Shown: positions 1 to 64,000, numbered from the stretch's first letter. The stretch is 64,000 nucleotides of DNA from Bryobacteraceae bacterium (GCA_036489835.1 DASXEY010000110.1:7146-71145); one strand, 5' to 3'. Notes: generated by a model from the sequence alone, not told the origin. Translations and numbers: made by a program.

Positions 1-1100
1 ACCCGCACATCTCCAACATTCCCCAACCGTCGCAGTGGCTCAAGCCCCGCCCGCAAGGTCCATTCCAGAGCAGCCACTCGCGCAAGCGTCCCTTCTTCAC
101 GAAACAGATCCAGGCTCGCCAAAGCCACCGCACAAGCCAGCGGATTGGCCGTATAGGAATGCCCGTGAAAGAATGTCCTGCTCCGGTCCTCGCTCAAAAA
201 CGCTTCGTAGATCGCCTCGGTAACCGCAGTCACCGCCAGCGGAAGATAACCTCCAGTCAGCGCCTTAGACAGGCAAATCACATCCGGACTTACCAGAGCA
301 TTGTTATAGGACGCATGCTCGCAAGCAAACATCTTTCCCGTGCGGCCGAAGCCGGTCAGCACTTCATCGGCGATCATCAGCGTGCCGAACCGATCGCACA
401 ACCGCCGCACCCCAGCCAGGAATTCCCGAGGCCACACGATCATCCCTCCGGCAGCTTGCAGCATCGGCTCAACCAAAACGCCCGCCACCCTCCCGCCCAG
501 CTCCTGGAGCCGCCGTTCCAAACCCCCCAGGCAATCGACATCGCAAGTCGCCCGAGTCAAACCCAGCGGACAGCGATAACAATACGGCGAATGCGCCCGC
601 GCCACAGAAAACAGCAGCGGAGCGAAAGGACGCGTGAACGGAGAATCCTCACTGGCCGACATCGCGCCCACCGTGTCCCCGTGATACGCATGATGCAGCG
701 TGACGAAAACGTGCCGATCCTCGCCAAGATTGTGCCAGTATTGGCACGCCATCTTCAGCGCGGCTTCAACCGCCGTCGACCCGTTATCCGAATAGAACAC
801 CCGCGCCATCCCGCGGGGCAGCAACTCCAGCAGCCGCTCCGCCAGCTCCACACCCGGCCTGTGCGTGCATCCGGCGAACATCACATGCTCCAGCTCGCGA
901 GCCTGCGCCGCCAGAGCCTCATTCAGCTTCGGGTGCGAATGCCCATGAATATTCACCCACCACGACGAAATGCCGTCCAGGATCTTGCGCCCGTCCTCGG
1001 TGTACAAATACACACCCTTCGCCCGGGCAATCGGCAGCGGCGCCGGAGCCGTCAGCATTTGCGTGTACGGATGCCACACCACCGCGCGGTCGCGGTCCAC
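1..1100 (-). CDS. bioA: adenosylmethionine-8-amino-7-oxononanoate aminotransferase BioA (C-terminus cut by window edge)
   Basis: Reverse-strand translation from GTG at 1100 reads VDRDRAVVWHPYTQM ... GGMIVWPREFLAGVRRLCDRFGTLMIADEVLTGFGRTGKMFACEH, a class-III PLP aminotransferase pattern. It starts 5 nt after the bioD stop. It is absent from the ORF track because it runs off the window. Confidence 0.85.
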   Translation of the reverse strand, partial: MDRDRAVVWHPYTQMLTAPAPLPIARAKGVYLYTEDGRKILDGISSWWVNIHGHSHPKLNEALAAQARELEHVMFAGCTHRPGVELAERLLELLPRGMARVFYSDNGSTAVEAALKMACQYWHNLGEDRHVFVTLHHAYHGDTVGAMSASEDSPFTRPFAPLLFSVARAHSPYCYRCPLGLTRATCDVDCLGGLERRLQELGGRVAGVLVEPMLQAAGGMIVWPREFLAGVRRLCDRFGTLMIADEVLTGFGRTGKMFACEHASYNNALVSPDVICLSKALTGGYLPLAVTAVTEAIYEAFLSEDRSRTFFHGHSYTANPLACAVALASLDLFREEGTLARVAALEWTLRAGLEPLRRLGNVGDVR

Positions 1101-1105
1101 CAAAC

Positions 1106-1747
1106 TCACGCCAAAAACTCCGCCAGCCGACTGTCGATATCGAAATGCTCCGTCACCCAAGCCGCCAGCGCCTGCGAAGCCAGAGGAACAAAGCGCGGCA
1201 TCTCGCCGACAACGCTCACGTTCCCATACTGCTCGATCGCCGCGCGATTCTCCGCATCGCGATCGCCCACCATCACCACCCCCGCCACCGTCAGCCTCCG
1301 AGCCCGCAGAGCCTCAATCGTCAACAGTGTGTGATTGATCGTGCCCAGGGTAGTTCGCGCGGCGATCACCACCGGCAGCCCCAGCCGCTCCATCAAATCC
1401 ACCATAAGATCGGATTCATTCACCGGAACCAGCGCCCCGCCCGCGCCTTCCACAATCCATTTGCCTCCGGCTTCCTGCACCAACTGTGTCAGAAACGGCA
1501 GATCGATCCGAGTACCAGCCCGCTTAGCCGCCAAGTGCGGCGAAACTGGATCCGCCAGCCGCACTCCCCGAAGACAAGCGGCTTCTCGCGACGACGAAGA
1601 AAGACGCAGAATTTCTGAGGTGTCGTCCTCCGGTCCGGTTTGGATCGGCTTCCAGTACCGCGCCCCGCGATACCGCACCATCAGCGCCGCGCTCACCACC
1701 GTCTTCCCGACGCCCGTATCGGTTCCGGTTACAAAGACGCCGCGCAT
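1106..1747 (-). CDS. bioD: dethiobiotin synthetase
   Basis: 213-aa ORF. N-terminal P-loop VFVTGTDTGVGKT is typical of BioD. It overlaps the bioF stop by 19 nt. Confidence 0.9.
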   Translation of the reverse strand: MRGVFVTGTDTGVGKTVVSAALMVRYRGARYWKPIQTGPEDDTSEILRLSSSSREAACLRGVRLADPVSPHLAAKRAGTRIDLPFLTQLVQEAGGKWIVEGAGGALVPVNESDLMVDLMERLGLPVVIAARTTLGTINHTLLTIEALRARRLTVAGVVMVGDRDAENRAAIEQYGNVSVVGEMPRFVPLASQALAAWVTEHFDIDSRLAEFLA

Positions 1748-2835
1748 AATGCGTCCGCAAAGCGGTCCCCAAAACGATCCATGACCGATTCGGACAGATT
1801 CACGTTCACGGAGATCCGCAGCCGAGCCGTCCCCTCCGGCACCGTCGGCGGACGAATCGCCCGCACATCGAAGCCCTGGTGTTGAAGTTCTAGGGCAACG
1901 GCCATCGCGCGCTCATTCGATCCCAGCACCACAGGAATAATCTGCGAAGTCCCCGGAACGCCCAATCGCCGCCGCAAATAAGAAGCCAGCCCGATCAACC
2001 GTTCGCGCCTCTCTGGTTCGCCTTCAATCACATCCAGGCTGGCGTCGAGCGCAGCCGCTACCGCCGGCGGCGGAGCCGTCGAGAAAATGAACGGCCGCGC
2101 CCGCTGCGCCAGGAATTCAATGGCCCATTCCGGCCCCGTAACGAAAGCTCCAGCGACGCCCAAAGCCTTCCCGGCCGTATTCACGGAGACGAAGACATCG
2201 TCGCCCAAGCCCTGCCCACGCTCGCCGTAAATCCCCACCGCATGGGCCTCATCGGCAATCAGCGCCGCCCCAGTTTCACAGCAAAGCTCACCATATTCCC
2301 GCAAAGGCGCAAAATCCCCGTCCACGCTAAAAACCGATTCCGCCACAACGAACTTCTGCCCCGATCCCGTCTCGTTGCCCATCAACCGCCGCAGCGCCGC
2401 CACGTCGTTATGCGGAAAAATCACCCTTCGCGCCCGCGATAGCCGAGCCCCATCGATCAAGCTGGCATGATTGCGCTCATCCGAAAAAATGACATCGCCC
2501 GCTTCCGGAAACGTCGTCAGTACCGCCAGATTCGCCAGATATCCGCTCGAGAAATAAAGCGCCCGCTCGGTCCCCTTGAACTCTGCGAACCGCTGCTCGA
2601 TCAGGGAGAAGCAGTCCCTCTCCCCGCGCAGCAGCCTCGATCCCGTGCTGCCGCAGCCATGCTCGCAAACCGCCGCCGCCATGCGCTGCTTCAGCAGTGG
2701 ATGCGTCGCCAGCCCAAGATAATCGTTCGAGGAAAAATCGATCCCCGAAGGCGCACGCAACGTACGCCGCAATCCAGCGCGGTCGAGTTCCTCAAACGCC
2801 GCCCGAACCCGCCGCTCCAAATCGTCACCCCGCAC
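1729..2835 (-). CDS. bioF: 8-amino-7-oxononanoate synthase
   Basis: ORF 1729-2949 contains FSSNDYLGL and the class-II aminotransferase/AONS layout. The first ~38 codons of the maximal ORF lie inside an intergenic hairpin repeat, so the in-frame GTG at 2835 (VRGDDLERRV...) is the preferred start. Confidence 0.85.
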   Translation of the reverse strand: MRGDDLERRVRAAFEELDRAGLRRTLRAPSGIDFSSNDYLGLATHPLLKQRMAAAVCEHGCGSTGSRLLRGERDCFSLIEQRFAEFKGTERALYFSSGYLANLAVLTTFPEAGDVIFSDERNHASLIDGARLSRARRVIFPHNDVAALRRLMGNETGSGQKFVVAESVFSVDGDFAPLREYGELCCETGAALIADEAHAVGIYGERGQGLGDDVFVSVNTAGKALGVAGAFVTGPEWAIEFLAQRARPFIFSTAPPPAVAAALDASLDVIEGEPERRERLIGLASYLRRRLGVPGTSQIIPVVLGSNERAMAVALELQHQGFDVRAIRPPTVPEGTARLRISVNVNLSESVMDRFGDRFADALCAASL

Positions 2836-2850
2836 TAGCCGGCCTCCCCG

Positions 2851-2905
2851 CTCTGCCTGGTAGGACAGGCGGTTTCGCCTGTCGTTCCAGATGCGCGGGA
2901 CTTCC
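2851..2905 (-). repeat. partial copy of modular GC-hairpin intergenic repeat (hairpin GACAGGCGGTTTCGCCTGTC at 2864-2883)
   Basis: Near-identical to 3030-3075 (171-nt offset). It is the reverse complement of the GGCAGGCGAAACCGCCTGCC module at 16638 and 16832. Confidence 0.8.
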
Positions 2906-2980
2906 GCCACACCACAACCGATGCCCGCGGCGAGTTCGATCTCGAACAAGCGTGCATGCGGAAGAAACCGGAAAAGTCCC

Positions 2981-3085
2981 GGCCGGCTAATGCCTGCCCC
3001 ATGGTGCTTGCAATCCGCCGATGCTGAGTGGTGGGACAGGCGGTTTCGCCTGTCGTTCCGGATGCGCCCGCGCGGCCGCTACCCT
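2981..3085 (-). repeat. full copy of modular GC-hairpin intergenic repeat
   Basis: The reverse complement reads GCGGCCGCG...CCGGAACGACAGGCGAAACCGCCTGTCCCACCAC...GGCAGGCATTAGCCGGCCGGGACTTTTCC. This is collinear with the copies at 16604-16760 and 16798-16925. Confidence 0.8.
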
Positions 3086-3088
3086 GCA

Positions 3089-4102
3089 TCAAGCACCCGT
3101 AAGCGCGCTCGCCGCGGGGCCCGCACTCGCTGGAACTTCCGCCGGACGCAGCCGCAGCCCCAGTTTCCCAAATAAGCGCCGGTCCGCATCGGCCTGAGGA
3201 TTCGGAGTCGTCAGCAGCCGGTCGCCCAGGAACACCGAATTCGCCCCCGCCAATAAACACAGCGCCTGCGCCTCATCCGACAATGCCAGCCGCCCCGCGC
3301 TCAGCCGCACCATCGACCTCGGCATAAGAATTCGCGCCGATGCAATCATCCTCGTCAGCTCAATCGGATCCTCCGCGGGCCTCTCACCCAGCGGAGTCCC
3401 TTCCACGCTCACCAGCAGGTTCACCGGAACGCTTTCCGGATGCGGGTTCAGCGTGGACAATTGCTGCAACAATCCGTACCGCGCCGCCCGATCCTCGCCC
3501 ATTCCAATAATCCCGCCGCAGCACACCGTCACGCCCGCACTCCGCACCCGAGCCAGCGTATCCAGCCGCTCCTGATACGTCCGCGTGGTGATGATCTGCC
3601 CGTAAAACTCTGGCGACGTGTCCAGATTGTGATTGTATGCGGTCAGCCCCGCGGCCGCGAGATCGCGCGCCTGCGCCTCGTTGAGCATTCCCAGCGTGCA
3701 GCAAGCCTCCATTCCCAACTCGCGAACGCCGCGCACCATTTCGAGAACCCTGGAAAACCGCGCGTCCTGAGGAACATCGCGCCACGCCGCCCCCATGCAG
3801 AATCTGGTCGCGCCCTGCTCCCGGGCGCTCCGCGCCGCCGCCAGCGTTTGCTCAACGGGCAGCAGATCTTGGCGCTCCAGCCCAGTGTCGTAGCGGGCCG
3901 ATTGCGGACAGTAAGCGCAATCCTCAGGACATCCGCCAGTCTTGATGCTCAACAGCATGCACCCCTGAACCTCATCCGCCCGATGATGCTCGCGATGCAC
4001 CGTCTGCGCGCGAAAAATCAGGTCCGGCAGCGGCGCGGTGTAAATGGATTCAATTTCGTGAATAGACCAGTCGTGGCGAAGAGGGCTCATACCGGAGGGC
4101 AA
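3089..4102 (-). CDS. bioB: biotin synthase (radical SAM)
   Basis: 337-aa ORF with the [11 protein letters not shown] radical-SAM cysteine motif and BioB-like length. It heads the bio gene string. Confidence 0.95.
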
Positions 4103-4577
4103 GTTTTAGTGTACCTTTTACCGCTCTCTCCAGACGAGCACACCAGCGAATCGCAAACTAGATTTCCCGCCGATTCCTTAACTTGGCATTTTTTCTCGCC
4201 TCCAATCTCGCCGCCCGCCGGTTATTTTGTAGTCGTAAGAGATCGGATGTCTCATCGCATCCGGTTCACGCCAACGCGGAGGAGTTCTCGAGAGCAACCC
4301 GCGCCATCCCTTACCGGTGGAGGCGTCAAACGATGGGCTGTGCCGTTAAAGCCGCGCAGGGCGAAAGCCCGCGTGCGGTCCCAGTAATGGAGTTAACGGC
4401 GCTTCCCGGCTGAGCGATATCACCGGGCAAGGGGCGCCTCTTCGAATTTTCGTCTCGATCCTCCCTGGGTCGTTCTTAAGCTGGCTCGTTCTTAAAACTG
4501 TCTGGCCGCAAGAACCACTCGCAAACCCTCATTTCGCGTGGAAAACCGTGGCCATCAAACTGCTTGATTGTTGACTT

Positions 4578-5075
4578 ATGCTGCACGGAACCGTCGTCTT
4601 CCTCGGGGGCCCTCAGGTCGAAACAGCCGCACTCGTGGACTTGCTTCCTGAGTTCGGCTGGTCGCTCGAGCTTGCGGCCAACCTGGACGGCCTTCGCAAG
4701 TTAAGCGCGGCCAGCAGCTTAGTCGCGGTCCTCTTCGAAGCCGAGCGCTTGGGCCTTCCTTGGCAGAACGCATTAAAGCTGGTGCAGCAAGCCGCGTCCA
4801 CTGCGCTCCTGGTCCCGTGTCATCGGCTCTCCGACCGCGTGAATTGGCCCGATCTTGCAGATTCTGGGGCATTTCACGCACTGGCCCTGCCGTTAGACCG
4901 CAACGAAGTGCGTCAGAGCCTCGGCTTCATATCTTTCGCCAGAAGCCGCCGGTCCGCCAACGTCTTCTCTATCTCCCCTCTAGAACGCCTCGGCGCGGCA
5001 GTCGAGTGTCGATGTGGCGTCACCCCGTGCCGATGTCCCAGCACTCCCCAGCGAGTGTCGGAATCCGTCGCGTAG
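4578..5075 (+). CDS. CheY-like receiver-fold protein with degenerate acidic pocket (pseudo-receiver), hypothetical
   Basis: 165-aa ORF with a beta-alpha pattern: VVFLGG..LVAVLFEAE..LLVPCH..GAFHALALPLDRNEV resembles a receiver domain (GA.dyl.KP...eL). The DD and phospho-acceptor Asp positions are substituted. Confidence 0.45.
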   Translation: MLHGTVVFLGGPQVETAALVDLLPEFGWSLELAANLDGLRKLSAASSLVAVLFEAERLGLPWQNALKLVQQAASTALLVPCHRLSDRVNWPDLADSGAFHALALPLDRNEVRQSLGFISFARSRRSANVFSISPLERLGAAVECRCGVTPCRCPSTPQRVSESVA

Positions 5076-5078
5076 CGG

Positions 5079-5101
5079 CTAGGCCGTTTCGCCTGTCGTT
5101 C
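5079..5101 (-). repeat. degenerate fragment of the GC-hairpin repeat
   Basis: CTAGGCCGTTTCGCCTGTCGTTC matches the GGCGGTTTCGCCTGTCGTTCC core. It sits between convergent gene ends. Confidence 0.5.
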
Positions 5102-5417
5102 AAGGTGTATCGATCCAAGCCCCGAACGGTCCCGAATCCAGATTCACCTGAATCACCGGATGCTTCTTCCTGTACCAGCACGGAGTATCGCCATAATGCG
5201 GCAGCAGTGAGTTCACACACTCCATGGGCTGCGGCTGGTCATACGTGTACTCGGTCTTCCTGTTCTTCAATTTAACGGCGTAGAAGTGCCGGACATCCAC
5301 ATAGTCGAATTGGTCGCGTTTGGGGATTGCCAGACGAACGGAAAGATAATCGCCCGCGAAGACCAGGGCGCAGACGCCCGCCATCGTCAGCGCCACGATC
5401 CCCAAAACCTTCTTCAT
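5100..5417 (-). CDS. small membrane-anchored/secreted hypothetical protein
   Basis: Internal ATG at 5417 gives MKKVLGIVALTMAGVCALVFA (signal/anchor) and a 105-aa protein. ATGA overlap with the upstream DinB-family gene. The longer 182-aa ORF would overlap that gene. Confidence 0.55.
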   Translation of the reverse strand: MKKVLGIVALTMAGVCALVFAGDYLSVRLAIPKRDQFDYVDVRHFYAVKLKNRKTEYTYDQPQPMECVNSLLPHYGDTPCWYRKKHPVIQVNLDSGPFGAWIDTP

Positions 5418-5947
5418 TTTGCGGACCTGACCAGTTCGACGTGCCCGATATGATGCCTGCCGTGCCAGGCGTAAAGCGCCAGATACTGGTCCAGCCTGAC
5501 CGCGCCCAGTTCCGGATGCCGGAACGTTCGCGCGAACGCCGCCTCGTCCAGCGTCCTCAGCAGCCGCGTCCAGCGATCGTGAAGCGACTCCAGCAGCACC
5601 AGGGAAGTCTCCACAGGAGTCGATGGAATGTCGCCGAGCTTCGCCCATGCCGCCTCGTCATATGGCTTGACCGTCGGTTCGTCTTCCGTCAGCGCCAGTT
5701 TGAAACGGATATAGGCGTTCATGTGGCTTTCCGGCACATGATGGATCACCTGCCGAACTGTCCAACCTCCGTCGCGATAAGGCGTGTCGAGCTGAGCCGA
5801 AGTCAGCCCATCGACAGCTGCCCGCAGCTTCGCCGGCGCTTCGGCGATTTCATCCATCCACAAATCCCGTTGCGCGGCGGTGCTCGACTCGGGGAACGAA
5901 AACCTCCCCACCGGATACCTCGGATCGGGTTTCGAATCTGGCATCAC
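5414..5947 (-). CDS. DinB/YfiT-family metal-dependent hydrolase (DinB_2)
   Basis: 177-aa ORF. PVGRF...WTVRQVIHHVPESH...YAWHGRHHIGH is the YfiT/DinB_2 His-triad pattern. Confidence 0.8.
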   Translation of the reverse strand: MMPDSKPDPRYPVGRFSFPESSTAAQRDLWMDEIAEAPAKLRAAVDGLTSAQLDTPYRDGGWTVRQVIHHVPESHMNAYIRFKLALTEDEPTVKPYDEAAWAKLGDIPSTPVETSLVLLESLHDRWTRLLRTLDEAAFARTFRHPELGAVRLDQYLALYAWHGRHHIGHVELVRSAK

Positions 5948-5965
5948 ATGGACGTCCTATGGAAT

Positions 5966-6042
<77 letters not shown>

Positions 6043-6144
6043 GTAATTTCGATGGTAGCATCGAAGAATAACGCTACAACATACCGCGAGTCCGGCTGTA
6101 CAAGTCCAGAACATAATGGTACTGTTATGTTTCAGGGAGGTGCG

Positions 6145-6738
6145 ATGAAGCCAACCGCGCGAAACTGCGCCTCGGCCGTGTGTCTTCTTCTGGTGAACCT
6201 GTTCCCCGCGTCGACTTGGGCACAGGAACCCCCGCCCAAACTGGGGATCGTGATTGTGGAAGGCGAAGGCGCCGTCAACAATCTCAAGGATCAGACCACC
6301 CACGAGACTGTCATTCAAGTAGTGGACGATACTCAAAAGCCGGTCGCCGGAGCCGCGGTCGTTTTCTTTCTGCCCAACGACGGCCCCGGAGGCACCTTCT
6401 TCGACGGCACCAAGTCGCTGACGGTGACCACCGACGCGCAGGGCCGCGCCACCATCCGGGGCATCCGCTTCAACCGCCTTTCCGGCCAGATGAAGATTCG
6501 TGTTACCGCATCTTCCGCGGGCCAGACCGCGACCGCCACCATCACCCAGACCAATGTGGGCGGACCCGGAGGCTCGCCGGGCATGAGCACCACAGTTAAG
6601 GTATTGCTGATCGCCGCGCTTGCCGCGGGCGCGGCCACCGGAGCAATTCTCGCCACGCGCGGCGGGTCCAGTTCCAGCAGCACCGCCGCTCCGCCCATTA
6701 CGATCACCGCCGGAACGCCGACAGTGGGGGCTCCATGA
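6145..6738 (+). CDS. secreted Ig-like (Big-type) domain protein with C-terminal TM segment
   Basis: ATG at 6145 is preceded by GGGAGG and gives the signal peptide MKPTARNCASAVCLLLVNLFPASTWAQ. A beta-rich domain is followed by the hydrophobic stretch VKVLLIAALAAGAATGAILA. Confidence 0.65.
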   Translation: MKPTARNCASAVCLLLVNLFPASTWAQEPPPKLGIVIVEGEGAVNNLKDQTTHETVIQVVDDTQKPVAGAAVVFFLPNDGPGGTFFDGTKSLTVTTDAQGRATIRGIRFNRLSGQMKIRVTASSAGQTATATITQTNVGGPGGSPGMSTTVKVLLIAALAAGAATGAILATRGGSSSSSTAAPPITITAGTPTVGAP

Positions 6739-7775
6739 AGACGTCCTCGAGATTTCTTCAACTGGCCGCCGCGCTCGGACTTGCATCCAGCGCCGCGTGG
6801 GCGCAAGTAGGAGCGCCGGTGCTCGGGTTCCTCCCCGATCGCGGCCACATCCTTCCGGTCAACGGCATCCCCGCGTCCGCTTCCATCGCTCCCGCGTTGG
6901 CGTTCGACTCCGAATTTCTCCGCATCGCCATCGCGCCGCGCCAGAACTACGCGCTGGTTTCCACGATCGATACCGGCGCTGTGCTGCTCGCCTATCCCGA
7001 CGGGACCACAGCCCCCGTAGCCGGCGTTGCCGCTTATCCCGACCAAATCGTAATGAGCCCGTTGGGCTCCGCAGCGGTGCTCTGGTTTGCTTCCCCGCAC
7101 TTCCTCGAGATCGTATCCGGACTCCCCGGCTCCCCGGTTGTCCGCCAGATCAATGCGAGCTTCCTCAGCGGAAACACAAGTGATCTTCCGTCGTCACTCG
7201 CCGTCAGCGACGACGGCACCTGGGGAGCGGGAGCGTGGTCCTCCGGCGTGTGGGGCTTCGGCCCCAACGGCGAAGTCAGAAGCCTGCTGATGGGTGATCG
7301 GACCCTGGCGCTGGCCTTCTTCGCCGGCCGTCAGGATCTGGCCGCCGCCACGCGCACCGGGATTTTTTCGGTATCCGATGTCGGCGGCAGCGCCGCCGTT
7401 GCAACCTTATATGGAGCGCAATCCGGGCAAAGCCCGGCCGGACCGGCGCCTTCGCCCATTGGGCTTGGAATCTCCACCGACAATCGCCGCTTGGTCATGG
7501 CCGATACCTCCGGAGGAGTTCTCACCATCGACCTGACCTCCGGCTCCGCAGCTCAGCTGAATTGCGGCTGCTCGCCCGACGGCGTTCTCTCCATGGGCGG
7601 ATCGTTGTTCCGGATCACCGCGCTCACCGACGCCGTCTTCAGAATCTTCGATGCCTCGGCCGGGAGCGTGTTTCTGGTGCCGTTAGGGCCAGGCCTACTC
7701 TCCAATGTGGACCCGCCTGAAGCAAGTCCCAAGCCGGTCCGCGGCCCGGTTCCGTCGAAGGGTGTACTGCAATGA
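6735..7775 (+). CDS. secreted beta-propeller-like (YVTN-type) hypothetical protein
   Basis: 346-aa ORF with signal peptide MKTSSRFLQLAAALGLASSAAWAQ and ATGA overlap with the upstream gene. Repeated blade-like segments (e.g. ISTDNRRLVMADTSGGVLTIDL). Confidence 0.7.
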   Translation: MKTSSRFLQLAAALGLASSAAWAQVGAPVLGFLPDRGHILPVNGIPASASIAPALAFDSEFLRIAIAPRQNYALVSTIDTGAVLLAYPDGTTAPVAGVAAYPDQIVMSPLGSAAVLWFASPHFLEIVSGLPGSPVVRQINASFLSGNTSDLPSSLAVSDDGTWGAGAWSSGVWGFGPNGEVRSLLMGDRTLALAFFAGRQDLAAATRTGIFSVSDVGGSAAVATLYGAQSGQSPAGPAPSPIGLGISTDNRRLVMADTSGGVLTIDLTSGSAAQLNCGCSPDGVLSMGGSLFRITALTDAVFRIFDASAGSVFLVPLGPGLLSNVDPPEASPKPVRGPVPSKGVLQ

Positions 7776-10627
7776 CCGCCCGCCGCGTTCTGCTCCTGCT
7801 CGTGTTTCTGGCGGTCGCATCCGCCGCATTTGGGCAGATAACCATCACCAGCACGTCGCCGCTGCCTCAGGGCTTCTCCACACTCCCGTACACCTACACG
7901 TTTACCGCGTTCTCGTTTCTTCCCGACTTGCCCGTTAGCTTTTCCTTAACACCGGGTTCCACTTTGCCCACCGGTTTCACTCTGGCCAGCAACGGTACCC
8001 TCTCCGGAACCACCAATCAGTTCGGAAACTTTTCTTTCCAGGTAACCGCAACCAATGGTTCATCCAGCGCTACCGCAACCTTCGCGCTGACGCTTTTAAT
8101 TCCTTTTATTACGATTAATTCCCCGCCCTTTCTGCCCAACGGCTTCGTCGGCCAGACCTACTCGCTGCTGTTTTCCGGGTCCTCCAACCCCGCGGGGCTC
8201 ACTTGGACGCTGGGCAGCGGCAGCCTGCCTCCCGGCTTGTTTTTGAATCCATCCGGCTTGCTGACGGGCAACCCGACCACAGCCGGAGTCTACTCATTCA
8301 TCATGAATGTGCAGATTTCAGGCACCACGCTTTCGACCAATCAGTCCTTTACGCTGACAATCTATAGCGGACAAACCAGCATCCAGACCACTTCCCTGCC
8401 CCTGGCCTTCAGCGGGAAGCCTTATTCGACGCTTCTCAGCGCAACACCCTCCGCAGTAACCTGGGGGCTGACCGGGATGCTGCCGCCGGGCATCACCTTC
8501 AATCCGGCCACGGGCCTTTTTTCCGGAATGACGACGACTACGGGAATATATTCACTCCTATTACAGGCGAATTACCCGAATTACGTCAGCAGCACCACCA
8601 CGCTGATTCTGTACGTCACCAGCGGTCCGCTTACCGTTCCGCAGACTAACCTTGCTCCGGCCGTTGAAGGCTCGCCTTATCAAGCGCCGGTTCTGGCGAC
8701 GGGCGGACTTCCTCCCTATCAATGGGCCTTCGTTTTCCCGACCACGGGTCTGGGCTTGAGCATTGGCGGGCAAACCGGAATCATCAGCGGCACGCCGACT
8801 ACTCCAGGGATATTGACGTTGCAAGTGCTCCTCAGTGACGCCACCGGGCAGAGCACCACCGTCGCCATCAGTATTTTTGTTGCCACCCCGCTCTCCGTGT
8901 CCACGACCTCGCTGCCCAACGCCTCGGCTGGATCCCCCTATTCGCAATCGCTCCTGGCCGGCGGGGGCGTGTCGCCCTTTACGTGGACCGTCACCTCAGG
9001 CTCGCTGCCTCCGGGACTCACGTTGTCCACGACCGGCGTCATCAGCGGAACACCTTCCGGCACAGGCACCTACCATTTCACCGTTCAAGTGACCGACGCC
9101 GGAGGCCGCACCGCTACCGGCTCGCTGAGCATCTCCCTGGGAGTCGCGGCTCTCAGCATCACCACTTCCTCGCTTCCCAACGGCCAGCTTACCGTCCCGT
9201 ATTCGCAAACGCTCGCGGTCTCCGGAGGCGTCGCCCCTTACAGCTGGGCGTTGGTCTCGGGCGCACTTCCGCCCGGCTTGTCCCTCCTGCCCAGTGGAAA
9301 ACTCTCGGGGACTCCGCTGGGTCCTCTCGGCATAACCACCTTCGCCGTGCAGGTTACGGACTCATCTCCGCCGCCCGCCTTAACTGCGCAAAAAGCCTTC
9401 ACGATAAACGTGGCTTTGACGTTGACCATCACCACCATCGGCCCCCTGCCCGGCGGAGTGGTGAATGTCCCGTATTCCCAGACATTGGCAGGCTCCGGCG
9501 GCACGCCGCCCTATATCTGGAACGTGACTTCCGGAGCGCTGCCTCCAGGGTTGAGTCTGAACACCTCCACTGGCGCAGTTTCCGGAACCCCCACGGCCAC
9601 CGGCCCCAACCTGTTCACGGTGACCCTTCAAGATGCGACGGGCTTGACTGCGCAGCAGCAACTCAGCATTGCCATCGCCGCCTCCGCCAATCCTCCCTCG
9701 ATCACCACCGGCAATCTTTCGGCCACCGTGGGCACCGCGTTTTCACAAACGCTGGCCGCGACAGGCGGAACGCCTCCTTATACATGGTCGATCTCCTCCG
9801 GGACTCTGCCGGCAGGGCTTCTCTTCAGCGGAGGCGTCATTAGCGGAACACCCACCGCCGCCGGCACATCGAACATCACTTTGAAAGTAACGGACTCGCA
9901 GCAGCTTTCCGCGACGGCGTCTATTTCCATCACTGTCGGCCTGCCGTCCACGCCGGCGCTGACCATCGGCACAATCCCCGCCACGCCCGCGACGCAACCG
10001 GCGGTGAGCCTGTCTCTCGCCAGTTCGTTTCCCGTGGCGCTGACCGGCACGATCTCCGTCAGCTTCCAATCCGCCGTCGGGGGCAGCCCGACCGAAGTCA
10101 CATTCTTTACGTCCGCCGGAAGCTTCACGTCACTCACCTTCAACATTCCCGCCGGATCCACCACGGCTGTGTTTCCGAATCCCCCGGTGCTCGACACCGG
10201 CACTGTGGCCGGGACCATCACTCTGTCCGCGACGCTCAGCTCCGGCGGAGTGGTCGTCACGCCAACTCCCGCCACCGAAAACATCGTGATTCCTTCCTCG
10301 GCGCCGGTGATTCAAAAGGTCACCTTCTCGAACACGGGAGGCACCCTTGCCGTGATCGTGACCGGTTATTCCACCACTCGCGAAATGGTCAGCGGCCAAT
10401 TCACGTTCGCTCCCGCGAGTGGCAGTACGCTTTCTCAGAGCACGATCACGGAGCAGCTTTCCTCGGCTTTCTCCACCTGGTATTCAAGCTCGGCGTCGAA
10501 CCAATGGGGAGGCCAGTTCATGCTGACCGCGCCGTTTAGCGTCGCCGGAGACGCCGCCGACGTGTCGTCGGTTTCCGTGACGCTGACCAACACCAAGGGC
10601 GCCTCGGCCGCGGTGACGCCGCAATAA
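7772..10627 (+). CDS. large secreted protein with ~9-10 tandem putative-Ig (He_PIG, PF05345-like) domains
   Basis: 951-aa ORF with a signal peptide and ATGA overlap upstream. The module SLPNG..G.PYSQTL.A.GG..PY.W...SG.LPPGL.L...G.ISGTP...G...F.V.VTD recurs many times. Confidence 0.85.
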   Translation: MTARRVLLLLVFLAVASAAFGQITITSTSPLPQGFSTLPYTYTFTAFSFLPDLPVSFSLTPGSTLPTGFTLASNGTLSGTTNQFGNFSFQVTATNGSSSATATFALTLLIPFITINSPPFLPNGFVGQTYSLLFSGSSNPAGLTWTLGSGSLPPGLFLNPSGLLTGNPTTAGVYSFIMNVQISGTTLSTNQSFTLTIYSGQTSIQTTSLPLAFSGKPYSTLLSATPSAVTWGLTGMLPPGITFNPATGLFSGMTTTTGIYSLLLQANYPNYVSSTTTLILYVTSGPLTVPQTNLAPAVEGSPYQAPVLATGGLPPYQWAFVFPTTGLGLSIGGQTGIISGTPTTPGILTLQVLLSDATGQSTTVAISIFVATPLSVSTTSLPNASAGSPYSQSLLAGGGVSPFTWTVTSGSLPPGLTLSTTGVISGTPSGTGTYHFTVQVTDAGGRTATGSLSISLGVAALSITTSSLPNGQLTVPYSQTLAVSGGVAPYSWALVSGALPPGLSLLPSGKLSGTPLGPLGITTFAVQVTDSSPPPALTAQKAFTINVALTLTITTIGPLPGGVVNVPYSQTLAGSGGTPPYIWNVTSGALPPGLSLNTSTGAVSGTPTATGPNLFTVTLQDATGLTAQQQLSIAIAASANPPSITTGNLSATVGTAFSQTLAATGGTPPYTWSISSGTLPAGLLFSGGVISGTPTAAGTSNITLKVTDSQQLSATASISITVGLPSTPALTIGTIPATPATQPAVSLSLASSFPVALTGTISVSFQSAVGGSPTEVTFFTSAGSFTSLTFNIPAGSTTAVFPNPPVLDTGTVAGTITLSATLSSGGVVVTPTPATENIVIPSSAPVIQKVTFSNTGGTLAVIVTGYSTTREMVSGQFTFAPASGSTLSQSTITEQLSSAFSTWYSSSASNQWGGQFMLTAPFSVAGDAADVSSVSVTLTNTKGASAAVTPQ

Positions 10628-10746
10628 TGCGGCCCGTAGCCGGCCGCTGGATCGTGGCCGCAATTCTAGTGGTGGTGGCCATCGTGGTCGGCATCGCCGC
10701 CTACGCTTTATTCTTCGGATGGATGAAGAGTCCCCGGATACCATAA
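10627..10746 (+). CDS. 39-aa single-TM micro-protein (putative)
   Basis: The start overlaps the stop of the He_PIG gene (TAATG). It encodes MRPVAGRWIVAAILVVVAIVVGIAAYALFFGWMKSPRIP. It is below the ORF-track size cut-off. Confidence 0.35.
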   Translation: MRPVAGRWIVAAILVVVAIVVGIAAYALFFGWMKSPRIP

Positions 10747-10751
10747 AGCAG

Positions 10752-11626
10752 ATGCGCTTGCTCCTCGCGCTCCTCGCCGCGGGCCTTGCGATCGGACAAA
10801 CCCGATTTCCGATGAAATATGTCGATGAAGTCGGGCACCTCGGCGAAGGGCTCTACGACCATAGAAAATTCGCCGATCTCGGATTTGCGAAGGCGTTCCC
10901 CGATGAAAACGGATTGCGTTTCGAAGGCCGCGATCATGCCGGTAAAATCTGGCGCGTTTGGACTTCGCAAACCGGAGGCGTCGGATTCACCGATGTCTGG
11001 TCCGCCGATTTCGATCACAACGGGCAGCCGGATCTGCTCATCGCAGCCGCCTTCCCGGGCAACGGGCACTGCGTCCGCAATGTCGATATCACGGTTCTCC
11101 TATTCGACACCTCCGGCCGTCCCGTACCGTGGATGGCCGGCACCGAAATTCCCGACACCGAAAGCAAGCCTCCCTATTTTCCGGGGATCGTCATCGACGC
11201 CAACGATGATGGCAGAGCAGAGATCGTAACCACGGAGTGCGGACCCTGGGATCGGGACTCGCTTGACTACCGGGTTACCGGCGTGTACGAGGCCCGCGAT
11301 ACTCACTGGGTTCCGCTGCGAGATGCACCGCTGGAGCCATATATCCGCACGGCTCACGCTGCCCACCCGTCATTCCGACCCGGTTCCATACACTGGTTTC
11401 TCACTCCTCCTGATGACTGGCCAGATCAGATGAAGCTCGTCGAGGCCTCATCCGTTGACGGCGCCGGCGCGCCATCAACGGGGTGGTCATTGATGGTCCC
11501 GACGGCCGCGGCATTTATACCGCCGATACGGAAGACATCCTACGGCGGCTCCAGAAGGCAGGATATCGCTTCAAGATTTTCGGCGAGAACTCGCGCCTGT
11601 CGTGGCTCTGGGTTGACATTCAATGA
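10752..11626 (+). CDS. secreted FG-GAP/VCBS-repeat protein, apparently frameshifted near 11459-11475 (pseudogene or assembly error)
   Basis: ATG at 10752 gives signal MRLLLALLAAGLAIGQ, with FG-GAP-like SADFDHNGQPDLLIAAAF and VIDANDDGRAEIVT. After ~11460 the original frame becomes a shadow ORF antisense to rsmD. A second frame reads the protein-like INGVVIDGPDGRGIYTADTEDILRRLQKAGYRFKIFGENSRLSWLWVDIQ* with high GC3, stopping at 11624-11626. Confidence 0.55.
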
Positions 11627-11669
11627 TGTCCTCTCGTCCAGGTCCGCCGCAGGTAGCGCCGGCAGCTTG

Positions 11670-12194
11670 CTATCCCTTGTAGAAACTCAGCACGTTGTCG
11701 CCCTGCTTCATCTGCTTTTCCCGCTTCAACGCCCCGTAGGATTCCTCCAGCTTCAAACGCACGTCATGCTGGACAATCACCAATCCCGGAGGCCGTGCAC
11801 CCAGCAGCTCCAGCGCCAACGCATACTCTTTGACAAGCTCATAAGGCGGATCCAGAAAAACGATCTCAGCCTCGATCTTTTTGAGCACCTGAAGCGTGCG
11901 GCCCTCCCGCACCTGCGCGCGCGGCTCCAGATCCAGCGATCGAAGATTCTCGCGAATCACGTTTAGCGCCGCGCGATTTTGCTCCACGAAGATCGCACGT
12001 GACGCGCCTCGGCTCAGCGCCTCGATTCCCACCGCTCCCGTTCCCGCGTAGAGATCGGCGAACACCACGCCCGAAATCCGCGGCCTGAGCACGTTAAACA
12101 AAGCCTCGCGCAAACGATCCGGAGTCGGGCGAGTGTCCAGACCCGGAACGCTCTTCAAAACCCGGCTGCGAAACTCGCCACCAATCACGCGCAT
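11670..12194 (-). CDS. rsmD: 16S rRNA (guanine966-N2)-methyltransferase RsmD
   Basis: MRVIGGEFRSR...RPT.DRLREALFN...DLYAGTGAVGIEALSRGA...FLDPPY are RsmD signature blocks. The internal ATG at 12194 avoids overlap with recG. Confidence 0.85.
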   Translation of the reverse strand: MRVIGGEFRSRVLKSVPGLDTRPTPDRLREALFNVLRPRISGVVFADLYAGTGAVGIEALSRGASRAIFVEQNRAALNVIRENLRSLDLEPRAQVREGRTLQVLKKIEAEIVFLDPPYELVKEYALALELLGARPPGLVIVQHDVRLKLEESYGALKREKQMKQGDNVLSFYKG

Positions 12195-12199
12195 AGGGG

Positions 12200-14299
<2,100 letters not shown>

Positions 14300-14363
14300 G
14301 GTTTCGAGCGCGTTGCCGATTGTTCGACGGGCGTGCGCTCTCTCCAGTTAGAATAACTGTTTC

Positions 14364-15131
14364 ATGCCTCAACTTCTGGAAGGAAAGACGGCGCTGATTC
14401 TAGGCGTCGCGAATAAGTGGAGCCTTGCCTATGCCATCGCACAGGCGTTTCGCCGCGAAGGCGCCTCGGTACTGCTCACCTATCAAGGCGAGCGTCTAAA
14501 AGGCCCGGTGGAAGATCTCGGCGCGGAACTCGGCGTCACTCGCGTTTTCGAATGCGACGTGACCAGGGACGAGCATCTGGCGCGGCTCCCTGAAATTGTG
14601 CAGGAGCACGGCCGGCTCGACGCCATGATTCACAGCGTCGCGTTCGCTAACCGCGAGGATCTGAGCCGGCCATTCGTCGAAACCTCTCGCGCCGGCTATC
14701 TTCTCGCGCAGGATGTCAGCGCGTATTCGATGGTCGGAGTGGCGCGGGCAACCGCACCCCTGATGACTTCGGGAGGCTCCATGACCACGCTCACCTATCT
14801 TGGGTCGACGCGCGTGGTGCCGAATTACAACGTGATGGGCGTGGCCAAAGCGGCGCTGGAAGCCGCCGTGCGCTATCTCGCCAACGACCTTGGTCCATCG
14901 GGCATTCGCGTCAATGCGATTTCCGCCGGACCGGTCAAGACCGCGTCGGCACGCGCCGTGAAGGATCTTTCGTCGTTGCTCGAGAAAGCTCCGTTGCGAG
15001 CGCCCCTGCGGCGCAATTGCGAACCAGGCGAGGTCGCCGACACCGCGGTATTTCTCGCGAGCGACTTAGGCCGCGGCGTCACCGGCAACATCATTTTCGT
15101 CGACGCCGGCTTACAACTGCTTGGGCTATAG
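14364..15131 (+). CDS. fabI: enoyl-[acyl-carrier-protein] reductase (NADH) FabI
   Basis: 255-aa SDR with GKTALILGVANKWSLAYAIA, the Y..M..AK catalytic pattern (YNVMGVAKAALEA) and IRVNAISAGP. Confidence 0.9.
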   Translation: MPQLLEGKTALILGVANKWSLAYAIAQAFRREGASVLLTYQGERLKGPVEDLGAELGVTRVFECDVTRDEHLARLPEIVQEHGRLDAMIHSVAFANREDLSRPFVETSRAGYLLAQDVSAYSMVGVARATAPLMTSGGSMTTLTYLGSTRVVPNYNVMGVAKAALEAAVRYLANDLGPSGIRVNAISAGPVKTASARAVKDLSSLLEKAPLRAPLRRNCEPGEVADTAVFLASDLGRGVTGNIIFVDAGLQLLGL

Positions 15132-15629
15132 CTTGTTCTGAGAAAGGTCGCGCAGGTAGAAGATCAAGTCCGTCACCGGAGGCTTGACGCCCAACTGGCG
15201 CAGCATCCCCACCACCTGCCCGCGATGCAGCGTCGCGTGATTCACCAGGTGCAGCACGATGTGCGAGGCGGGCGTTTCCATCGGAGTCCCATTCAGCAAT
15301 TTGTAGCTTACGACGCGCTGCATATCCTGATCGCTGAGCGAATCCGCCCAGGCTTCCCATTTCGCTTGCAGATTCGGCCAGTCCATGGTGATCGCTTCCA
15401 GCGACGACATCTCCGCGGCGGTGGGCAGGATCATCTCCGGCTCAACCGTGCGTTTATACCAGATGCGATCCGCGGCATGAATGTGCCCCAACGTTCCCTG
15501 AATGCCTTCATGCGAAACGCCCATCGGTTTCGTGCGCTGCTCCTCGGTCAAAGCCTCGGCGGCCTCCAATAATAAGCGCGAAGCCCAGCCGGAATAGCGA
15601 ATATGCGTCCTTGCTTCGTCTGCGGTCAT
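15126..15629 (-). CDS. DinB-family damage-inducible protein
   Basis: 167-aa ORF. YSGWASRLLLEAA...TLGHIH.AD.IW...HLVNHATLHRGQ is typical of DinB four-helix-bundle proteins. Confidence 0.8.
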   Translation of the reverse strand: MTADEARTHIRYSGWASRLLLEAAEALTEEQRTKPMGVSHEGIQGTLGHIHAADRIWYKRTVEPEMILPTAAEMSSLEAITMDWPNLQAKWEAWADSLSDQDMQRVVSYKLLNGTPMETPASHIVLHLVNHATLHRGQVVGMLRQLGVKPPVTDLIFYLRDLSQNKL

Positions 15630-15646
15630 GTATTCTTTTATATCGC

Positions 15647-16549
15647 ATGCCTGAGTTGCCCGACATCGCCGTCTACCTCGAAGCTTTGGAGGCGCGCATT
15701 CTCAATCACGCCTTGCGGCACGTTCAGATCGCCGGCCCGTCGCTTTTACGCACGGCCGATCCCGCGCCCCAAGCTGCCGAAGGCCACACCGTCGTGGAGC
15801 TGCGCCGCATCGGGAAGCGCATCGCTATCGGTTTCGATAACCACGTGTGGCTGGTGCTGCATCTGATGATCGCCGGACGCCTCCATTGGAGTGAGCAACC
15901 CAAGAAGCCCGACGGCCGCCGCACCCTCGCCGCGTTCGTCTTCGACTCCGGATGCCTCACGCTGACCGAGGCGGGCACGCGCAAACGCGCATCGCTGCAC
16001 GTGCTCGAAGGCGAGGCCGCGCTTCAGGCGATGGACCCCGGCGGCATCGACATCCTGACCGCGCCGCTTGAGGATTTCGCGCGGGTGCTGGCTTCGGAGA
16101 ACCACACCCTCAAGCGCTCTCTCACCGATCCGCGCTTATTTTCGGGAATCGGCAATGCCTATTCCGACGAGATTTTGCATCGCGCGCAGATGTCGCCGGT
16201 GAAGCTGACCTCGCGGCTTAGTTCGGCGGAGATTCTGCGCCTCTACGATGCGGTCCAGGAGACGATGCGCGACTGGATCGCCCGGCTCCGCGCCGGCGCT
16301 GCCGGGAAATTTCCGGAGAAGGTCACGGCTTTTCGAGAAGGGATGGCCGTGCATGGCCGCTATGGCCAGCCTTGTCCGCGCTGCGCAACCAAGGTCCAGC
16401 GCATCCGTCATGCAGACAACGAAACCAATTACTGCCCAGTCTGCCAGACGGGCGGAAAGCTGCTCGCCGACCGAGCCCTCAGCCGCCTTCTTCGTGAGGA
16501 TTGGCCGCGAACCCTCGATGAGTTGGAGGCGTTGCGGAAGGAACGTTAG
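15647..16549 (+). CDS. Fpg/Nei-family DNA glycosylase/AP lyase
   Basis: The internal ATG at 15647 gives the canonical MPELPD N-terminus (catalytic Pro2/Glu3). The C-terminal zinc finger is CPRC...YCPVCQ. Confidence 0.85.
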   Translation: MPELPDIAVYLEALEARILNHALRHVQIAGPSLLRTADPAPQAAEGHTVVELRRIGKRIAIGFDNHVWLVLHLMIAGRLHWSEQPKKPDGRRTLAAFVFDSGCLTLTEAGTRKRASLHVLEGEAALQAMDPGGIDILTAPLEDFARVLASENHTLKRSLTDPRLFSGIGNAYSDEILHRAQMSPVKLTSRLSSAEILRLYDAVQETMRDWIARLRAGAAGKFPEKVTAFREGMAVHGRYGQPCPRCATKVQRIRHADNETNYCPVCQTGGKLLADRALSRLLREDWPRTLDELEALRKER

Positions 16550-16603
16550 CGGCACTATGCAAGCCGCGCTAGCCCGCAAAAATTCCCGAAAGTAACGGCT
16601 TCG

Positions 16604-16760
16604 CTGGCGGCCGCGACGCAGGCTCCGTTTTGGGAACGGCAGGCGAAACCGCCTGCCCCACCACAGAACATCAACAGGTAGGGCAGGCATTCAGCCTGCC
16701 GGACTTTTGCCACGAAAGAAACCGCTTCTTCTCGTCGGCTCGGTAACATCAACCCGCGAC
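16604..16760 (+). repeat. modular GC-hairpin intergenic repeat, copy A of a tandem pair
   Basis: GCGGCCGCGAC..GGCTCCGTTT..GGAACGGCAGGCGAAACCGCCTGCCCCACCACAGAACATCA..GGCAGGCATTCAGCCTGCC..TCGGCTCGGTAAC. Hairpins at 16638-16657 and 16682-16700. Confidence 0.9.
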
Positions 16761-16797
16761 TCGCGCAACTCAGAATGGGAGCGTTGCCACCAGCTCG

Positions 16798-16925
16798 CTC
16801 GCGGCCGCGACCCTGGCTCCGTTTCCGGAACGGCAGGCGAAACCGCCTGCCCCACCACAGAACATCATTAACGGGTAGGCAGGCATTCAGCCTGCCTGGT
16901 CGGCTCGGTAACGTCAAGCGACGAG
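16798..16925 (+). repeat. modular GC-hairpin intergenic repeat, copy B (offset ~194 nt from copy A)
   Basis: Same module order. Hairpins at 16832-16851 and 16878-16896, near-identical to copy A apart from a ~34-nt indel. Confidence 0.9.
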
Positions 16926-16938
16926 TCGGCTACTTCAG

Positions 16939-18549
16939 CTACTTGCGACCGCCCGAATGCCCGCCGCCCGAATGTCCGCCGCCCGAATGCCCTCCGCCTC
17001 CATGGGATGCCGACCCATGCGAGGAGGAGCCGCCATGGGAAGGACTCGCGCTTGCATGCGGAGCGCTCTGGGCGTGCGGAGCCGAAAAGCTCCTCGCCAT
17101 GCCCTGAGATTGGCGCGCTTGCGGTTGAACTCTATTACTCTCGCTCCGATTCATGTTCTGATTACTCCGCGGCGTCGTTGCGAAGTTCTGCGACGGCCCC
17201 ACGCGATTGTAGCCTCCGGCGTTCCCAGTTCCCGTCGAGCGGTTGCCCTGAGCAAAGGATTGCCGTCCAGACGCCTGCGGCGCGGTGCGGGTCGCAAACT
17301 GGTTCGCAGTGGGTGCGCGAGCTCCGCTGCTTCCAACACCCCTCCATCCTCCGGCTTCGGATCTTCCCAACCCGGCTCGGGCTGCCTCGGCGCGGCCGGC
17401 TCCGGATGGAGCAACCCCGCGCGAAGCCGCCGAAACCCCGGCTCCGCCCACGCGGCCGCCGAACCGGCTGGCTACTGCCCGGTTGGAATAAGGCACGCCC
17501 ATGCGGTGCACAGGATCATGAGCCCATACTGGATGCCCTGCCACCAGCGCGCCGTGAAGGCCATAGCCGCCGAATCCCGCGCCGTATCCGTGGAATCCGA
17601 AGTGTGCGAAGAAAAGCGGGTTAAAGAAAAGCGAATGCGCGAACCAGCTCAAACCCCATCCCCAACCGCCGAATCCGAGCAATCCGGAAAACAGACCTCC
17701 GATGAAATACCCGACGCCAAACCCGATTCCCGAGCCATATCCGCCATATCCCCATGCCGGCGGATACCACAGTGTGGGATAGGCGCCATACACAGGAGCA
17801 CCCCAAATCGCGTACGGATCGTAGACCGGAGGATAGATCATCTGCGGGTCGGTGGGCGCGATCTGGATCGCGGTTTGGCCGTCCTGCACCTGCGTCGAGA
17901 CCGTCTGTTGCGGCGTGCTCTGCAATCTTCCCGACTGCTGCGCCCGGGCTCGCAGGTTCTGGATCGCATTCATGACATCCGCCTGTTGTGCCAGGAATGC
18001 ATTGCCCAGGTCTGTGGTCCAGCGGATGTCGCGTCCCAGAATGTCCAGCACATCGGGAAACGCCGCCAGAGCCTGAACGCTGGGATCCCAACTCTGCTGT
18101 TTGGCCGCATCCATGCGCTGAGCGGGAGGCAGATTCTTGTTTTGCTGGAGCCACTGCTCCGCGTCGACAATTTCCAACGGATACGTGCTGGCCGCCAGGA
18201 TCTCACTCAATAGCGAATCGGGATAAAGCGCGATCGGAGCGACCAGATCCTGCAGTTGATCGGGGCTGAGAAGCTGAGGCGCCTCTTGACCCGCCGCCGC
18301 GGATTGCGGTCCGTATTGTGCGGGCGGCTGCCCATACTGTGCCGGAGGTTGTCCATATTGCTGCGCCGGCGGTTGTCCATATTGCGGCGCTGCCTGTGCT
18401 CCATAGGAGGGCGCTCCATAAGGTTGGGCCGCGTAAGGCGGACCTTGCTGCGCCCAAGCCTGCGAGCCGAATCCCAGAACTGCGATGAACGGTATCGAGA
18501 CCGTCCGGTGAAAAAACTTCGTGGCGGCAAGCATGGAACACCTCCTCAT
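16939..18549 (-). CDS. secreted DUF3300-family protein with Gln/Pro-rich N-terminal repeats and His/Gly-rich C-terminal tail
   Basis: LVAPIALYPDSLLSEILAASTYPLEIVDAEQW is the DUF3300 signature. It also has QYGQPPAQ repeats and a C-terminal (GGHSG)n. The start may instead be the ATG at 18534. Confidence 0.8.
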   Translation of the reverse strand: MRRCSMLAATKFFHRTVSIPFIAVLGFGSQAWAQQGPPYAAQPYGAPSYGAQAAPQYGQPPAQQYGQPPAQYGQPPAQYGPQSAAAGQEAPQLLSPDQLQDLVAPIALYPDSLLSEILAASTYPLEIVDAEQWLQQNKNLPPAQRMDAAKQQSWDPSVQALAAFPDVLDILGRDIRWTTDLGNAFLAQQADVMNAIQNLRARAQQSGRLQSTPQQTVSTQVQDGQTAIQIAPTDPQMIYPPVYDPYAIWGAPVYGAYPTLWYPPAWGYGGYGSGIGFGVGYFIGGLFSGLLGFGGWGWGLSWFAHSLFFNPLFFAHFGFHGYGAGFGGYGLHGALVAGHPVWAHDPVHRMGVPYSNRAVASRFGGRVGGAGVSAASRGVAPSGAGRAEAARAGLGRSEAGGWRGVGSSGARAPTANQFATRTAPQASGRQSFAQGNRSTGTGNAGGYNRVGPSQNFATTPRSNQNMNRSESNRVQPQARQSQGMARSFSAPHAQSAPHASASPSHGGSSSHGSASHGGGGHSGGGHSGGGHSGGRK

Positions 18550-18746
18550 CAGGCTCTCTCGCTTCTTTGGATGCCTCGCAAAGCCGCGTGGTGTCGGTGC
18601 CTTTCATCGTAAGCCATTAACTTCTCATAATTTACGTCCCTGCTAAAAGTACTGGTACTATGCCACATAAGTCTATGCTTGATGGCATATTCCATTTGTG
18701 CTACCTTTGAACAACTCACACAAGACGATTGTTCGGAGGATCAACG

Positions 18747-19892
18747 TTGGTTCGTGCTATCCAACCACGTTTGCTTTCGGGTGCGGAGCAAATCTGGACT
18801 GCGGAGTTGCTGTCGAAGCCCTCCGAAATCGCGGCCCTCGCCGGACGCGCCGCGCCCCTTCTGGAATCTCGGGGAGCCACCGAAGGACCTCGTTTTTTCC
18901 TGGCTTCGATCGCGCCTGGTTTATGGATCCCCCGCGTGGTGGTGGTCAAGCGGGGGCGAAAGATCGAGGGCATCGTCTATACCAAAGAGCGGAAATTAGC
19001 CGGACTTCCCACTGGGATTCTTTACGGACACTCCACTTTGGGAACCTTGGTTGTAGCCGAACCCGGGCTACACGGAGCGGTTTTGGAGGAGGCCCTGAAC
19101 TTCCTGCTGGCCTCCAAGCGGACCCATGGAATCCGTATGCTGGTTCCGCCGCAGGGATTCGAGCAGGCGATCTGCGAACGCGTGGTTGCGCGCAGCCAAG
19201 GCTCACGGAATCAAGTAGAAATTTCGCAGCGGCCGGACACGAGTCACCAGGTAGTGCCCCTGCCTGCCTCTTACGAATCCTTTCTCAACTCCTTGAGCTA
19301 CAAAGCGCGGCGAAACATGCGCTACTACAGGCGGCGCTACGAGGCCGCCGGGCATCGCTACGTGGAGCGAATGGATCTGGCCGAGTTCCGCCGCGTCGCC
19401 GGCCGTCTTTTGGAAAAACCGCTCATGGGTGCGACGCGCGATGCAGTAACGCGGGCCCTGAGCATGTTCTCCGAAGCGGACCACCCTCTGCTTGCCGGCC
19501 TGCGCCGCGCCGATGGAGAGTGGGTTTCGATCCTGGGAGGATGGTGCGAAGGCAATAACGCAATCGTAGTCTTTCAGATGAACAACGACCACGATTACGG
19601 AACCGAATCGCTATCGGTGGTATTGCGCGCGTATTTCATCGAGAGCCTCATTTCCAGAGGCTATCGCCAGGTATTTTTCTGGGGCGGAGTGGGTGGCCCG
19701 GTAGCGCGCGGCGCCCAGCCTTATCCTTCTGTCACCGTGTCGCTGGACGCCGGAACACTCCGGTGGAGGGCGCTGCGCCGATTGTTCGTTATTCTCGCGC
19801 CTCGCTTGCCCCGACGCATCCGCTGGGCGGTGGAGTGGGTTGCTCCCGCGCCCACGGACGCGCCTGCTTCGGCTGTCCCAGAATTGACCTAG
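18747..19892 (+). CDS. GNAT-fold acetyltransferase (CelD/BioF2-like, Acetyltransf_6 type)
   Basis: ORF 18729-19892. GGAGGA at 18735-18740 favours the TTG start at 18747. SYKARRNMRYYRRRYE and the C-terminal FQMNND...LRAYFIE resemble CelD-like GNAT proteins. Confidence 0.65.
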   Translation: MVRAIQPRLLSGAEQIWTAELLSKPSEIAALAGRAAPLLESRGATEGPRFFLASIAPGLWIPRVVVVKRGRKIEGIVYTKERKLAGLPTGILYGHSTLGTLVVAEPGLHGAVLEEALNFLLASKRTHGIRMLVPPQGFEQAICERVVARSQGSRNQVEISQRPDTSHQVVPLPASYESFLNSLSYKARRNMRYYRRRYEAAGHRYVERMDLAEFRRVAGRLLEKPLMGATRDAVTRALSMFSEADHPLLAGLRRADGEWVSILGGWCEGNNAIVVFQMNNDHDYGTESLSVVLRAYFIESLISRGYRQVFFWGGVGGPVARGAQPYPSVTVSLDAGTLRWRALRRLFVILAPRLPRRIRWAVEWVAPAPTDAPASAVPELT

Positions 19893-19986
19893 ACTTTCTA
19901 CCTTCCCGCACCCCCATCCACCGTAGCCGGATTGCATCTACGGCCACAAGTCCAATCCGCTCAATGGCATAGGCCTCCATAACGTA

Positions 19987-20016
19987 TTGACAAAAAAGTG
20001 AAAACCGCCTTATATT
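19987..20016 (+). promoter_or_regulatory. sigma70-like promoter (TTGACA-18 nt-TATATT) for receptor gene 20124-23564
   Basis: -35 at 19987-19992 and -10 at 20011-20016. The whole region is duplicated upstream of the second receptor gene (23861-23889). Confidence 0.55.
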
Positions 20017-20123
20017 TGGGCCATTGAAAACTTAGCCGGTCCTCCGGGCATCCACAGCCCAGGGCCGGCAGCCAAGTCGCTTTTGTTTTGTTGTTTGGCA
20101 ATCGCCAAGGAGGAGAACGGAAC

Positions 20124-23100
20124 ATGCGCAAAGGCATTCAGGGGTTGGTAGCTCTATTTTTGATCTCCGGTGCTTTCACTCTTCGGGGCGATGAACTGAT
20201 CGCCCATATCCGCGGAACGGTGACAGATCCATCTTCGGCCCGCGTTCCAGGGGCGCAAGTCGTGGCCACCAACACGGATACGAAGGTGTCGACAACAATC
20301 ACATCCGGCTCCGATGGGACGTTCGAGTTTCTCAGCCTCCCGGTCGGCCCCTACGATGTCACGATATCGAAGGCCGGATTCAAGACGTCCACGACGCATC
20401 ACATCGTCCTGCAACTCAACCAGGTCTACAATCTGCCGGTAACGCTGCAAATCGGTCAAACGACGGAAACCGTGCAGGTGGATGCCGATCTGGTTCAAGT
20501 GGAGACGAACGTCACGCAGATGGGCACGGTGATGGAGAACCAGCAGATTGTCGACCTCCCGATCCTGGATCGGAATTGGTTGACGCTCCAGCAATTGGTT
20601 CCCGGCGCGGTGGGAGCAAGCGACCGGTTCGGTTCCTCCGGGGGACTCACGTTTTCGACGAACGGCCAGGAATCCCAGCAGAACTCGTTTTTGGTGAATG
20701 GCGCGGACACGATGGACCTGCGCTTGAATCAGGCGCTAATGACACCCAGCGAGGATGCCATTGGGGAGTTCAATCTAATCGACAGCACCATCAACCCCGA
20801 GTATGGCCGCAATTCGGGCGCAATCATGAACGTCATCCTGAAATCCGGCACCAACGAATTTCATGGAACGGCTTTTGAGTTCTACCGCGATACATTCCTG
20901 AACACCCGGAATTTCTTCCAGCCCGCCCCACAGATCTTTCACCAGAATCAATTCGGCGGGGTCCTGGGCGGGCCCATCGTCAGGAATCATCTCTTCTTCA
21001 TGATTTCGTACCAGGGCACCTACAACCGGGCGCCGGACGACAACTCTCAGGAGAGCTCTGTTCCGGTCTTTTCGCAGGCTCAGCGGAACGGCTATTTCCC
21101 GGACATCGCGCAGTCGACCAACACCTCTCCGATTCCTCTGGTCGCTTCGAACGGAGCCACCATGGCCGCGGGAACGCCGTACAATATTTTGTTTCCGGCC
21201 GGGCAAATACCAACGCAGGACTTCAACCCGCTTTCCGTGTCGCTGATGAATAAGTACGTGCCGCTTCCCAACCAGTCCGGGAATTTGTTCGGATACGATG
21301 CCGTCGAGGCGCAAAAGGGGAACCAGGGTATTGCCCGCATTGACGAAACCGTCAGCAATACGGACACGATCTGGGGATCGCTGTACCTGGAACACATTCC
21401 AACGATTCACGATCTGCCATTCATCGGAGCGACACTGCCGGGCTTCGGCGAAACCGACGCTCAGTTTACCTCGCAATTCATCGGCGCTTGGAACCACACC
21501 TTCAATTCGAATACTTTAAACGAGCTGCGCTTCTCCTTCACAAGGTTCAACTACGATGCGGTGGCTCCGACGAACCCGGCCTTGCCAAGCACGTTCGGAT
21601 TCCAAGGCATCACGCCCGAGTTCCCCAACAACGCCAGCATGCCCTTCGTCAACGTTTTGGGCTATTTCAATTTGGGTTTCAGTCCGGACGGCCCGCAGCC
21701 GGTGATCGAGAACACCTATCAGCTGGATGACAACTTTTCCAAGGTTCACGGGGATCACACTATGAAGTTCGGCTTCGACGGTCGCCGCTATGAGGTGGAC
21801 AACCCGTTTGAAGCGGTGAACAACGGAGAATTCTCCTTCGATGGCGCCGGGCAGTACAGCACCGGCGATCCGGGCGCGGATTTTCTGCTGGGTTTCCCGG
21901 ATTCCTTCGTCCAGCAGAGCGGCGGTGTCCAAGACTTCCGTTCCTATGAAATCTACCTGTACGCGCAGGATAGTTGGAAGATCAAGCACAACCTGACGCT
22001 CAATTACGGGGCCGGCTATCAGATCGACACCCCGCTCACCAACCAGCACTTTAACAAGCTCGACAATAACTGCTTCATTCCCGGGCAGCAATCGGTTATT
22101 TTCCCGACGGCTCCCGTGGGCTTGGACTTCCCCGGCGACAAGGGCTGCAGCACCTCGGGTTACTACTCACGCTACGATCACATCGCGCCGCGCTTCGGGT
22201 TTGCATGGTCTCCCAGCGGGGGCGGACACCTTACAGGCGGCGGGCAGAAGTTCGTGGTCCGCGGCGGCTTTGGAGTGTATTTCGACCGCACCGAGGAGGA
22301 ACTCGGGCTCCAGCAGTTGAGCGCGGCCCCGTTTTTGATCTCCAGCTTCGGCGCGTCGAACATCGGCGGCAGCCCCAGCTTTACTAATCCCTATGTGGAT
22401 ATTGCCGGCGGGGGCACCGCGCCCAGTCCCTTCCCGTTCGTGGCGCCCACCAAAGGGCAATCCGTCAATTTCTCGGCGTTCGAACCCTTCGACATTAACG
22501 TAGTCAATCCGAATCTAACCGATCCGTATTCGATGAATTTCAATCTGAACGTGCAGCGGCAACTGCCGAGCTCGATGATCCTGCAAGTGGCTTATGTCGG
22601 CTCGCTGAGCCGGCATCTGGAGATGGCGTACGAAGGGAATCCGATCTCGCCCGCCGGACAAGCCGCCTGCGCCGCCAATCCCACCTGTATCAGCGAGCGT
22701 GCGAGCCAGGCCATCGCTTTCCCGAGTCACACGTTGTATGAGCCAGGCAACGAGTTCGTCTCGGTGGGCACGCAGGCAACCCGCGGCAATTCCGAATACA
22801 ACTCGCTCCAACTCAGCTTGAACAAGCGCATGTCGCATGGCTTGCAGTTTCTGGCGGCGTACACTCTCAGCCACTCGATTGACGACACTTCGGGTTATGA
22901 AAGCTCCGGCGGGGCCGCCGGCTTCGGCGTTTTCCGGGCCCCCAATCCCTATCAGCTGGAATCGTCATTCCGGGGCGACTCGTCTTTCGATGCCAGGAAC
23001 CGCTTCGTCTTCAGCGCGGTTTGGGACATTCCGTCAGCCAGCAAGCGCTGGAATAATGCATTTTCGCGGTATGTTCTGGATGGCTGGAAACTCACCGGCA

Positions 23101-23564
23101 TTGAAACTTTGCAATCCGGCTTCCCGATCCTGATCTTCGATCAAAGCCTCAATTCGCTCAGTTGTAATGCCGGGTTCCCGGTGGTTTATTATGCGTGCTG
23201 GGACACGCCGAACGTGGTCGGGCCTGTCACCACTTACAACCCGCGTACTTCTCCAAACCACGAATACTTCAATCCCGCTGCATTCAGCGACGAGAATATC
23301 GGACAGATAGGAAACGAAGGCCGAAACAACTTCCACGGCCCGGGTATCAACAATACCAACCTTTCTCTGATCAAGGACATCAAGTTCACGGAGATCCGGC
23401 GGTTGGAGTTGCGCTTGGACAGCTTCAATACCTTCAATCACACGCAGTTCGAAATGGAGTCCGGCAGTTTGCAGTACTCGGACTTCAACTCAGCCAATTT
23501 CGGAGAAGCGCTTAGCGCGGCACAACCACGCATCGTGCAACTGGCCGCGAAGTTCTACTTTTAG
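20124..23564 (+). CDS. TonB-dependent receptor with N-terminal carboxypeptidase-regulatory-like domain
   Basis: ATG at 20124 follows AAGGAGGAG. Signal peptide MRKGIQGLVALFLISGAF, a CarboxypepD_reg-like block (GTVTDPSSARVPGAQVVATN...GPYDVTISKAGFK), long beta-barrel-type sequence and a terminal aromatic (KFYF). Confidence 0.9.
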   Translation: MRKGIQGLVALFLISGAFTLRGDELIAHIRGTVTDPSSARVPGAQVVATNTDTKVSTTITSGSDGTFEFLSLPVGPYDVTISKAGFKTSTTHHIVLQLNQVYNLPVTLQIGQTTETVQVDADLVQVETNVTQMGTVMENQQIVDLPILDRNWLTLQQLVPGAVGASDRFGSSGGLTFSTNGQESQQNSFLVNGADTMDLRLNQALMTPSEDAIGEFNLIDSTINPEYGRNSGAIMNVILKSGTNEFHGTAFEFYRDTFLNTRNFFQPAPQIFHQNQFGGVLGGPIVRNHLFFMISYQGTYNRAPDDNSQESSVPVFSQAQRNGYFPDIAQSTNTSPIPLVASNGATMAAGTPYNILFPAGQIPTQDFNPLSVSLMNKYVPLPNQSGNLFGYDAVEAQKGNQGIARIDETVSNTDTIWGSLYLEHIPTIHDLPFIGATLPGFGETDAQFTSQFIGAWNHTFNSNTLNELRFSFTRFNYDAVAPTNPALPSTFGFQGITPEFPNNASMPFVNVLGYFNLGFSPDGPQPVIENTYQLDDNFSKVHGDHTMKFGFDGRRYEVDNPFEAVNNGEFSFDGAGQYSTGDPGADFLLGFPDSFVQQSGGVQDFRSYEIYLYAQDSWKIKHNLTLNYGAGYQIDTPLTNQHFNKLDNNCFIPGQQSVIFPTAPVGLDFPGDKGCSTSGYYSRYDHIAPRFGFAWSPSGGGHLTGGGQKFVVRGGFGVYFDRTEEELGLQQLSAAPFLISSFGASNIGGSPSFTNPYVDIAGGGTAPSPFPFVAPTKGQSVNFSAFEPFDINVVNPNLTDPYSMNFNLNVQRQLPSSMILQVAYVGSLSRHLEMAYEGNPISPAGQAACAANPTCISERASQAIAFPSHTLYEPGNEFVSVGTQATRGNSEYNSLQLSLNKRMSHGLQFLAAYTLSHSIDDTSGYESSGGAAGFGVFRAPNPYQLESSFRGDSSFDARNRFVFSAVWDIPSASKRWNNAFSRYVLDGWKLTGIETLQSGFPILIFDQSLNSLSCNAGFPVVYYACWDTPNVVGPVTTYNPRTSPNHEYFNPAAFSDENIGQIGNEGRNNFHGPGINNTNLSLIKDIKFTEIRRLELRLDSFNTFNHTQFEMESGSLQYSDFNSANFGEALSAAQPRIVQLAAKFYF

Positions 23565-23577
23565 CCCCATGGTGAAG

Positions 23578-23770
23578 GATAGGCGAAACCGCCTGGTCAC
23601 CACGCAACATAAGTCCGGGGCCGGATACGTCCGGGCCGGCATTTAGCCCGCGAAGGGCCGGGATCCCGGCCCTCAAGTTCCACCCGCGACAGCTCCACCC
23701 ATGGCCGCGACGCAGGCTCCCTTTTGCGGGCTGTTGCTTAGGAGCTTGGCAGGCATCAGCCTGTCTGGCT
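23578..23770 (+). repeat. mosaic copy of the GC-hairpin repeat family
   Basis: Contains AGGCGAAACCGCCTGG (23581-23596), the perfect 18-nt palindrome GGGCCGGGATCCCGGCCC (23655-23672), GGCCGCGACGCAGGCTCCCTTTT (23703-23725) and GGCAGGCATCAGCCTGTC (23748-23765). Confidence 0.7.
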
Positions 23771-23860
23771 TAGCGTGGTCCCCGTTATAACCACTCCCCG
23801 GCCCCCTTAGTGTTCCTGCACTTCTCTCTTCACAAAAAAACAGCTTACAGACAAAATATA

Positions 23861-23889
23861 TTGACAAGATAGTAACAATAGCCTATATT
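23861..23889 (+). promoter_or_regulatory. sigma70-like promoter (TTGACA-17 nt-TATATT) for receptor gene 24146-27499
   Basis: -35 at 23861-23866 and -10 at 23884-23889, with an A-rich tract upstream. Paralogous to 19987-20016. Confidence 0.55.
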
Positions 23890-23978
23890 TAGGCCATCAG
23901 TACCTTGCCGGGGTACTTAGCCCGGCGGCCAAGTCGCTTTTGTTTTGATGGTGGGAAAAACGCCAGGAGAAACGGAAC

Positions 23979-24122
23979 ATGCGCGGTGCCATTCGGGGGG
24001 TAGTTCTCTTCCTTCTCTCTCCTCGATTCGTTAGAGGGGTGACTTCAATCACAGTTCTTCAAATACGAAGGCGGAGCCTTGTTCCCCGGCAGGCGACGGC
24101 ATTGATTTCTTTTGGGTTTTGA
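23979..24122 (+). other. 47-codon upstream ORF / relic of a duplicated receptor signal-peptide start
   Basis: ATG at 23979 follows CAGGAGAAACGGAAC, as at the 20124 start. MRGAIRGVVLFLLS parallels MRKGIQGLVALFLIS of the first receptor, then diverges. It is out of frame with the downstream receptor. Confidence 0.3.
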
Positions 24123-24145
24123 CAACGCGAGAGAGAGGTTCAAAC

Positions 24146-27100
24146 GTGACTCATACCAAACTTGTTACAAGGCTTATTCTCCTCCCCATGGCCTTTTTGA
24201 CAATCCTTTCCGTGGCACTGCTGGGTCAGGCGACGGATAGCAACATTGTGGGAACCATAACAGACGCAACCGGGGCAGCGGTTGCCAACGCGAAGATCAC
24301 GGCGACAAACAAAGACACCGGGGTCAAGTACGACACTGTCTCGAACTCCGCCGGCGAGTATCGTTTGAATAACGTTCCCGTTGGCACCTACGATATTTCG
24401 GCGACGGCCGCAAGCTTTGCTCCTGCCAGTACGGCCGGGGTTCAATTGGAGCTCAATCGCACAGCCTCGGTCAATCTGAAGATGGCCGTGGGTGCGGTGA
24501 CCACAACCGTGGAGGTGACTGAGGCTCCGGCCACGCTCGATACCGACACCTCCCAGATACAAACCACCTGGAATTCCGAAGCTGTCAGGAATCTCGCCGG
24601 CGCGGGCAGTTCCAGGCTAACCGATGGCGCGGGTGTCTATAATCTCAGCTTGGGAAACGCCGGGGTCTCGCTGAGCGGAATCGGCTATGGGACCGGACCC
24701 AGCGTGGCCGGCCAGCGCTCCGAGAACAATACGTTCAGTATCGACGGGGTTAACAACGACGACCATGACGTAACCGGCCCGCTGACCTACGTGTCTAACG
24801 AGGCAGTTGCCCAGATGAGTATCCTGCAGAACCAATTCAGCCCTGAGTTCGGCGGAGCGTCGGGCGGCGTCTTCAACCTGATCGTCAAGAGCGGGACCAA
24901 TCAACTTCACGGCTCCCTTTATGAGTACATGCAGAACCGGAATCTCAATGCCGTGGACAACACACTGGTTCTGAATGGAAACAGGACCAACCCGCGTTTC
25001 GACGACAACCGCTTCGGGGCCACGGTCGGCGGACCCATCGTCAAGGACAAGCTGTTCTACTTCGGCAATTATGAATACAATCCGGTGGGCCAGGCTTCCA
25101 CGCCGAGCGCGCCTGTCTACGCGCCGACCGCGGCTGGCATCAGCCTCCTGAACGGGATGAGCGGGCTGAGCAAGGCCAACCTGGGCATATTCGAGAAATA
25201 CGTTCCGGTCGCGCCCACTGCGGACCCCACCAATCCCATCACCGTCAACGGAGTGAATATTCCGAACGGCCCGCTGACGTTTGCCTCGCCGAACTACAAC
25301 AATGCCTATCACGGAATTGTTTCGACGGACTGGAATATCAGCGGCAAGGACCAATTCCGGGCCCGTTACATTTACGACAAGCTCTCGGAAATCGACAACC
25401 TCGCGGCGCTGCCTATCTTTTATTCCCAGGAGCCGACTCTGAACCAGATGCTGTCGCTCTCTGAGTTCCACACTTTCTCCCCCACCCTGGAGAACGAGAT
25501 TCGGATTTCCTACAGCCGTCATTACAATCAGGTACCGACAGGAAACTTCGCCTTCCCGGGACTGAACGCATTTCCCAATATCAGTGTGGACGAGCTCCAA
25601 TTGCAGCTCGGGCCGGATCCGAATGCGCCCTCGGGCGGAATCCAGAACCTGTTTCAGATTCAGGAGAACATCACCAAAACGATTGGCCGGCACACTTTTA
25701 AGGCAGGCTACAACTTCTCCGACATCATCCTGAGCAGCTTCTTCGTGCAGCGCGTGCGCGGCGATTACGATTACGCGACTCTTCAGGAGTATCTGCTGGA
25801 CCAACAGCCCAGCGGCGGAGACATCAGCGGCGTGTCGGGCGAGCGTACGTTTGGGGCGACCACGGGCGTTCCCGAAGGCTTCCTGCAGAACTCCGCGTTC
25901 GTCAATGACGATTACAAGATTAAGAAGAACCTGACGTTGAACCTGGGCCTGCGCTACGAAGTCGTTACCGTCCCCGTGGCTTCCCGCGCACAGCAGTACA
26001 GCGCGATCGCTGACGTCCCGGGCGTGATCAGCTTCAATAAGCCGAACTATAGCAAGAACGATTGGTCTCCACGTGTCGGCTTCGCCTATTCGCCCGGGAC
26101 CAGCGGCAAGTGGGCGATCCGCGGAGGCGTCGGGCGCTCCTTCGATCTCCCGTACGCAAATCTGAGCGTGAACGCGAACCCGGCCTACTATCAGGTCACG
26201 CAAGATGTGAATCCCGCCAATCCCGTGAGCAATTTCCTTGCGAACGGTGGACTGACGTATACGCCGCCGGCTGCGCAAACGGCTGCCTCTGCGCGATCCT
26301 CGCTTTCCTCCTATACCTGGTATCAGAATCGTCCCTACGCGCTGAACGGATCTCTGGGCGTGCAGCGGCTGCTCGGCAAAGACTACACGCTGGAGGCGCG
26401 ATATATTTACACCAAAGGCGTTCATCTGTACGTCCAAGATCGCTTGAATGTGGTCCCGCAAGTGACGCCCACCAATTACATCCCCACGTTTTTCACCATG
26501 CCTTCGGCCGCTCAATTCGCATCCCTGACCAAGACCCTGGGCAATGCGTCGACACCGGGCACGGTAGAGGGCACCATACCCTACGGGGCGACGCCGCAAA
26601 TCCCGTATAACGATTTGGCTGTGTATGGATTCCAACAAAATCTGGTAGGATTCAATCCCATCGGAGACTCCCGGTACAACGGTTTGGCGCTGCAGGTAAC
26701 CAAGCGCTTCTCGAAGAACTTCCAATATCTGGCCGCGTACACCTGGAGCCACAACCTGGACGATTCCACCGCGACGCTCTTTTCCACGTACTTCACGCCA
26801 CGCCGCGGACAGGACTTCCAGAACCCCGGCGGGGACTGGTCCGATTCGGCGCTCGACCACCGCCAGCGGCTGACCTTCACCCCGATCTACGACATCAAGC
26901 CCTTCCAGGGGTCGAGCTGGTTCCTGAAGAACCTTGTGGGCAACTGGAATCTCTCGGCAACCTACACCTACCAAACCGGGGAGCGAGCCACGGTTCAGAG
27001 CGGTGTCGATTCGAATCTCAATGGAGACAATGCCGGTGACCGCAGCATCATTAACCCGGCCGGCGCAGCTACCGTCGGCACCGGCGTCACTGGGTACAAC

Positions 27101-27499
27101 TCGGCCGGCAAGGCCGTGGCTGCGGGCAGCCCGAGTATCGTCGCGTATGTCGCCAATAATTCCAATGCGCGATATGTGGTCGCGGGAGTGGGCGCTCTTG
27201 CCAACGCCAGCCGCAATACGCTGCTGATGCCGCCCACGGACAACATCGACGCTGCTATCACGAAGCGGTTCGCGATTTCCGAGCGGATGCGCCTTGAATT
27301 CGCCGGGCAGTTCCTGAACCTGTTCAATCACGCCCAGTACACGGGTTCGTGGATCAATGACGTTTCGCCGAATCCAAATCTGGGCGCGGCGCTCGGCCGT
27401 AATGAGCTGGTGCCCAGCAATCCTCTGTTTGGCCAATGGTCGCAGTTCTTCACCAGCAATTCGCGGCAGATCCAGGTAGTGGCGCGGTTCATCTTCTGA
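24146..27499 (+). CDS. TonB-dependent receptor with carboxypeptidase-regulatory-like domain (paralog of 20124-23564)
   Basis: GTG at 24146 is preceded by GAGAGAGAGG; the maximal ORF starts with TTG at 24119. Signal peptide, then GTITDATGAAVANAKITATN...GTYDISATAASF. C-terminal ARFIF. Confidence 0.9.
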   Translation: MTHTKLVTRLILLPMAFLTILSVALLGQATDSNIVGTITDATGAAVANAKITATNKDTGVKYDTVSNSAGEYRLNNVPVGTYDISATAASFAPASTAGVQLELNRTASVNLKMAVGAVTTTVEVTEAPATLDTDTSQIQTTWNSEAVRNLAGAGSSRLTDGAGVYNLSLGNAGVSLSGIGYGTGPSVAGQRSENNTFSIDGVNNDDHDVTGPLTYVSNEAVAQMSILQNQFSPEFGGASGGVFNLIVKSGTNQLHGSLYEYMQNRNLNAVDNTLVLNGNRTNPRFDDNRFGATVGGPIVKDKLFYFGNYEYNPVGQASTPSAPVYAPTAAGISLLNGMSGLSKANLGIFEKYVPVAPTADPTNPITVNGVNIPNGPLTFASPNYNNAYHGIVSTDWNISGKDQFRARYIYDKLSEIDNLAALPIFYSQEPTLNQMLSLSEFHTFSPTLENEIRISYSRHYNQVPTGNFAFPGLNAFPNISVDELQLQLGPDPNAPSGGIQNLFQIQENITKTIGRHTFKAGYNFSDIILSSFFVQRVRGDYDYATLQEYLLDQQPSGGDISGVSGERTFGATTGVPEGFLQNSAFVNDDYKIKKNLTLNLGLRYEVVTVPVASRAQQYSAIADVPGVISFNKPNYSKNDWSPRVGFAYSPGTSGKWAIRGGVGRSFDLPYANLSVNANPAYYQVTQDVNPANPVSNFLANGGLTYTPPAAQTAASARSSLSSYTWYQNRPYALNGSLGVQRLLGKDYTLEARYIYTKGVHLYVQDRLNVVPQVTPTNYIPTFFTMPSAAQFASLTKTLGNASTPGTVEGTIPYGATPQIPYNDLAVYGFQQNLVGFNPIGDSRYNGLALQVTKRFSKNFQYLAAYTWSHNLDDSTATLFSTYFTPRRGQDFQNPGGDWSDSALDHRQRLTFTPIYDIKPFQGSSWFLKNLVGNWNLSATYTYQTGERATVQSGVDSNLNGDNAGDRSIINPAGAATVGTGVTGYNSAGKAVAAGSPSIVAYVANNSNARYVVAGVGALANASRNTLLMPPTDNIDAAITKRFAISERMRLEFAGQFLNLFNHAQYTGSWINDVSPNPNLGAALGRNELVPSNPLFGQWSQFFTSNSRQIQVVARFIF

Positions 27500-27515
27500 T
27501 ATGGAGCGACCTTGT

Positions 27516-27546
27516 CAACCCCCGCGAATTTGAGGGGTTGGTTTTT
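27516..27546 (+). terminator. rho-independent terminator
   Basis: CAACCCC-loop-GGGGTTG followed by GTTTTT, 17 nt after the receptor stop. Confidence 0.7.
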
Positions 27547-27547
27547 C

Positions 27548-27592
27548 GGGCCAGTTCACCCGCTTGCGGGTTGAACTGGCCCGGTTCCTTTT
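27548..27592 (+). terminator. second long hairpin (back-up terminator)
   Basis: GGGCCAGTTCACCCGC-TT-GCGGGTTGAACTGGCCC followed by GGTTCCTTTT. Confidence 0.5.
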
Positions 27593-27707
27593 GAGGAAGG
27601 CAGAGCTGATTTTCGGATCGATTCCAGGCGATTGGGAATGGTCCTCAGTGCCCGGGCCTCACCAGCTCCTATGGTGGCTGGCCGCTCCATCTTGACTGGC
27701 CTGTGGG

Positions 27708-28526
27708 TCAGGCTTTTTTTCGGGCCGCGCGGCTCCTGGCCGCGGGAGGCTTTCCCGCCCTAACCAGCGCCGGTTTGGCGGGGACCTCGGCGCTGGCAGC
27801 CCTGGCTGCTTTTGCCAGCGTTTCCAGGCAATCGCTAACCTTCTCCCGGATCTCGGCCTCAGTCTTTCGAGCGCGGTCCTTCCGGGCACTCTCCTTTTCG
27901 ACGATCGCCCGGAGGAGACATCGAACTCTTTCAACGAAATCGCCAACCGGATAGGCTTTCATCCGTTCGAGATAGTTAGGCGAGCCCTCGACGAAGCCGA
28001 TAAACGGTACCACGAAGCCGCCGGGCGCCGTCGGCGGCTGCTGGCCGCCATTTGTAGGCGGTCCCTCCGCGCTATTTCCATTGCCGTCGCATGGCGTAAG
28101 CCAGAACGCTTCGAAATGAAGCCACGTAATTCGTATCACTCGCAACTCGAACCGGCCCGTCCCTATCACCGGCAGTGTTTTCAGCACCTCCAACTGCTCC
28201 GCGAAGGTCAGGATTTGCACGTCCACCGAGACGCCGGTGAGGATCGGCGGAGAGGTTGGTTTGATGCTGCCAACGTGACACCCGGCATAAAGATCACCGT
28301 CGGCCGCGAGGAACCTCCAACCCGTGGGTATCACGAAATCGGCCAGAGTATCCGCAGGCCCGGCTATTTGGGACACCGCGGCGCGGTTCAGACTCCACCA
28401 CTGCAGTCCGACAAACTTTTTCTGCAGCAGCGACCAGAGCGGTCTGCTGGGATCGATATAATTTCCTAGCCCGGCAGTAAAGGCGCGCATCACCACCGGC
28501 GGAATCGTGGGTATTGTCAAACTCAT
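27708..28526 (-). CDS. orphan hypothetical protein with Lys/Arg/Ala-rich C-terminal tail
   Basis: The ATG at 28526 is preceded by GGAGAAGGA and gives a 272-aa product starting MSLTIPTIPP. It starts 32 nt downstream of the peptidase gene. No motif recognised. The tail is ...AKPALVRAGKPPAARSRAARKKA. Confidence 0.7.
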   Translation of the reverse strand: MSLTIPTIPPVVMRAFTAGLGNYIDPSRPLWSLLQKKFVGLQWWSLNRAAVSQIAGPADTLADFVIPTGWRFLAADGDLYAGCHVGSIKPTSPPILTGVSVDVQILTFAEQLEVLKTLPVIGTGRFELRVIRITWLHFEAFWLTPCDGNGNSAEGPPTNGGQQPPTAPGGFVVPFIGFVEGSPNYLERMKAYPVGDFVERVRCLLRAIVEKESARKDRARKTEAEIREKVSDCLETLAKAARAASAEVPAKPALVRAGKPPAARSRAARKKA

Positions 28527-28558
28527 ATCCTTCTCCTTTGGCTCTCTGGTATTCGCGG

Positions 28559-29332
28559 CTACGCCCAATCGCTTTCCACGAAATCCGTCTCGGTCCATCG
28601 CCCCTCGCCATAGTAGGCGACGGTGAACTCGTCAAAGTCCACGAGGTTGGACGGATTATCCGGATCGGCAATGTACAACTGTTGGGCGCCGGTGTTCAGC
28701 ACCCGGTAGCCCCGTATGACCACGAAGTGCCCTCCTCCTCCCACGTCGCTGTTCCAGGTGATTCCGGCGCAGATGGGCCGGCCGCGGTCTATCTCGCGCT
28801 GTACTTGCTCGAAGGTCAAGGAGCCGGTCGCGCCCGTTGAAGGGTCCTCATCCAGAGTGTTTCTCCACTTGTGTATCAATTGCAGAGCCGTTTCCAGTTC
28901 CGCGCCCTGGTTAAACTCGCCGGGGTTCTCGCAACACTTGGCCTGAAACACGAGACTAGCGACCCTGCACTGCTTCAACCTCGTGGCCGGGTCCGGATCA
29001 GGATCGAAATATTGCTCGACGCTCACCGCGACGGCTGCCCAGCACCAATCGGTTTGTTCCTGGCGCTGAATTTTAAAGTTGAGCCGCCGATGGGCGATAA
29101 CAGTTGGGCCCGTGACCGTTACCGTCCTCTGCGCGGTCTTGCCCGGATCACCGGTCCCAGTCTGCCCGAAATCGCCAGTACCGGTCTGCCCGAAGTCGCC
29201 TGTTCCCGTCTGCCCGAAATCGCCTGTACCGGTCTGCCCGAAGTCGCCTGTTCCCGTCTGTCCGAAATCTCCGGTGCCGGTTTGTCCGAAATCGCCCCCG
29301 CCCGTTTGTCCGCCGTTACTGAACTGTGGCAT
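28559..29332 (-). CDS. papain-fold cysteine peptidase-like protein (C70/C39-like) with N-terminal (GDFGQTGT)x7 repeat array
   Basis: Candidate Cys/His/Asp triad in QEQTDWCWAAVAV ... GGGHFVVIRGY ... YIADPDNP. The ATG at 29332 is preceded by GAGGAG. An alternative GTG at 29347 overlaps the kinase stop (GTGA). No signal peptide. Confidence 0.75.
   Translation of the reverse strand: MPQFSNGGQTGGGDFGQTGTGDFGQTGTGDFGQTGTGDFGQTGTGDFGQTGTGDFGQTGTGDPGKTAQRTVTVTGPTVIAHRRLNFKIQRQEQTDWCWAAVAVSVEQYFDPDPDPATRLKQCRVASLVFQAKCCENPGEFNQGAELETALQLIHKWRNTLDEDPSTGATGSLTFEQVQREIDRGRPICAGITWNSDVGGGGHFVVIRGYRVLNTGAQQLYIADPDNPSNLVDFDEFTVAYYGEGRWTETDFVESDWA
29147..29314 (-). repeat. 24-bp tandem repeat x7 (with 48-bp higher-order unit) inside the peptidase gene
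   Basis: Plus-strand units run ATCGCCNGTACCGGTCTGCCCGAA / GTCGCCTGTTCCCGTCTGCCCGAA ... Units 2+3 and 4+5 differ at only 2 positions. They encode GDFGQTGT. Confidence 0.9.
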
Positions 29333-29343
29333 GCGTCGTCTCC

Positions 29344-32046
29344 TCACTTGACCTGGTGCTTTTCTAGGAATAGCTTTTGAAACGCAGGATCCTTGTGCAG
29401 ATTATCCAAATCCTGCCAGCGATTGACGTCGTCGACCTGTTCGGGAGTGGATTCTTTCAAGACCGCCAGGGTCTTGTCCCGGTAGACATGATCGTTGTAC
29501 CTGCGGTACAGCTCCTCATACGTGAGCACGGCTCTCCAGCGAGTGTCCGACTCATCCGTGGCTAAACCCAAGGCTTCGCCGATGTCATCTTCGGCGTCCT
29601 GCCGGTTTCCGCAGGCGGCTTTAAAGTAGCCCAGAAAAGCTTTCTCATAGCCGTAGCGCGGGTTCAACTGCCCCTCCTCGGCCATCTTCAAGCCTTGCTG
29701 ACAATTCTTAAGCGAATCGCCCTTGTGCCCCAAATTCCGGTTAGCGATTCCGAGGTACATCAGGGTTAAATATGGGGGCGCCCCTCCTTGCGGGGAGCCA
29801 AGCATGAGAGCGTTTTGAAAGTGTTCGGCTGCCTCCGCCCAGCTTCCTCTGTACATCAGCGCCTGGCCGAGGTTGTGTTCCGCTGTCCGGGTCTTGGCCA
29901 GGTCGAGGGAGCGGCGATCTTCAGACAAGGCTTCGTCGAATCGCCCCAGGAGCCCGTAGGCAGCAGCAAGATTCGAATGCAGGCTGGGCTCATAAGGGGC
30001 GAGATCGACGGCCTTCTTATGGTACTCGGCGCCTTTGCTGAAATCGGAGCGATTGACGAAATACGCGCCGAGGTTCTGGTAGACCCGGGGGTAACCGGGT
30101 TCAACTTCCGCAGCCTTCTGAAAAGCCGTTAGAGCAGGCGTGAGCTGCCCGTCATCCTCATATGCTTTGCCGAGCAAAATGTAGGCGTTGGCATTGCCAG
30201 GTTCCAGTTGGATGGCCCGCTCGAGTTCCGCTCTGGCAGGGGCGTAACGGCCTTTCGAATATTGAAGATATCCCAGGGCGCGATGAACGCCCGCCACGTC
30301 CGGGTTGCGCCTCTCCGCCTGCCGCACCGATTCGTTGGCGCGATCCAGCCAGGACACATCCCTGGTGACACGGCTTTCGAACCACTGCGCCTCGGCCAGC
30401 GACGCGTATGGGAGCGGCGAGCCGGGATCTTCGGCGACGGCACGCTGGAGCAGGGAAATTGCTTCGTCCAGAGTGGAACTCTGGCGTGTGTCCCACACTC
30501 CGGCCCAATAGTCCTTCGCCGCCGCAGTATTCACGGAGCGGACCGCTCGCGGCGGCAGATGCAGCGCCGCTCTCACCATGCCGGCCAAGGCCACGGGCGC
30601 GTAGCGCGATAATTCTTCCGGAGCATACTCGGCAGTCCACTCCCTGACATTAACCTTCGATCGCGCGTCGATCAGCACGGCGTATAGAATTGCCTTGCCG
30701 TTTTGCCCTCCTAACCCGGTTTTCAGGATGTAGGTGGCGTCCGCACCGGAATCCGCCTTCGCAGGAGGGATGAAGGAAAGTCGCGCGACATCGCCGCCCT
30801 TTAGCTGGGACAACTCGGCCGCGGCATCGCGCGACAGGGCAAGGGCATCCCCAGCCATGCCGGAAGAGGACGGTTCAACAGACTGCATGGCCAGCCGCCA
30901 CGAGTCCTTGGGCGCGATAGCGCCCTGATAGGTCACCACGCCGACGACGATCGCCACGAAAGCAGCGGCGGCCAGCAGCCACCACGGCAGCGGACGCACC
31001 GGCTGAAGCACCTTTGCAACCTCTCCCGCGTCTCGAAATCTACGGGCAGGGGCCGGATCGAGGCATCGAGCCAGAACGGGATCCAGCTTAATGCCACCCC
31101 ACTTCGCGTGCAGATGCGGAGGCCTAAGCATGGCCCGGTGTTCCAGCGGAACATCCAGTCCAAACGGGCGGCGGCCGGACTCTAGTTCATAAAGAATGAC
31201 ACCCAGCGCATACACATCGGACGCGCCGGAAACCTTTTGGCCGGTCCACAGCTCCGGCGCCATATAGTCGGGTGCTCCACCCGCTTCCGCCGATTGCAAG
31301 TTTCCCAGAGGGGCAGTCGCGGCCGGCCCGCGAGCCAGACCAAAGTCCGTAATTACGGCCCGGACGGATTCTTCCTTGCCGCCGGCAGCCGCGGCATCGG
31401 TTGCGAGAATGACGTTATTGGTTTTGAGGTCGCCATGAATGACGCCATGACGGTGCGCTTCCGCCAAGCCGGCGCTGATCTGGCGGCCGAATTTCCGCGC
31501 GGCGGGGGCGGGCAGCCGTCCGCGGCGGAGCCGGTCGGCGAGGGTCTCGCCTTCCAGGAATTCCATAGTAAAGAAATCGATCTCGCCGTGCGCGGTGGAC
31601 GCCGAGTGAATCTCATAGATTTTGCACACGTTGGGATGGCTGATCTCGCTGGCGTGGCGCACCTCGGGAGGGAGGCGCTTGTCGAACCCCGCCTTGGCGC
31701 ACTTGACAGCGATGCGGCGTTCCAGCTTTTCGTCCCAGGCTTCGTAGACAACACCCATCCCACCCTCGGCCACCAGGTGCACGATCCGGAAGCGGCCGGC
31801 CAGACATTCTCCGGCCTCGAAGCGGTACTCCACCGGGGCGGGCACATAGATCGGATCCAGAAGAAACCGGTCCATGGCTTCTTCCCAATGAACGTAGTTG
31901 CGGACTTGGGCGAGGAGTTCGGAATCGTCTCCACACGCATTCTGAATAAAGGCTTCCCGGCGGCCGGGAGGCTGCGCCAGGGCAAGCTCCACCCGGGCCA
32001 TCACCGCGTCATCGTCTTGCGCCCTGCCGCCGCGAGAGTTGACCAT
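29344..32046 (-). CDS. membrane Ser/Thr protein kinase with C-terminal TPR-repeat region
   Basis: 900-aa ORF. Hanks kinase motifs (GGMGVVYEA, AVK, HGDLKTNNV, DFGLA, APE), a TM segment WWLLAAAAFVAIVVGVVTY, and multiple TPR-like repeats. The N-terminal ..ACGDDSELLAQVRNYV segment is typical of kinases paired with ECF sigmas. Confidence 0.9.
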   Translation of the reverse strand: MVNSRGGRAQDDDAVMARVELALAQPPGRREAFIQNACGDDSELLAQVRNYVHWEEAMDRFLLDPIYVPAPVEYRFEAGECLAGRFRIVHLVAEGGMGVVYEAWDEKLERRIAVKCAKAGFDKRLPPEVRHASEISHPNVCKIYEIHSASTAHGEIDFFTMEFLEGETLADRLRRGRLPAPAARKFGRQISAGLAEAHRHGVIHGDLKTNNVILATDAAAAGGKEESVRAVITDFGLARGPAATAPLGNLQSAEAGGAPDYMAPELWTGQKVSGASDVYALGVILYELESGRRPFGLDVPLEHRAMLRPPHLHAKWGGIKLDPVLARCLDPAPARRFRDAGEVAKVLQPVRPLPWWLLAAAAFVAIVVGVVTYQGAIAPKDSWRLAMQSVEPSSSGMAGDALALSRDAAAELSQLKGGDVARLSFIPPAKADSGADATYILKTGLGGQNGKAILYAVLIDARSKVNVREWTAEYAPEELSRYAPVALAGMVRAALHLPPRAVRSVNTAAAKDYWAGVWDTRQSSTLDEAISLLQRAVAEDPGSPLPYASLAEAQWFESRVTRDVSWLDRANESVRQAERRNPDVAGVHRALGYLQYSKGRYAPARAELERAIQLEPGNANAYILLGKAYEDDGQLTPALTAFQKAAEVEPGYPRVYQNLGAYFVNRSDFSKGAEYHKKAVDLAPYEPSLHSNLAAAYGLLGRFDEALSEDRRSLDLAKTRTAEHNLGQALMYRGSWAEAAEHFQNALMLGSPQGGAPPYLTLMYLGIANRNLGHKGDSLKNCQQGLKMAEEGQLNPRYGYEKAFLGYFKAACGNRQDAEDDIGEALGLATDESDTRWRAVLTYEELYRRYNDHVYRDKTLAVLKESTPEQVDDVNRWQDLDNLHKDPAFQKLFLEKHQVK

Positions 32047-32138
32047 GCTCCTCGTGTTTCAAAAGGCCCGCGCGCCGCCCCTACCCGCTATAGCGAAAAA
32101 ACTTTAAAGATCCCGCCAACCCATCCCGAACGACGAAC

Positions 32139-32213
32139 ATCTAGCCTGCCGGACTTGCCACGGGGGGCTGCTCCTAAGGAACAGCCCTCAAAAAAGGAGC
32201 CTGGGGCGGCGGC
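32139..32213 (-). repeat. variant copy of the GC-hairpin repeat family
   Basis: The reverse complement GGCCGCCGCCCCAGGCTCCTTTTTTGAGGGCTGTTCCTTAGGAGCAGCCC...GGCAAGTCCGGCAGGCTAG parallels 23703-23765. It lies between the sigma and kinase genes. Confidence 0.55.
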
Positions 32214-32271
32214 CACGAGAGGAGTTGTTCCTTTCGGGATTGAGATCCGCAACCGGCTCTTTGCGAAGCCG

Positions 32272-32856
32272 CTAGGGAAATCCGGAAAATAGACCTTCGT
32301 CCATGACGATGCGTCGAAACAGCCACTGCCGGGCGTCAGCCCACATTCTCTGGGTGGTGCGCAGGGAGGTTCCCATCGCCTCCGCGGCTTCCTGATCGGT
32401 GAATCCCAGGAAGAACTTCAATTCGACCACTTTGCACCAGTCCGGCTGGGTTTTCTGGAGCTCTTCCAGCCAACGGGCAACGTCAATGACCCGATTCGGA
32501 TCGTGCGGGCCAGATCGGGCGAGAAACTCCTCGATTTCCTGAATGGGGACGAAATTCGCGTCTGGCCGCCGGCGATGATAATCGATCAGAAACCGGCGCA
32601 TGGATCGGGCGGCGATTGCGAAGAAATGCTGCCGGTTCTGCCAATCCAGGTTCTTTGCGATGGAGAGCCGGAAGTAGGTCTCGGCCACCAACTCGGTGGC
32701 TTGCACCGAGTGTCCGCGCCGCTCCCTGCCCATGATTGCATGCGCCAGTTCCCGCAGCTTGGGAAACACCATCTCGTAGAGCTTGTCCTCAGCCGTCTTG
32801 CTCCCGGCAAGCCACTGCTTGAGGTTGATGGTGATGTCGCCGATTGGCTCGGACAT
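32272..32856 (-). CDS. ECF-type RNA polymerase sigma factor (PF07638 / TIGR02999-like, kinase-associated)
   Basis: From the ATG at 32856: ...ATELVAETYFRL...W.NR.HFFAIAARSMRRFLIDYHRRR... plus a region-4 HTH (FTDQEAAEAMGTSLRTTQRMW). It matches the ECF family that neighbours Ser/Thr kinases. Confidence 0.85.
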   Translation of the reverse strand: MSEPIGDITINLKQWLAGSKTAEDKLYEMVFPKLRELAHAIMGRERRGHSVQATELVAETYFRLSIAKNLDWQNRQHFFAIAARSMRRFLIDYHRRRPDANFVPIQEIEEFLARSGPHDPNRVIDVARWLEELQKTQPDWCKVVELKFFLGFTDQEAAEAMGTSLRTTQRMWADARQWLFRRIVMDEGLFSGFP

Positions 32857-33046
32857 AACGGCCTGCCAAAATTTTGGATGATTATACCACATAAGTGCCT
32901 CAGAAATATGACGAGGCGCGCAGTTTTATTGCCGCTCCCTGACCGTCGCGGAGCAGGGAGTTGGCGGGCTTTCCGCGGGAATCGCGCTCTCCAAGGTGAA
33001 CCGGTTCCCAAAAGCCGGTCTGGAAAATTACCGAAAAGGAGTAGTT

Positions 33047-33454
33047 ATGCATAAGAAGTCGGCTATTCTAGCCGGGCTGTTTGCCGCCATGTGTTCGGTT
33101 CTGCCGGCCCAGAACGTGACCATGTCCGCAACCATCCCTTTCGATTTCCGGGTGGGAGACAAACTAATTCCCTCCGGGACCTACCAAATCGTGACCTCGG
33201 ACACCTCCGTTATCCTACGGGAAGAGAGCGGCCGCGTTCTGACGGCCTCCTTCATTACCATCCCCGAAACGCGAGGAGGACCTCCGAATACGGGAGAGCT
33301 TCGGTTCAACCGCTATGGCAATGAGTACTTCCTTGCCAGCGTCTGGAATCCGTATTCCGTGAGGGGGCTTTCGATTCCGAAGACCGCGACACAAAAGGAG
33401 CTGGCTAAGCGCGCCAGCGCAGTAGTCCAGCTGGCCACTGCGCAGGTGAAGTAG
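33047..33454 (+). CDS. small secreted hypothetical protein
   Basis: The ATG at 33047 follows AAAGGAG. Signal peptide MHKKSAILAGLFAAMCSVLPAQ. 135 aa. Divergent from the ECF sigma gene. Confidence 0.65.
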   Translation: MHKKSAILAGLFAAMCSVLPAQNVTMSATIPFDFRVGDKLIPSGTYQIVTSDTSVILREESGRVLTASFITIPETRGGPPNTGELRFNRYGNEYFLASVWNPYSVRGLSIPKTATQKELAKRASAVVQLATAQVK

Positions 33455-33463
33455 CTGGGGGGA

Positions 33464-33505
33464 ACCCGGCCCCGATCGAAGACCGAAAAACTCGCGGGGC
33501 CGGGT
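33464..33505 (+). terminator. possible terminator hairpin
   Basis: ACCCGGCCCCG-20 nt loop-CGGGGCCGGGT just after the stop at 33454. The T-tract is weak. Confidence 0.35.
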
Positions 33506-33532
33506 AATTCGTTATCCTACGAGGGTCTGACG

Positions 33533-34489
33533 ATGCCGGACCCTCGCAACAAGCCAACCGCCCTTCTGGCGGACCCGATTTCCCGCCTGCATGACACCGG
33601 CGCGGAGCATCCCGAACAACCGCAACGTTTCGATGCGGTGGTCCAAGCTCTGGACCGGGGCGGGTTGATGCCAAGGCTCCTGCGCGTCCATCCCCGGGCG
33701 GCCACCGAGGACGAAATCGCCGCCTGCCACGGACGCCGCTATATTGAAACGGCCCACCTCGACATACTGTCGGGCGCGCGCGAGCTGTCGACCGGCGACA
33801 CTGTGGTGTCGCCAGAATCGTGGGATGTCGCGCTCAATGCCGCCGGAGGGATTCTCAATGCCGTGGACGCGGTGATGGACGGCTCGGCTCAAAACGCCTT
33901 TTGCGTGGTGCGGCCGCCGGGACACCATGCCCGTCCGGATCAGGGGATGGGTTTTTGTATCTTTAATAATGTTGCGATCGCTGCGCGCTACGCCCAGCGC
34001 CGGCATGGGCTGGGAAAAGTCCTCATCGCGGATTGGGACGTGCACCACGGCAACGGCACCCAGGATATCTTCTATTCCGACGGATCGGTGTTTTTCTTCA
34101 GCACGCACCAATCGCCGTGGTACCCGTTCACCGGCGCAGCCGATCAAACCGGGGTGGGCCGCGGCAAAGAATGTACCCTGAACTGTCCTTTTCCCGCGGG
34201 CTCCGGGCACACCGAGGTGGTGGGCGCGTTTCGGGAGCAACTGCGCCGCGCCGCGGACCGATTCCGTCCCGACCTGGTGCTGATCTCGGCGGGATTCGAC
34301 AGCCGCATGGCCGATCCTCTAGGACGCTTTACGCTGAGCGACAAGGATTTCGGGGAGCTCACCGGAGTTGTACTGGAGATCGCGGGCGAATACGCGGGAG
34401 GGCGGCTGGTGTCGGTGCTGGAAGGGGGCTATAACCTGAACGGTCTAGGTTTGGCGGCGGCGGCCCACGTCAAGGCTCTGATGCTTTAA
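33533..34489 (+). CDS. histone deacetylase-family (class II-like) deacetylase / acetylpolyamine amidohydrolase
   Basis: HPE.P.R, VVRPPGHHA and DWDVHHGNGTQDIFY are HDAC-superfamily active-site motifs. Confidence 0.9.
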   Translation: MPDPRNKPTALLADPISRLHDTGAEHPEQPQRFDAVVQALDRGGLMPRLLRVHPRAATEDEIAACHGRRYIETAHLDILSGARELSTGDTVVSPESWDVALNAAGGILNAVDAVMDGSAQNAFCVVRPPGHHARPDQGMGFCIFNNVAIAARYAQRRHGLGKVLIADWDVHHGNGTQDIFYSDGSVFFFSTHQSPWYPFTGAADQTGVGRGKECTLNCPFPAGSGHTEVVGAFREQLRRAADRFRPDLVLISAGFDSRMADPLGRFTLSDKDFGELTGVVLEIAGEYAGGRLVSVLEGGYNLNGLGLAAAAHVKALML

Positions 34490-34499
34490 GCTAGATTCC

Positions 34500-34844
34500 A
34501 TGAGCGTCAAAGTGAGCACTCGGCAGGTGGGCGACGTAACGGTAGCGGATGTGACGGGCAAGCTCACTTTGGGCGACGCGTCCAGCACTTTTCGGGACGC
34601 ATTGCGCGATCTGATCAGCCAGGGCCGCAAGAAGATCCTGCTGAACCTGCACGACGTGTCTTATATAGATAGCTCGGGAATCGGCGAACTGGTCGCGGGT
34701 TATACGACTGTCACCAGCGGCGGAGGCAAGCTGAAGCTCCTGAATCTGACCCAGCGTGTGCAGAGTCCGCTGCAAAGCACCAAGCTTTATACGGTGTTTG
34801 AAGTTTTCGATGACGAGACTGCGGGAGTGAAGAGCTTTACTTAG
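34500..34844 (+). CDS. STAS-domain anti-sigma-factor antagonist
   Basis: 114 aa. VTVADVTGKLTLGDAS...LLNLHDVSYIDSSGIGELV, a SpoIIAA-like pattern with the conserved phospho-Ser context (DSSG). Confidence 0.85.
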   Translation: MSVKVSTRQVGDVTVADVTGKLTLGDASSTFRDALRDLISQGRKKILLNLHDVSYIDSSGIGELVAGYTTVTSGGGKLKLLNLTQRVQSPLQSTKLYTVFEVFDDETAGVKSFT

Positions 34845-34961
34845 ACTCGGAGACTTGATTCAACTTTCCATTTGCACCACCGCAAGAGTGTGGTAGCATA
34901 TTAGTGCCTCGAAGTACCTTCGAAGCAAAACCCCCGCCATGGAGTCGAAGACAACCATCGA

Positions 34962-35585
34962 ATGAGTTTTACTGTTTTTTTGGGCAATCTGCCTGTTTGG
35001 GTGACCGCGGACGATATCCGAGGATGGCTCACCGCCGAAAATCTGGTTGCGGACGCGATTAAAGTGATCCGCAACCCCGAAACGCAGGAGTCCAAGGGCT
35101 TCGCCTTCATTGATGCCCCCAACACGGAGGAGATGAACGCGATTATCCGCCGATTCGATCGCGCGCCCTTGGAAGACCGCCTGCTCCGCGCCAATCCGGC
35201 GCAACCGCCCAGACCGAAGGGTCAGGGCCAGCCTCCGGGCCGTCCGACAGGTCCTCCCGGATCCGGGTTCGGCTATGGCGGACCCAGCCATGCTCCCACG
35301 GGGCATTCCTCCGGGCATGGACCGTCCTCCGGCGCATCCTCCGGATCTGGGGGACACGCTTCGACATCGGGGCAAAGTCAGGGATCGGGACAACCCACAG
35401 TGTCGGTGCATGGTCCGGCGTCGGGACAAAGTTCGGGTACCGGCCCGTCCGCTGGATCGCCGGCGGCTTCGGGAAACGGGGGCGATCTTCGTCCTCCGCC
35501 GCGGCGCAGGAAAGGTTCCGCGAAGCGTCCCTCCTCCGGAGGACCGCAGAGCCCCTTTGCCGAGGAATTAGCCAAAGCTCTTTAG
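34962..35585 (+). CDS. RRM-domain RNA-binding protein with long Gly/Ser/Pro-rich tail
   Basis: RNP2 VFLGNL and RNP1 KGFAFIDA, followed by ~120 aa of low-complexity G/S/P sequence. Confidence 0.8.
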   Translation: MSFTVFLGNLPVWVTADDIRGWLTAENLVADAIKVIRNPETQESKGFAFIDAPNTEEMNAIIRRFDRAPLEDRLLRANPAQPPRPKGQGQPPGRPTGPPGSGFGYGGPSHAPTGHSSGHGPSSGASSGSGGHASTSGQSQGSGQPTVSVHGPASGQSSGTGPSAGSPAASGNGGDLRPPPRRRKGSAKRPSSGGPQSPFAEELAKAL

Positions 35586-35767
35586 GCGCAGTTCCCTTGA
35601 ACCCAGGCACCGTCGCCTGCCTCCGGCCGAGACGCCGTTTGCACACTCGGTAGAAGCTGATATATACTCGTTCGCTACTACCCTTTGTTCTTAGTCTTAT
35701 AAAATCTTTCATTTTCCGGGAGCGGACGGTTCCTGCCGCAGCCGTTCCCTGCCGGGAGGACGTATTT

Positions 35768-36880
35768 ATGGCGGATTTGCTTATCATCCGCGTCCTGTTT
35801 ATCGCCGTGCTGGGATGCACGGCGTTTTTCCTGCGTCCACTGGATCTTTCGGGTCCCGTCGCCGGGCTGGTGGGAGTTCTCGTCGGCGGCGCCGTGGTGA
35901 TTTTTGAGTTCCGCATTAAGGAAGTCAGCCTCAAGCGCTTGATCGGGGCGGCATTCGGGAGCGTGCTCGGGATTTTCGGGGCTTACCTGATCTCGCTGGT
36001 GCTCAAAAGCGCCATGCCCGATTCGCCCACGGTCCGATTCCTTCAATTGGCGCTGCTGGCCTGGATGACGTATTGCGGCCTGATCGTCGGCGCGGCCAAG
36101 GGCGATATGCTCAACCTAGCCGCGCTGGGGGGATTGTTCGGCGGCGAAAAGGTGTCGAAGAACACCTTCAAGATCCTGGACACCAGCGTGATCATCGACG
36201 GGCGCATTGTCGATATTGCCGAGACCGGATTTATCGACGGCTCCATCGTGATTCCTCAGTTCGTTCTGCGCGAGCTGCAACTGGTGGCGGATTCCTCCGA
36301 CTCAATGAAGCGCAACCGCGGGCGCCGCGGACTGGATATTCTCCAACGGCTCCAAAAGATGCCGGCGCTCAACGTGCAGATCCTGGAAGACGATTTTCCG
36401 GCAGTCCGGGAGGTGGACCTGAAGCTGATCGAGCTGGCCAAGGTCTACACGTGCAAGATCGTCACCAACGATTTCAACCTTAATAAGGTCGCGCAACTGC
36501 ACGGGGTTGAGGTGTTGAACATTAACGAACTGGCCAATGCCCTGAAACCCGTGGTGCTGCCGGGCGAGACCATGCGGGTCTTCATCCTTAAAGAAGGCAA
36601 AGAGTACAACCAAGGTGTTGCGTACCTGGATGACGGGACGATGGTGGTGGTGGACAACGCGCGCAAGATGATTTCGAAAACCATCGATGTGGCCGTCACC
36701 AGCGTGCTGCAAACCACGGCAGGGAAAATGATCTTCGGCCGCTTCGATGAACGTTCCCACGCAGTCTACGACCGGAGCCACGAACCACGGATCCCGGACA
36801 AAGAACGGATCGCGCGGGAAGTGGCCCCAACGCCAGCTCCGGCTTCGGTGCCGGCGGCGGGCGGAAGCAGCGGCACCTAA
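35768..36880 (+). CDS. membrane PIN/TRAM-domain protein (YacL-like)
   Basis: N-terminal TM helices, PIN block [12 protein letters not shown]...[10 protein letters not shown], and a C-terminal TRAM-like region. It precedes ispD-ispF as yacL does in Firmicutes. Confidence 0.85.
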
Positions 36881-36901
36881 CGTACAATCGTAGTTCATCT
36901 C

Positions 36902-37618
36902 ATGAGAGTCTCCGTCATCCTTCCGGCGGCGGGCCTGGGCACCCGCATGGGCCGGGAGAAGTCCGGCACCAGCCGCAAGCAGTTTATGTTGCTTGAAGGC
37001 GCGCCCATTTTGATCCACACGATTCGAAAATTCCTGAGATGCCCTTCGGTCACCGACATTGTGGTGGCGCTGCGTGGGGAGGATTTGGATTGGGCTCGCG
37101 GGCTGCTTGAGCAGGAGCATCCGCAGAAGCCGGTGCATGTCGTCGAGGGCGGCGAAACCCGTCAGCAATCGGTGGAGAATGCATTGGCCAGCCTGATGCC
37201 GGCCCCCGACCTGGTGGCGGTGCATGACGCGGTGCGTCCGTTTATCGATACGGATCTGGTGGAACGGGTCATCGCCGAAGCGGCTTCCACCGGTGCGGCG
37301 ATTGTGGGCATTGTCCCCGTGGATACCGTGAAGCGCGTGCAGCGGAACAAGATTCGCTCGACGTTGCCACGCGAGCACCTGGTGTTGGCGCAGACGCCCC
37401 AGGTATTTCGTTTCGATCTTTTGAACGATGCCTTCGAACAGGCGCGCCGCGATAATTTTGTCGGCACGGATGAAGCCAGCCTGGTGGAACGGCTGGAGCA
37501 GGTGGAAGTGAGCGTGGTGCAGGGCAGCGACCGGAACATCAAGATCACGAAACCTTCCGATATGGATCTGGCTCGTTTGTTCCTGGGCGAAGAGCTTGCG
37601 GGCACGACGGCGTCGTGA
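36902..37618 (+). CDS. ispD: 2-C-methyl-D-erythritol 4-phosphate cytidylyltransferase
   Basis: VILPAAGLGTRMG...VHDAVRPF...QTPQ.F are IspD motifs. Confidence 0.9.
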   Translation: MRVSVILPAAGLGTRMGREKSGTSRKQFMLLEGAPILIHTIRKFLRCPSVTDIVVALRGEDLDWARGLLEQEHPQKPVHVVEGGETRQQSVENALASLMPAPDLVAVHDAVRPFIDTDLVERVIAEAASTGAAIVGIVPVDTVKRVQRNKIRSTLPREHLVLAQTPQVFRFDLLNDAFEQARRDNFVGTDEASLVERLEQVEVSVVQGSDRNIKITKPSDMDLARLFLGEELAGTTAS

Positions 37619-38097
37619 GTGAGGTTCGGGTTGGGCTGGGCTGGGATTCGCACAGGATTGCCTCGGGACGGGCGCTGATCCTGGGAGGCGTGACCATCCC
37701 TTGGGAGTTTGGGCTCGACGGCCATTCGGACGCCGATATTCTTTCGCACGCCATCACCGATGCTCTATTGGGTGCGGCGGCGCTGGGCGATATCGGGATG
37801 CACTTTCCCGATACCGACCCGCGATGGAAGGGCGCTGCCAGCGATCAATTTCTGGCGCACGCCGTAGCACTGGTCCGCGAGCGGGGATTTACGATCGCCA
37901 ATGTGGATTCGACGGTGATTCTGGAACGGCCCAAGTTGAAAGATTATCGAATGGCGATTCGCGAGACGCTCGCGAAAACGCTGGGGATCGAAGCCGATTG
38001 CGTGTCGGTGAAATTCAAAACCGCGGAAGGCGTCGGGCCGGTGGGCGAAGGCCGGTCGGGCGAGGCGCAGGCGGTGGTTACTCTTCAACGTCTGTAA
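37615..38097 (+). CDS. ispF: 2-C-methyl-D-erythritol 2,4-cyclodiphosphate synthase
   Basis: GTGA overlap with ispD. VGLGWDSHR...GHSDADILSHAITDALLGAAALGDIG is the IspF signature. Confidence 0.95.
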   Translation: MSEVRVGLGWDSHRIASGRALILGGVTIPWEFGLDGHSDADILSHAITDALLGAAALGDIGMHFPDTDPRWKGAASDQFLAHAVALVRERGFTIANVDSTVILERPKLKDYRMAIRETLAKTLGIEADCVSVKFKTAEGVGPVGEGRSGEAQAVVTLQRL

Positions 38098-38107
38098 TTT
38101 TGTTAGC

Positions 38108-38914
38108 TTGAGGATGGTGAGACTGATTTTTGTCTTCGCATTTGCCGCAGCCCTGAGCTACGGCGCTGCCCCATCGACTTCTTTAGACGACGCGTACCGG
38201 GACATGTACAACCTGCAATTCGACTCGGCGCACCAGGCCATTCACGAATGGGAGCGGGCGCATCCCAGCAGTCCTTTGGGTCCCGCAGCGGATGCGGCCG
38301 CGCATCTTTTCGCGGAGTTTGAACGGCTGCATATCCTGCAATCGGAATTCTTCGCCCAAGACTCGAATTTCCTGAGCCAGCATCAGCTCGCTCCCGACCC
38401 GCAACGGAAGCAAGATTTCGATCAAGCCTTGGATCAGACCAGGAAGCTTGCGTCGTCGGCCCCGGCGTCGGATCCCGATGCGCTGTTCGCGGAGGTTCTG
38501 GCCTCCGGTCTCAATTCCGACTACCTGGCGTTGATCGCAAAACGGAATCTGGCTGCGCTGAGCGAAACGAAAGTTGCCCGCGCTGCGGCGGACAAGCTGC
38601 TGGCCGAGCGGCCCGACTATTACGACGCCTATGTCGCCGTCGGCCTCGAGAATTATCTGCTCAGTTTGAAGGCGGCTCCGGTTCGCTGGCTGCTGCGGCT
38701 GGGCGGATCGAAGACAGATAAGGATGAAGGGATCCAAAACCTGCGCGTGGTCGCGGAAAAAGGCCACTATCTGCTGCCCTTCGCGCGGCTGCTGCTGGCC
38801 GTGGCTGCGGTGCGGGATAAGGATCGCGAGGGCGCCAAGCGCCAACTGGGATGGCTGGCGGCGCAATTTCCGTCGAACCATCTGTTCCGCGAGGAGCTTG
38901 CCAAGGTCCAATAG
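38108..38914 (+). CDS. secreted hypothetical protein (helical, TPR-like)
   Basis: 268-aa ORF with signal-like VRLIFVFAFAAALSYGA. The start is uncertain (TTG 38108, ATG 38114 or GTG 38117). Confidence 0.6.
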   Translation: MRMVRLIFVFAFAAALSYGAAPSTSLDDAYRDMYNLQFDSAHQAIHEWERAHPSSPLGPAADAAAHLFAEFERLHILQSEFFAQDSNFLSQHQLAPDPQRKQDFDQALDQTRKLASSAPASDPDALFAEVLASGLNSDYLALIAKRNLAALSETKVARAAADKLLAERPDYYDAYVAVGLENYLLSLKAAPVRWLLRLGGSKTDKDEGIQNLRVVAEKGHYLLPFARLLLAVAAVRDKDREGAKRQLGWLAAQFPSNHLFREELAKVQ

Positions 38915-38947
38915 GACGCCGGACCCCCTCAGCTCATTCAGCAAATC

Positions 38948-39997
38948 ATGCGAATCCTCTCCGCCGCGAGCGCCTTCCCCCCGCACTACTATCCGCAGAC
39001 CGTATTACGCGATGCGCTGAAAATGTTCTGGGGGCCGAGACTGGAGAACCCGCGTTTATTGGACCGGCTCTGGTCCAACTGCGGAGTGGACGGGCGGTAT
39101 CTGGTCCGGCCGATGGAAGAATATCCGGCGATCGATACGTGGGGCAAGGCCAACGACATCTGGATTCAGGCCGCGGAAGAACTGGGATCGGAGGCGATTT
39201 GCCGCGCTCTGGCTGGGGCTGGGCGGAGTGTGGCCGATGTTGGCGCGCTCTTTTTCATCTCCATCACCGGAGTTTCAAGTCCCTCCATCGACGCGCGATT
39301 GGTGAACCGCATGGGCTTGCCGCGGAACATACGGCGCATCCCGATCTTCGGTCTGGGGTGCGTAGGCGGGGCAGCGGGGATTGCCCGCGCCGCCGACTAC
39401 GTTCGCGCCTATCCGGATCAGATCGCGGTCCTGCTTTCGGTGGAGCTTTGCTCGCTGACCATGCAGCACGACGATCTTTCGATCGCCAACCAGATCTCCG
39501 CGGCGTTGTTCGGGGACGGAGCGGCGGCGGTGGTGATCGGCGGGGAGCGCGTGGAGGGCTCGGGACCAAGAATCGTGGATACGCGCTCGTCTTTTTATCC
39601 CGACACTGAGGATGTGATGGGCTGGGCGATTTCCGAACAAGGCTTCAGGATCGTGTTGTCGCCCGAGGTTCCCGATGTGATTCGAGAGCATCTGGGCCGC
39701 GACGCGGACGAATTCCTGGGGCTGCACGGCCTGACTCGCGGCGACATCGGGTCGTGGGTTCTGCATACGGGCGGCCCGAAAATTCTGGAAGCGACGCAGG
39801 AGGCGCTGGGGATTCCGGAAACGGCAATCGGGGCGTCGTGGGATTTATTGCGGCGGACGGGCAATCTTTCTTCGGCATCGGTTCTGCTGGTTTTAGAGGA
39901 GACTCTGGCGCATCGCCGGCCGGCTCCGGAGACGTGGGGCATCCTGGCGGCGATGGGACCCGGATTCTGTTCCGAACTGGTTTTATTGCGTTGGTGA
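38948..39997 (+). CDS. type III polyketide synthase (chalcone/stilbene synthase family)
   Basis: 349 aa. Catalytic Cys in IFGLGCVGGAAG, His in LHTGGPKIL, Asn in GNLSSASVL, and C-terminal MGPGF. Confidence 0.9.
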   Translation: MRILSAASAFPPHYYPQTVLRDALKMFWGPRLENPRLLDRLWSNCGVDGRYLVRPMEEYPAIDTWGKANDIWIQAAEELGSEAICRALAGAGRSVADVGALFFISITGVSSPSIDARLVNRMGLPRNIRRIPIFGLGCVGGAAGIARAADYVRAYPDQIAVLLSVELCSLTMQHDDLSIANQISAALFGDGAAAVVIGGERVEGSGPRIVDTRSSFYPDTEDVMGWAISEQGFRIVLSPEVPDVIREHLGRDADEFLGLHGLTRGDIGSWVLHTGGPKILEATQEALGIPETAIGASWDLLRRTGNLSSASVLLVLEETLAHRRPAPETWGILAAMGPGFCSELVLLRW

Positions 39998-40109
39998 ACC
40001 AGGCCGAAGTTTTACGATATTTCCAACCAGCCCCAGGCACTGCTTCCATGCATGAGGGTGTGCTATATTCCGTCGACAAGGCTCCGGACCCTGCCGGTGA
40101 ACGTGAGCC

Positions 40110-41285
40110 TTGCATAAAAGCATGATCGAGATCGCTGTTATAGGGCTGGCCTTGCTGGCCTTCGCCGCGTTAGGTGTGAGCACGCTTTCCCGGCGATGGA
40201 ACAGGGATCGCTGTCGGCTGACGCGAGAGGTTTCCGACCTGACGACCCACGCCTTGGTGCTCCAGGAAGGCGGTTCTCAGGCCATCGTAAAATTCGAAAC
40301 CTCGGGACCCATCCGGATCTTCAATTCCGCGGCGGAAAAACTGTTCGGTTATTCCGCGCTGGAGATGCTGGGCCAGAGCATCGTGACGCTGGTGCCGGAG
40401 GCGCTGGCGGCTTCGCGGCTGGCTGAGACGCTGGAAATCCGCCGCAAGGATGGTTCGCACATACGCTTGCCGTTTCGTGCGGCAAAAATGAATTCGGGAA
40501 AGCTTTCCTATATTTATTTGTTTTTCGAGGACCATGCGAAGGAGGAATCCGGCGTTGGTGCGAGTTCACTCCAGTCCCTGTCACAGACTGCGAGGATCGT
40601 TGGGAGAATCGCCGGCCAATTCGAGTCCCTGTTAACGACCATCAGCGGGTATAGCGAACTCGCGTTGATGGCGACTCCGGAGAGCAGTCCCGTGCACCGG
40701 GATCTTCAAGAAATCGTGACGGCGAGCGAACGCGCTTCCAGCCTGACGCGGCATCTGGGGGCGTTCAGCGGAACGCAATTGATTCCGGTTGAACCGGTGG
40801 ACCTGAACCGGCTGGTGACGAACATGCAGACCCAGCTTCGCCAAGCGGTTCCCTGCCCTATCGACTTCGACCTTCAGCCGATGGATAAGGCTTCGCTCGC
40901 CAACGGGGAATATCTACAAGAGGTGATCCTGCTGCTGTGCGGGAGCGCTCGGGGGCGGATGCGGGACAACGATCGGCTGCAGGTTCGCACGGGGCGCTGC
41001 AATCTGACCAAGCCTCGTCTGGTTCAGAGCGGCGAGCTGAGGCCTGGGCCGTATGGAGTGCTGACGATTTCCGACTCCGGGCGGCCGTTGGACGCCGGCA
41101 TCAAGGAGCACCTGTTCGAACCGCTGTATCTGAGTCATGAGGATGTGGGGGTTGAGCTCTCACCCATCTACGGCATTGTTCACAGCCTGGGCGGAGGGAT
41201 CGACGTCGTCAGCGGGGACGACGCCGGGACCACGTTCGAAATCCTACTGCCGTGCGTGAGTTCGGCGCGGGTGGCGCACGCGTAG
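40110..41285 (+). CDS. membrane PAS-domain histidine-kinase-like protein with degenerate H-box and ATP-binding boxes
   Basis: TM segment, PAS block (IFNSAAEKLFGYSALEMLGQSI), DHp-like IAGQFESLLTTISGYSELAL with Gln where the phospho-His is expected, and a weak HATPase_c (DSGRPL, FEPLY). The start could be the ATG at 40122. Confidence 0.75.
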   Translation: MHKSMIEIAVIGLALLAFAALGVSTLSRRWNRDRCRLTREVSDLTTHALVLQEGGSQAIVKFETSGPIRIFNSAAEKLFGYSALEMLGQSIVTLVPEALAASRLAETLEIRRKDGSHIRLPFRAAKMNSGKLSYIYLFFEDHAKEESGVGASSLQSLSQTARIVGRIAGQFESLLTTISGYSELALMATPESSPVHRDLQEIVTASERASSLTRHLGAFSGTQLIPVEPVDLNRLVTNMQTQLRQAVPCPIDFDLQPMDKASLANGEYLQEVILLLCGSARGRMRDNDRLQVRTGRCNLTKPRLVQSGELRPGPYGVLTISDSGRPLDAGIKEHLFEPLYLSHEDVGVELSPIYGIVHSLGGGIDVVSGDDAGTTFEILLPCVSSARVAHA

Positions 41286-41309
41286 ATCACTGGGTTCTGT
41301 GAGAGAGGA

Positions 41310-44090
41310 TCAGAACCTGAGCTTGAGTTCGACCCATGCTCTTCTCGGGGCTCCGGGCGCGAAGAAAGTGGCGCTTTGCAGGGGATAATTGCCGGCTTGC
41401 GGCCCGCTGGTGTACTCCGGGAAGGGTCTGAAGCTGAGCGTGCCTGCGTTGGTGAACGGAGTGTTCTCGATCTGGCCCGCCGTGTAGTAATGCCGGTCGA
41501 ATAGATTATCGATCTGGCCGGCCAGTTGCAGGTGCTTGGCCAGATCGTAATGCGCGGCAAGGTTGAACACCGCGTACCCGGGCGTCACGCCGGGGCCCAA
41601 GTAGTAAACTCCATCGGCCCGGTATGCGTTGTTCTCATTGCCGCGCACGTAGGCACTGGAATTGGCGACCAATCCCAGATCGATCATAAATTTCGTCGTC
41701 GCCTGGAGGTCCACAAAAACCTTTCCGCTGGTTTTTGGAATCAGCGGAATGCGATTGCCGGGATGAACCGTGATTACTCCGCCGACTCCCGGGTAACCGG
41801 AAAGCGCGATGTCGCTGGAGCTATTGCCGGTGCCATCGAGCGTCTCCGTGCTCTGATAAGTAGCCGAGAGAAACGTGTAATCGAGGCCGCCGCTGATGCG
41901 TTTGAAGTGCCCGTCCAGGCTGGCCTGGACCCCTTCGCGCAGAGTCTTGGCGAAGTTTTGAAAATAGCCGCTGCCGGTTTCCTGCGACGCGACGAACAGA
42001 ATATCGTTGCGGTTCTCGGCTCGAAACGCGCCGAGGTCCCAATCGATGTGGAGCTGTTCGGGCAGCTTCCCGCGGAGGCCCGCCTCCCAGGTTGTGGTGA
42101 CCACCTGGCTAAGGGGCGGATCGCTGGATAACGCATTAGGAAGGCTGCAAGGATTATTGGGATCGGCACAGCCCAGTTCGATCGATGTCGGCGCGCGGTT
42201 CGCCTGGGAGTAATTTGCATACAGGTTGAAAATGCGGAAGGGATTGTAGGTAAATCCGGCCGAAGGATCAAATCGATTGTAGGTGTAATTGCCCGTAAGC
42301 GAGCCGGGGCCAGCGGCGGGGTTGAGGATGTCGTTATTGCGGATAGTGCTCCGGTTGAAGCGTCCGGCGACCGTGATGGTCACATTCTTGACTGGCGAAA
42401 ACGTATCGGTGGCGTAGATACTTCCGTTGGGCGTCACTCCGTGCAGATTGACGGCGGAGTTGACGGGCGAACCGTCCACGCTGGTGGAACCATCCTGCCA
42501 CGCCGGAACTCCGACAATCGCGCCGTCGGGGGTCAGATAGCCGTATTGCGTGTTCTGCGTGTAGTTGACGATGCCGCGGTCCAATACTCCGCCCACGGTT
42601 AACTGGTTGCGGCGGCCCCACAGAGTCGCAGTGGAGGTGAGTTGGCCGGATGCGCCAAATTCATTTTGCACTTCTCTCGAATAGATTGTGGCGGCATCGC
42701 AGGTCTCGTCGGGATCGGCGGAGAGCTGCGCATTGGCGATGCAAGCCAAACCAGGAAACGGCGTGTTAGACGCGTTCTCGCCGTTGGCGGTGAGCCCTAA
42801 ATAGCCGTCGGCTGTCAGCACGGTCCGGTCCGCGGAGTTGAGACGGTAAACCGGTCCACCGAACGCATCGTTGTTGGCGTTGCCGTTGACCTCCTCCGTG
42901 CGGATGTAGCGATACCAGGCGTTTCCGGAAAACGTGAGGGTGTTGCTGAAGCTGTGCTGCGCGATGAAATTGAACGACGGAGAACGATTGCCGGTGATGT
43001 CAGGAATGGTGTAGACGCTCGAATAATTGGCCTGCAGCAGGCGGTAATCCTGGATGCCATTGCCGGTCAGGGTGTTGTAGGAGAACGTGGAGGTCAGCGC
43101 GAAATTAGTCTTCTCCGTACGCCAGCCCAGCTTGACGAAGCCCTGGCGGACATCCGAGGGCGAATCGAAGCGCCAGCCGGATTCGTGGAATGCGTTGCCC
43201 GCGAGATACCAATTGAAGCCCGTGGCTTTGCCTCCGCCATATTCGGCGTCCACCGATTTCCGGTTGCTGCTGCCATAGAGAATTTGTCCGCTGAAACCGG
43301 GGAAACTGACGCCGTCCTTAGTGGTGACGGAGATGGCGCCGCCCAAGGTGTTGAGCCCGAACACGGGATTCGATCCGGGCATCAGCGCCATTTCGCCGAT
43401 GGCATTGCGCTCAATCAGATCCCAACTCACGACGTCGCCGAAGGGCTGATTCTGCCGCACGCCATCGACATAGACCGAAAGTCCCTCTGGAGTGCCCAGC
43501 AGCGGCGATGCGGTGAAGCCTCGGTAATTGACGTCGGGCTGGAAGGGGTTGTCCTGGGTCTCATTCACATACACGCCATTCATACGCCGGTTCATGAAAT
43601 CACCAAGGTCGACCGCGGAACTGTTCTGAATATCGGCTTGAGTCGCCACCTGGACTTGCGAAGGAATCTCAGCCAGCGGGAGATCGATTCCTTGGAGCGG
43701 AGTGGTCGCGACCACCTCCACTTTGGAAGACTGGGCGCTCACTTCCAGCGTGACGATTCGCGAGACGGGCGCCGCGGATTGCACGTCGATGGTCAGGGTC
43801 TGGGTGGTGAACCCAACTCTGGAAAGTTCCAGGCGATAGCGGCCGAACGGTAGATTTTCAATGCTGTATTCGCCTTGCGGATTGGTGCGAAAGGTGCGTT
43901 GGGAGGCGCCGGGCGCAAGGCTTTCCAACTTTCCGGAGGCCTCCAGCACTGCGCCGGCCGGGTCTTTGACCTCGACTGTGATCTGGCCCAAGGGCGCTTG
44001 CGCCTGCAACACAACAGCGCAAAGCAGTATCGTTACCGAGCGCAACGAGGGACACAGCTCCCGCCGAAGCGGTTTCCCGAATGGATTCAT
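41310..44090 (-). CDS. TonB-dependent receptor with carboxypeptidase-regulatory-like domain
   Basis: 926 aa. Signal peptide, CarboxypepD_reg-like block (ITVEVKDPAGAVLEA...GRYRLELSRVGF), plug and barrel motifs, terminal ELKLRF. Confidence 0.9.
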   Translation of the reverse strand: MNPFGKPLRRELCPSLRSVTILLCAVVLQAQAPLGQITVEVKDPAGAVLEASGKLESLAPGASQRTFRTNPQGEYSIENLPFGRYRLELSRVGFTTQTLTIDVQSAAPVSRIVTLEVSAQSSKVEVVATTPLQGIDLPLAEIPSQVQVATQADIQNSSAVDLGDFMNRRMNGVYVNETQDNPFQPDVNYRGFTASPLLGTPEGLSVYVDGVRQNQPFGDVVSWDLIERNAIGEMALMPGSNPVFGLNTLGGAISVTTKDGVSFPGFSGQILYGSSNRKSVDAEYGGGKATGFNWYLAGNAFHESGWRFDSPSDVRQGFVKLGWRTEKTNFALTSTFSYNTLTGNGIQDYRLLQANYSSVYTIPDITGNRSPSFNFIAQHSFSNTLTFSGNAWYRYIRTEEVNGNANNDAFGGPVYRLNSADRTVLTADGYLGLTANGENASNTPFPGLACIANAQLSADPDETCDAATIYSREVQNEFGASGQLTSTATLWGRRNQLTVGGVLDRGIVNYTQNTQYGYLTPDGAIVGVPAWQDGSTSVDGSPVNSAVNLHGVTPNGSIYATDTFSPVKNVTITVAGRFNRSTIRNNDILNPAAGPGSLTGNYTYNRFDPSAGFTYNPFRIFNLYANYSQANRAPTSIELGCADPNNPCSLPNALSSDPPLSQVVTTTWEAGLRGKLPEQLHIDWDLGAFRAENRNDILFVASQETGSGYFQNFAKTLREGVQASLDGHFKRISGGLDYTFLSATYQSTETLDGTGNSSSDIALSGYPGVGGVITVHPGNRIPLIPKTSGKVFVDLQATTKFMIDLGLVANSSAYVRGNENNAYRADGVYYLGPGVTPGYAVFNLAAHYDLAKHLQLAGQIDNLFDRHYYTAGQIENTPFTNAGTLSFRPFPEYTSGPQAGNYPLQSATFFAPGAPRRAWVELKLRF

Positions 44091-44206
44091 ATCCTGATAT
44101 TCCGGCAGGCGCGGTTTTGTTCACACAATTTTACAGGAAAGTTTCGGGCCCGGCCGGCGGGCCGATTCCGGTCCTTAAGAAGGGCCTCTCCGGCCCTGCG
44201 CCGCTG

Positions 44207-47200
44207 TCAAGCAGTTGCAGCGCGAACCATCTTCTCCATCGGCTGATCCGGAGCCGCTGAGATACTGTCCAACAAGCCAGCAAAGCGATCGAGAAACGCG
44301 CGGACTTTGGCGGGATCGTAGAGCCTGGCATCGAAGGTTAGCTCGCATTGGTGCTCCTCATTTTTCAAATCGAAGCTCAAGGTGAATCCCCACGGCATCG
44401 CTGCCGGTTGTTCTGGTTCGGAATCGACGCTCTTAAAGCGATGCGAGTGCACTGTCAGATCCAGGCCAGCGAACGTTGACGGCAGGACCAGCCCCGGGCC
44501 GCCGAAAATGACCTCGATCCCGGGCGGTTCCACACCGAGCGAACGCAAATCGTCCCAAACTTCTTCACGCGGAATCTGCGCGTGAGCTTGCGCTTCTACG
44601 ACTCGCTTGCGAACGATGGACAACCAATCGAGGAAGTTCCCTGCCCGGGGAAACTCCAAACAGATCGGCATCAAACGAGCGAAGTTTCCCTGCATGTTCT
44701 GCAACGCCAGGTTCGCGCGGCTGGTCATGTGCGTGGCGACCATGATGGAACTGCGCCCGGTGAACTCGGCCAGCAAGGCGGCGAACGCGGCCAAGCCGAT
44801 CACGTAATGCGTGGTGGACTCGCGGCGGGCGAGATCGGAGAGACGCTGCATGGTTGAGGCATCCAGGCTGCGCCAGAGCCATCCTTCAGAAGGCCGGACG
44901 TCTTCGCGGATCGGCGTGGAGCCGCGAAACGGAAGTTCCAGGCGGGGCGGTTGGTTCACGAGTGCGCTTCTCCACCATTCAACGAGATCGTTGCGGTATT
45001 TCCTTCCCTTCGCAAATACCTGGCGTTCCCACGCGGCGTAATCGCCATATTGCAGAGCGTGGCCGGGCAAGGTTTCGCCTTTGTACGCTGACTCTAACTC
45101 CTGGAAATATAATTTCCATGACCATGCATCGTAGAGAATGTGATGGCTGAGGCGGAGCAGCCAATGCTCGTCCGGAGCGATGCGGATCAGTTTGTGGCGC
45201 AACAAAGGTGCAAGGGTGAGGGCGAGGGATTCGCGGCTGTGCTCGCGCAACAGCGCGAGGCCGCGTTCGCGAGCGTCGGGATGACTGGAGAGATCGATCA
45301 GCGGCAATGCGACAGGCTCGGGCGGATGGATAAGCTGCACGGGGTTGCCATCGATGAGTGGAAACGTCGTCCGCAGGATTTGGTTGCGGCGGGCGACGCG
45401 GCTCATGGCTTCGCGCAAAGCATTGACATCCAAGCGGCCGTGCAGTCCGTAGCTGCGCGCGACGGTGTAGCCCCGGTTCGCCTCGGGGGTCTGCGAATAT
45501 CTCCAGATGCTTTCTTGCGTGAACGAGAGAGGGTGACAGGATCGTTGCGAAGCGGGCTCGATCGCGGGCAATGCCGAGGCGTGGGTACCGGCGAGCAACG
45601 TGTCAATTCTTACAGCCAGCTCACCGAGCTGAGGATGTTCGACAAAATCGAGCATGTTCAATTCGACACCGGCGGCGGTTTGGACGTTTGCTACAACCAG
45701 CGCAGCGGTCAGGGAATCGCCGCCTGAGTCGAAAAAGTTGGTTTGGCGTCCGGCTGCAGCGGCGCCGAAAACGTCCTGCCAGATGCCGGACAGCAGGTGT
45801 TCGGTAGGGGTCGTGAGGTCGGCTTGCGGGCGCGGAGCGGGCACAGCCACATTGAGCAATGCTGGCCGGTCGATCTTGCCATGTGGATTCAGCGGCAAGC
45901 TCTCCAGGAAAATGAATTCCGTGGGCACCATGTAATCGGGCACTGCCGACGCGAGCGCCTCTCGAAGAGACGCGCTTTGGAACGAGCGCGCCACCACGAA
46001 CGCGGCGAGGATCATGGTTCCGTTGGTCTGGGGTCGCGCACACACGGCGGCTGCATCGACGCCTGCAAGCGCCGCTATCGCGCTCTCGACCTCGGCGAGG
46101 TCGACTCCGTTGCCTCGAATCTTGACCATGTCGTCGCGACGGCCAATGCAATAGAGCGCGCCATCCGGTTCGCGACGGGCGAGATCGCCGGTCCGGAATG
46201 TGCGCGCTTCTTCGGAGATGCCTGGTGAGCTGAAACGCTCCGCCGTCAGCTTTTCATTCTTCCAGTAGCCCGGCGAGAGGAAGCGGCTGCGGACGACGAT
46301 CTCGCCATCCCATAACAGGATTTCGATTCCTTCCGCCGGCTTCCCTAGTGGAAGCCGGGCGCCAGCGGGGATGTCGCCGTGGGACAGGCGCAACTGCATC
46401 ATGTTCCCGGCCTCCGCCGAAGAATAGGAACAATAGGCGGCGCAGTCCTCGGGGAAGTATTTTGCCGATGCGGTAATGTCGGCCGTCAGGATCGGTTCGG
46501 CGCCTATCTTCACCAGCCGGATCAGCGGAAAGAAATCGCCTTCGCGCAGAGTCTTCAAGAAATGCCGGAAGGCCGAGGCGGCTGAGATGTAAATGGTGAT
46601 TCGATGCTGCCGCATCCATCCGGCGAGTCCGATGATTCCTCGGTCGGCGATCGGGAACGGGCACAGCGCCGCGCCGTTCAGCAGGGCACAAAACATGGTG
46701 GCCAGGGCCTGGCTGCCGCTTGGCGAAGCCAGAAGAAGAATGCGGTCCTCGGGCTGGACTTGCATTTCCGCATTGTGCCGGTGAACATTGTGCAGAAGAT
46801 TGCGATGGGTCTGCATGACCCACTTGGCACGGCCCGTAGAACCGGAGGTCTGGATCAAGAACGCTAATTCGGCGGGCGGTGCTGTTGAATGCGAAAGGGG
46901 CTCTTGTGGTAGCGTCGATATGTTGATTACCGGAATGCCCTGCTGGCCGACTTGGGCGGCGGTTTCGAAAGTCGCGGAATCGCAGGCGATCATTGCCGGT
47001 TCGACGTCCATGAGACTGGCGCGAAGTCGCGGTATCGGGTCGGACGCATTGAAGACAGCGGCGGTTTGACCGGCCTTGAGGACTCCCAGGATGGAACCGA
47101 TCAAGACTCCATCGAGCTTTTGCAAGATCGCGATGCGGCTTCCGTGGGCGTAGCGTCCACGCAATGTTGACGCAAGCCGGGTGGACCAGGCGTCTAATTC

Positions 47201-47299
47201 GGCGTAGGTGGGCTGCCATGCGCCCGACGCTATCGCCACACGCAGCGGGTAGCGCGCGGCCATCTTTTGAAATTGCGCCGGAATTGACGAATCGTACAT
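44207..47299 (-). CDS. single-module non-ribosomal peptide synthetase, A-T-C domain order
   Basis: Adenylation cores (TSGSTGRAKWV, FRTGDLA, GRRDDMVKIRG, NPHGKIDR), carrier motif FFDSGGDSL, and a C-terminal condensation domain with HHILYDAWS (HHxxxD). Confidence 0.9.
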   Translation of the reverse strand: MYDSSIPAQFQKMAARYPLRVAIASGAWQPTYAELDAWSTRLASTLRGRYAHGSRIAILQKLDGVLIGSILGVLKAGQTAAVFNASDPIPRLRASLMDVEPAMIACDSATFETAAQVGQQGIPVINISTLPQEPLSHSTAPPAELAFLIQTSGSTGRAKWVMQTHRNLLHNVHRHNAEMQVQPEDRILLLASPSGSQALATMFCALLNGAALCPFPIADRGIIGLAGWMRQHRITIYISAASAFRHFLKTLREGDFFPLIRLVKIGAEPILTADITASAKYFPEDCAAYCSYSSAEAGNMMQLRLSHGDIPAGARLPLGKPAEGIEILLWDGEIVVRSRFLSPGYWKNEKLTAERFSSPGISEEARTFRTGDLARREPDGALYCIGRRDDMVKIRGNGVDLAEVESAIAALAGVDAAAVCARPQTNGTMILAAFVVARSFQSASLREALASAVPDYMVPTEFIFLESLPLNPHGKIDRPALLNVAVPAPRPQADLTTPTEHLLSGIWQDVFGAAAAGRQTNFFDSGGDSLTAALVVANVQTAAGVELNMLDFVEHPQLGELAVRIDTLLAGTHASALPAIEPASQRSCHPLSFTQESIWRYSQTPEANRGYTVARSYGLHGRLDVNALREAMSRVARRNQILRTTFPLIDGNPVQLIHPPEPVALPLIDLSSHPDARERGLALLREHSRESLALTLAPLLRHKLIRIAPDEHWLLRLSHHILYDAWSWKLYFQELESAYKGETLPGHALQYGDYAAWERQVFAKGRKYRNDLVEWWRSALVNQPPRLELPFRGSTPIREDVRPSEGWLWRSLDASTMQRLSDLARRESTTHYVIGLAAFAALLAEFTGRSSIMVATHMTSRANLALQNMQGNFARLMPICLEFPRAGNFLDWLSIVRKRVVEAQAHAQIPREEVWDDLRSLGVEPPGIEVIFGGPGLVLPSTFAGLDLTVHSHRFKSVDSEPEQPAAMPWGFTLSFDLKNEEHQCELTFDARLYDPAKVRAFLDRFAGLLDSISAAPDQPMEKMVRAATA

Positions 47300-47315
47300 T
47301 TGTTTAATTTTGGGG

Positions 47316-48236
47316 TTACTTTTGGGCGAAAATGGCGTCGACCAGCACGCCGGTTTTCTGGCAGCGAACCCCGTGGAAGCCCGCTGCTTCCAGAAGCGTC
47401 CGGTATTCGGAGAACGTTCGCTCGACGCCTCCCGCAGCCACCAGCATGTTCAAGGAACTCAGATGCACGTGGAGGGGGCCGCTGCGATCCTCATCGAGCA
47501 AGCGCTCCGCGATCAGTAATCCTCCTCCGTCCGGCAGCGCCGCACGAATCCTCTCGAGCAGGATGCGGATATTAGGCTCCGTCTGGTTGTGCAGAACCTT
47601 GCCCAGGCCGTACAGGTCAGCGGCTGGAAGCGGGTCGGCGAAGAAGTTTCCTGCGAAGAGCTCAGCGCGGCTGCCCGTGTATTCTCGGGCCGCCTCAATG
47701 ACCGGCGGCACGTCGAACACTCCGATTTTGATATCGGGATAAAGCTGCTGGATCGCCAACGCCAGATGTCCCGTGCAACCGCCCAGGTCGACGAACTTGC
47801 GGAAGCGTGAAAGATCGAATGCAGCGGCGACGCGGGGCGAGGAGAGCAGCCCGAAGGCATGCATCCCTGCGACGAAATCGCGATAGGCTTCCGGGGCGGG
47901 CTCACGAGCAGGGCTCTGGGTTACAGCTCCGTCGATGACTGCCTGCTCCAAATGTCCCCAACGCTCATACAAGCCATTGCCAGCCGACCGGGCGTATCCT
48001 GCCAGCGATTCCGGACGGTGGCTGCGTAAATATTGGTCGGCCAGCGCGCTGTTCACAAATTCAGAGCCGCGCTTTTCAAGAAGGCCCAGCCCGACGCAGG
48101 CCTCAAGCAACCGAACGGTTGCAAATCCAAGCGGCCGCGATCCATCGAAAATCCCCAGCTTCACGGCGGCGAATAGAGTTTTTGAGCGGCGAAAGCCGTC
48201 GATTAATTCGAGAATTGGTGTAGGATCGGCGGCCAC
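47316..48236 (-). CDS. SAM-dependent O-methyltransferase (family 2 type)
   Basis: N-terminal dimerisation/wHTH-like region, SAM motif VDLGGCTGHLA, and the downstream family-2 OMT pattern. Confidence 0.85.
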   Translation of the reverse strand: MAADPTPILELIDGFRRSKTLFAAVKLGIFDGSRPLGFATVRLLEACVGLGLLEKRGSEFVNSALADQYLRSHRPESLAGYARSAGNGLYERWGHLEQAVIDGAVTQSPAREPAPEAYRDFVAGMHAFGLLSSPRVAAAFDLSRFRKFVDLGGCTGHLALAIQQLYPDIKIGVFDVPPVIEAAREYTGSRAELFAGNFFADPLPAADLYGLGKVLHNQTEPNIRILLERIRAALPDGGGLLIAERLLDEDRSGPLHVHLSSLNMLVAAGGVERTFSEYRTLLEAAGFHGVRCQKTGVLVDAIFAQK

Positions 48237-48245
48237 CTGTAAACC

Positions 48246-49277
48246 TCAAAAGGCTATCCGATCTCGAATCTGGACGCGCGCGTGTTCAATCAAATGCCGG
48301 CTCAGATACAATTTCGAGCGCGCCATCACCTCATCCTGGGAAGGCTCAAAACCCAGATATTTGCGCCGCAAAGCGGCCACTTCTCTGGCTCCGGTCGAAT
48401 CCATCTGCGCTGAAGTTTTTTGCTGTGGATGAACCCGGAAGGCCCCCAAAAAATGCGGGACATGGGCGAAGCGCGCCCCGGCGGTTTGAAATCTCAAGAG
48501 CAGATCCCAATCGATGGCGAAGTGCAGCGACTCGTCGATTCCTCCGCCAACCTGATTCCAGAGCGACCGGCGCCAGAAAAGTGTTTCCTGAGGAATGAAG
48601 TCGACCCAGCGCAGTATCCCTGAGTCATGCTTGGGCAGGATCCAGCGGCCCACTTCGAGGCCGCTTTCATCGATAAGAATACGGTTGCCGTAGAGGACAG
48701 AAATATCAGGATTTCGCGCGAAGAAGCGCGCCACATACATCAGCGCTCCGGGCAGTAGCAGATCGTCGGAATTCAACCAGCCCATGATCTCGCCGGTGGT
48801 GCGCCGGAAGGCGATGTTGATGGCGTGGGCCTGACCGCGATCGGGCGCGGTATCCCACCCGCTCAGTCTGCCGTCGAATTCACCCAGGATCGACGCCGAT
48901 TCATCCGCCGATCCGCCGTCCTGCACGAAATATTCGAGGCGTGGATGTTCCTGGGCGAGGACGCTGTCGATCGATTGCCGCAGAAAGCGCCCCTGTTCAA
49001 AAGATGGAGTCACGATGGAGATCGTTGGAAGCGGCCCTACCACTGGGGCAAGATACGGCGGCCGGCCGACGCGCAGCGGCCTCGGCGGATGCTGGCGCAA
49101 AACTCCGAGTTTCGGTGCAGGCGCGCTGGGCCGCATGCGCAGCAGGCTGAGGAAGCCGGATCGAACCCTCCGGTACGGACGGCGTAGCGCCATCAAAGAC
49201 TGGGTCTCTGGACCCTCAACAGGCGGCTTCTCGACTTCGTCTTCGATCTCCAGAGCTGATTTCATGTTCTTTGACAC
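48246..49277 (-). CDS. glycosyltransferase family 2
   Basis: ISIVTPSFEQGRFLRQSIDSVLAQ...QDGGS.D...NSDD is the GT-A/GT2 pattern. Confidence 0.85.
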   Translation of the reverse strand: MSKNMKSALEIEDEVEKPPVEGPETQSLMALRRPYRRVRSGFLSLLRMRPSAPAPKLGVLRQHPPRPLRVGRPPYLAPVVGPLPTISIVTPSFEQGRFLRQSIDSVLAQEHPRLEYFVQDGGSADESASILGEFDGRLSGWDTAPDRGQAHAINIAFRRTTGEIMGWLNSDDLLLPGALMYVARFFARNPDISVLYGNRILIDESGLEVGRWILPKHDSGILRWVDFIPQETLFWRRSLWNQVGGGIDESLHFAIDWDLLLRFQTAGARFAHVPHFLGAFRVHPQQKTSAQMDSTGAREVAALRRKYLGFEPSQDEVMARSKLYLSRHLIEHARVQIRDRIAF

Positions 49278-49381
49278 TTAATTTATAAGCCTAGCAGGGC
49301 CGGAAAAATCAAGGACCGCTCCCTTTCGCCGCGGCTCAGTCACCGCGCTTCGGGACGCACTCGCATCATCGCGGGCGTCAT

Positions 49382-50302
49382 TCATTTCTGGCGCAGATAT
49401 CTTAGGACCCGCCGGAATGTGATAAAGCGCAGCCACTCCCTGGCATAGCGGAGGCGCGCGTCGGCATTCATCGACAATCCGGCGGGGAGGCTTCTCAAGT
49501 ATCGCAGCACGGAGTATTGGGGCTGCTCGAAAAACTGATCCCTACCGTCCATGCGATGGCATTCGTATGCCAGGATCCAGCGGAAAGGGACATATGCATA
49601 ATGCTGGCGCAGGATGCGGAAGGTCTCGACAAAAACATCCGAGCGCTGGCCCAGCGATTTGTTAGACCGATGCATCCGCGAAAGAGCCAGAGGGACGCGA
49701 ATCCGGCGGAGCGTCGTGATCCGCGCCAGGCGCATCCAGAATTCGTAGTCGAAGGTGAGATTGAAATCCTCATTCAACAATCCGGCGGCTTCAAAGGAAC
49801 TGCTTCGCAGAAGCGACGCAGGCTGGCAGATGAAACATTCGCACTGCAGCAGCTTCGGGTCGAAATCGCGCACGGGATAGGGGCCAATCATCCCGCCTGC
49901 TTCGTCGATCCAGGACGCATCGCCATAGATGCCGGCGGCCCCAGGCGCTTCTTCCAGCGCTTTTACGCCGGCTGAAATTGCGCCGGGCAGAAGCACATCG
50001 TCGGCATTCAGATACATGAAATACTCGCCATGGGCACGCCGAAATCCCCCATTGATTGCGCTGGCCGTGCCATGATCGCGTCCGCTATGCACAGCCAGTC
50101 CGTTGTACTCGGCAAGAATCGCCAAGGTACCATCCGTGGAGCCGCCGTCCATAACGATGTGCTCGATATGCGGATAGTCCTGCGCAGCAACGCTGTCGAT
50201 GGTCTCGCGGATGAAACGCTCGGAATCGAGGCACGGCGTGACAATCGAAACCAGTCCCGGCAACGCGGGCGCGGAAACTCTAGCCGTCGGTATCGCGGAC
50301 AT
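49382..50302 (-). CDS. glycosyltransferase family 2
   Basis: The internal ATG at 50302 gives MSAIPT...VSIVTPCLDSERFIRETIDSVAAQ...MDGGSTDGT...NADD. The 159 upstream codons of the maximal ORF run through the gad pseudogene and are rejected. Confidence 0.8.
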   Translation of the reverse strand: MSAIPTARVSAPALPGLVSIVTPCLDSERFIRETIDSVAAQDYPHIEHIVMDGGSTDGTLAILAEYNGLAVHSGRDHGTASAINGGFRRAHGEYFMYLNADDVLLPGAISAGVKALEEAPGAAGIYGDASWIDEAGGMIGPYPVRDFDPKLLQCECFICQPASLLRSSSFEAAGLLNEDFNLTFDYEFWMRLARITTLRRIRVPLALSRMHRSNKSLGQRSDVFVETFRILRQHYAYVPFRWILAYECHRMDGRDQFFEQPQYSVLRYLRSLPAGLSMNADARLRYAREWLRFITFRRVLRYLRQK

Positions 50303-50442
50303 TTGCTCGCATGGGCAGAGGCGAGGCTGACGCCAATGACATGTAGATACGGCTATTTTATCCCAAATCAAGCGTGCGGGCTTGAGAAAGGCGTCAAATT
50401 TTGCCTGCCTATGCGAATCGGCATACCAGGAACTGCGACATT

Positions 50443-51485
50443 CTAATGGTGGAATCCCGCGCCTAGAGCCGTGGCTTTGAGGCCGGGGTGTGTGGCGAAC
50501 CAATCCAAGTGCCTGCGAATATCGCGCAACAAAATCTCGGCCAGACGTTGGTGAATCCGTTGCGTACCACAACGCGCTGCACCACCAGTAGAGCGACCAG
50601 TTTGCTCCTTCGTCGCTTGGTCCTTCTTGGTCTAGGCGAAGACCGGCAAGTTGCGTCCGTCGCTGAGCAGCCTGAACGGCCGAGACGGATGAGGCTGTGA
50701 TACCGGGTGGCCACCTGGCTGGCAGGGCGTGAAAGATTGATCGCCAGCATCGGCATAGTCCCGCCGAGATAATCCACATTGAAGATCAAGTCCGGATGCC
50801 AATCGGGCGCCTTGCGTCAGGCCATCCAACCCATGCCCGGATAGACCAGCCCGTATTTTGTGCCCTGAAGGATTAATGGATTTCACGCGGGGCAGTTGAA
50901 AATCCCACGCCAGCTTGGGCTGGATGAAGGGCGCGACGAATGCTCCACTGGCGCCGTCGACGTGAATCGGAATGTCCAGGCCGGTTCGCTCCTGCAAGCG
51001 ATCGAGGGCCGCACTCAAGGCGCTGACATCCTCGTATTGGGCGGCCGCGGCGGGCTCCACATCCGTGACATACTTGTCCCCCTGGAGCGGCACCGCTCGC
51101 TCCTCAACATCCCAGTAGCGCAGGAATTTGTGCCAGCAGATTTGCGTGTTGATGCCAGCTTGCGCATCTTCTCACGCCAGCGCCACTTCAGTGCGAGCCC
51201 GCCCGGCAGGCAGGCTTCACTCGATCCGATCGTCGACGTTCCCAAGGTGCTGGCGGGGTCGGGGGAATGCCACAAATCGGCCCGCATGTGGACGCAGCGC
51301 ATCGCCAGCCCGGCTGTCTGCGGATACTTGTCCTTGTCGATGTGGAAAATGAAGACAATAGGCAGCACCGACCTGCGAAGGAACAATACGGAGCGGTGGA
51401 TTTGGGGGCAATTAAATGGTGGGGGAAATTCCGGAAGCCTGAGCGGGAGCCAATCATCCATTCCAGGAATGGCTCCGTTTGACAA
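50443..51485 (-). pseudogene. decayed glutamate decarboxylase gene (multiple frameshifts and deletions)
   Basis: GAD-like blocks are spread over three frames: [47 protein letters not shown] / [29 protein letters not shown]...[36 protein letters not shown] / [25 protein letters not shown] / RVVVRNGFT..LAEILLRDIRRHLDWFATHP..*. Total length is shorter than an intact gene. Confidence 0.75.
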
Positions 51486-51521
51486 TGATCCTGGCGTCCG
51501 GCGGGATGCTACCTTAATCGT

Positions 51522-52394
51522 TTGGAGGAAACTTTACCGAAAGTCACGGTTGCGGTTCCGTTGTATCGATCCAGCCGATTTCTGGCGATCGTAACCGAGA
51601 CGTTGCGGGTCTTCGATTATCCCAACCTCGAGTTCATCGTCTCCGACCGGCATCATGAGGACGACGCGATCGACATCCTTCGAGAGACCTTTTCGAACGA
51701 CGGGCGATTTCGCTTTTTCCTGGCGGAAGACAGGATCGATTGGGTGAGCCACTACAATTTGCTCTTGCGCGAAGCCAGGGGCGAGTACCTAATCTGGGTC
51801 TCGCACGACGATTCCTATTCGGCCGACTTCATCAGCAAACTTGTGAAAGCACTGGAACAGAATCCCGATGCGGTTGTTGCCAGCGGCCGGGCGGAGCGAA
51901 TTGGCATCAACGGTGAGCCGCTAACGTACATTACGCCCAAGATTCCCGCCGAACCGAATGCTCCCGGGCCTCTGCTTGCATACCGCGTGGCCATGAGCGG
52001 CGGCCTGCAATTTCATGGTCTGTTCCGGAGGCGGATGCTGGTGGATCGGGAATTGTGGATTCGCCACACTGTCGAGAATATTGCGGCGGATATGCTGTGG
52101 ATCTTCACCGTGGCCCTGATCGGCCGGGCTGTGTACGTCGATGGCTGCACTTTCTGGAAACGCTACTACCCCAACAGCGCTCACAAAAAGTGGGACTCTA
52201 TCATGCAACCCAGGTACGTATGGAATTTCGCGAGCGTCGCCTGCTCCTACTTAGACGATTACGCTCCCACACGGACGCAACGCCTGGCCGGAAAGGGGCT
52301 CACCTATCTCGCATGCATCCTGTGGGCCTTGCGCCTTAGCAAACGCTCCTGGGTGGGGAGATTCCAAGCCCGCGCCGGCCGCTATAATCTTTAG
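51522..52394 (+). CDS. glycosyltransferase family 2
   Basis: TTG start. [21 protein letters not shown]...VSDRHHEDD...VSHDD is the GT-A pattern. Confidence 0.8.
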
Positions 52395-52401
52395 AACCGG
52401 T

Positions 52402-55400
52402 GTGCCATTGCGTATCCTCCTCGTTTTGCCCCTGTTGTTCTTGAACTGTCTTTGCAGCGCGCAAACCACTGGTGCGCTTGAGGGCACTGTTGTTGATCCC
52501 GCCATGGCGCCAGTGGCCCATGCGGACGTGAAAGTTCTGCAAGGTGGCTCCTCGGCGGCGCGGACGGTCACCACCGATTCGAAAGGTCACTGGCTGATCG
52601 TCGGACTTCCGCCTGGAAACTGCTCCCTGTCCGTTTCCGTTGCCGGCTTCAAGACCGCGGTAGAGACCGGGCTGATTTTGCGAGCCGGCGAGACTACCTG
52701 GGCTGAGGTTCACCTGGAGCTAGGGAACTATTCCGAGATTGTCGAAATCAGCGCACAAGGTTCCGTCCTCAGCGCGAGCGCATCGCAATGGGGGCTCGAC
52801 ACAGAGCGGGAGACTCTGGAGAATCTGCCCCTTGACGGACGAGATATTTTTGAGATGGCTGCGGCGCAGGGCGCTTCGACCGTAACCAATCTGAATCGCG
52901 CGGGATTCGTGGGAGGGTTCGGGCTGGCGCTATCTCTGAACGGCGGGAGGCCGAATCAAAACGGTTTTCGTTACGACGGGCTACAGGTGAATGACGCCAC
53001 GAATCTCCCGCCGGTAAGCGCGGCGGGCCGATCGCTCGGCTTGGAAAGCACCCAGGAACTATCGGTTGTCTCCAGTCCCTTCAGTGCAGAATATGGGCGC
53101 GCCGCCGCCGCGGTGATTACCGCGATCTCCAAATCCGGGGGCAACTCCTGGCATGGGAGCTTGTTCGAATATTTCCGCAACGACAACCTGGACGCCAAGA
53201 ATTTCTTCGACGCGCCGGATCAGGCAATCCCCCCATTCCATCGCAATCAGTTCGGAGGAATGCTCAGCGGCCCTCTTGTTCCTAACAAACTCTTCTTCCT
53301 CATCAATCCGGAGGCGGTGCGGCAAGCGCAGAGCCTGACGGTATCGGCCCCCAGTTTGACGGCGGCCGCACGCCAAGGTTTTCTGCCCATTCCTGGTGAG
53401 GGAACCATTCAGCTTCCCGTATCGCCGATTATCCAGCCCTTCCTGCAACTTTATCCGCTGCCGAACGGCCGCGATTACGGGGATGGTACAGCGGAGTATT
53501 CGAGCGTAGTGCCCAGTACCACAGATGACGGCTACCTTTCCGCGAAGCTGGACGCGATTCTGAATTCGCAACTTCGAACCGCCTTCCGCGTCGCGCTCGA
53601 TCGGGCATCCGCGCAAACGGAGGATGCCTACCATTGGTGGACCTTTCAGAACAAAACTCACGCCGATTTTGTCACCAGTGAGACGCAGTGGGTCGCTTCG
53701 CCTTCCATGCTGCACACCTTTCGCATGGGCGTCAGCCGCAATTGGGAATTTGAGATTCCCAATCTCAATCCAGGCATAACGTCTTCGCTCTCTTTCATTC
53801 CCGGCCAGCCTCTGGGCGTTTTGCAGGTGACGGGGCTGGAGGATTACGGATCCAATAACGCGCTGATCTCAAAGCTGCTGCTGGCCAGCACGGATCTGCA
53901 GTTCGATTACGGCTTCACCTATGTGCACGGGCGGCAATCGCTGAAGGCCGGGGCTGGTTTTTCGCACTCACAGACGAACCCGACACTGGCCGTGAACACG
54001 CGCGGTTATTACTTCTTTTACTCAATCGAATCGCTGTTGGTAAACGTACCGGCGGCAGCCAATCTGACCACGCCATCTTCCGATCCTTCCCGGACGTTTT
54101 CGCAAGATCTGGGCGATGTCTATGCGCAGTATGAAGACCGGCTTAGTTCCTCACTCACGCTGAGCGCGGGTGTTCGTTATGAGCCGTACACTCCTCCGTC
54201 GGAGCGTTTTGGACGGGTAGGGCAGGTTCAATTTCCCGCGTTGTCGCCTATGGTAGTGGCAGGCAGCAATCTCTATCGCAATCCCTCTGCCCGCAATTTT
54301 GCTCCCCGCATCGCGCTGGCATGGAATCCCGGAGCGTCGCCCAAAACGGTGCTTCGCGCCGGATTCGGGATCTTCTATGACATCCTCGGTTCCACGACCT
54401 ACCTGGGAAATCGCGCTTATTTGCCGAGCCAGTATCGGAATATCACGATTCCCTTGCCCCCGTTTCCGAACCTGCTTGCGGCTGCGGCGGAGCCCATTCC
54501 GCCGTTCCTGGAAACGGTCGACTACGAGGTACAGCAGCCGTATGTCATGCAATACCAAGCGCGCTTGGAACATCAGTTGTCCAGCGGCACTGCGGCATTT
54601 GCGGGCTATTCGGGCAGCCGCGGAGTTCATCTTGCGGGATACGTCGGCGACATCAATACTCCGTCGCCCCAGAAGCTACCCGACGGACAGCTCTACTTTG
54701 CCCCCGGCAGCCCGTTGATGAATCCAGCATTCGGCCAGATCAGCATGCTGCGAACGCAGTTCAACCTGTTTTATAACTCGCTGACGGCGGGCCTCGAAAA
54801 GCGCTGGAGAAAAGGACTCAGTTTGGAAGTGCGCTACACCTTGGGACGCGCGATTGACGAGACCTCTTCCGTGCTCTTTCAAGACTTCTTGAATTTCGAT
54901 AAAATTCCCAACAATTTCAATTACCGCGCCAACCTGGGCCCGGCTGACTACAACATTACGCACGCGCTGGGCCTCAACTATTCGTATTCGTTGCCATGGA
55001 AAGCCGGCCGCGGATGGCATGCGTTGTACGGAGGCTGGGCGCTTGCTGGCATTGTGCAGGTACAATCGGGACGGCCTTTCAATCCGCATCTGGGAATCGA
55101 TCAGGCCGGAGTGGGATCGCTCGATGATCTGGGCCAACGCCCTAACCTTGTGCCCGGGGCGCCAGTGGTCCTGGGCGGCCCCGATCAGTACTTCAATCCC
55201 CAGGCATTCGCGCTACCCGCGGCGGGGACCTTCGGAAATCTAGGCCGGAATTCAATTACCGGCCCGGGATTATTCACGTTGGACGCCGCGCTTCACCGTG
55301 CGCTTTTCACGACCGAGCGCCAATCCTTGACGCTGAGGGTAGAAGCGTTCAATGTGACGAATCACCCCAACTTTCAGATTCCATCGCAACTCGCGCTCTA

Positions 55401-55497
55401 TAATGCGGACGGGTCGGCTGTGGGCTCGGCGGGCCAGATTACGGAGACCAGTACGCCTTCCCGGCAGATGCAACTGGCGCTTCGCTGGGCATTCTAG
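52402..55497 (+). CDS. TonB-dependent receptor with carboxypeptidase-regulatory-like domain
   Basis: 1031 aa. Signal peptide, GTVVDPAMAPVAHADVKV...CSLSVSVAGFK, barrel-type sequence, terminal LRWAF. It begins 8 nt after the GT2 gene. Confidence 0.9.
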   Translation: MPLRILLVLPLLFLNCLCSAQTTGALEGTVVDPAMAPVAHADVKVLQGGSSAARTVTTDSKGHWLIVGLPPGNCSLSVSVAGFKTAVETGLILRAGETTWAEVHLELGNYSEIVEISAQGSVLSASASQWGLDTERETLENLPLDGRDIFEMAAAQGASTVTNLNRAGFVGGFGLALSLNGGRPNQNGFRYDGLQVNDATNLPPVSAAGRSLGLESTQELSVVSSPFSAEYGRAAAAVITAISKSGGNSWHGSLFEYFRNDNLDAKNFFDAPDQAIPPFHRNQFGGMLSGPLVPNKLFFLINPEAVRQAQSLTVSAPSLTAAARQGFLPIPGEGTIQLPVSPIIQPFLQLYPLPNGRDYGDGTAEYSSVVPSTTDDGYLSAKLDAILNSQLRTAFRVALDRASAQTEDAYHWWTFQNKTHADFVTSETQWVASPSMLHTFRMGVSRNWEFEIPNLNPGITSSLSFIPGQPLGVLQVTGLEDYGSNNALISKLLLASTDLQFDYGFTYVHGRQSLKAGAGFSHSQTNPTLAVNTRGYYFFYSIESLLVNVPAAANLTTPSSDPSRTFSQDLGDVYAQYEDRLSSSLTLSAGVRYEPYTPPSERFGRVGQVQFPALSPMVVAGSNLYRNPSARNFAPRIALAWNPGASPKTVLRAGFGIFYDILGSTTYLGNRAYLPSQYRNITIPLPPFPNLLAAAAEPIPPFLETVDYEVQQPYVMQYQARLEHQLSSGTAAFAGYSGSRGVHLAGYVGDINTPSPQKLPDGQLYFAPGSPLMNPAFGQISMLRTQFNLFYNSLTAGLEKRWRKGLSLEVRYTLGRAIDETSSVLFQDFLNFDKIPNNFNYRANLGPADYNITHALGLNYSYSLPWKAGRGWHALYGGWALAGIVQVQSGRPFNPHLGIDQAGVGSLDDLGQRPNLVPGAPVVLGGPDQYFNPQAFALPAAGTFGNLGRNSITGPGLFTLDAALHRALFTTERQSLTLRVEAFNVTNHPNFQIPSQLALYNADGSAVGSAGQITETSTPSRQMQLALRWAF

Positions 55498-55498
55498 A

Positions 55499-57172
55499 GT
55501 GCCTGACATCCGCGAGGTCTCGCTGCTGATGCCCGGCGACCCAGGGCGCTTCCGCTGGGGCAAGATGCTTTCGCGAGCAAAAATGGCTGTGCGATGGGCC
55601 GTTGTCGCCACCGCCCAAACTCCTCTGCGGTTCTTCTACGGATCGATTTATCGAGCCCATGTCTGGTATGCCGTCCGAGTGGCCAAACGCTTCCCAGGCA
55701 CGCGAGCCATCTACGTCGCACGCTCCGTCGCCAAAGGTGAAATCGTTTTTGGCGTCAGTGACATCGATATGGTCATGGTCGGCGAATGGCCGGAGGACGA
55801 ACAGATTCGCTTGATGCGCAAACTGGGCCTGCTTAGCGCATTGTCGCCGCTCTACGATTCCGGGCTGTGGCAGCAGGTTCACACCCGGGAAAGTCTCCAC
55901 AATCTGTGGGAGACGGATTATTTTTTCCAATCCCGCTTTGACGAAGGCCGCCGCCAGTGGAAGCTTGAGTACGGCAGCGATCTTGTTGCCGCACTCGGTC
56001 AAGTTCCCCGGGAACGGAAGGCTGGCGGCTACTATATGGAGGTCCGAAGCTGGTGGCTGCACTTCATCGCCAGCACGTTCGGATCGGGCCCCACCGCGAA
56101 GGATGCAATCTTTCGCAACAGCATCGCTTATAAAGCGGTGACAGAGGTTCTGAACATCGCTCGAGCGATGCAAACGGGTCGCGCTCCGGAGGAATCACGC
56201 AGAGCCGCTCTGCGGCGGTCCATTGACGAAGCCCAAAACCAGAATCGAGATTTCCTCAGCAGGCTCGAAGAAAGCGCGAAGGTTGGTCATCTTCGATTTC
56301 GCGGCGACATTCAGGAAGAATCTCTGCAATTGCTTCTGCCAGTCTTAGACCGGCTTCACGCCGATCTTCGCAAACTTCCCTCCTTTGCCCCTCTCGGAGA
56401 GTTCCAAGTAGATGCGCGTGCGGAGGAATTGCTGCGGACGCCCCAAGCCATCGCCCATGCGCGGCGGCTGGCCCAGCATTTGAAACAGGCGTGGCCGTCT
56501 TATCGAGGCGCCTATTTGGCTCCGAGCGCCGCGTGTTTCGCCATGGATGACCTGCTGCTGCTGATTGAAGTGGATCCCGCGCAGCTTCCGGATTTGGCAC
56601 AATTGCGAACCCTGTGCGCTTTCCATGAGCAATCTCGCGCGCGAGTGCCTCAGCGAATCGCCTTGTATCTCCTGCTTCCCTCGGGGGCCTGCCAATTGGA
56701 GTTCGTCAACTTCACTGAGATGTGGCGCGTTCTTATATTTCCGCCCTCGACTCCGGATCTCTTCACCTTAATCCGTCGGCCTGAGTTTCTCATTGATGGC
56801 GAATTACCGGCGATCGCGGGAAAGCCTGTCTGGAGCCGCTTCGCGCGGGACCTCGCCGTAGAGGAATTGAATGTCCGCCGGTCTGTGCTGTCCAGAGTGA
56901 CGCCGGACGTATTTCCCAACTCCATCGAGATTCTCCGCAACGTGTGGCGGCATCTACAATTGGAAGTTTTAGTACGAACCAGCGCCGCTGGATCAGCGAT
57001 ATTCGCGCTTTCTCTTGGCGCAGTCCGGCGCGAGCTTCAAAAGTTAGCCCTTGCGGAGGGCAATCTACTTAGCTTGCTGGAAGATGCGTATCAGTGCGAG
57101 ATCAGCGGAAACGCTTCCGACGTTCGGCCCCTGATTCCCCGAATTATGGCCTATTTGACGGGCTTTCACTAA
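55499..57172 (+). CDS. large nucleotidyltransferase-fold (Pol-beta-like) domain protein, hypothetical
   Basis: ARSVAKGEIVFGVSDIDMVMVGE fits the minimal NTase G[SG]-x9-13-[DE]x[DE] motif. The first non-overlapping start is the GTG at 55499; alternatives are ATG 55529, 55568 and 55586. Confidence 0.6.
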   Translation: MPDIREVSLLMPGDPGRFRWGKMLSRAKMAVRWAVVATAQTPLRFFYGSIYRAHVWYAVRVAKRFPGTRAIYVARSVAKGEIVFGVSDIDMVMVGEWPEDEQIRLMRKLGLLSALSPLYDSGLWQQVHTRESLHNLWETDYFFQSRFDEGRRQWKLEYGSDLVAALGQVPRERKAGGYYMEVRSWWLHFIASTFGSGPTAKDAIFRNSIAYKAVTEVLNIARAMQTGRAPEESRRAALRRSIDEAQNQNRDFLSRLEESAKVGHLRFRGDIQEESLQLLLPVLDRLHADLRKLPSFAPLGEFQVDARAEELLRTPQAIAHARRLAQHLKQAWPSYRGAYLAPSAACFAMDDLLLLIEVDPAQLPDLAQLRTLCAFHEQSRARVPQRIALYLLLPSGACQLEFVNFTEMWRVLIFPPSTPDLFTLIRRPEFLIDGELPAIAGKPVWSRFARDLAVEELNVRRSVLSRVTPDVFPNSIEILRNVWRHLQLEVLVRTSAAGSAIFALSLGAVRRELQKLALAEGNLLSLLEDAYQCEISGNASDVRPLIPRIMAYLTGFH

Positions 57173-58181
57173 CCTGGCGACGGATAAACTCTACCAGCGT
57201 TTGCGCGTTCAATTCCAGATCGCGCCCAAGAGTGAGGTTATAAACTTCAGATCGCGCAATCAGCCGGAAGCTCGCACGGAGACGGGACAGCGCGGTGACA
57301 GCCTTTCGAAATACTTCCATCCAACCGCGCTGGAAGACGAATTCCATCCCCTGGAATAATCCGATTCCGATGATGCAATTGATGGCCATACTGTGCAGAG
57401 CGGCCGATTTCGAGGCTCTGCTGATTTCGCACGCCGCCCGCAGGCTGCGGCTACCAAGGAACAGCAGACAAGGTTCAGCATCCGGGATCACGCGATCGGC
57501 AAAGCAGGCGTATCGCATGAGAAGCTTCGGGCCGAATTCCATCCGCTCGACCTTTCGGAATTGCTCTGGAGGAATGGTTCCTTCGAAACCGGGCAGCAAT
57601 CCGATTCGCAGGGGAAACGCCCACACTTTGCCATTGCCGTCGATCAACGGCGAATCGTCGGATAGCAACTTAATATCCGGGAACCGCAGTAGTTGCGAAC
57701 CAAGCGTGCTCTTGCCTCCGCCCATCGGGAGGAGCACAAGCGCGGCCTTCGAGGCAATGCTGACGCAGAGAGCATGCACCCTGTGCCGGTCATGAGCGTC
57801 GAAAAATTCGCCAGTTTGAGATAGCAGGAACAAGTACGTTACTTCGTATAAAAGGTCGGCATTCAGGCTGTACACCTGGAAGGTCTGTTTTTGAGGATCG
57901 TGAATCCCAAGGGCGCGCCCCGAATAGTCCAGAAAGGTCGTTCCGTCGCTGCGAAAAGAGACATTTCGAGGAGTGAAAACCGGGGCTGAGGCATGCTGCG
58001 CGCGGTCATAGGGCGGCTCAGTCTGGAAGATCTCAATCCGCACGGCCACGGACTCGGCCGAACTGGTCCACTGCTTTTCAAAGAAGGCAAAATCCTCCCG
58101 GATTCCCGATAGAACCGAAACCGGCGCGCTTGCGACGAGTGCTCTATAACCGTATATGTCTAAGAAACACGAATCACTCAT
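57144..58181 (-). CDS. HPr-kinase-C-terminal-like P-loop serine kinase homolog
   Basis: HALCVSIASKAALVLLPMGGGKSTLGSQLL...KLLSDDSPLI matches the HprK-type P-loop plus xDD block. Its last codons overlap the convergent NTase-like gene by 29 nt. Confidence 0.7.
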   Translation of the reverse strand: MSDSCFLDIYGYRALVASAPVSVLSGIREDFAFFEKQWTSSAESVAVRIEIFQTEPPYDRAQHASAPVFTPRNVSFRSDGTTFLDYSGRALGIHDPQKQTFQVYSLNADLLYEVTYLFLLSQTGEFFDAHDRHRVHALCVSIASKAALVLLPMGGGKSTLGSQLLRFPDIKLLSDDSPLIDGNGKVWAFPLRIGLLPGFEGTIPPEQFRKVERMEFGPKLLMRYACFADRVIPDAEPCLLFLGSRSLRAACEISRASKSAALHSMAINCIIGIGLFQGMEFVFQRGWMEVFRKAVTALSRLRASFRLIARSEVYNLTLGRDLELNAQTLVEFIRRQVSESPSNRP

Positions 58182-59718
58182 GGAAACGGAATATCGTCCT
58201 TAATTTGTCAGTCATATCGATCTCGATCTTTGCTGCCCCTGCCGGCAGGGGCCCGGCGCGTTTAAAGATGTCCCATCCGACGAGGGAGTCTGACGCGGAG
58301 ACCCGCTGCCAAGTATGAGGATTCGATAGCACTACCGACGAGAGCTGTCTGAGGTGGGGAGCGGGATCATCCACACGCATAATCACCCAGCCGACGTGTG
58401 CAGCGTCCAGAAACTTGCAAACCGCGTCTTCATCGCGGAAGCGTAAGTGATATCCAAGCCCGAACCAGGTACTGCTGGCGAGCATTTTGCTCGCGCGAAG
58501 TACAATGTGCTGCAGCGTCGAATCCCGGAGAGCCACATCCGCGATCAGCGTACCTTCAACCTTTGGACTACCGGCGACCAGCCAGATCTTCCGGGGATCG
58601 TTATAGATGAAATCATCCCGGGTCAGCAGCAAGGCGCTATTGTCTTTCTTCAGGGCCGGCGATGTCACGTTGACAACAGCGATGCCAAGGGCAACCCCCG
58701 CCACAGGGATTCGCCACCACGGTTTCGGGAGCCGTTGCAGCAAATGGTTAACCCCGGCCGCGGCCAACACAATTACCGGAGGAACGGCAGTAATTAGGTA
58801 GTAATTCGCTAAACCTGCATTGACCAGAGAATGAAAAATCCAACAGCCGAGCGCGGCGACCATCATCACTGTCGCTAGGGTGTTGCTCCGCGGAGATCGC
58901 CCCACTGTCCAAACGCCCAGCAGGGCCGCCGCGAGAACCGGCCATCGCACACCTGAGACAAGAAGCTGCAGATATGCCGCCGCATTCCAAAGAATACCGT
59001 GCGGAGTTGAAGGAAACGCTTGTCCGAAGAAGTGCGGAATAGTGGCGAAGACCAGAAGCGCCAGCACCAGAAGAACTGGGCGTGCTGCAGCGCGGCCCTT
59101 TAGAAAAAGAGGCGCCAGAAGGGGCACCATCAGGAATGCCACGCCGCGTCCATGCGTGGCAATGGCACAGCCCGCCAGCACCCATACGATCCATCTTCCG
59201 GATCGCGTCTCCCACTTGTTCGCGTAGGTAACCGCCGCCCAGAAAACCAGCCCGCCCAGCAGCAGATCCGGCGAGATCATCGCCGTTGACATCTGGACCA
59301 AACTAGTAGTGACGAAGAGAATCGCGGAGCACAGCGCAATCCAAAAACCGTATCGGACGCGAAGCAGAAAGAATAATCCAGCGGCGAGTGCGCTGCCGGC
59401 CGCGGCTTGAAACATAAGGAGCCCCAGGCGGCTCCGCCCGGCCGCCAAGGTCCACAGCGCCTCGGCTGCATAAAACAACGGCGGCCAATGCAGAATCGCT
59501 ACCTTCGGATAATGAATGTAATAAGCCTTCGCAAACTCCCAAGGGTGCAATAGATTGCCTGACAGGAGGTAATCCCGCACCATCAGCGTGGACACCACGT
59601 GTGCCGGCTCATCCGGCGTCAGGTCGAAGTCCGACCGATATGCTCCCGAATGAATTTGGAGACCCAGAACCAAGGCACCCAGACCGGCCACGGCCGCCAA
59701 GCTACTAGCTCCGCGCAT
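58174..59718 (-). CDS. GT-C fold membrane glycosyltransferase (ArnT/PMT, GT39-like)
   Basis: 514 aa, polytopic, with an early DEPAH loop motif typical of GT-C enzymes. It overlaps both neighbours (8 and 14 nt). Confidence 0.8.
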   Translation of the reverse strand: MRGASSLAAVAGLGALVLGLQIHSGAYRSDFDLTPDEPAHVVSTLMVRDYLLSGNLLHPWEFAKAYYIHYPKVAILHWPPLFYAAEALWTLAAGRSRLGLLMFQAAAGSALAAGLFFLLRVRYGFWIALCSAILFVTTSLVQMSTAMISPDLLLGGLVFWAAVTYANKWETRSGRWIVWVLAGCAIATHGRGVAFLMVPLLAPLFLKGRAAARPVLLVLALLVFATIPHFFGQAFPSTPHGILWNAAAYLQLLVSGVRWPVLAAALLGVWTVGRSPRSNTLATVMMVAALGCWIFHSLVNAGLANYYLITAVPPVIVLAAAGVNHLLQRLPKPWWRIPVAGVALGIAVVNVTSPALKKDNSALLLTRDDFIYNDPRKIWLVAGSPKVEGTLIADVALRDSTLQHIVLRASKMLASSTWFGLGYHLRFRDEDAVCKFLDAAHVGWVIMRVDDPAPHLRQLSSVVLSNPHTWQRVSASDSLVGWDIFKRAGPLPAGAAKIEIDMTDKLRTIFRFHE

Positions 59719-60979
59719 GTCTTTCCAAGGCTTCGCATGCTCTGGTCAATCCGTCTTCAGATAGAATCTGCCTGCTGATCTCCAAAGCGCGCTGCTTATA
59801 CCGAGGTTGTCCAAGCACTGCGCCTAGCTCTTTAACAGCGCGCTTCACGGTATAGTCATGACGGCCAATCGTTCGAGCGGCTCCCAGGCGAGCCAGGCGG
59901 TGGGCATTATCCGGTTGGTCCGCGGAGTGAGGCACCACCAGACTCGGAACGCCCGCCCGTAGCGTTTGCGCGATGGTGCCAATCCCGCCCGAATGAACCA
60001 CGGCGGCTGATCGTGCGAACAAGTCCGAGTAGGGCGCGTACTGCGCCACCAGAACAGAAGAGGGAACATCCTCGCCCCGGATCTGATTACGAGGGTCGGC
60101 GCCAGTCAGGAGAATGGCCCGCCAACCGCCGCGCCGGATTGCCTCCAGACTCTTACGATAGAAGTCACCTGCGACTGTAACAGCCGACGTACCCAGAGTG
60201 AAGATAACAGGGGGTTCGCCGCGATTCAGAAATTCGTCTAAAAGGGTGTCCGAATCCGAAGGGACAACTCTGTCAAAGAATACAAATCCTGTAACTTCTG
60301 TTTTTTGTGGCCAGTCCGGCTGAGGATCGCCCAGCATCTGTGAAAACCAACCCAGCGTGCCGAAGGGTGAGATCATTCCGTCCCGGACCGGGTTTTGGGT
60401 CGAAGCCGGCAGACCTACCTCCTTACGCAGCGCATTGATCGGGCGCATCCAGGAGCGCGTCACGCGATCTATCCAACGATACAGGCACCGGTGCGGCCGG
60501 GGGCCGAGCTTCCTGAGGGGATGAAACCATGCAAGGGGCGGGAGCAGAGGCGGATCGTACGCCGAAAGGAACACTCCCGGAGACAGGATCACCGACGTCC
60601 AACGGATCCCGAGTTTCTCCGCAACCAGAGGCGCGGGAAACAGTACCGGGTGGATTACCAGCAGATCTACGCCTTGGCAAACGTGAAGAAGATCATCGTA
60701 GGTTTCGCGCGACTTGGGAAGGACCAACGTCTTCAAGATGTATTCGGTTCCGTTTTTAAGATCGTTCCCCCGCGCGGAAACCTCGGGTGAGGAGTTCATC
60801 AGGTGAGCCAAGTCAGGCCGAATAGGATGAAAGGTAAGCCCCTCCGCCCGGACTTTCGTCTGGTAGGACGCACATGTGGCCACCGTGACCGAGTGCCCGC
60901 GCGCCTTCAACCCCAACGCAACACCCAGATAGGGATTCACGTCCCCATGCGTCCCCGAAGCGGCGAGAACGAATCTCAT
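59705..60979 (-). CDS. glycosyltransferase family 1 (UDP-glycosyltransferase/MGT type)
   Basis: MRFVLAASGTHGDVNPYLGVALGLKARGH ... HSGGIGTIAQTLRAGVPSLVVPHSADQPDNA is the GT-B/UGT signature. Confidence 0.85.
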   Translation of the reverse strand: MRFVLAASGTHGDVNPYLGVALGLKARGHSVTVATCASYQTKVRAEGLTFHPIRPDLAHLMNSSPEVSARGNDLKNGTEYILKTLVLPKSRETYDDLLHVCQGVDLLVIHPVLFPAPLVAEKLGIRWTSVILSPGVFLSAYDPPLLPPLAWFHPLRKLGPRPHRCLYRWIDRVTRSWMRPINALRKEVGLPASTQNPVRDGMISPFGTLGWFSQMLGDPQPDWPQKTEVTGFVFFDRVVPSDSDTLLDEFLNRGEPPVIFTLGTSAVTVAGDFYRKSLEAIRRGGWRAILLTGADPRNQIRGEDVPSSVLVAQYAPYSDLFARSAAVVHSGGIGTIAQTLRAGVPSLVVPHSADQPDNAHRLARLGAARTIGRHDYTVKRAVKELGAVLGQPRYKQRALEISRQILSEDGLTRACEALERHARS

Positions 60980-61385
60980 GAGCCGGGGTCAGCCATGCCA
61001 GGTGTATTCGACAGGCCTCTTCGGAAACTCACTGTTCAACGCGAGTGCCATGCACCGGCACAGGACGGACGGGGGCCGGATGCGCGAGGGCGGGCTAACG
61101 CCGAGTTGCCAAACGCATTTCAAGTTCTTATGTTAGCCAGGAGCCGGTTTGATGGCAATGGCGGGTGCCGAGCGTAAGTGCCTCTTTTTGGTTTCAGCTC
61201 TCGTGGGATGTGAGCAAAGCAGAATGTACAGCCGCAAGCACTGCATCTGGTGATTCAGGGTCTGCTCCACCGTGCATAGATTTGCCGCGGGTTTGCTTGG
61301 ATCGATCTCGGCTGCGGCCCGCGTAGGCGCGGAGCTTTTCCAGCCTGGCCTTTGCGTGCAGGCCATATTGACCCTCTCGGGCTTT

Positions 61386-61799
61386 TCACGGAGAACCTGG
61401 GCCGTCCGGCGGGTTGACTACGATGAGCGCGAGATCAGAGTCTTCCGGGCCGCCGGGTAACCAAACCTTGTACATCTCTTTCCAGAATTCCTTGATGCCG
61501 GCCTCCATTCTGCTCAATCCGCGCGTTGCCTCGCAACGAAAGAAACGCCGAATTGTCCTTCTCGAAGACGAGTAGGACTTGATTGTCCTCGGCAACCTGG
61601 TCGTAGCCTACCGAGGTGACCCGGCGCCGGCAGCGGAACTACCCAAACCTTCACGTTCAGGTTCACAGATCCTCGAGGTTATGCGGACCTTTCCAATGCT
61701 GATATCCTCCTGAACAACATGTAGACGTAGCCGATGTCGCGCAACCAATGCCAGATAGCACGGCAGCGCAGATCCAGCGTACAGGGATGGGTCAGACAT
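61386..61799 (-). pseudogene. frameshifted remnant of a pyridoxamine-5'-phosphate-oxidase / general-stress-protein-26 family gene
   Basis: Fragments in different frames: LLVFEKDNSAFLSLRGNARIEQN and EAGIKEFWKEMYKVWLPGGPEDSDLALIVVNP. The second resembles the family C-terminal block (lW....wFPgG.dDP.l.li.V.p). No intact ORF. Confidence 0.4.
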
Positions 61800-62003
61800 A
61801 CTGTCGGCGTGCTGGAACTTGGCCGTGACTCACGAGCCGCAATGGCGAGGACGACACCCACTGGCAGAGCACAAGCCCGCATTGAGTGACGCGCAGCGGC
61901 GCACGGCGGGATGTTGCATTCTGCGGAGGATTTGGAGGCCGCAACGATTGGGCGGTCGGTTTCGAATGTCAGGATCGAAATGGACCTGGATGAAGAACGG
62001 CGT

Positions 62004-62513
62004 TCACTTCGCCCGCTTCATCGCTGCCAGCAAAGCTGGATAGGGATTAATGGCCTGTCCCTTCCACCATTGCTTTTCCGGGCCTAACTCAAAGATCGTA
62101 AAATGCAGGTGCGGCGACGCCGGATCCGCATTCCCTGTTGAACCCACAAACCCGATCACTTCGCCCCGGGCGACCTTCCTGCCCTCGTGCAAGCCTTCCG
62201 CGTAGCGGTCGAGGTGAGCGTAGTAATAACAATATATGCCCATTGCATCGAATTCGTAAATAGTGTTACCGCCCGGTTTGCTCAAGAACAACTTGCGAAC
62301 GGTGCCGTCCACTACCGCGTGAACCGGTGTCCCTTTGGGAGCGGGAAGATCGATCGCTTCATGCGGATGTCCCGAATGGATTTCATTGAAGTTGTCCCGG
62401 ACGTTAGCTGCGCTCAGGCCGTCGATAGGGAGCCCGATCTCGGGTGGGGCAGCGCTCGCGGCAAGAGCGAGAACGAACACGAGGCATTGCCCGACTCGGA
62501 TTCCACGCCCCAC
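62004..62513 (-). CDS. M23-family metallopeptidase
   Basis: HEAIDL (HxxxD) and PHLHF (HxH) motifs, with a signal peptide. Confidence 0.85.
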   Translation of the reverse strand: MGRGIRVGQCLVFVLALAASAAPPEIGLPIDGLSAANVRDNFNEIHSGHPHEAIDLPAPKGTPVHAVVDGTVRKLFLSKPGGNTIYEFDAMGIYCYYYAHLDRYAEGLHEGRKVARGEVIGFVGSTGNADPASPHLHFTIFELGPEKQWWKGQAINPYPALLAAMKRAK

Positions 62514-62516
62514 TAT

Positions 62517-63503
62517 TTATTCCTCCGCCACTACGGGAGTGCCAATACCTACCATGTGCGAGAGATCGACCGCATCCCAGTTTGTAAGCCGGATACACCC
62601 GTAAGATTCACCCTTCCGCACGCGGCCTGGATCATCTGTCCCATGGATCCCATAGTGTTCCTTCGACAGCCCCATCCATACCACGCCTACCGGGTTTCTC
62701 GGTCCTGGCGGTAGCTTCTGTGCCGCTTCGTTCGGGTTCACGTTCCAGAAATGCACCGGATCCCAGTTAAACCACGGATTGCGGACGATATTCAGGATCT
62801 TCCAAGTTCCGATCGGCAGCGGGTCATGCTCGCCCCCGAGGGTTGCCGGATATTGCGCCAGCACTTTGTCGCCAAAGCCATAAGCGGTTACCGTGCGTTT
62901 CGACTTGGAGATGACGAGTCGCGACGCCCGCCGGGCCGGAAACCGTGCCACGTTCACTACCATGATTTGCTCTCCCGCCGTGTCCAGTTTCTTGCCAGGA
63001 TTCAATTCCGCGAGTAGATTCGGCGACATGTGAAACTTTTCCCCTAATCCCTGCTCAGGCGATTCGTAGCCCATCCATTTCATCTTGGCCTGTTCAGCAG
63101 CAGTTTTCGGTATTTCTTGGAAGGGGCCTTTCACATCGGCTGGCGTGATCGTATAGGTTATAAGCAACGGACCCGTAAAGACATTGAGCAGCTTCCACAT
63201 CTCGGCGTCGACAATGCCGGTTGGCTTCAACCCGTGGTTTTCCTGGTAACCTTTGATAGCGATCACCAAATCGCCGCCATAGCGGCCATCGATTTCCCCG
63301 GGAGAAAACCTCGAGCGATCCAGTAGGATCTGCGCCCGAATCACCTGCGGACCGGTCGCGCCCGGGCCAATAACTCCCGTCCCGGCTTGTTCTACCTCGC
63401 TCGAAATGAGATTTCCGAAGATCGGCGCGGCAAGGATCGATGTGGCCACAACAACGCACGCCGCCAACCTATGCCTCAGACACATACACATGTAAACATG
63501 CAC
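62517..63503 (-). CDS. L,D-transpeptidase (YkuD) with peptidoglycan-binding domain
   Basis: PG_binding_1-like GPQVIRAQILLDRSRFSPGEIDGRYG and the catalytic HGTDDP...SYGCIRL motif. Confidence 0.85.
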   Translation of the reverse strand: MHVYMCMCLRHRLAACVVVATSILAAPIFGNLISSEVEQAGTGVIGPGATGPQVIRAQILLDRSRFSPGEIDGRYGGDLVIAIKGYQENHGLKPTGIVDAEMWKLLNVFTGPLLITYTITPADVKGPFQEIPKTAAEQAKMKWMGYESPEQGLGEKFHMSPNLLAELNPGKKLDTAGEQIMVVNVARFPARRASRLVISKSKRTVTAYGFGDKVLAQYPATLGGEHDPLPIGTWKILNIVRNPWFNWDPVHFWNVNPNEAAQKLPPGPRNPVGVVWMGLSKEHYGIHGTDDPGRVRKGESYGCIRLTNWDAVDLSHMVGIGTPVVAEE

Positions 63504-63626
63504 GTGTCAGGCCATTCGTCAGGTATGATCCATCGCGGAGTATTGGTGGGAGCACCTGCGAAATAGCGCAGCTGCTGCGGATGCGGCAGAGCGCTTTGGC
63601 CATGCGCGTGCCAAGTCTCCGCCGAG

Positions 63627-63815
63627 GTGACCATTATGAAAGACAGCACGAAGGACAAAATCGCCGGCACGGCGCACGAACTGAAGGGCGCGGTCAAAGA
63701 GAAGATCGGACGGGCCAAGAACGATCCCGCCCTTGAGAATGAAGGGACGGACGAGAAGATCGGCGGCAAGGTCCAGAAGAAGACCGGCGACGTCGAGAAA
63801 GTGTTTGAAAAGTGA
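63627..63815 (+). CDS. CsbD-family stress-response protein
   Basis: KDKIAGTAHELKGAVKEKIGRAKNDPALENEGTDEKIGGKVQKKTGDVEK is the CsbD repeat pattern. The start may be the ATG at 63636. Confidence 0.85.
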   Translation: MTIMKDSTKDKIAGTAHELKGAVKEKIGRAKNDPALENEGTDEKIGGKVQKKTGDVEKVFEK

Positions 63816-64000
63816 CTCGGTGCGAAGCGCCCGGAGCGAGCTTGGTAATTGAATGAGGAACTTTATTCTCAGCGCCGTGCCGGGCGCGCTGCATTCTGCA
63901 TAGGGGCGGCCGAGTGGTGACGGTCAAGCCGCCACGGGTTGTCGTCGAGCACCCACCCGCCGGCCGAGTCCTAGCCGCTGGCAAGTCCCACCACACGAGC

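Follow-up and report, generated by a model that had tools for sequence, protein, structure and literature searches.

The window, a 64,000-nucleotide stretch of DNA from a Bryobacteraceae bacterium (GCA_036489835.1 DASXEY010000110.1:7146-71145), contains four co-directional minus-strand open reading frames, which encode an ECF sigma factor, a Hanks-type Ser/Thr kinase, a papain-fold cysteine peptidase (PEP) and a partner protein (ORPH), in line with an earlier note that had described these four genes (Table 1). The identical order of genes is seen again at 36 independent loci with varied flanking genes, and the arrangement is therefore not due to chance. The idea that the cassette lacks any functional link to the sigma/kinase pair, and lies beside it by chance adjacency or neutral synteny, is almost certainly wrong: while the window is syntenic with two of its closest relatives (L001 and L004) over a longer stretch, the order persists where the flanking genes differ, only 11 nt (kinase-PEP) and 32 nt (PEP stop-ORPH start) separate the genes, and a common promoter motif ties the units together (see below), so that the conservation data already contradict it.

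Table 1. Features of the module in the window (positions counted from the first letter of the window)
Feature	Position	Strand	Basis or remark
ORPH partner gene (272 aa)	27708..28526	-	family conservation directly 3' of PEP
ORPH Ala/Lys/Arg-rich tail	27711-27818
ORPH alpha/beta core (residues 1-200)	~27927-28526
PEP, papain-fold cysteine peptidase gene (257 aa)	28559..29332	-	PF12385, PF13529, fold, triad
PEP domain	~28562-29101		AF2 pLDDT >90
PEP Asp223	28664-28666	-	catalytic residue
PEP His202	28727-28729	-	catalytic residue
PEP Cys97	29042-29044	-	catalytic residue
24-nt repeat array, PEP N-terminus	29134..29296	-	TRF
Kinase gene (Hanks-type Ser/Thr, 900 aa)	29344..32046	-	Pkinase, TPR; orthologues in 36 loci
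Decayed internal site GGATAATCTG-N12-GCGTTTC	29379..29407	-	in kinase C-terminus codons
Kinase TPR repeats	~29542-30327		extracytoplasmic
Kinase TM segment (residues 352-379)	30910-30993
Kinase domain	~31003-31812
ECF sigma gene (194 aa)	32272..32856	-	PF07638, TIGR02999
Sigma Thr54	32695-32697		candidate phospho-acceptor
Extended -10 element TGTGGTATAAT	32881..32891	-	housekeeping type; 24 nt before sigma ATG
Motif GGCGGGCTTT-N12-CGCTCTC	32963..32991	+	points away from sigma gene
IPFDF-family gene (135-aa secreted protein)	33047..33454	+	signal-like N-terminus
Deacetylase-family gene	33533-34489	+	PF00850, E=1e-95; downstream of IPFDF gene
STAS gene	34500-34844	+	PF01740, E=3e-14

The sigma factor scored above the curated cutoffs of both profiles to which the earlier note had assigned it, PF07638 (E=4e-35; 121.7 bits, cutoff 21.1) and TIGR02999 (E=1.6e-43; 148.7 bits, cutoff 126.15). 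Its region 2.2 carries QATE where other ECF sigma factors have DAED, and Thr54 is conserved in 31 of the 32 sigma factors of the module. In ECF43 pairs, too, an uncharged motif that includes a conserved Thr stands in place of DAED, the consensus there being QTTA, and a phospho-Thr mechanism has been published for ECF43 sigma factors (PMC13147305, PMC8999054). With these pairs the module shares an adjacent Ser/Thr kinase, the absence of an anti-sigma factor and QATE with a conserved Thr; the same layout, an ECF gene beside that of a single-pass kinase without an anti-sigma factor, is seen in EcfP-PknT of Vibrio parahaemolyticus and EcfK-PknS of Xanthomonas citri. By this likeness in region 2.2 motif and gene context, we infer an ECF43-type phospho-switch in which the kinase probably switches on the neighbouring sigma factor; lacking the acidic DAED patch, the latter would be inactive until phosphorylated. 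The module differs from the ECF43 pairs in its predicted regulon: where those pairs control polymyxin-resistance or T6SS genes, it would control a small secreted protein, PEP/ORPH and a STAS protein. It also differs in that one of the predicted target promoters lies within the kinase's own 3' coding sequence.

The kinase matched Pkinase (E=2e-32) and several TPR families and has one TM segment, bearing out its description as a 900-residue membrane Ser/Thr kinase with a TPR region. Its catalytic motifs are intact (AVK114, HGD204 as a non-RD variant, DFG234 and APE263), and its N-terminal 75 residues are conserved.

Upstream of the sigma gene, TGnTAtAAT-like elements are found at the same place in most of 30 loci compared, and the copy in the window is likely the promoter of a sigma-kinase(-peptidase-partner) transcript. 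Given the short gaps and the lack of an internal promoter motif, co-transcription of kinase, PEP and ORPH genes is the likeliest reading of the window's sequence. No RNA families were found by Rfam in 26500-35500.

Acidobacteria and Planctomycetes contain sigma/kinase pairs in great numbers, and to our knowledge almost nothing is known about their targets. The present module supplies a specific candidate for the promoter motif together with a conserved regulon of small size, both directly testable. A bipartite motif, GGCGGACTTT-N11-12-CGCT(A/T)TC, occurs in the module at three positions that stay the same between loci (55 matches in the real sequences, 3-11 in shuffles), its copies lying 40-70 nt upstream of the start codons in three gene sets that recur. 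It likely marks a regulon made up of a divergent secreted-protein gene, the PEP/ORPH unit and a STAS gene, and would be recognised by the sigma factor of the module. The divergent gene belongs to a family, IPFDF, that adjoins the module in 25 loci, usually behind the motif, and is a predicted sigma target; its product matched nothing in Pfam, NCBIfam or the PDB. The deacetylase and STAS genes may be co-transcribed with it; at other loci, the gene after ORPH is a STAS gene bearing a motif copy of its own.

In most relatives, a separate and conserved ECF-type motif for the PEP unit sits within the last part of the kinase gene (GGCGGACTTG-N12-CGCTTTC in an alignment of kinase 3' ends), and the unit therefore looks like a regulated target, not a mere appendage of the kinase operon. 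At the codons that the motif shares with the kinase gene, the choice among synonymous codons favours the motif: Ala is encoded by GCG in 20 of 21 cases, Arg by CGC in 18 of 21 and Leu by TTR in 18 of 24 (25% gene-wide). Part of this kinase 3'-end motif could nevertheless reflect a conserved peptide, LADLxxDxRF; if the kinase-internal promoter is real, a regulatory site is overlaid on a conserved protein motif. The lineage of the window has lost this site, so that sigma control of PEP would here be indirect at best. Of the four-gene operon that had been proposed for the locus, co-transcription thus stands as the likeliest arrangement in the window; in most relatives, the separate motif makes the PEP unit look like a target in its own right. 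The module, as delimited by gene neighbourhoods, exceeds four genes, taking in the divergent secreted-protein gene with its motif and often a STAS gene.

The kinase stop codon overlaps a GTG at 29347 as GTGA, and an ATG at 29332 is preceded by AGGAG. Of these two starts, both raised in the earlier note, the ATG is regarded as the real PEP start because of the upstream AGGAG and because the resulting MPQF resembles the MAQF of homologues. A papain-like Cys/His/Asp arrangement akin to C70 or C39 peptidases had been suggested for PEP, and profiles, the AF2 model, Foldseek and an invariant triad agree on it. In the profile searches that the earlier note recommended, PEP exceeded the gathering scores of PF12385 (C70; E=1.4e-10, 41.7 bits, cutoff 19) and PF13529 (C39_2; E=1.8e-10, 42 bits, cutoff 24). 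Cys97, His202 and Asp223 are invariant among 62 homologues, and Gln91 is nearly so. With the PEP model, Foldseek retrieved staphopain A (1cv8; E=3.5e-6, TM 0.75 [target]), a phytochelatin-synthase-like enzyme and C39 domains including those of ComA and PCAT1; PDB entry 1y4h was also among the matches. A comparison of the PEP profile with LahT150 gave a weak match (E=0.022) in which the His and Asp regions align.

Neither a TM segment nor a signal-like N-terminus was found in PEP, as expected from the earlier description of a protein without a signal peptide. The 36 module loci show no conserved secretion or delivery genes in the vicinity and contain no transporter or ABC exporter. A role as an exported toxin therefore lacks a route. 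The PxFGxW autoprocessing site is absent from PEP and ORPH sequences, and AvrRpt2-type autoprocessing was dropped for PEP on these grounds.

The N-terminus of PEP consists of six exact GDFGQTGT units (residues 13-60) and degenerate flanking units; the seven octapeptides counted earlier are a fair estimate for the array (6.8 copies by TRF), the number of exact units being six. The region is predicted to be disordered (pLDDT 42-52). Its units are identical within the protein, and orthologues have different Gly-rich octapeptides, so that the repeats represent, judged from these alignments, a hypervariable element. Many relatives encode the Gly-rich element by a small gene of its own, directly before PEP and behind the sigma-type motif; in some loci it is replaced by Lys-rich peptides or an ORPH domain, and PEP/ORPH cassettes of other phyla do without it. 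The small Gly-rich ORFs matched nothing in Pfam or NCBIfam, and no Pfam domains were detected in the N-terminal regions of PEP proteins. In the searches with the small Gly-rich ORFs and IPFDF, a sub-threshold 'prion octapeptide' match was set aside as compositional. The N-terminal hairpin of the small ORF (MLIEYKIKF..GVTITQ) may resemble the first hairpin of ubiquitin or of STAS.

Since the gene adjoins that of a Ser/Thr kinase, and most repeat variants contain Thr or Ser (e.g. GDFGQTGT, GGSDPGTT and GGDRTGTGT), the repeats might be multi-site phospho-acceptors that switch the protease on or off. We consider this improbable: the repeats lack sequence conservation, many loci encode the element as a protein of its own, and the repeats of several orthologues (GGDPGQIG, GGDPGDFG and GGQQERPGD) lack both Ser and Thr, which led us to reject a universal phospho-acceptor array. 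More improbable still is a peptide-signal circuit, in which PEP would cut an octapeptide precursor and the TPR region would sense the peptides, giving an Agr/Com-like autocrine loop with the sigma factor as output. Identical units within a protein that differ between orthologues, the frequent separate gene behind the motif and the kinship of PEP with double-glycine leader peptidases (PF13529, LahT150, ComA, PCAT1) would all suit such a circuit. However, the low probability of a peptide-pheromone or RiPP reading follows from the absence of an exporter in or near the module and of a consistent cleavage site. The repeat units of the window contain no Gly-Gly. Moreover, the element is exchanged or missing in the loci and phyla mentioned above, and ORPH would be left without a role.

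The earlier note took the fourth protein for an orphan of 272 residues with no recognisable motif and a Lys/Arg/Ala-rich tail. Indeed, ORPH matched nothing in Pfam, NCBIfam, PADLOC or PHROGs, and its last 37 residues include 14 Ala, 5 Lys and 5 Arg. It is no orphan, however, but a member of a broad family of at least 243 clusters, and its gene comes immediately after that of PEP in no fewer than 76 of 84 loci, drawn from at least eight phyla. Pfam, catalogued immunity families included, gave no match for any of 76 family members, and searches of PDB sequences with the ORPH profile yielded nothing or an Xre antitoxin at a non-significant E=0.043. The AF2 model (mean pLDDT 80.7) comprises an alpha/beta core, a long helix and the tail; Foldseek against PDB and BFVD found nothing at E<0.07, the only rows being weak ones (SAS-6, XRCC4-head and Whirly/PUR-like, TM <0.3), which disfavours a gasdermin-like or staphostatin-like fold.

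Most family members have about 190-220 residues and no tail, and tails are lineage-specific additions, Lys/Arg-rich in the window and in two relatives (P0110 and P0114), and a helix-hairpin-helix (PF12836) in P0122, with P0116 and P0123 aligning to the same C-terminal extension. Family-wide conservation is confined to hydrophobic or structural residues, with one Pro fully invariant. An N-terminal extension is lacking in 157 of 160 family representatives; a few copies carry lipoprotein-type signals, one of them being 96% identical to a signal-less neighbour. ORPH has a higher rate of evolution than PEP, and the two outpace the sigma factor and the kinase.

The cassette follows a sigma/kinase pair only in Bryobacterales-type Acidobacteriota (36 loci, 31 with sigma factor and kinase and five more with the kinase), so that the linkage of peptidase and partner to such pairs, which the earlier note had asked to be tabulated and whose absence elsewhere it would have taken as refutation, does recur. 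As the pair occurs in many phyla without a sigma/kinase pair nearby, PEP/ORPH is an old unit and the kinase link is lineage-specific. PEP/ORPH thus proves, from gene neighbourhoods, to be a previously undescribed two-gene cassette that spans many bacterial phyla; literature searches found no description of the pair or of the whole module, and the earlier note likewise knew of no described module of this kind. PADLOC anti-phage profiles matched neither the sigma factor nor PEP or ORPH, and only generic kinase models matched the kinase domain, so that a defence-system reading was dropped.

Tandem ORPH copies and duplicated cassettes (L090-L093) occur. At one locus, two PEP paralogues are identical in the 5' region and the 64-residue N-terminus but differ in the peptidase domain, and each has ORPH copies of its own behind it, a polymorphic-toxin pattern. 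Such shared N-termini with variable C-terminal domains and partner arrays are clear in L072 and L071, not in the window. Natural fusions are found in both orders, ORPH-PEP and PEP-ORPH; they agree with a stable complex, yet are unusual among toxin/immunity pairs.

These fusions would also suit ORPH as a target or co-factor of PEP in proteolytic signalling downstream of the kinase, where cleavage could, for example, set ORPH free or activate it; the ORPH tail of some lineages has the look of a nucleic-acid-binding segment. The Lys/Arg-rich or helix-hairpin-helix tails, the long C-terminal helix of the model, which could mediate assembly, and the lack of similarity to known inhibitors all lean the same way. 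We nonetheless regard a substrate or adaptor role as rather unlikely, as the tails are lineage-specific and missing from most members, no cleavage-site-like motif is conserved across the family, and tandem divergent and signal-bearing ORPH copies fit protection better.

The repeats as a conserved kinase-substrate array are thus not sustained. Of the two models in the earlier note, a kinase-controlled protease/substrate output and a protease toxin with an immunity or inhibitor protein, we lean towards the second: a protease with an inhibitor- or immunity-like neutralising partner as the output of a phospho-activated sigma factor, to which we give an even chance. In favour of a binding or neutralising partner are its place behind PEP across phyla, its rapid evolution, the restriction of conserved residues to hydrophobic or structural ones, the tandem copies and duplicated cassettes, the polymorphic-toxin pattern at one locus, the lipoprotein-type signals of a few copies and the precedent of the staphopains. 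Against the proposal stand the lack of likeness to any known protease-inhibitor or immunity fold, the fusions, the missing export route of PEP, the 157 of 160 ORPH representatives without an N-terminal extension and the lost PEP motif in the window. According to this proposal, the kinase would detect an extracytoplasmic cue with its TPR region and phosphorylate Thr54 of the sigma factor, following ECF43-type logic. The active sigma factor would then read the bipartite promoters and drive, across the family, the small secreted protein, the Gly-rich element with PEP and ORPH, and often the STAS protein. Within the self-contained cassette, ORPH would most likely bind and neutralise PEP, which would be a potentially harmful effector, and so restrain it in the producing cell. 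In the window, with its internal promoter decayed, the cassette would probably be co-transcribed with the sigma and kinase genes from the housekeeping-type extended -10 element. Computation supports the folds, the triad, the conservation and the motif positions in this scheme; the phosphorylation, the reading of the motif by the sigma factor, the neutralising role of ORPH and what PEP cleaves are inferred. A bolder version, which we put forward tentatively and hold to be doubtful, makes PEP/ORPH a previously unrecognised, phylum-spanning class of papain-like protease toxins and neutralisers. Bryobacterales would have joined to it a secreted protein and a hypervariable Gly-rich element, possibly of translocation type, and placed all of these under the control of a phospho-activated ECF sigma factor acting via a promoter within the kinase coding sequence. 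If true, the kinase would trigger a bacteriocin-like or suicide-type effector system.

Staphopains are co-transcribed with a downstream inhibitor. The staphopain-staphostatin (scpAB, sspBC) and SpeB-Spi systems share with PEP/ORPH a papain-fold protease followed, within one transcription unit, by a dedicated small partner; in those systems the partner protects the producer, and staphopains are the best structural matches to the PEP model. PEP differs from them in having neither a signal peptide nor a classical prodomain, and the modelled ORPH (~200 residues, alpha/beta plus long helix) does not resemble the staphostatin barrel or prodomain-like inhibitors.

With the C70 peptidase AvrRpt2 and C70-superfamily effectors such as EvpQ, PEP shares the PF12385 profile and the Cys/His/Asp triad. 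We know of no downstream obligate partner of AvrRpt2. AvrRpt2 (T3SS) and EvpQ (T6SS; PMC7991086) are secreted effectors that, like PEP, have no Sec signals. PEP, which lacks the autoprocessing site, has no host-targeting context or nearby secretion system, and AvrRpt2 is not among the 50 best Foldseek rows for PEP. With the C39/C39_2 peptidases ComA, LahT and PCAT1, PEP has the clan profile and fold in common, but in the 36 loci it is neither fused nor linked to an ABC transporter, and no double-glycine leader substrate was found. Polymorphic toxin/immunity systems show the same C-terminal enzyme behind variable N-termini, fast-evolving downstream partner and, at some loci, tandem copies; unlike them, the module has no recognised trafficking domain or secretion system, and ORPH matches no Pfam immunity family.

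A large family of 'papain-like cysteine protease family proteins' is thus accompanied, in many phyla, by an obligate partner family that has no annotation, which suggests a general cassette for protease control or conflict; should ORPH be an inhibitor or immunity protein, it would represent a new fold for cysteine-protease inhibition. In a plasmid search, NCBI's labels for relatives were 'papain-like cysteine protease family protein' and, for the gene after it, 'hypothetical protein'.

The four consecutive minus-strand ORFs that an earlier note had described from the sequence were all found, with profile matches for the ECF sigma factor, the Ser/Thr kinase and the 257-aa papain-fold peptidase (PEP). 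The kinase carries the motifs AVK114, HGD204, DFG234 and APE263, and its only hydrophobic segment (residues 352–379) should place the kinase domain in the cytoplasm and the TPR region outside it. Eleven nucleotides separate the kinase stop codon from ATG 29332, and 32 nt separate PEP from the gene for its 272-aa partner protein (ORPH). The stop codon of the kinase gene is overlapped by a GTG (29347), as noted earlier, but PEP starts at ATG 29332, given the AGGAG upstream of this codon and the N-termini of homologues, which begin with MAQF (MPQF in the window). An Rfam search of the region yielded no RNA family. Many long antisense ORFs occur on both strands at 24140–32292 (e.g. 24617–27436 [-], 31237–32292 [+] and 28871–29380 [+]); they are unsupported and of the kind that commonly arises in DNA with about 60% G+C. 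A long, GC-rich hairpin (GGGCCAGTTCAACCCGCAAGCGGGTGAACTGGCCC; ~27555–27592), with a T-run on the plus strand only, lies between ORPH and a convergent TonB-dependent-receptor-like gene (24119–27499 [+]).

Features of the sigma/kinase/peptidase/partner locus (window positions)
Feature	Position	Strand	Evidence or remark
ECF sigma factor	32272-32856	-	PF07638 E=4e-35; TIGR02999 148.7 bits vs cutoff 126
Hanks-type kinase, 900 aa	29344-32046	-	Pkinase E=2e-32; many TPR matches
PEP	28559-29332	-	Peptidase_C70 E=1.4e-10 and Peptidase_C39_2 E=1.8e-10, both above gathering scores
ORPH	27708-28526	-	
24-nt repeat array	29134-29296		TRF, 6.8 copies; six exact GDFGQTGT units plus degenerate units on both sides
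Extended -10 element, housekeeping type, TGTGGTATAAT	32881-32891	-	24 nt before sigma start; counterpart upstream of sigma in most loci
Position-1 motif	32963-32991	+	precedes gene 33047-33454
Position-2 motif, decayed, GGATAATCTG...GCGTTTC	29379-29407		
Deacetylase-family (histone-deacetylase-family) gene and STAS (anti-sigma antagonist type) gene	33533-34844	+	follow gene 33047-33454

The proposed papain-type Cys/His/Asp arrangement of PEP is supported by an alignment for the triad and by a predicted model for the fold. Across 62 homologues, Trp-Cys97-Trp, His202 and Asp223-Pro are invariant and Gln91 is nearly so. An AlphaFold model has pLDDT values above 90 for residues ~70–257; values of 42–52 in the repeat region predict disorder there. 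In a Foldseek search of the PDB, the model matched staphopain A (1cv8; E=3.5e-6, target TM 0.75), staphopain C, a staphopain B-staphostatin complex, the phytochelatin-synthase-like Alr0975 and the C39 domains of PCAT1, ComA and LahT. A sequence-profile comparison placed LahT150 and a CdiA toxin domain nearest among solved structures, through weak matches (E 0.02–0.04) in which the His and Asp regions are aligned. Many orthologues also bear a dense Cys cluster (e.g. CGCCCQCCCDPDSC; KCCENPGEF in the window), and Cys122 and Cys134 are invariant among homologues, Cys133 nearly so.

The octapeptide array at the PEP N-terminus is likewise real. A 48-nt period outscores the 24-nt period in TRF (87% vs 81% matches), indicating a two-unit higher-order repeat in which the octapeptide codons alternate between two synonymous versions. 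In orthologues, the repeats read GGSDPGTT, GGGTGGTG, GGDLGQTG, GSDVGQTG, GGDPGGTG, GGDPGQIG, GGDPGDFG or GGDGNTG, and some lack Ser and Thr altogether. Where PEP is short (156–200 aa), a gap of 220–530 nt 3' of the kinase gene contains a small ORF composed of a conserved N-terminal hairpin-like motif (MLIEYKIKFdKDGvTITQ), hypervariable Gly/Pro-rich tandem repeats and a hydrophobic vvIGPIvI motif, in this order. Elsewhere, PEP carries all three parts as an N-terminal fusion, of which the window protein retains no more than the repeats and a VTVTGPTVIA remnant. At five loci, small Lys-rich, Gly-rich peptides take the place of the Gly-rich ORF; neither these nor the Gly-rich ORFs matched Pfam or NCBIfam models. 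The array is thus a single version of an accessory element that changes rapidly. Because its sequence varies among orthologues, sometimes without Ser or Thr, and because the element is separate elsewhere, we rejected a conserved kinase-substrate array, and a phospho-array role of the repeats is one of the weaker readings of the module. The small Gly-rich ORFs (L011–L019, L023, L026) begin MLIEYKIKF..GVTITQ and co-regulated STAS proteins at other loci (L020, L028, L041, L050) begin MLIEIEQ..VCIL; this common N-terminal hairpin pattern may be a coincidence.

ORPH, called an orphan in the earlier note, belongs to a large family tied to PEP. Whereas a word-indexed search yielded just 17 relatives, searching 1.84 billion representatives with a profile retrieved 243 clusters at E<=0.001, of which 83 reach E<=1e-10; most are of 180–230 aa. 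Searches with ORPH itself against Pfam, NCBIfam, PADLOC and PHROGs were negative, and none of 76 aligned members matched Pfam. The positions kept family-wide (Trp70, Leu131, Trp142, Leu143, Pro174 and Phe197) are exclusively hydrophobic or structural, a pattern unlike that of an enzyme. In an AlphaFold model (mean pLDDT 80.7), an alpha/beta core leads into a long helix (residues 194–246); Foldseek found nothing with E <0.07 for this model in the PDB or BFVD. The C-terminal tails vary, being Lys/Arg/Ala-rich in the window and two other members, helix-hairpin-helix in three, and absent in most.

A scan for PEP relatives that took a single genome from each species gave 80 loci; contig look-ups added seven, and all were annotated with custom HMMs. 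With a broad ORPH profile, an ORPH gene lies just 3' of PEP on the same strand at 84 of 87 loci; under a strict adjacency rule it does so at no fewer than 76 of 84 distinct loci. The loci derive from Acidobacteriota, Alpha-, Beta- and Gammaproteobacteria, Actinomycetota, Planctomycetota, Verrucomicrobiota, Cyanobacteria, Gemmatimonadota and Eremiobacterota, and the neighbours outside Acidobacteriota are unrelated between loci. PEP-ORPH is therefore an old, self-contained two-gene cassette. Outside Acidobacteriota, PEP also carries differing N-terminal modules (L053/L055 from Variovorax, P0090, L063, L061, L083), including BTRD1 repeats (PF17660), a repeated propeller-/lectin-like unit (GNFELVVP...FWRNND) and other domains of unknown type. 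In a Crocosphaera MAG (L077, 1155–9007), the pair sits amid about ten small paralogous genes (ITDAVTQANVKV...), whose products may resemble RebB/R-body "killing trait" proteins.

The cassette is recurrently linked to the sigma/kinase pair. The order sigma, kinase, PEP, ORPH occurs at 31 distinct loci and the order kinase, PEP, ORPH at five more, three of which are cut by a contig end. All 36 are from Bryobacterales, Bryobacteraceae, Solibacteraceae or other Terriglobia MAGs; their flanking genes differ, and the closest relatives of the window are Bryobacterales MAG contigs (L001, L004/L008). A lack of such linkage elsewhere would have refuted the proposal of the earlier note, and these loci leave it unrefuted; the locus it described is real and more general than its reader could see. 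In literature searches, neither the PEP-ORPH pair nor the ORPH family nor a link of ORPH to sigma/kinase pairs turned up.

We favor a neutralizing role for ORPH, which would act on PEP as an inhibitor, immunity protein or antitoxin-like partner. Its almost constant position directly 3' of PEP across phyla, its lack of conserved polar residues and its rate of change argue for this role. ORPH is the fastest evolving of the four proteins, with 61% identity to its L001 counterpart, compared to 73% for PEP, 83% for the kinase domain and 85% for sigma; between subclades, PEP and ORPH fall to 31–44% and sigma and the kinase domain to 48–67%. Tandem ORPH copies (L071, L072) and a duplicated cassette in close relatives of the window (sigma, kinase, PEP1, ORPH1-PEP2 fusion, ORPH2) point in the same direction. 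So do two PEP paralogues at L072 (4890–10257), which share an identical 5' region and 64-aa N-terminus, have divergent peptidase domains and are each followed by their own ORPH copies. Moreover, a few ORPH copies bear lipoprotein-type signals, including some of those at L072 and one that is 96% identical to an adjacent signal-less copy. Finally, staphopains, structural neighbors of PEP, are co-transcribed with a downstream inhibitor. On the other hand, ORPH resembles no known inhibitor, ORPH/PEP fusions exist in both orders, 157 of 160 family representatives lack an N-terminal extension, PEP is without a signal peptide, and a search of the module loci found no conserved secretion genes. We therefore retain the alternative that ORPH is a substrate or adaptor of PEP; a peptide-pheromone function is a weaker idea.

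By profile and triad, PEP is a member of Pfam C70 and C39_2. However, the autoprocessing site and effector delivery of AvrRpt2 have no counterpart in PEP, nor does the ABC transporter with Gly-Gly leader of C39 leader peptidases. The protease-plus-partner layout resembles that of staphopain/staphostatin, although ORPH lacks the staphostatin fold, or that of toxin/immunity cassettes, whose trafficking domain is absent here. Together, the module is best read as a phospho-activated ECF system with a putative protease/partner effector cassette.

Region 2.2 of the sigma factor reads HSVQATELV, with QATE in place of the DAED of most ECFs, and all but one of 32 module sigmas (31) have the Thr of QATE, which is Thr54 in the window. 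ECF43 sigmas also lack the acidic patch, and a neighboring kinase phosphorylates a Thr in their QTTA-type motif, thereby enabling RNA polymerase binding (PMC8999054, PMC13147305). By analogy, the kinase of the module would phosphorylate Thr54 and thus allow sigma to bind RNA polymerase; the likeness to ECF43-type pairs is one of gene layout and motif. A longer sigma ORF, starting at 32892, overlaps the extended -10 element, and this start is probably not used.

A bipartite motif, GGCGGACTTT-N11-12-CGCT(A/T)TC, occurs 55 times in 1.35 Mb, compared to 3–11 times in ten shuffles, and its sites lie 40–70 nt upstream of the start codons of three recurring gene sets. Position 1 precedes a gene whose ~136-aa product has a signal-like N-terminus and contains an IPFDF motif; this gene is usually divergent from sigma, and its family is present at 25 loci. 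Position 2 is ahead of the small Gly-rich ORF or long-form PEP, and position 3 is at a STAS-domain gene 3' of ORPH (11 loci). The position-2 motif falls within the last ~25 kinase codons, over the peptide LADLxxDxRF, where synonymous codons are strongly biased towards the motif (Ala GCG in 20/21, Arg CGC in 18/21, Leu TTA or TTG in 18/24 vs 25% gene-wide). This bias suggests DNA-level selection, although the loci are phylogenetically non-independent. In the wider family, the cassette looks like a target of the sigma factor. In the window, the position-2 site has decayed, as it has been lost in L001, L004 and L005, so that PEP and ORPH are most likely read through from the sigma-kinase transcript, in agreement with the operon described in the earlier note. 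The module yields a testable promoter motif and three families without annotation, i.e. ORPH, the IPFDF protein and the Gly-rich hairpin protein.

In the window, the secreted-protein gene that diverges from sigma is that at 33047–33454. The trio of secreted-protein, deacetylase-family and STAS genes is syntenic in L001, L004 and L090. Near the module at seven loci, including L001 (691–4446), lies a gene fusion of a large FtsX/MacB-like permease with a SpoIIE-type (PP2C) phosphatase; in L001 this fusion, which may be a partner-switching component, adjoins the STAS gene.
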